Below, in pieces: positions 1 through 9,024 of a DNA stretch of 9,024 nucleotides (its first letter is position 1; each line of letters starts with the position of its first letter). The position numbers and the translations under genes are program-made. The notes beneath the pieces were generated by a model, which was given only the letters and a program-made list of their open reading frames with translations, searched no databases and had not been told where the DNA came from. The DNA lies in assembly GCA_000004985.1 (NCBI GenBank), contig GG739050.1. The stretch is one strand, 5' to 3'. The DNA is from Naegleria gruberi (taxonomy: Eukaryota).

Positions 1-43
1 ATAAGTAATCGACAATAAACGTTCATATTGTTCTTCACAAACT

Positions 44-112
44 CTCTCAGTGTGCGTGTGAGAGCAGCGGAGGTGAGAGTGTTGTTTGTGATTGTTGTGT
101 AATAAGGCTCCA
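44..112 (+). promoter_or_regulatory. GT-rich (CA-rich on the opposite strand) element with an internal inverted repeat (CTCTCA-9nt-TGAGAG, TGAGAG repeated), about 60-130 bp upstream of the profilin-like ATG. Candidate promoter element.
   Basis: Seen in sequence: 'caaactctctcagtgtgcgtgtgagagcagcggaggtgagagtgttgtttgtgattgttgtgt' is a G/T-rich island in otherwise AT-rich 5' flank. ctctca at ~46-51 pairs with tgagag at ~61-66. G-box/CA-rich elements are known promoter elements in dictyostelids, but this one is not verified. Confidence 0.3.
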
Positions 113-174
113 CATCATCACTCAACCACTTTTTTCTTATTAAAAAAAACAACCTCCTTAATTATTATACAAAA

Positions 175-588
175 ATGGCTTCTCTTCCATGGACTGCTTG
201 GGTTCAAGGTGCTTTGTTGGCTCCTCTTGCTCAATCTGGTGCTTCTGCTGTCTTGTTGATGGGTGCTGATGGAAGTATGTGGGGTTTGGCTGGTCAATGG
301 AATGTTTCTGCTCAAGAAGCTGCCACTTTGGCTAATGCTATTAAGACTAGTGCTGGTGCTCCAATTTCTTGCACTTTGGGTGGTGTTAAATTCATGGGTA
401 TGAGAGCTGATGACTCTGAATTTGTCTCCAATTCTACTCAAAAGACTTGTGTCTGTGGTCATATGTTGAAGAAGACCACCATTGTCGTTTGGGGTGCTTT
501 GGACCATGCCAGAAATATCAATGCTGCTGTCAGTAAGGTTGCTGAAGCTTTGGCTCAAGACCCATCTGTTGCTTCCCTCTTGAACTAA
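175..588 (+). CDS. Divergent profilin-family protein. 137 aa, complete, single exon.
   Basis: Clean ORF with aaaaATG start context and TAA stop. The protein carries profilin hallmarks: N-terminal W-x-x-W (LPWTAWV), 'GADGSMWG', the 'LGGVKFMGMRADD' block (compare yeast QKFMLLRADD and the GG.KYM of other profilins), and 'KKTTIVVWGALD' (compare KTGQALVVGIYD). Codon usage is strongly biased: Leu almost all TTG, Ala GCT, Gly GGT, Lys AAG, Arg AGA. G+C is about 46% by hand count. Confidence 0.8.
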   Translation: MASLPWTAWVQGALLAPLAQSGASAVLLMGADGSMWGLAGQWNVSAQEAATLANAIKTSAGAPISCTLGGVKFMGMRADDSEFVSNSTQKTCVCGHMLKKTTIVVWGALDHARNINAAVSKVAEALAQDPSVASLLN

Positions 589-759
589 ATTGTATAAAAC
601 AAAAATTTCAAAAAAAATAACAAATTCCCGAAAAATGACATTTTATTCATCCTCATCACTTTCTTTGTTCCGATTACGAGCTAAATAATTATTAATTTCA
701 TCTAATATTGGATCTAATATTTGTGTTAATTAACCAGAAGTCTGATCGTATATTGTTGC

Positions 760-765
760 AATAAA
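760..765 (+). promoter_or_regulatory. AATAAA hexamer, a possible poly-A signal for the profilin-like gene, about 170 nt after its stop.
   Basis: Seen in sequence: 'gcaataaaaactc'. No closer canonical hexamer after the stop at 586-588. Weak. Confidence 0.2.
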
Positions 766-861
766 AACTCTTCCGATCTTTTTTATCTTACAAGAATCAT
801 CATGCTAAAATTTAGAATATTTAAATTATTAATCAATACATTACATTAAACAACAACAAAC

Positions 862-1470
862 TTTCGGAACCAATTTCTTTATTGATTTGCAACATTTTAA
901 TATATAATGTATGAATATTGTATTAAAAATTACAAATTCAATTCAATCCGTAAAATATTCCTAATAAATATATTAAAAAAATTAAATCCATCAAATATTA
1001 TTATTAACTTGAATATTGAATAAAACGAGAAACAAAATTTCGGAAATAATTTCTTTAATGATTTGCATCATTTTAATATATAATTTATTATTAGTTGAGT
1101 TGAAATCACAAATTTCATTCAATCCGTAAAATATTCCTAATAAATATATTAAAAAAAATTAAATCCATCAAATATTATTTTTAAACTAAAAAAAGAATAC
1201 ATTAATTTTAAAAGTTTCGGAATTAATTTCTTTAATGATTTGCAACATTTTAATATATAATTTATTATTAGTTGAGTTGAAATCACAAATTTCATTCATT
1301 CCGTAAAATATTCCTAATAAATATATTAAAAAAAATTAAATCCATCAAATATTATTATTAACTTGAATATTGAATAAAACGAGAAACAAAATTTCGGAAA
1401 TAATTTCTTTGATGATTTGCAACAATGTAATATTGTTAATTATTATATTGGATTTAAAATTACAAATTTC
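862..1470. repeat. Tandem array of a ~177-bp AT-rich unit. Three full copies plus a diverged partial fourth, sitting directly upstream of the Asn-rich gene.
   Basis: The anchor 'tttcgg' recurs at 862, 1038, 1215 and 1392, giving periods of 176, 177 and 177 bp. Units 2 and 3 are near-identical over 'tttcggaa(a/t)taatttctttaatgatttgca(a/t)cattttaatatataatttattattagttgagttgaaatcacaaatttcattca(a/t)tccgtaaaatattcctaataaatatattaaaaaaaattaaatccatcaaatatt'. Unit 1 shares both ends but has a different middle. Unit 4 is truncated and diverges into the promoter. Confidence 0.85.
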
Positions 1471-1508
1471 CATGATGCTTGTTTCAATAAGAATCATTTC
1501 TGAAAAAA

Positions 1509-3080
1509 ATGAATGAAGACAATCAAGAAGTAGTGAGTGAAGACAGTCAAGAAGTTATGTCTGAAGAAGAACAATCAATCCAGCCAAATCCACCATCCAA
1601 TAACAAAAATTCGGATGAGAAAATCGGATCATCTGTGTTTGTAGTAGGAGTTTCTTCTGATGATATAGATAATTTACTAGAAATTCCTTTTGAAAAGTTG
1701 ATAGAAGTTGATCAAACAACTGATAAAGCAAAGGACTTCAAGATGAAAATAGATAATTTGAACAAAATAACAACTCCAGAGAAAGAAACGCAAGATGAAG
1801 AGCAATCATCAACTTCCATATTACCAACAGAAGAACAATTAACCGATGAAGAAACAGCAAGCAACTCAATTACAACAAAACAGGCAACAAAAAAACAAGC
1901 TAACAAAAGAGGAAGAAAGAAGAAAGAAGAGAAACCAGCAACAGAACTAAGAAGATCACACAGGTTACAAAAAAAACAAGTAAATTACGAAGAGGATGAG
2001 GATGATGATGATGTTGAAGAAGAACCAGAACCCCAAACAAAGAAAACAAAACCAAATACTGAAGAAAAGAAAAATTTAAATTCTAAAATTAATGATTACA
2101 TTGAACCTGTTCAGAAATCAACATTTGCAAGTGCAAGTGGTAGTAATAATTCTAATAGTAATAATAATATTAATTCCAATAATAACAATTATAATAATAA
2201 TTTTAATAATTTAATTAATAATAATTGTAATAATTATAATTGTAATTTGAACAATAACAATTTAAATAATAATTGCAATAATTTAAATAATAATTTCAAT
2301 AATAATTGCTATAGTTTTAATAATAATTTAAATAATTTTAATAATAATTATAATAATTGTAATAACAATATTTATAATAATTTTAATAATAATAATTTTA
2401 ATAATAATTTAAATTATAATTCAAATAATAATAATAATAATTGTAATAATAATTTAAATAATAATAATTTAGATAATAGTAATAATTATTCAGATAATAA
2501 TTATAACAACAATTTTAATAATCATTTTAATAATCATTTTAATAATCATAATTACAATTATTATAATAACAATAATAATAATTTTAATAATAATCACAGA
2601 AATATCAATAATAATTATAATAATAATTTTAATAATAATTTTAATAATAATTATAGAAATTCTATAATATATAATAATAATATTAATAATAATAACAACG
2701 ATAATTATTATTTTAATAATAATTTTCCTCATTATTATACTAATGAGTTTAATAATAATATGATCAGGCCAATTAATTTCAATCCAATTAATAATGGAAT
2801 TAGTGAAAAATATTTAGATGATCTTTTATTTCGTTTATTAAATGATGCCACAATAGAATCCACAATCAAAACTACAATAAGCAAACTTCTTTCCACAAAA
2901 ATAGAAGATTCAATAAGCAACAATTTTACAAAATTATTAGCAACTCCTAACAATAATTTGCCTATTAATTCACGCAATCATTATTCTATCCTTTCCGATG
3001 CTATTTTGTTGTGTAATAATAATAATAACAAACAAATTATTATGCAGCTTTTGATGAAAATTTTAAGAGAACAACAATAA
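1509..3080 (+). CDS. Asn-rich low-complexity protein. 523 aa, complete, apparently single exon. It has an acidic N-terminus, a basic cluster (KKQANKRGRKKKEEK, NLS or AT-hook-like), a D/E run, a ~200-aa Asn domain punctuated by Y/F/C/L/I/H, and a ~110-aa non-repetitive C-terminal domain.
   Basis: Uninterrupted ORF with start context 'gaaaaaaATGaat' and a TAA stop overlapping AATAAA. Codon usage is AT-rich (AAT, AAA, TTA, AGA, GGA, ACA), like the other low-bias genes in the window. The antisense ORFs inside it are low-complexity artefacts. Confidence 0.8.
   Translation: MNEDNQEVVSEDSQEVMSEEEQSIQPNPPSNNKNSDEKIGSSVFVVGVSSDDIDNLLEIPFEKLIEVDQTTDKAKDFKMKIDNLNKITTPEKETQDEEQSSTSILPTEEQLTDEETASNSITTKQATKKQANKRGRKKKEEKPATELRRSHRLQKKQVNYEEDEDDDDVEEEPEPQTKKTKPNTEEKKNLNSKINDYIEPVQKSTFASASGSNNSNSNNNINSNNNNYNNNFNNLINNNCNNYNCNLNNNNLNNNCNNLNNNFNNNCYSFNNNLNNFNNNYNNCNNNIYNNFNNNNFNNNLNYNSNNNNNNCNNNLNNNNLDNSNNYSDNNYNNNFNNHFNNHFNNHNYNYYNNNNNNFNNNHRNINNNYNNNFNNNFNNNYRNSIIYNNNINNNNNDNYYFNNNFPHYYTNEFNNNMIRPINFNPINNGISEKYLDDLLFRLLNDATIESTIKTTISKLLSTKIEDSISNNFTKLLATPNNNLPINSRNHYSILSDAILLCNNNNNKQIIMQLLMKILREQQ
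2143..2760 (+). repeat. Coding low-complexity tract built from a degenerate (AAT)n / 12-mer 'aataataattNt' microsatellite. It encodes the N-rich domain.
   Basis: Seen in sequence: long runs of aat aat aat interrupted by t-N-t codons (tat, ttt, tgt, tta/ttg, att, cat). Short higher-order repeats such as 'aat cat ttt aat' occur three times in a row at 2521-2556. Confidence 0.8.
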
Positions 3081-3081
3081 A
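3076..3081 (+). promoter_or_regulatory. AATAAA poly-A signal overlapping the TAA stop of the Asn-rich gene.
   Basis: 'caa caa TAA aaa atg' contains AATAAA at 3076-3081. A stop embedded in the poly-A signal is common in AT-rich protist genomes. Confidence 0.4.
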
Positions 3082-3245
3082 AAATGACCACAGAATGCGA
3101 AATTTTTTTTGAAATTTTTGTTATAAATATAGTGTATTATTATACTTTTCATTGTATTTAACTTGGATTGTTTTGTCTTGAATTTAACACAAAAGATCAC
3201 TTGTTATCATTAAGCATGTGATCAAAATATTTAATAGATATTAAG

Positions 3246-3429
3246 CTAATTGTGTGATGGTGGTCTCATAATTTGAACATGAACAGTAGATCTTTCTTCA
3301 TAATCACCTGGATCATTTTCAAACATTGGTGGATACTTCCTCTGGAATCCATATTCCACTTTGAATCCTCTCTCTGTGGCCAATTTAAATAAATTCATAT
3401 CTTCCTTAATCAACCAAGGTCGGTGATGT
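3246..3429 (-). CDS. Terminal exon of a Methyltransf_16/METTL21-like protein-lysine methyltransferase gene. It encodes the last 61 aa plus the TAG stop (...S|HHRPWLIKEDMNLFKLATERGFKVEYGFQRKYPPMFENDPGDYEERSTVHVQIMRPPSHN*).
   Basis: Minus-strand reading after the intron. The ORF is open from the acceptor (tatttAG|acatcaccg) to TAG (rc of cta at 3246-3248). Its reading phase matches a phase-2 junction (tc|a = Ser). The 'Y-x-HHRPW...F...A...GF' stretch is the usual C-terminal continuation after motif III/IV in this methyltransferase family. The ORF track does not list it because the upstream exon ends in an in-frame TAA created by the donor. Confidence 0.65.
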
Positions 3430-3513
3430 CTAAATATTATTAAAATTATTATTTAATTATTATTAATAATAATATTATACAATAAGTACTATTTGAAATT
3501 AACAATTACTTAC
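3430..3513 (-). other. 84-bp spliceosomal intron (phase 2) in the methyltransferase gene. GTAAGT donor, tatttAG acceptor, about 90% A+T.
   Basis: On the minus strand the upstream exon ends '...tat tc' and is followed by 'GTAAGTaattgtt...aataatatttAG'. Unspliced, the reading is tcg TAA, an immediate stop. Spliced, it restores a 61-codon ORF with family-typical residues. Confidence 0.65.
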
Positions 3514-3823
3514 GAATATCCGACATAAATCAAAGTATTAGGATGTGACAAATATTCACAACTGTCCAACAATTGAGAATGACAAAAATGATTGAACAAC
3601 AAGTCACTCAACAGAATGATATCAAAAGTTTCCTTCTCCTCTCCTTTTCCGAATGTTTGTTCTAATTTTTCACCCCAAGCATGTCCTCTCACTTCCATCA
3701 CAGTGTTATCTTCATCAAAATTCAATGCAACATTCCTCTTGAGATTTGGAATTAAATCTCCATCATCAATATCGGTAATAATAACCTTCTTGGCTCCGAG
3801 TTTGCCACAAGCTAAACTTGGAA
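3514..3823 (-). CDS. Internal/5' exon of the same methyltransferase gene, partial, with its upstream end lost in the assembly gap. It encodes ...PSLACGKLGAKKVIITDIDDGDLIPNLKRNVALNFDEDNTVMEVRGHAWGEKLEQTFGKGEEKETFDIILLSDLLFNHFCHSQLLDSCEYLSHPNTLIYVGYS.
   Basis: Class-I SAM-methyltransferase motifs of the Methyltransf_16 family: the motif I tail 'GKLGAKKVIITD' (compare ...LGAxKVxxTD), 'LIPNLKRNVALN', 'AWGE', and motif 'FDIILLSDLLF' (compare FDxIxxSDxxY). The N-terminal part, including GxGxG and the start codon, is hidden in the N run. Confidence 0.75.
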
Positions 3824-6800
3824 NNNNNNNNNNNNNNNNNNNNNNNNNNNNNNNNNNNNNNNNNNNNNNNNNNNNNNNNNNNNNNNNNNNNNNNNNNNNN
3901 NNNNNNNNNNNNNNNNNNNNNNNNNNNNNNNNNNNNNNNNNNNNNNNNNNNNNNNNNNNNNNNNNNNNNNNNNNNNNNNNNNNNNNNNNNNNNNNNNNNN
4001 NNNNNNNNNNNNNNNNNNNNNNNNNNNNNNNNNNNNNNNNNNNNNNNNNNNNNNNNNNNNNNNNNNNNNNNNNNNNNNNNNNNNNNNNNNNNNNNNNNNN
4101 NNNNNNNNNNNNNNNNNNNNNNNNNNNNNNNNNNNNNNNNNNNNNNNNNNNNNNNNNNNNNNNNNNNNNNNNNNNNNNNNNNNNNNNNNNNNNNNNNNNN
4201 NNNNNNNNNNNNNNNNNNNNNNNNNNNNNNNNNNNNNNNNNNNNNNNNNNNNNNNNNNNNNNNNNNNNNNNNNNNNNNNNNNNNNNNNNNNNNNNNNNNN
4301 NNNNNNNNNNNNNNNNNNNNNNNNNNNNNNNNNNNNNNNNNNNNNNNNNNNNNNNNNNNNNNNNNNNNNNNNNNNNNNNNNNNNNNNNNNNNNNNNNNNN
4401 NNNNNNNNNNNNNNNNNNNNNNNNNNNNNNNNNNNNNNNNNNNNNNNNNNNNNNNNNNNNNNNNNNNNNNNNNNNNNNNNNNNNNNNNNNNNNNNNNNNN
4501 NNNNNNNNNNNNNNNNNNNNNNNNNNNNNNNNNNNNNNNNNNNNNNNNNNNNNNNNNNNNNNNNNNNNNNNNNNNNNNNNNNNNNNNNNNNNNNNNNNNN
4601 NNNNNNNNNNNNNNNNNNNNNNNNNNNNNNNNNNNNNNNNNNNNNNNNNNNNNNNNNNNNNNNNNNNNNNNNNNNNNNNNNNNNNNNNNNNNNNNNNNNN
4701 NNNNNNNNNNNNNNNNNNNNNNNNNNNNNNNNNNNNNNNNNNNNNNNNNNNNNNNNNNNNNNNNNNNNNNNNNNNNNNNNNNNNNNNNNNNNNNNNNNNN
4801 NNNNNNNNNNNNNNNNNNNNNNNNNNNNNNNNNNNNNNNNNNNNNNNNNNNNNNNNNNNNNNNNNNNNNNNNNNNNNNNNNNNNNNNNNNNNNNNNNNNN
4901 NNNNNNNNNNNNNNNNNNNNNNNNNNNNNNNNNNNNNNNNNNNNNNNNNNNNNNNNNNNNNNNNNNNNNNNNNNNNNNNNNNNNNNNNNNNNNNNNNNNN
5001 NNNNNNNNNNNNNNNNNNNNNNNNNNNNNNNNNNNNNNNNNNNNNNNNNNNNNNNNNNNNNNNNNNNNNNNNNNNNNNNNNNNNNNNNNNNNNNNNNNNN
5101 NNNNNNNNNNNNNNNNNNNNNNNNNNNNNNNNNNNNNNNNNNNNNNNNNNNNNNNNNNNNNNNNNNNNNNNNNNNNNNNNNNNNNNNNNNNNNNNNNNNN
5201 NNNNNNNNNNNNNNNNNNNNNNNNNNNNNNNNNNNNNNNNNNNNNNNNNNNNNNNNNNNNNNNNNNNNNNNNNNNNNNNNNNNNNNNNNNNNNNNNNNNN
5301 NNNNNNNNNNNNNNNNNNNNNNNNNNNNNNNNNNNNNNNNNNNNNNNNNNNNNNNNNNNNNNNNNNNNNNNNNNNNNNNNNNNNNNNNNNNNNNNNNNNN
5401 NNNNNNNNNNNNNNNNNNNNNNNNNNNNNNNNNNNNNNNNNNNNNNNNNNNNNNNNNNNNNNNNNNNNNNNNNNNNNNNNNNNNNNNNNNNNNNNNNNNN
5501 NNNNNNNNNNNNNNNNNNNNNNNNNNNNNNNNNNNNNNNNNNNNNNNNNNNNNNNNNNNNNNNNNNNNNNNNNNNNNNNNNNNNNNNNNNNNNNNNNNNN
5601 NNNNNNNNNNNNNNNNNNNNNNNNNNNNNNNNNNNNNNNNNNNNNNNNNNNNNNNNNNNNNNNNNNNNNNNNNNNNNNNNNNNNNNNNNNNNNNNNNNNN
5701 NNNNNNNNNNNNNNNNNNNNNNNNNNNNNNNNNNNNNNNNNNNNNNNNNNNNNNNNNNNNNNNNNNNNNNNNNNNNNNNNNNNNNNNNNNNNNNNNNNNN
5801 NNNNNNNNNNNNNNNNNNNNNNNNNNNNNNNNNNNNNNNNNNNNNNNNNNNNNNNNNNNNNNNNNNNNNNNNNNNNNNNNNNNNNNNNNNNNNNNNNNNN
5901 NNNNNNNNNNNNNNNNNNNNNNNNNNNNNNNNNNNNNNNNNNNNNNNNNNNNNNNNNNNNNNNNNNNNNNNNNNNNNNNNNNNNNNNNNNNNNNNNNNNN
6001 NNNNNNNNNNNNNNNNNNNNNNNNNNNNNNNNNNNNNNNNNNNNNNNNNNNNNNNNNNNNNNNNNNNNNNNNNNNNNNNNNNNNNNNNNNNNNNNNNNNN
6101 NNNNNNNNNNNNNNNNNNNNNNNNNNNNNNNNNNNNNNNNNNNNNNNNNNNNNNNNNNNNNNNNNNNNNNNNNNNNNNNNNNNNNNNNNNNNNNNNNNNN
6201 NNNNNNNNNNNNNNNNNNNNNNNNNNNNNNNNNNNNNNNNNNNNNNNNNNNNNNNNNNNNNNNNNNNNNNNNNNNNNNNNNNNNNNNNNNNNNNNNNNNN
6301 NNNNNNNNNNNNNNNNNNNNNNNNNNNNNNNNNNNNNNNNNNNNNNNNNNNNNNNNNNNNNNNNNNNNNNNNNNNNNNNNNNNNNNNNNNNNNNNNNNNN
6401 NNNNNNNNNNNNNNNNNNNNNNNNNNNNNNNNNNNNNNNNNNNNNNNNNNNNNNNNNNNNNNNNNNNNNNNNNNNNNNNNNNNNNNNNNNNNNNNNNNNN
6501 NNNNNNNNNNNNNNNNNNNNNNNNNNNNNNNNNNNNNNNNNNNNNNNNNNNNNNNNNNNNNNNNNNNNNNNNNNNNNNNNNNNNNNNNNNNNNNNNNNNN
6601 NNNNNNNNNNNNNNNNNNNNNNNNNNNNNNNNNNNNNNNNNNNNNNNNNNNNNNNNNNNNNNNNNNNNNNNNNNNNNNNNNNNNNNNNNNNNNNNNNNNN
6701 NNNNNNNNNNNNNNNNNNNNNNNNNNNNNNNNNNNNNNNNNNNNNNNNNNNNNNNNNNNNNNNNNNNNNNNNNNNNNNNNNNNNNNNNNNNNNNNNNNNN

Positions 6801-7548
6801 NNNNNNNNNNNNNNNNNNNNNNNNNNNNNNNNNNNNNNNNNNNNNNNNNNNNNNNNNNNNNNNNNNNNNNNNNNNNNNNNNNNNNNNNNNNNNNNNNNNN
6901 NNNNNNNNNNNNNNNNNNNNNNNNNNNNNNNNNNNNNNNNNNNNNNNNNNNNNNNNNNNNNNNNNNNNNNNNNNNNNNNNNNNNNNNNNNNNNNNNNNNN
7001 NNNNNNNNNNNNNNNNNNNNNNNNNNNNNNNNNNNNNNNNNNNNNNNNNNNNNNNNNNNNNNNNNNNNNNNNNNNNNNNNNNNNNNNNNNNNNNNNNNNN
7101 NNNNNNNNNNNNNNNNNNNNNNNNNNNNNNNNNNNNNNNNNNNNNNNNNNNNNNNNNNNNNNNNNNNNNNNNNNNNNNNNNNNNNNNNNNNNNNNNNNNN
7201 NNNNNNNNNNNNNNNNNNNNNNNNNNNNNNNNNNNNNNNNNNNNNNNNNNNNNNNNNNNNNNNNNNNNNNNNNNNNNNNNNNNNNNNNNNNNNNNNNNNN
7301 NNNNNNNNNNNNNNNNNNNNNNNNNNNNNNNNNNNNNNNNNNNNNNNNNNNNNNNNNNNNNNNNNNNNNNNNNNNNNNNNNNNNNNNNNNNNNNNNNNNN
7401 NNNNNNNNNNNNNNNNNNNNNNNNNNNNNNNNNNNNNNNNNNNNNNNNNNNNNNNNNNNNNNNNNNNNNNNNNNNNNNNNNNNNNNNNNNNNNNNNNNNN
7501 NNNNNNNNNNNNNNNNNNNNNNNNNNNNNNNNNNNNNNNNNNNNNNNN
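3824..7548. other. Assembly gap of 3,725 consecutive N. No sequence information.
   Basis: Seen directly. The ORFs 3592-7722(+), 3812-7594(-), 3818-7582(+) and most of 3510-8297(-) are read-through artefacts (poly-X). Confidence 0.99.
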
Positions 7549-8270
7549 ACGTATGCAAGTCCTTCATTACCAAGCCAATTAACGGAAATACCAAGATTGG
7601 TCAATTGTTTCAATTCACTTAAATATTTTGCTCCTTCAACACCAACACTATTTTCAGCAATAAATAGAGTGGTCAATTGGTTCAATTCACTTATATATTT
7701 AGATCCTTTAGCACCAATATGATTGCCATAAATATTAAGAGTGGTTAATTGTTTCAATTCACTTAGGTATTTAGCTCCAATATGAAAAATATTATGACTA
7801 CGAATATCAAGATTGGTCAATTGTTTCAATTCGCTAATATATCTAACTCCCTCACCACGAATTTGACTGCCATATATATGAAGACTTTTTAATTGTTTCA
7901 ATTCACTTAGATGATGAACTTCTTCTTCTTCAATTCTAATAACAAGTTTAGTTAGTGATTTCATCAAGATTAATTTTTTAAAAGTATCCTCACTCGTTGC
8001 ATTAACTTTAAGAGTTGCAATATTCTGTAAAAATTGGCCACTCATTTCGACACCAAATTTACAATTCGAATCAAGATTATTACATGTTGATAAAATAACA
8101 TTGTACCACTGTTTGGATACCAATGCACAATGCAAGACAATAAAATTAAAATCTTCAAAGAAGGAAATAATTTCATATATAATGTCATTGTGAAATTTAT
8201 AGTCTTGTGCTACGTTCATCATCAACAAGTCCTTTGAAAGTTGTGATTTACATGTTGTGAGTTTTTCCAT
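7549..8270 (-). CDS. F-box/leucine-rich-repeat protein, N-terminal ~240 aa. The 3' remainder is lost in the gap. There is an F-box-like motif near the N-terminus and at least five 24-aa RNI-type LRRs (LSELKQLTNLDIRSHNIFHIGAKY...).
   Basis: The preferred start is the ATG at 8270 ('tcattaaaaaaaATGgaaaaactc' -> MEKLTTCKSQ...). The ORF-track start at 8297 is a TTG. The F-box-like segment is 'DIIYEIISFFEDFNFIVLHCALVSKQWYNVI', with the conserved hydrophobic spacing and the S/C-K-x-W of F-boxes. It is followed by repeated 'LSELKQL(T/K)(N/S/T)L-I-G--IG--G-KY' units. Codon usage (TTA/TTG, CGT/AGA, GGT) matches the neighbouring low-bias genes. Confidence 0.75.
7590..7925 (-). repeat. 72-bp periodic coding repeat (24-aa LRR units) with high nucleotide-level identity. 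Five copies are visible and the array continues into the gap.
   Basis: Plus-strand 'ggtcaattgtttcaattcactt' and variants recur at 7599, 7671, 7743 and 7815, with '..taattgtttcaattcactt' ending at 7895. The period is exactly 72 bp. The sequence right at the gap edge (7549-7590) still encodes LRR-like ...GISVNWLGNEGLAY. Confidence 0.85.
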
Positions 8271-8424
8271 TTTTTTTAATGATAAAGTGATCAACAAATT
8301 TATTTTCAGGTCAACTCGACATTCGAGTATGATGAAAGGTAAATGAAAACATCATGGGAAAAGTTCTAGTTAAATTATCATTAACACGAACAAGGGACAT
8401 TAGATATTTGAAAACAATTGGTAT

Positions 8425-9024
8425 CTATTTATTGGAAGAGTTTACTAAGGCTCTCCTTGAGAAGCTTGTTAGTTTTCTCCACTTTTTATCATAGCCACCA
8501 CATACGACCATCAAGTGCTCGCTCCAACTTCCAAATTCGTACACACTTTCTTCATCAGTGGATGGTAGGCAACTTCTTGGATATTGAACTACATCCATGC
8601 ATAGAATTCTATCTCCCACAGAGGATTGAGAAATTGGTTTGAAAGATATTGGATCCCAAAATCTAACAACTCCATCAAAACCACTGGAAATTATTGATCT
8701 ACCGCATGATGGCTCATACATGATAGTATTCATCAGTTTACCACTTGCTGGTATAGAGTAAACTGGATCTTGTTTAAATTGTTCAGGATTGGAATCTGTT
8801 TGTTTGGCAGCAATAGTTTGACTAATATTTCTTAAATCCCAAACGTTAATCAAACCATCCACACCACCAGTAACCAAATTAATACCATTGTATGGATTGA
8901 ATGAGCAATTGAGTACCTCCTTGACATGGTGAACAAGGTTGGCCACCAACAAGCCAGTTCTTAAATCCCATAATTTGACAATACCATTCATATCAGTTGT
9001 ACACAATAATCCTCCATCAGGATA
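8425..9024 (-). CDS. WD40-repeat protein, C-terminal ~199 aa. The gene continues beyond the window end, and the stop TAG is at 8425-8427.
   Basis: Open minus-strand frame from the window edge ([26 protein letters not shown]...). It has repeated WD signatures: 'IVKLWDL', 'LINVWDL', 'VVRFWDP', each preceded by G/D-rich strands (TGGVDG, SSGFDG). The ORF-track 'start' at 9006 is a TTG and not a real start. Confidence 0.75.

What the first reader, a model, noticed from the sequence alone, without database searches (positions are those of the whole stretch)
175..588. Profilin-family gene is a sharp composition and codon-usage island
The 414-bp ORF is about 46% G+C by hand count, against roughly 20% in its flanks. 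It uses a nearly fixed codon set (Leu TTG, Ala GCT, Gly GGT, Lys AAG, Arg AGA, Val GTT/GTC, Pro CCA, Thr ACT/ACC). The other four genes in the window use TTA, AAA, GGA, ACA, and CGT alongside AGA. Such bias usually marks very highly expressed genes, and profilins are abundant. However, the TTG/AAG/AGA preference is not the pattern I would expect even for highly expressed dictyostelid genes, which favour TTA/CTT, AAA and CGT. So either the host has an unusual optimal-codon set (ciliate-, yeast- or anaerobic-fungus-like), or this gene has a different evolutionary history from its neighbours.
Basis: partly seen in the sequence, partly recalled or inferred. Interest (0 to 1): 0.55.

Follow-up and report, generated by a model that had tools for sequence, protein, structure and literature searches.

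The report
Codon-optimised profilin gene in Naegleria gruberi
The "island" is an ordinary gene of the amoeba Naegleria gruberi that encodes a fast-evolving second profilin; its alanine/glycine-rich protein makes it look GC-rich, it uses Naegleria's own preferred codons, and nothing points to a foreign origin.

Summary
The numbers are largely right. The ORF at 175-588 is 45.7% G+C, followed by 19.5% G+C downstream. It is a Pfam profilin and its codon bias is strong (Nc 28.7 against 32-43 for the neighbours).

The reading needs correcting in three ways.

1. The host is Naegleria gruberi, not a dictyostelid. The ORF is 100% identical to an N. gruberi protein.

2. The GC "island" comes from amino-acid composition. 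GC at codon positions 1/2/3 is 0.52/0.53/0.34. GC3 is close to that of the ordinary neighbouring genes. Re-encoding the protein with the neighbours' codon frequencies predicts 45-46% G+C.

3. TTG/AAG/AGA/GCT/GGT/CCA/ACT/GTT is Naegleria's own preferred codon set.
- The canonical N. gruberi profilin gene uses it just as strictly (Nc 28.1).
- So do the canonical profilin genes of N. lovaniensis and of Naegleria-like metagenome contigs.
- It is also the one-codon-per-amino-acid set that a published N. fowleri codon optimisation chose.
- The window's other genes already favour TTG and AGA.

The protein nests inside the heterolobosean profilins (100% bootstrap), in a paralogue clade with N. fowleri, N. 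lovaniensis, Willaertia and a metagenome relative (94%).

Verdict: ordinary codon selection on a vertically inherited gene. Low interest. The expression level itself was not measured.

The parts
175..588 (+). Complete single-exon coding sequence (137 aa plus TAA) of a divergent profilin paralogue of Naegleria gruberi. The public NCBI model covers only residues 4-104 (101 aa, marked 'partial').
   Evidence: ORF. Pfam Profilin, E 6e-17. 100% identity to NCBI 'predicted protein, partial [Naegleria gruberi]'. The N-terminus MA[ST]LPWT aligns with the N. lovaniensis and N. fowleri orthologues. AlphaFold2 model with pLDDT 89.8 and pTM 0.84. The top 40 or so Foldseek hits in the PDB are all profilins; 1acf scores E 3e-8 with TM 0.72/0.79.
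118..558 (-). Antisense 'shadow' ORF (146 aa). It is not a gene but a by-product of the codon bias.
   Evidence: Listed. It is in exact codon register with the sense frame (556-558 is sense codon 128). In that register, antisense stops would be the reverse complements of TTA, CTA and TCA. The sense gene uses none of these three codons.
1..174 (+). 5' flank (35% G+C). It contains a GT-rich stretch at about 47-100 and an A-rich start context, acaaaaATG. The function of the GT-rich stretch is unknown.
   Evidence: Sequence; composition. The other Naegleria-type profilin genes have the same A-rich context before the ATG, but no longer motif is shared.
589..854 (+). AT-rich 3' flank or untranslated region, running up to the 177-bp tandem array. 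It provides the sharp downstream drop in G+C.

Best explanation
ORF 175-588 is a nuclear, vertically inherited gene of Naegleria gruberi. It encodes a lineage-specific, fast-evolving profilin paralogue.

It stands out from its surroundings for two ordinary reasons.

(a) Naegleria intergenic DNA is very AT-rich, and this protein is rich in Ala, Gly, Val and Leu. Codon positions 1 and 2 are therefore about 52% G+C, while position 3 stays at the local coding level of about 34%.

(b) Its synonymous codons are drawn almost entirely from Naegleria's own preferred set: TTG, AAG, AGA, GCT, GGT, GTT/GTC, CCA, ACT/ACC, TCT, CAA, GAA. This is what selection on codon usage produces in heavily expressed genes.

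Shown here: the organism, the family and fold, the placement within heterolobosean profilins, the origin of the G+C excess, and the identity of the codon set with that of other Naegleria genes.

Inferred, not shown: that the gene is highly expressed in N. gruberi, that the preferred codons match abundant tRNAs, and that the protein binds G-actin and poly-proline ligands as canonical profilins do.
For: Organism:
- 100% identity over 101 aa to an N. gruberi protein located on a 941,567-bp contig.

Family and fold:
- Pfam PF00235, 62.4 bits; phmmer hits to solved plant and Acanthamoeba profilins.
- Confident AlphaFold2 model whose best PDB matches are profilins.

G+C excess explained by the protein:
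- GC1/2/3 are 0.52/0.53/0.34.
- G+C expected from the neighbours' codon frequencies is 0.45-0.46, against 0.457 observed.

Same codon set in the host's own genes:
- An ENA contig (L009) encodes exactly the N. gruberi canonical profilin XP_002682897.1. That gene has Nc 28.1, G+C 0.427, GC3 0.318 and flanks of 0.24-0.30. Its codons are TTG 9/9, AAG 7/8, GCT 11/12, GGT 15/17, ACT 7/8, CAA 7/7, and AGA for its single Arg.
- Canonical profilin genes of N. lovaniensis (Nc 32) and of metagenome contigs (Nc 28-29) use the same set.
- The published N. fowleri codon-optimised PAC and eYFP genes, designed from that species' codon-usage table (PMC12845041), use one codon per amino acid: TTG, AAG, AGA, GCT, GGT, GTT, CCA, ACT, TCT, CAA, GAA. 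The window gene matches 79% of these choices, and its neighbours 52-71%.
- Among 26 non-profilin genes in Naegleria-type loci, stronger bias goes with more use of this set (Spearman -0.51, p 0.008).
- PMC11702301 reports that low-ENC genes tend to be the most highly expressed in N. clarki and Willaertia magna.

Vertical descent:
- An exhaustive HMMER search finds only nine proteins at E<=1e-3. The top six, the query's own partial model included, are Naegleria, Willaertia or a Naegleria-like metagenome contig. The host's canonical profilin scores 1e-12. The four remaining hits score about 1e-4 or weaker: the two that were named are from a green alga and a sea urchin, one is an unnamed ENA contig, and one (P0006) was not looked up.
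- Neighbour-joining tree: heterolobosean profilins 100%; paralogue clade 94%; N. gruberi + (N. fowleri, N. lovaniensis) 94%.
- The paralogue sits directly upstream of a three-repeat Myb gene in N. lovaniensis, N. fowleri, Willaertia and the metagenome contig.
Against: - No expression data for this gene were available, so high expression is inferred from the codon bias alone.
- No N. gruberi ribosomal-protein genes or tRNA genes could be retrieved. The N. gruberi genome is not in the contig index, and no tRNA genes lie in the window or in the nine loci scanned (L001-L009).
- The only direct N. gruberi reference gene is another profilin.
- The orthologues are less biased: N. lovaniensis Nc 36.7, N. 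fowleri 38.8, and Willaertia uses TTA for 6 of 8 Leu. The strength of the bias is therefore specific to N. gruberi and is not explained.
- The profilin-Myb synteny seen in four relatives is absent from the window.
- The coding strand is T- and G-rich (T3 55%, GC skew +0.27, AT skew -0.38). A mutational contribution cannot be excluded.
Confidence: 0.87

Rival explanations
1. The gene has a separate evolutionary history (horizontal or viral acquisition), and its codon usage still reflects a donor.
For: It looks different from its four window neighbours in G+C and Nc. It is not next to the Myb gene that flanks its relatives in other species. It is only about 34-37% identical to the host's canonical profilin.
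Against: GC3 equals the local coding level. The codon set is the host genus's own. The nearest relatives are exclusively Naegleria, Willaertia and a Naegleria-like contig, and the host's canonical profilin is the next best hit. The clade branches in species-tree order with 94% support, and the heterolobosean profilins are monophyletic at 100%. Orthologues are syntenic across four relatives.
Confidence: 0.02
2. The bias is mainly mutational (transcription-associated strand asymmetry enriching T and G on the coding strand) rather than selection for translationally optimal codons.
For: T3 is 55% and A3 only 12%. GC skew is +0.27 and AT skew -0.38 over 201-400.
Against: The preferences are codon-specific rather than base-specific. 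A-ending codons are the exclusive or main choice for Gln (CAA 6/6), Glu (GAA 3/3), Arg (AGA 2/2) and Pro (CCA 3/4). They are avoided for Leu, Lys, Ala, Gly, Thr, Val and Ser. The same codon-by-codon pattern recurs in unlinked canonical profilin genes of several species.
Confidence: 0.08
3. The pattern is an artefact: a chance ORF or a contaminating sequence in the assembly.
For: The public gene model is only partial. The window contains a 3.7-kb run of N.
Against: There is a significant Pfam hit and a confident profilin fold. Conserved orthologues exist in three other sequenced genomes. The flanks and neighbouring genes are typical of an AT-rich Naegleria genome.
Confidence: 0.01

Closest known systems
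Canonical Naegleria profilin (132 aa; N. gruberi XP_002673381.1 / XP_002682897.1; N. pringsheimi PROF_NAEPR, Q6QNF8)
   Same: Same Pfam family and same size class; also single-exon. Same extreme codon bias and the same preferred codons (Nc 28.1 against 28.7). Same appearance of a G+C island between AT-rich flanks. Sister clade in the tree.
   Different: Only about 34-37% identical. The paralogue evolves much faster: 55% identity between N. gruberi and N. lovaniensis, against 83% for the canonical protein. The C-terminal helices differ...AEALAQDPSVASLLN here...VADSLVNAGTLQ in the canonical protein.
Orthologues of the paralogue: N. lovaniensis XP_044546641.1, N. fowleri XP_044563896.1, Willaertia magna KAL9642602.1, and JGI metagenome protein P0003
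   Same: Same paralogue clade (94% bootstrap). The N-terminal motif MA[ST]LPWTxWVQGALLAP is shared with N. lovaniensis and N. fowleri. The UniRef entries for N. lovaniensis and N. fowleri are named 'Profilin'.
   Different: They lie upstream of a three-repeat Myb gene; the window gene does not. Their codon bias is weaker (Nc 36.7-38.9), and Willaertia uses TTA. The N. lovaniensis and N. fowleri proteins end in the typical profilin ...EYL, whereas the N. gruberi protein does not.
Translationally selected, highly biased genes of yeast-type codon preference (the classic S. cerevisiae highly expressed gene set: TTG, AAG, AGA, GCT, GGT, CCA, ACT/ACC, GTT/GTC). This comparison rests on general knowledge, not on a test here.
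   Same: Nearly the same list of preferred codons, and the same signature of low Nc without raised GC3.
   Different: The organism is a heterolobosean amoeboflagellate, so the resemblance is convergent. Unlike yeast, the two-fold T-ending codons (AAT, GAT, CAT, TAT) remain common.
nf-profilin of N. fowleri (150 aa, cyst-enriched; PMC11868499)
   Same: Another Naegleria profilin-family gene without introns. It shows that the genus has several profilin isoforms with stage-specific expression.
   Different: A different protein: 150 aa, and 83% identical to an N. gruberi protein annotated 'profilin'. It was not recovered by searches with the window protein.

Membership tests
Profilin (Pfam PF00235) | Sequence matches the family HMM above the curated gathering score | tested here: met
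   62.4 bits against a cut-off of 25, E 6e-17, covering profile positions 3-124 of 127.
Profilin (Pfam PF00235) | Profilin fold: N- and C-terminal helices packed on one face of a central antiparallel beta-sheet | tested here: met
   AlphaFold2 pLDDT 89.8, pTM 0.84. Secondary structure is H6-19, seven strands, H109-127 and H130-136. The top 40 or so Foldseek hits in the PDB are profilins, with TM 0.6-0.8. This is a prediction, not an experimental structure.
Profilin (Pfam PF00235) | Aromatic platform for poly-L-proline binding: N-terminal Trp and Tyr, the Trp of strand 2, and the C-terminal-helix Tyr | tested here: inconclusive
   W6, W9 (in place of Tyr) and W36 align with W3, Y6 and W33 of Arabidopsis profilin. 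W6 and W36 are invariant in the heterolobosean alignment. The C-terminal ...EYL present in the N. lovaniensis and N. fowleri orthologues is replaced by ...AQDPSVASLLN in N. gruberi. The roles of these residues come from established knowledge of solved profilin-poly-proline complexes.
Profilin (Pfam PF00235) | Binds monomeric actin 1:1 and promotes nucleotide exchange | not testable with these tools
   The GGxK[FY]MG motif (K72 and G75 invariant) is retained.
Horizontally acquired (foreign) gene | Synonymous-site composition or codon set differs from the host's own genes, including its highly biased ones | tested here: not met
   GC3 is 0.336, against 0.22-0.31 for the ordinary neighbours and 0.318 for the canonical N. 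gruberi profilin. The preferred codons are identical.
Horizontally acquired (foreign) gene | Phylogeny places it outside the host lineage, or it is absent from sister species | tested here: not met
   Heterolobosean profilins are monophyletic at 100%, and the paralogue clade has 94% support in species-tree order. Orthologues exist in N. fowleri, N. lovaniensis and Willaertia. Caveat: a neighbour-joining tree with only five outgroup sequences.
Translationally selected, highly expressed gene | Low effective number of codons, significantly below expectation for its composition | tested here: met
   Nc 28.7 against a simulated 39.6 +/- 5.0. Fop 0.76 against a null maximum of 0.57 in 10,000 simulations.
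Translationally selected, highly expressed gene | Preferred codons are those of the organism's reference highly expressed genes (ribosomal proteins and the like) | tested here: inconclusive
   Met against the canonical profilin of N. gruberi and of relatives, and against the published N. fowleri optimised codon set. Ribosomal-protein genes of N. gruberi could not be obtained.
Translationally selected, highly expressed gene | High mRNA or protein abundance, and a match between preferred codons and tRNA supply | not testable with these tools
   No expression data or tRNA gene set were accessible. No tRNA genes lie in the window or in the nine loci scanned, L001-L009.

The most novel reading that the evidence does not exclude
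Vahlkampfiid amoebae (Naegleria and Willaertia) carry a second, rapidly evolving profilin paralogue. It has not been described experimentally, so far as my limited searches show. In N. gruberi specifically, this paralogue has left its conserved position next to a Myb gene, has lost the C-terminal ...EYL motif, and has become as codon-adapted as the canonical profilin. This would suggest that it is an abundant, functionally specialised isoform there (for example stage-specific, or with altered poly-proline binding).
Probability: 0.3. Interest if true: 0.25.

Novelty: already known. Interest (0 to 1): 0.1.

Why it matters
It matters mainly as a calibration point. In very AT-rich protist genomes, a short gene for an Ala/Gly-rich, codon-optimised protein looks like a compositional island although its GC3 is normal. 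GC1/2/3 and the host's own biased genes should be checked before a foreign origin is proposed.

There are two minor practical results. The public N. gruberi gene model (101 aa, partial) can be extended to a complete 137-aa ORF. The data also outline a profilin paralogue clade in Naegleria and Willaertia, which could interest people who study the Naegleria actin cytoskeleton.

Tried and rejected
- Retrieving N. gruberi genomic DNA around the gene. The look-up of encoding contigs has no record for the N. gruberi models P0001 and P0004, nor for the window's poly-Asn protein. The upstream neighbour and N. gruberi ribosomal-protein genes therefore could not be examined.
- The 'Ribosomal_S30 (weak)' gene on metagenome contig L001. 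It is not a cytosolic ribosomal protein and is unbiased, so I did not use it as a reference.
- Getting an N. fowleri housekeeping sequence through the PDB (6NLX for GAPDH, 5U2I for NDK, taken from PMC7990177). The tools cannot return those sequences, so I dropped the idea. I ran no further search on a low-odds attempt.
- Literature on codon usage in Naegleria. The held text of Lai et al. 1988 contains no codon-usage statement. One multi-term search returned irrelevant papers. 'Profilin' matches in two Naegleria papers were only reference-list entries or the word 'profiling'.
- A shared promoter motif between this gene and other Naegleria profilin genes. Only the A-rich start context is shared.
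- tRNA genes in the window and in loci L001-L009: none found.
- Synteny of the window's downstream genes with the orthologous loci: no matches.
- The first bootstrap run gave spuriously low support because clades were compared on arbitrarily rooted trees. I replaced it with a bipartition count.

Full report
**What is there**

The window is AT-rich eukaryotic DNA. It carries a 3,725-base run of N at 3824-7548.

ORF 175-588 on the + strand encodes 137 residues. It matches Pfam Profilin (PF00235) at E 6e-17 and 62.4 bits, against a cut-off of 25. It gives only weak hits to solved plant and Acanthamoeba profilins (best E 2e-5), so it is a divergent family member.

An AlphaFold2 model built on an 11-sequence alignment is confident (pLDDT 89.8, pTM 0.84). 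Its best matches among solved structures are profilins. Acanthamoeba profilin 1acf scores E 3e-8 with TM 0.72/0.79.

**Organism**

The ORF is 100% identical over 101 residues to an NCBI protein, 'predicted protein, partial [Naegleria gruberi]', on a 941,567-bp contig. The host is therefore the heterolobosean amoeboflagellate N. gruberi.

The public model lacks both ends. The window shows a complete ORF. Its N-terminus, MASLPWT, aligns with the MATLPWT of the N. lovaniensis and N. fowleri proteins.

**Checking the observation**

- The G+C figures hold for the ORF (45.7%) and for the downstream spacer (19.5%). The upstream 174 bases are 35%.
- The listed codon preferences are correct.
- The bias is real. 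Nc is 28.7, against 31.7-42.7 for the other coding pieces. The same protein simulated with the neighbours' codon frequencies gives 39.6 +/- 5.0.

Two parts of the description do not hold.

1. The G+C excess is not at synonymous sites. GC1/GC2/GC3 are 0.518/0.526/0.336. The ordinary neighbours have GC3 of 0.22-0.31. Re-encoding the protein with neighbour codon frequencies predicts a total G+C of 0.450-0.462, against 0.457 observed. The 'island' comes from a protein with 25 Ala and 12 Gly, set in a genome with very AT-rich spacers.
2. The neighbours are not on a different codon system. Pooled, they use TTG 36 against TTA 33, and AGA for 21 of 30 Arg codons. The profilin gene pushes the local preferences to the extreme. 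It does not reverse them, apart from AAG over AAA.

**Is this the host's own optimal codon set?**

The N. gruberi genome is not in the contig index, so its ribosomal-protein genes could not be retrieved. Four other lines of evidence were available.

1. An ENA metagenome contig (L009) encodes a protein identical to the N. gruberi canonical profilin XP_002682897.1.
   - That gene has Nc 28.1, G+C 0.427 and GC3 0.318, between flanks of 0.24-0.30.
   - It uses TTG 9/9, AAG 7/8, GCT 11/12, GGT 15/17, ACT 7/8, CAA 7/7, and AGA for its single Arg.
   - Its appearance and its codon list are those of the window gene. A 91%-identical contig (L008) behaves the same way.
2. The two tandem canonical profilin genes of N. 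lovaniensis (Nc about 32) and the canonical genes on two Naegleria-like metagenome contigs (Nc 28-29) use the same set. In all of them TTG is 90-100% of Leu codons, AAG 78-100% of Lys and ACT 95-100% of Thr. Background genes of these loci already have TTG and AGA as the commonest Leu and Arg codons.
3. A 2025 paper codon-optimised PAC and eYFP for N. fowleri from that species' codon-usage table (PMC12845041).
   - The deposited sequences use one codon per amino acid: TTG, AAG, AGA, GCT, GGT, GTT, CCA, ACT, TCT, CAA, GAA.
   - The window gene matches these choices at 79% of its codons, and its neighbours at 52-71%.

I also defined an optimal set from the canonical N. gruberi-type profilin genes alone. 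Against it the window gene has Fop 0.76. The null is 0.42 +/- 0.04, with a maximum of 0.57 in 10,000 simulations.

PMC11702301 reports that low-ENC genes tend to be the most highly expressed in N. clarki and Willaertia. Its authors read this as translational selection.

**Is selection or mutation the cause?**

The preferences are codon-specific rather than base-specific.
- A-ending codons are preferred for Gln, Glu, Arg and Pro.
- G-ending codons are preferred for Leu and Lys.
- T-ending (and some C-ending) codons are preferred for Ala, Gly, Thr, Val and Ser.

This argues for selection on particular codons rather than a simple strand-mutation bias. The coding strand is, however, T- and G-rich, so some mutational contribution cannot be excluded.

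**Evolutionary history**

An exhaustive HMMER scan of 1.84 billion representative proteins finds only nine with E <= 1e-3. Names were obtained.
- The query's own partial model.
- The N. lovaniensis / N. fowleri orthologue (58% identity, E 7e-35).
- A protein on a JGI metagenome contig (E 6e-18).
- The N. gruberi canonical profilin (E 1e-12).
- A Willaertia magna protein (E 1e-8).
- Four weak hits at about 1e-4 or worse. Two are named, from a green alga and a sea urchin. One is an unnamed ENA contig, and one (P0006) was not looked up.

A neighbour-joining tree with bipartition bootstraps gives:
- 100% for heterolobosean profilins against the five outgroups;
- 100% for the canonical clade;
- 94% for the paralogue clade (N. 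gruberi, N. fowleri, N. lovaniensis, the metagenome protein, Willaertia);
- 94% for N. gruberi + (N. fowleri, N. lovaniensis), which is the species order.

In N. lovaniensis, N. fowleri, Willaertia and the metagenome contig, the paralogue lies directly upstream of a three-repeat Myb gene. The paralogue is therefore old and vertically inherited.

It also evolves fast. N. gruberi and N. lovaniensis are 55% identical for the paralogue, against 83% for the canonical profilin.

**Loose ends**

- The window lacks the Myb neighbour. The next gene is a poly-Asn protein with no counterpart in the other loci. The upstream side could not be seen.
- The strength of the bias is specific to N. gruberi. The orthologues have Nc 36.7-38.9, and the Willaertia gene prefers TTA.
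- The N. gruberi protein has lost the C-terminal ...EYL that N. lovaniensis and N. fowleri keep.
- Together these allow a modest hypothesis: the isoform is more abundant or more specialised in N. gruberi. Nothing here tests it.
- Expression, tRNA supply, and actin and poly-proline binding are all inferred.

**Verdict**

The finding is explained as ordinary codon selection acting on a vertically inherited, Ala/Gly-rich profilin paralogue in an AT-rich genome. The gene and its family assignment are already in public databases, and the codon preference is already in practical use for Naegleria. Interest is low.

Noticed in passing
window 855-1470: A 177-bp unit is repeated 3.5 times in tandem (84% matches, about 17% G+C). 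It lies in the spacer between the profilin gene and the next gene. Each unit contains ...TTTCGGAAnnAATTTCTTTAATGATTTGCA.... Function unknown.
   Followed up: no
window 1509-3080 (+): A 523-aa ORF with acidic and basic N-terminal parts and an Asn-rich low-complexity tract of about 195 codons (2144-2759, G+C 6-8%). It has no Pfam hit and no counterpart next to the profilin paralogue in other species. A 24-bp unit is repeated 2.5 times at its start (1508-1567).
   Followed up: partly
window 3824-7548: A run of 3,725 N (assembly gap or masked stretch). It cuts two minus-strand genes: a Methyltransf_16 lysine methyltransferase (3246-3824) and an F-box/LRR protein (7549-8270).
   Followed up: no
window 3246-3824 (-): The Methyltransf_16 gene has an 84-nt GT...AG intron at 3430-3513. 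Joining the exons gives a continuous reading frame (...YVGYS|HHRPWLIKEDM...).
   Followed up: yes
window 8425-9024 (-): The 3' part of a WD40-repeat gene runs off the end of the window. It has the highest GC3 of the neighbours (0.31).
   Followed up: no
window 175-588 versus NCBI model P0001: The public N. gruberi protein for this locus is a 101-aa partial model (residues 4-104). The window supports a complete 137-aa ORF with an ATG and a TAA.
   Followed up: yes
L005 10001-15108; L006 10001-15416; L010 10001-13469; L001 3145-7185: The gene order profilin paralogue -> three-repeat Myb gene is conserved in N. lovaniensis, N. fowleri, Willaertia magna and a JGI metagenome contig. An adenylate kinase gene lies further downstream in three of the four. 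None of this is present in the N. gruberi window.
   Followed up: partly
L002 8853-9251 and 10001-10399: N. lovaniensis has two canonical profilin genes in tandem, 750 bp apart. N. gruberi has two near-identical canonical copies on different scaffolds, P0004 and P0011.
   Followed up: no
window 47-100: A GT-rich, relatively G+C-rich stretch (gtgtgcgtgtgagagcagcggaggtgagagtgttgtttgtgattgttgtgt) lies about 75-130 bp upstream of the start codon. No equivalent was found upstream of the other profilin genes.
   Followed up: partly
protein P0006 (from; no locus): A 382-aa protein of unknown origin has two profilin-like stretches separated by a charged linker. It hit the query weakly (E 2e-4).
   Followed up: no

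Follow-up and report, generated by a model that had tools for sequence, protein, structure and literature searches.

The 177-bp tandem array in the stretch of Naegleria gruberi DNA analyzed here is, with a probability that we put near 0.7, a tandem repeat internal to a 2.5-kb cut-and-paste-type mobile element that is bounded by terminal inverted repeats (TIRs) and was recently inserted in one haplotype of the species. The stretch, hereafter the window, is a complete small scaffold of 9,024 bp in the N. gruberi assembly. A first-pass annotation had read the array as a resident local minisatellite; array and adjoining Asn-rich gene instead lie together inside an insertion of 2,523 bp that is bounded by TIRs and a target-site duplication and is absent from another allele. 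The features on which this reading is built are collected in Table 1.

Table 1. Coordinates of the insertion, its parts, and the two host genes that flank it (window positions)
Feature	Start	End	Strand	Remarks
Profilin gene	175	588	+	Pfam PF00235, E = 6e-17; 100% identical to N. gruberi NCBI partial protein
Left copy of target-site duplication, TATAAA	593	598		Window match to contigs L001 and L002 ends at 598
Whole insertion, TIR-bounded mobile element (probable)	599	3121	+	2,523 bp, 20.8% G+C; absent from L001 and L002
Left TIR, ACAAAAATTTCAAAAAAAAT	599	618	+	20/20 complementary to 3102-3121
Left subterminal region	619	861	+	243 nt; unique, last ~60 nt a degenerate partial unit
Repeat unit 1	862	1037	+	176 nt; divergent middle patch
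Repeat unit 2	1038	1214	+	177 nt; divergent 3' patch
Repeat unit 3	1215	1391	+	177 nt; equals unit 2 in columns 1-142 and unit 1 in columns 143-177
Partial repeat unit 4	1392	1470	+	About 79 nt; most diverged
Asn-rich ORF within the element	1509	3080	+	523 aa; ATG at 1509, 38 nt after array end
Right TIR	3102	3121	-	Exact reverse complement of left TIR
Right copy of target-site duplication, TATAAA	3122	3127		Match to L001 and L002 resumes at 3122
Methyltransf_16-type lysine methyltransferase, 3' exons	3246	3823	-	Pfam PF10294, E = 1.5e-10

The evidence that carries this reading is an empty allele. Two independently assembled contigs of run ERR1078381 (L001 and L002, one from an ENA assembly and one from Logan) were found through an exact profilin match and are 99.6% identical to the flanks in the window. 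Both track the window past the profilin stop codon and then diverge from it, joining base 598 to base 3122, and the left and right matches overlap by 6 bases, TATAAA. When the empty allele was rebuilt from the window (1-598 plus 3128-3400) and compared with L001, the two aligned without a gap over 806 columns, of which 3 were mismatched; in the flanks, the filled and the empty allele differ by 0.4%. The reference scaffold therefore has 2,523 bp between the two junctions that neither contig contains. The contigs also differ from each other, by a 6-nt GTGTGC indel upstream of profilin (window 50-55) and by SNPs, indicating that the ERR1078381 sample holds at least two haplotypes, and the insertion site is empty in both. 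Naegleria is a heterozygous diploid (PMC9928731), and a 941,567-bp N. gruberi contig carries a partial profilin protein 100% identical to that of the window, which fits the notion that the small, separate 9,024-bp scaffold represents an alternative haplotype of the locus.

The breakpoints defined by the empty allele are exactly where the TIRs begin, as expected for the ends of a class II cut-and-paste transposon. At the base composition of the element, 20 complementary bases would arise by chance with a probability of ~2e-10, and a search of the window for ACAAAAATTTCAAAAAAAAT with up to 3 mismatches returned only two matches, both of them element ends (0.06 expected). TATAAA, found once in each empty-allele contig and twice in the window (within 1-3823 only at 593 and 3122), has the form of the target-site duplication that such a transposon leaves, and the junction data are equally compatible with a shorter one, ATAA (4 bp) or TA (2 bp). 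Taken together, TIRs lying exactly at independently defined breakpoints, a duplication, and a footprint-free empty site give the region from 599 to 3121 the classical signature of a cut-and-paste DNA transposon insertion.

From left to right the element comprises a TIR of 20 nt, 243 nt of subterminal sequence, the 616-bp array, 38 nt, an ORF of 1,572 nt, 21 nt, and the second 20-nt TIR, so that the array (855-1470) falls inside it and is a transposon-borne tandem repeat. The G+C content is 20.8% for the element, 17% for the array, and 7.6% for the Asn-rich core of the ORF, compared to 32-46% for the neighboring genes. In the region from 619 to 861, no ORF of at least 50 aa and no Rfam or tRNA match was found. 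The word AAAAATGAC occurs at 631-639 and 3080-3088 and nowhere else in window 1-3823; its two copies lie ~32 nt inside each element end, in direct and not inverted orientation, and may be there by chance. The unit junction AACAAAATTTCGGAA was considered as a possible copy of the terminal repeat ACAAAAATTTC... and rejected, since local alignments of the ends against the array scored within the range of shuffled controls.

On the host side, the insertion sits 10 nt past the profilin stop codon, in the spacer between profilin and a methyltransferase gene that is convergent with it and runs into an N gap. The stop-to-stop distance between the two genes is 128 nt in the empty allele versus 2,657 nt in the filled one. 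The native 3' untranslated region (UTR) of profilin, a codon-biased gene of 46% G+C, is replaced by the insertion (586-598, 3122-3248). The methyltransferase gene has an 84-nt intron on the minus strand (3430-3513) that is canonical (GTAAGT...TTTAG), very A/T rich, and weakly scoring as a tandem repeat. Three further genes of the window are all on the minus strand, namely this methyltransferase gene, an F-box/LRR gene, and a WD40 gene, with the 3.7-kb N gap between the first two; the N run (3824-7548, 3,725 nt) has a truncated methyltransferase gene at one end and a truncated F-box/LRR gene at the other, and the 1,595-aa "ORF" that crosses it is an artifact. A further repeat, at 7586-7912 (72-nt period, 4.5 copies, 72% matches), corresponds to the 24-residue leucine-rich repeats of the minus-strand F-box/LRR protein.

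TRF reported a single array at 855-1470, with a period of 177, 3.5 copies, 84% matches, 1% indels, and a score of 885, and a gap-free repeat finder gave unit start-to-start spacings of 176, 177, and 177. The head-to-tail array of 3.5 copies of a 176- to 177-bp unit described in the first-pass annotation is therefore confirmed by both programs, and it is a minisatellite in the sense of at least two head-to-tail copies of a 10- to 200-bp unit. The unit boundaries (862-1037, 1038-1214, 1215-1391, and 1392 to ~1470) were set by the register of TTTCGGAA. Pairwise identity is 81% between units 1 and 2, 91% between units 1 and 3, and 89% between units 2 and 3; identity of unit 4 to the others is ~70%. 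Just 5' of unit 1 there is a degenerate partial "unit 0" (799-903 versus 975-1079, 64% identity). The short motifs that had been called identical in every unit turned out to vary: the unit starts read TTTCGGAA followed by CC, AT, TT, or AT and then AATTTC, and AATCCGTAAAATATTCC is not the same in all units, being ATTCCG... in unit 3.

The differences among units 1-3, which amount to 9-19% overall, are concentrated in two patches, inside which divergence reaches about 35-50%. Across columns 47-80, unit 2 agrees with unit 3 at every position (34/34), and unit 1 matches at 22 of 34; in columns 143-177, it is units 1 and 3 that agree throughout (35/35), with unit 2 matching at 18 of 35, in line with the earlier description of a 3' end common to units 1 and 3 and different in unit 2. 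Outside both patches, unit pairs are 93-100% identical, and blocks of at least 60 nt that are 98-100% conserved between units (columns 81-142) adjoin the hypervariable patches. Among 33 informative sites, the first 16 comprise 15 at which unit 1 is the odd one and a single site at which unit 2 is, and at all of the last 17 the odd one is unit 2. This ordering is non-random (P of ~5e-7, corrected for the choice of breakpoint), which bears out the patchwork, as opposed to a simple gradient of divergence, noted in the first-pass annotation. The distinct middle segment ascribed to unit 1 is also present, at a length of about 33 bp rather than ~45 bp. The reported likeness of unit 4 to the middle of unit 1 is seen over 24 nt (915-938 versus 1445-1468, 92%) but does not extend to the whole patch, across which unit 4 is equidistant from the two variants (23/33 versus 22/33).

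Because the differences are clustered far from randomly, point mutation alone did not produce the mosaic. The patchwork had been said to imply crossing-over or conversion between repeat variants, which does not strictly follow: segment combinations A-C, B-D, and B-C are the only ones present, three of the four possible, and a tree also fits. Two histories are accordingly compatible with the data. Unit 3 could be a recombinant that joins the 5' part of unit 2 to the 3' part of unit 1 through unequal exchange or conversion, or unit 3 could be near-ancestral, with units 1 and 2 each carrying a replaced or hypervariable patch. The equidistance of unit 4 from both middle variants favors the presence of a hypervariable middle segment in the unit.

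The age of the array relative to the insertion can be judged from these figures. Units that differ by 9-19% are set in flanks that differ by 0.4%, next to a perfect duplication and perfect termini, which argues that the array most likely predates the insertion and was carried in with it; the comparison assumes roughly neutral, point-mutation-like divergence, and the perfect termini sample just 26 nt. If the array does not change at a rate orders of magnitude above that of the sequence around it, the mosaic of 3.5 units would already have been present at landing, and its history would thus belong to the element and not to the locus. We propose a model in which replication slippage or unequal exchange would first build the array within the lineage of the element, replacement or conversion patch by patch would then yield the mosaic, and the array would reach the spacer between profilin and the methyltransferase gene as part of the element.

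The Asn-rich ORF consists of an acidic/basic N-terminal part of 210 aa, an Asn-rich low-complexity core (2141-2760), and a helical C-terminal part of ~105 aa. The chance that no stop codon would occur is 5e-8 over the 210 N-terminal codons and 1e-4 over the 105 C-terminal ones, making it very unlikely that 1509-3080 is open by chance. The core consists of coding repeats based on AAT (periods 12, 21, 33, and 45 nt by TRF) and looks like an expanded coding microsatellite. At the very start of the ORF (1508-1567), 24 nt are duplicated in tandem (2.5 copies, 80% matches) and encode NEDNQEVV / SEDSQEVM / SEEEQ. A basic motif, KRGRKKK...RRSHRLQKKQVNYEE (window 1950-1990, ORF residues ~148-162), is followed by an acidic run and matches no Pfam family at E <= 10; we take it to resemble the basic patches of nuclear or chromatin-binding proteins.

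The ORF as a whole matched no Pfam family even at an E value of <= 10, and the only homologue among 5.8 billion proteins was the NCBI model of this very ORF, annotated as "predicted protein [Naegleria gruberi]"; neither an orthologue nor a paralogue was found in the Naegleria proteomes within that protein collection, and no relative was found in JGI metagenome or IMG/VR contigs. The only two matches of an exhaustive HMMER search of representative sequences (E = 1e-68 and 3e-7) were discarded as additive artifacts on giant repeat proteins, in which weak matches to tandem modules (38 in one case and 6 in the other, with a BLASTP E value of ~1e-3 each) had been added up. A single-sequence AlphaFold (AF2) model of the C-terminal 107 aa was helical only and, at a pLDDT of 48.6, too poor for a fold search. 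Outside the low-complexity core, the ORF leaves no room for a recognizable DDE domain. The sole ORF of the element has no transposase domain of the kind that an autonomous element would encode, and the element would therefore be non-autonomous and mobilized in trans.

Second copies of the unit, the TIR, or the ORF were sought in the JGI metagenomes, IMG/VR, the GTDB genomes, and the 5.8-billion-protein collection, and none was found; the DNA collections among these are metagenomes, viral contigs, and prokaryotic genomes, to which the N. gruberi genome beyond the window does not belong. No exact match to TCCGTAAAATATTCCTAATAAATA, from the unit core, or to TTTCGGAANNAATTTCTTTNATGATTTGCA, from the unit start, was found in JGI metagenomes, IMG/VR, or GTDB genomes, and six-frame peptides of the array and left arm had no match in the protein collection at E <= 10. 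The 20-mer of the terminal repeat did occur in 8 IMG/VR phage contigs. These are single matches, with BLAST similarity confined to 20-22 nt at most, and are attributed to chance, since the word is A/T rich. A cut-and-paste element can be single copy.

Several other explanations were weighed against the transposon-borne origin of the array. The view taken in the first-pass annotation, in which a host minisatellite expanded in place in a host promoter as an array of transcription factor sites, draws on the position of the array directly upstream of the ORF and on the recurrence of short motifs in each unit. The placement in the promoter region of the Asn-rich gene stands, in that the array ends 38 nt before the ATG, but the promoter is not a resident host one: gene and array are jointly missing from the other allele, with clean junctions made of TIRs and target-site duplication, the ORF is without orthologue or paralogue in the Naegleria proteomes covered, and the units diverge far more than the flanking haplotypes do. 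The empty allele largely refutes this view, which we now consider very unlikely. The same annotation had offered a fragment of an uncharacterized dispersed repeat as a second option, which came nearer the mark with respect to the insertion signature, though not with respect to many copies; the target-site duplications at hundreds of loci that it had named as decisive against a local minisatellite were found at one locus. A highly improbable explanation reverses the polarity of the event, with the 2.5-kb segment ancestral and the ERR1078381 allele a deletion between TATAAA microhomologies that involved no transposition. While microhomology-mediated deletion would account for a direct repeat of 6 nt at each breakpoint, perfect 20-bp inverted repeats starting exactly at those breakpoints would be left unexplained, and the 128-bp convergent spacer that remains is a normal compact Naegleria intergenic region. 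An assembly artifact, either a mis-joined small scaffold or a collapsed or expanded copy number of the array, is brought to mind by the nature of the window, an orphan scaffold of 9 kb of which 3.7 kb are an N gap. We regard it as scarcely credible: mis-assembly would not create a precise target-site duplication together with inverted repeats, units that differ by 9-19% are easy to place, and an array of 616 bp is presumably short enough for single Sanger reads.

Rather doubtful, though worth considering, is the proposal that the array is a functional repeat of the element, providing units that bind a transposase or a transcription factor, a dosage-tunable enhancer or promoter for the ORF, or extra transposase sites. 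The CG-containing hexamer TTCCGA/TCGGAA is found 8 times compared to 1.1 expected, with one copy per unit and others in the element at 668, 771, and 2993, and this excess weakly suggests a binding-site role; however, four of the eight matches come simply from the repeat copies, and another, at 3647, is not in the element at all. The conserved blocks of columns 81-142 beside hypervariable patches and the adjacency of the array to the ORF start are both consistent with function, whereas the similarity of the array to the termini is not above chance, and the array, 263 nt from the left end and lacking a right-end counterpart, is unlike typical subterminal clusters of binding sites. Under the preferred reading, that of an internal repeat carried by the element, the array is a passenger structure that is also the bulk of the upstream region of the ORF, and any regulatory role is putative. 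On function the data support a single conclusion, a positional one: since the array and the following 38 nt fill nearly all of the space from the left end to the ORF, the ORF promoter most likely lies in or adjoining the array. Any action of the array would then be that of an upstream region belonging to the element, as opposed to an evolved host regulatory minisatellite. A more far-reaching and unlikely extension is that the element represents an undescribed, recently active family that moves a self-contained gene cassette (an orphan Asn-rich protein of nuclear type together with its upstream region of 177-bp repeats) without a recognizable transposase. In that case, either the orphan protein would have an unrecognized part in mobility or in evading silencing, or the element would be a means by which new genes spread in Heterolobosea.

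A host promoter minisatellite is a plausible misreading of the array, and these results correct it by showing that repeat and gene are one mobile insertion; they also supply a concrete and apparently recent TIR-element insertion polymorphism for the study of Naegleria biology. The exact ends, with a 20-bp TIR and the target site, could help to find an autonomous partner and could in principle be built into a transposon tool for a species in which genetics is limited. In addition, an insertion 10 nt after the profilin stop is a natural test of the effect of a transposon on a neighboring gene.

Tandem repeats within DNA transposons are well documented (PMC8101967, PMC4079207); the phenomenon is well known already, and a transposon-borne minisatellite is of an ordinary kind. 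Tetris of Drosophila virilis (PMC4079207) and many Merlin families (PMC8101967, where the wider literature is cited as well) likewise have an array of 100- to 200-bp units between TIRs that travels with the element, and their units are similarly diverged and patchy. Tetris differs in being a foldback element with long, repeat-built termini whose repeats expanded into a satellite (PMC4079207), and Merlin differs in its IS1595-type transposase and 8- to 9-bp duplications (PMC8101967). The Naegleria element, on the other hand, has TIRs of 20 bp and a duplication no longer than 6 bp; its array counts 3.5 units, it is known from one copy, and neither a transposase nor a satellite derivative goes with it. 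It is not a foldback element, as its inverted repeat spans 20 bp and its array is one-sided and unlike the termini, nor is it a MITE (less than ~800 bp, non-coding, and of high copy number), given a length of 2,523 bp and a 523-aa ORF.

The length of the duplication bears on class membership. Duplications of 2, 4, and 6 bp all fit from the one copy, and the element is accordingly placed in no superfamily; those of 8-11 bp are excluded because only 6 nt are duplicated. Lengths of 8-11 bp are typical of hAT, Mutator, and Merlin, and the observed duplication of at most 6 nt argues against typical membership in these groups. Six-base-pair duplications are made by the hAT6 group, Dada, and IS3EU, and TA duplications by Tc1/mariner; the Naegleria element is compatible with any of these in duplication length, which a single copy does not fix. 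It has no transposase by which to classify it, and its termini (ACAAAAATTTC...) presumably do not resemble the usual consensus ends of these groups. Pack-MULE-like and transduplicating elements are non-autonomous, carry cargo, and are bounded by TIRs and duplications of 9-11 bp. The Naegleria element resembles them in that its sole ORF is also not a transposase, and it differs from them in its short TIRs, in its duplication of at most 6 bp, and in an ORF for which the protein collection held no host parent gene. Tandem repeats in promoters tune expression in yeast and other eukaryotes, and they too form variable-looking arrays directly upstream of an ORF; the Naegleria array differs in lying inside a mobile insertion. 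Finally, a survey of N. gruberi repeats could classify only a small fraction as known transposable elements (PMC12344493), and an undescribed element at this locus fits a genome whose repeats are mostly unclassified; what we describe is probably one such Naegleria element, carrying a minisatellite of its own.

Follow-up and report, generated by a model that had tools for sequence, protein, structure and literature searches.

The gene that runs into the assembly gap of the DNA analysed here is probably an ordinary member of an F-box-like/leucine rich repeat (LRR) family, cut by a scaffold gap, with a complete protein of ~300–400 amino acids and no giant repeat array. It is a newly recognised, mis-annotated family member, that is, an ordinary gene to which artefacts of assembly and annotation have been added. 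The window, meaning the whole stretch of DNA that was analysed, is an entire 9,024-bp scaffold of Naegleria gruberi, and what can be seen of the gene would be the 5' two-thirds or so. The family appears to consist of lineage-specific small proteins in which a divergent F-box is followed by a short horseshoe of 24-residue LRRs of the ribonuclease-inhibitor (RI) type. In the literature, nothing specific was found that describes a Naegleria F-box/LRR family.

The scaffold and the visible part of the gene

Two pieces of the scaffold are sequenced (1–3823 and 7549–9024), and between them lies a run of 3,725 N (3824–7548, no strand). The right contig, 7549–9024, is 1,476 bp long and is linked to the remainder of the scaffold across these Ns alone. 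On the minus strand the order is a WD40-repeat gene fragment, the LRR gene, the gap, and the 3' part of a Methyltransf_16 gene, and on the plus strand there are a profilin gene (175–588) and an Asn-rich ORF (1509–3080). The WD40 fragment (8425–9024, minus strand) extends past the scaffold end, and its stop codon is 154 bp upstream of the ATG of the LRR gene. A search of a word-indexed protein collection with this fragment gave zero matches at E≤1e-20, a strict threshold that excludes just an identical annotated copy. The profilin gene (plus strand) has a GC content of ~42%, far above its neighbours, and a codon preference of its own (GCT, GGT, TCT, TTG), as expected for a highly expressed gene. 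The spacer between it and the Asn-rich ORF contains an AT-rich tandem repeat of 177 bp (855–1470, 3.5 copies, 84% matches). The ORF, of 523 amino acids on the plus strand, has an acidic/basic N-terminal third and an Asn-rich tract of ~200 residues, where GC falls to 7% (2251–2700). It is without a Pfam match, and its exact sequence is absent from the protein collection.

The visible coding sequence of the LRR gene (7549–8270, minus strand) consists of 240 codons plus two bases. It starts with an ATG at 8270–8268, meets no stop codon before the gap, and ends there with the peptide GISVNWLGNEGLAY. The F-box-like domain covers amino acids 25–66 (8073–8198, minus strand), with the motif DIIYEIISFF...CALVSKQWYNVI and predicted helices at 30–36, 41–48 and 53–63. 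Amino acids 77–120 (7911–8042, minus strand; FLQNIATLKV ... MKSLTKLVI) form a linker and a degenerate first LRR or cap, as seen from a paralog alignment and from strands at 86–89 and 108–112 in the AlphaFold2 (AF2) model. Then come five canonical LRR units of 24 amino acids, or 72 nucleotides (7551–7910, minus strand), on which Tandem Repeats Finder (TRF), matches to a repeated core, Pfam and the AF2 model agree. In the order of translation these units are at 7839–7910, 7767–7838, 7695–7766, 7623–7694 and 7551–7622, all on the minus strand, and their consensus is [LI]SELKQLTxLxIxxNxIGxxGAKY. The two remaining bases (7549–7550) read GT on the minus strand; they begin the next codon, and serve as a false splice donor in the public gene model. 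Since they open a further codon past the last complete unit, the contig stops inside the LRR array and inside the coding region. The initial annotation had likewise placed the start of the gap within the array.

The N-terminal domain and the class of the LRRs

An F-box-like motif followed by "RNI-type 24-aa LRRs" was what the initial annotation had read in this protein, naming Pfam models for both. The LRR part holds at the level of the single protein, with PF13516 (LRR_6) at 30.7 bits against a cut-off of 23.4, and the F-box part holds at the level of a family profile. In the window protein itself, PF00646 (F-box) and PF12937 (F-box-like) both match amino acids 28–63 below their gathering thresholds, the former at 18.8 bits against 20.5 (E=1.5e-3) and the latter at 15.0 bits against 24.3. 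Similarly weak F-box matches are found in 7 of the 16 family members scanned, and precomputed annotations place an F-box on no paralog. The LP dipeptide that is canonical in F-boxes is absent from the window protein.

Profiles built from the family reach further. A profile of the N-termini of seven paralogs, run against all PDB sequences, gave three matches, all of them F-box proteins and none significant. The same profile, run against 1.84 billion representative sequences, found 65 proteins at E≤1e-3, and a 50-sequence family profile built from these 65 was then run against the PDB sequences. Here FBXO42 was matched at E=2.6e-5, and of the 17 matches at E≤10, 16 belong to F-box proteins, with the alignment on the F-box in each case; among them are FBXO44, KDM2A/B, COI1, FBXO3, FBXL2, FBXL5, beta-TrCP, Cdc4 and FBXW8. 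At the level of the family profile, the N-terminal domain is thus homologous to F-boxes that have been solved by experiment. The three predicted helices superpose on the F-box of Skp2, in a region where the pLDDT of the full-length AF2 model is 55–67, and a Foldseek search with the isolated N-terminal model gave no meaningful matches. Judged by its sequence, the N-terminal domain is a true homolog of F-boxes, if a divergent one, with putative Skp1 binding.

The LRR domain itself is much clearer. LRR_14, LRR_8, LRR_6 and LRR_4 all score above their cut-offs at amino acids 116–232, and LRR_6 is matched in all 16 family members scanned. In the AF2 model, as read by DSSP, short strands alternate with 8-residue helices, and the LRRs have pLDDT values of 90–98. 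Both the PF13516 score and this alternation of strand and helix place the repeats in the RI-like class, so that the "RNI-type" label is acceptable, with the caveat that classical RI-like units have 28–29 residues and the units here have 24. Foldseek matches of the full model to RI-like LRRs include NOD2, NLRP3 and Rna1p (LRR_6 is typical of RanGAP and NLR proteins), but next to the shorter unit, the window protein also differs from these in that an F-box-like head takes the place of a NACHT or GAP context.

The closest likeness in architecture is to the FBXL receptors such as Skp2, FBXL2 and FBXL17. In these, a three-helix F-box at the N-terminus is followed directly by an LRR horseshoe, and in the window protein the LRR domain lies directly C-terminal to the F-box-like domain, which in the family is in register with solved F-boxes. 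Near-full-length Foldseek matches of the full model are to FBXL2–SKP1 (6o60_C, TMq 0.63), Skp2 (1fs2_A) and FBXL17 (6w66_B). Classical FBXL LRRs are 26-residue, cysteine-containing units, whereas those of the window gene have 24 residues with an RI-type N-x-IG-x-EGA signature, and its F-box is divergent, below the Pfam cut-offs and without LP. If the protein works as FBXL proteins do, its F-box would dock on Skp1, and a substrate destined for SCF-dependent ubiquitination would be bound by the concave face of the LRRs.

In Foldseek, the best E-value goes to a Legionella protein (4q62), and Listeria internalins come next. There is also a weak NCBIfam match to XopAE of Xanthomonas, and metagenome relatives carry the source label "internalin A". 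Unlike these LRR effectors of bacteria associated with amoebae, the window gene lies in a eukaryotic scaffold, and the likeness is limited to the generic LRR solenoid. A bacterial origin of the gene, as the internalin and Legionella structural matches might imply, was rejected in view of this eukaryotic context and of the Naegleria paralogs; the scaffold is recognised as eukaryotic by the spliceosomal intron of the neighbouring gene and by the profilin gene close by.

Relatedness of the units, and what the gap may hold

The exact 72-bp period that had been described is real and far beyond chance. TRF reports a period of 72 at 7586–7912 (4.5 copies, 72% matches, no indels), and a 22-nt core, GGTCAATTGTTTCAATTCACTT, recurs exactly every 72 nt in five copies that have 0, 1, 1, 2 and 3 mismatches; in 200 shuffles there was no match to it. 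The core had been called almost invariant, but synonymous differences occur even within it (AGC vs AGT, TTA vs TTG, CTA vs CTT). The units as a whole are not near-identical, as had been stated. In pairwise comparisons the five 72-nt units are 62–81% identical (mean 70%). Identity is 85% over the 30-nt core that opens each unit and encodes xSELKQLTxL, and drops to 59% over the 42 nt that follow; the encoded peptides are 52% identical. The units thus fall short of the ~95% identity or more that would be expected of an array prone to collapse.

Some common history of the units is nonetheless visible in their codons. Residues that two units have in common are encoded by identical codons 76% of the time. 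In 5,000 simulation runs the protein sequences were kept fixed and codons were drawn either from the other genes of the window or from a paralog; the simulated codon identity was 46–47% (sd 0.05), and 76% was reached in none of the runs. As an example, all four units with a Thr in QLT encode it by ACC, a codon that makes up 2% of the Thr codons elsewhere in the window. This difference between observed and simulated codon identity shows that units have indeed been duplicated or homogenised to some extent. The paralog used for comparison is the DNA of a single gene (L003), which is complete, encodes 367 amino acids and comes from a metagenome with a Naegleria in it; the synonymous codon sharing that marks concerted evolution or recent unit duplication is in excess of this paralog as well as of the simulations. 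The units of L003 are 50% alike in their nucleotides and share 55% of codons among themselves, in contrast to 76% in the window gene, and 58% with the units of the window gene. Of the recent expansion or concerted evolution that the initial annotation had deduced, the shared codons bear out a degree of common descent, but "recent" is refuted by the 19–38% divergence of the units; the signal is old or weak enough for that divergence to have built up, and the array is neither recent nor strongly homogenised. The 72-bp periodicity would then be the coding periodicity of a 24-aa LRR, and the 22-nt core, which encodes the family-wide SE[LM]KQLT, would reflect selection on the protein together with some common ancestry or homogenisation of units.

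The lengths of the relatives point the same way. The closest ones are N. gruberi paralogs of 241–342 amino acids and the metagenomic Naegleria paralog (P0007/L003) of 367 amino acids, for which the stop codon was verified. These paralogs (P0002–P0006 and P0007/L003) have the same N-terminal domain and the SE[ML]KQLT core in their LRRs, at 34–48% identity; with 45–48% at best, none of them is an allele or duplicate of the window gene, and a protein homology search found no second copy of it. The 65 representatives that have the N-terminal domain are 74 to 655 amino acids long. Since relatives sharing the N-terminus are no longer than this, and the closest ones much shorter, the dozens of 24-aa units that had been proposed are unlikely and would have no precedent within the family. 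The complete protein most likely has ~300–400 amino acids, with roughly 2–6 more units and a short tail still to come. The remainder of the estimated ~3.7-kb gap would be taken up by the 5' end of the methyltransferase, spacers, and possibly another gene or element. With a gene this short, ~2.5 kb of the estimated gap is unaccounted for; a further gene or a repeat may lie there, or the size may have been estimated imprecisely.

The profilin gene is found again on a 941,567-bp N. gruberi scaffold (P0093, EFC49660.1, 101 amino acids, partial at both ends), and so is the methyltransferase gene, as a partial model (P0088). At least the left contig therefore looks like a redundant, probably allelic copy, and the region on the large scaffold is itself fragmented. 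These duplicated flanking genes point to haplotype or assembly redundancy; in the literature, nothing specific was found on haplotype redundancy of the N. gruberi assembly. The scaffold on which the gene meets its gap thus seems to be a small one that in part repeats sequence of a far larger scaffold. In addition, two independent assemblies of metagenome run ERR1078381 (L001 and L002) are 98–99% identical to the window and join 598 straight to 3118. They lack 599–3117, to which 1463–1471 of L001 corresponds, and so have neither the 177-bp tandem array nor the Asn-rich ORF; the flanks of this 2.5-kb indel are TTGTATAAA and TTGTTATAAA. Structural heterogeneity and extreme AT-richness may thus be alternative causes of the assembly trouble here.

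In the initial annotation, the gap was the result of repeat collapse in a long array, recently expanded or concertedly evolving, which would have hidden dozens of near-identical 72-bp units. Several observations are in line with this: the contig stops in the array after a complete unit and at the start of another codon, the estimated 3,725 bp would fit ~40 units after the methyltransferase part, codon identity among the units is 76% where ~47% is expected, and in some paralogs (P0005, P0028) the units are very regular. An assembler would, however, keep apart units that are 19–38% diverged, paralogs whose arrays are more regular have been assembled on large scaffolds, and none of the 65 relatives of the N-terminus exceeds 655 amino acids (241–367 for the closest). 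Moreover, poor assembly is explained otherwise, by the genes on the other side of the gap that are duplicated as partial models and by the 2.5-kb indel in a 99%-identical strain. We regard the collapse of a long array as very improbable. It is also distinctly unlikely, if slightly less so, that the contig 7549–9024 was wrongly scaffolded beside the methyltransferase contig, in which case the gap would say nothing about the length of the gene or its neighbour. This would fit a contig of just 1,476 bp that is joined solely across Ns, and the fact that the genes of the left contig are duplicated on the 941,567-bp scaffold and no second copy was found of the LRR gene and the WD40 fragment. On the other hand, nothing found contradicts the scaffold link directly, the WD40, LRR and methyltransferase genes are all on the minus strand, and the one spacer that can be measured, between the WD40 and LRR genes, is 154 bp.

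A different kind of doubt concerns the function of the N-terminus rather than the length of the gene. If it were a degenerate relic of an F-box, or an unrelated helical cap, the protein would be a plain LRR adaptor outside SCF. The sub-threshold Pfam scores, the paralogs without a precomputed F-box annotation, the missing LP dipeptide, the empty Foldseek search with the isolated domain and the low pLDDT of the region are all compatible with this, and with the family profile aligned on solved F-boxes we consider it unlikely. An F-box-like/LRR gene of ordinary length, interrupted by a scaffold gap, is the reading that we prefer.

The methyltransferase neighbour and the public gene model

On the far side of the gap is the 3' part of an EFM7-like Methyltransf_16 gene (3246–3823, minus strand), with an exon at 3514–3823, an 84-nt GT..AG intron at 3430–3513 and the last exon at 3246–3429. 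Here, 163 residues of the protein are visible. The identical copy on the other N. gruberi scaffold (P0088, EFC49475.1) extends 40 residues beyond these, and the orthologs of Naegleria lovaniensis (source name EFM7-like) and Willaertia magna have 272 and 268 amino acids, so ~109 residues of the methyltransferase, or at least ~330 bp, must be in the gap. The gap must therefore contain these codons as well as the 3' end of the LRR gene and an intergenic spacer, and the space for them also tells against dozens of hidden LRR units. In another heterolobosean contig (L004), with a methyltransferase 67% identical, the upstream gene is acidic and of low complexity, not an LRR gene.

An ORF of 1595 amino acids that spans both genes had been called an artificial fusion, and rightly, as it reads through the Ns. 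The public gene model repeats this error in another form. XP_002668473.1 (EFC35729.1, NAEGRDRAFT_76614), deposited as "predicted protein [Naegleria gruberi]", is 100% identical in its residues 1–165 to amino acids 76–240 of the visible coding sequence. It starts at the internal Met76, and the F-box is thereby omitted. From the donor GT at 7550–7549 it then makes a false intron to an acceptor AG at 3739–3738, which removes the whole gap and ~85 nt of methyltransferase coding sequence, and resumes in the methyltransferase at RNVALNF. XP_002668473.1 is in fact a chimera of LRR protein and methyltransferase without an F-box, in which the gap has been taken as an intron. As this intron starts at the edge of the gap, the N-run must already have been present in the assembly that was annotated. 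That the Ns are a mask added later was considered and rejected, since the false intron begins at the GT directly before them.

There is a slim chance, put even lower than that of the collapsed array, that the gap hides a much longer and partly homogenised LRR array, and that the family is a rapidly diversifying repertoire of SCF receptors. If this were true, the receptors might be directed, for example, against intracellular bacteria or viruses, with unit duplication and gene conversion varying the binding surface. For the ordinary F-box-like/LRR gene that we favour, the finding matters mainly for annotation, in that XP_002668473.1 fuses an LRR protein to an EFM7-like methyltransferase. And given that the precomputed Pfam annotations of the family members are without an F-box, the counts of SCF receptors in N. 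gruberi are probably too low.
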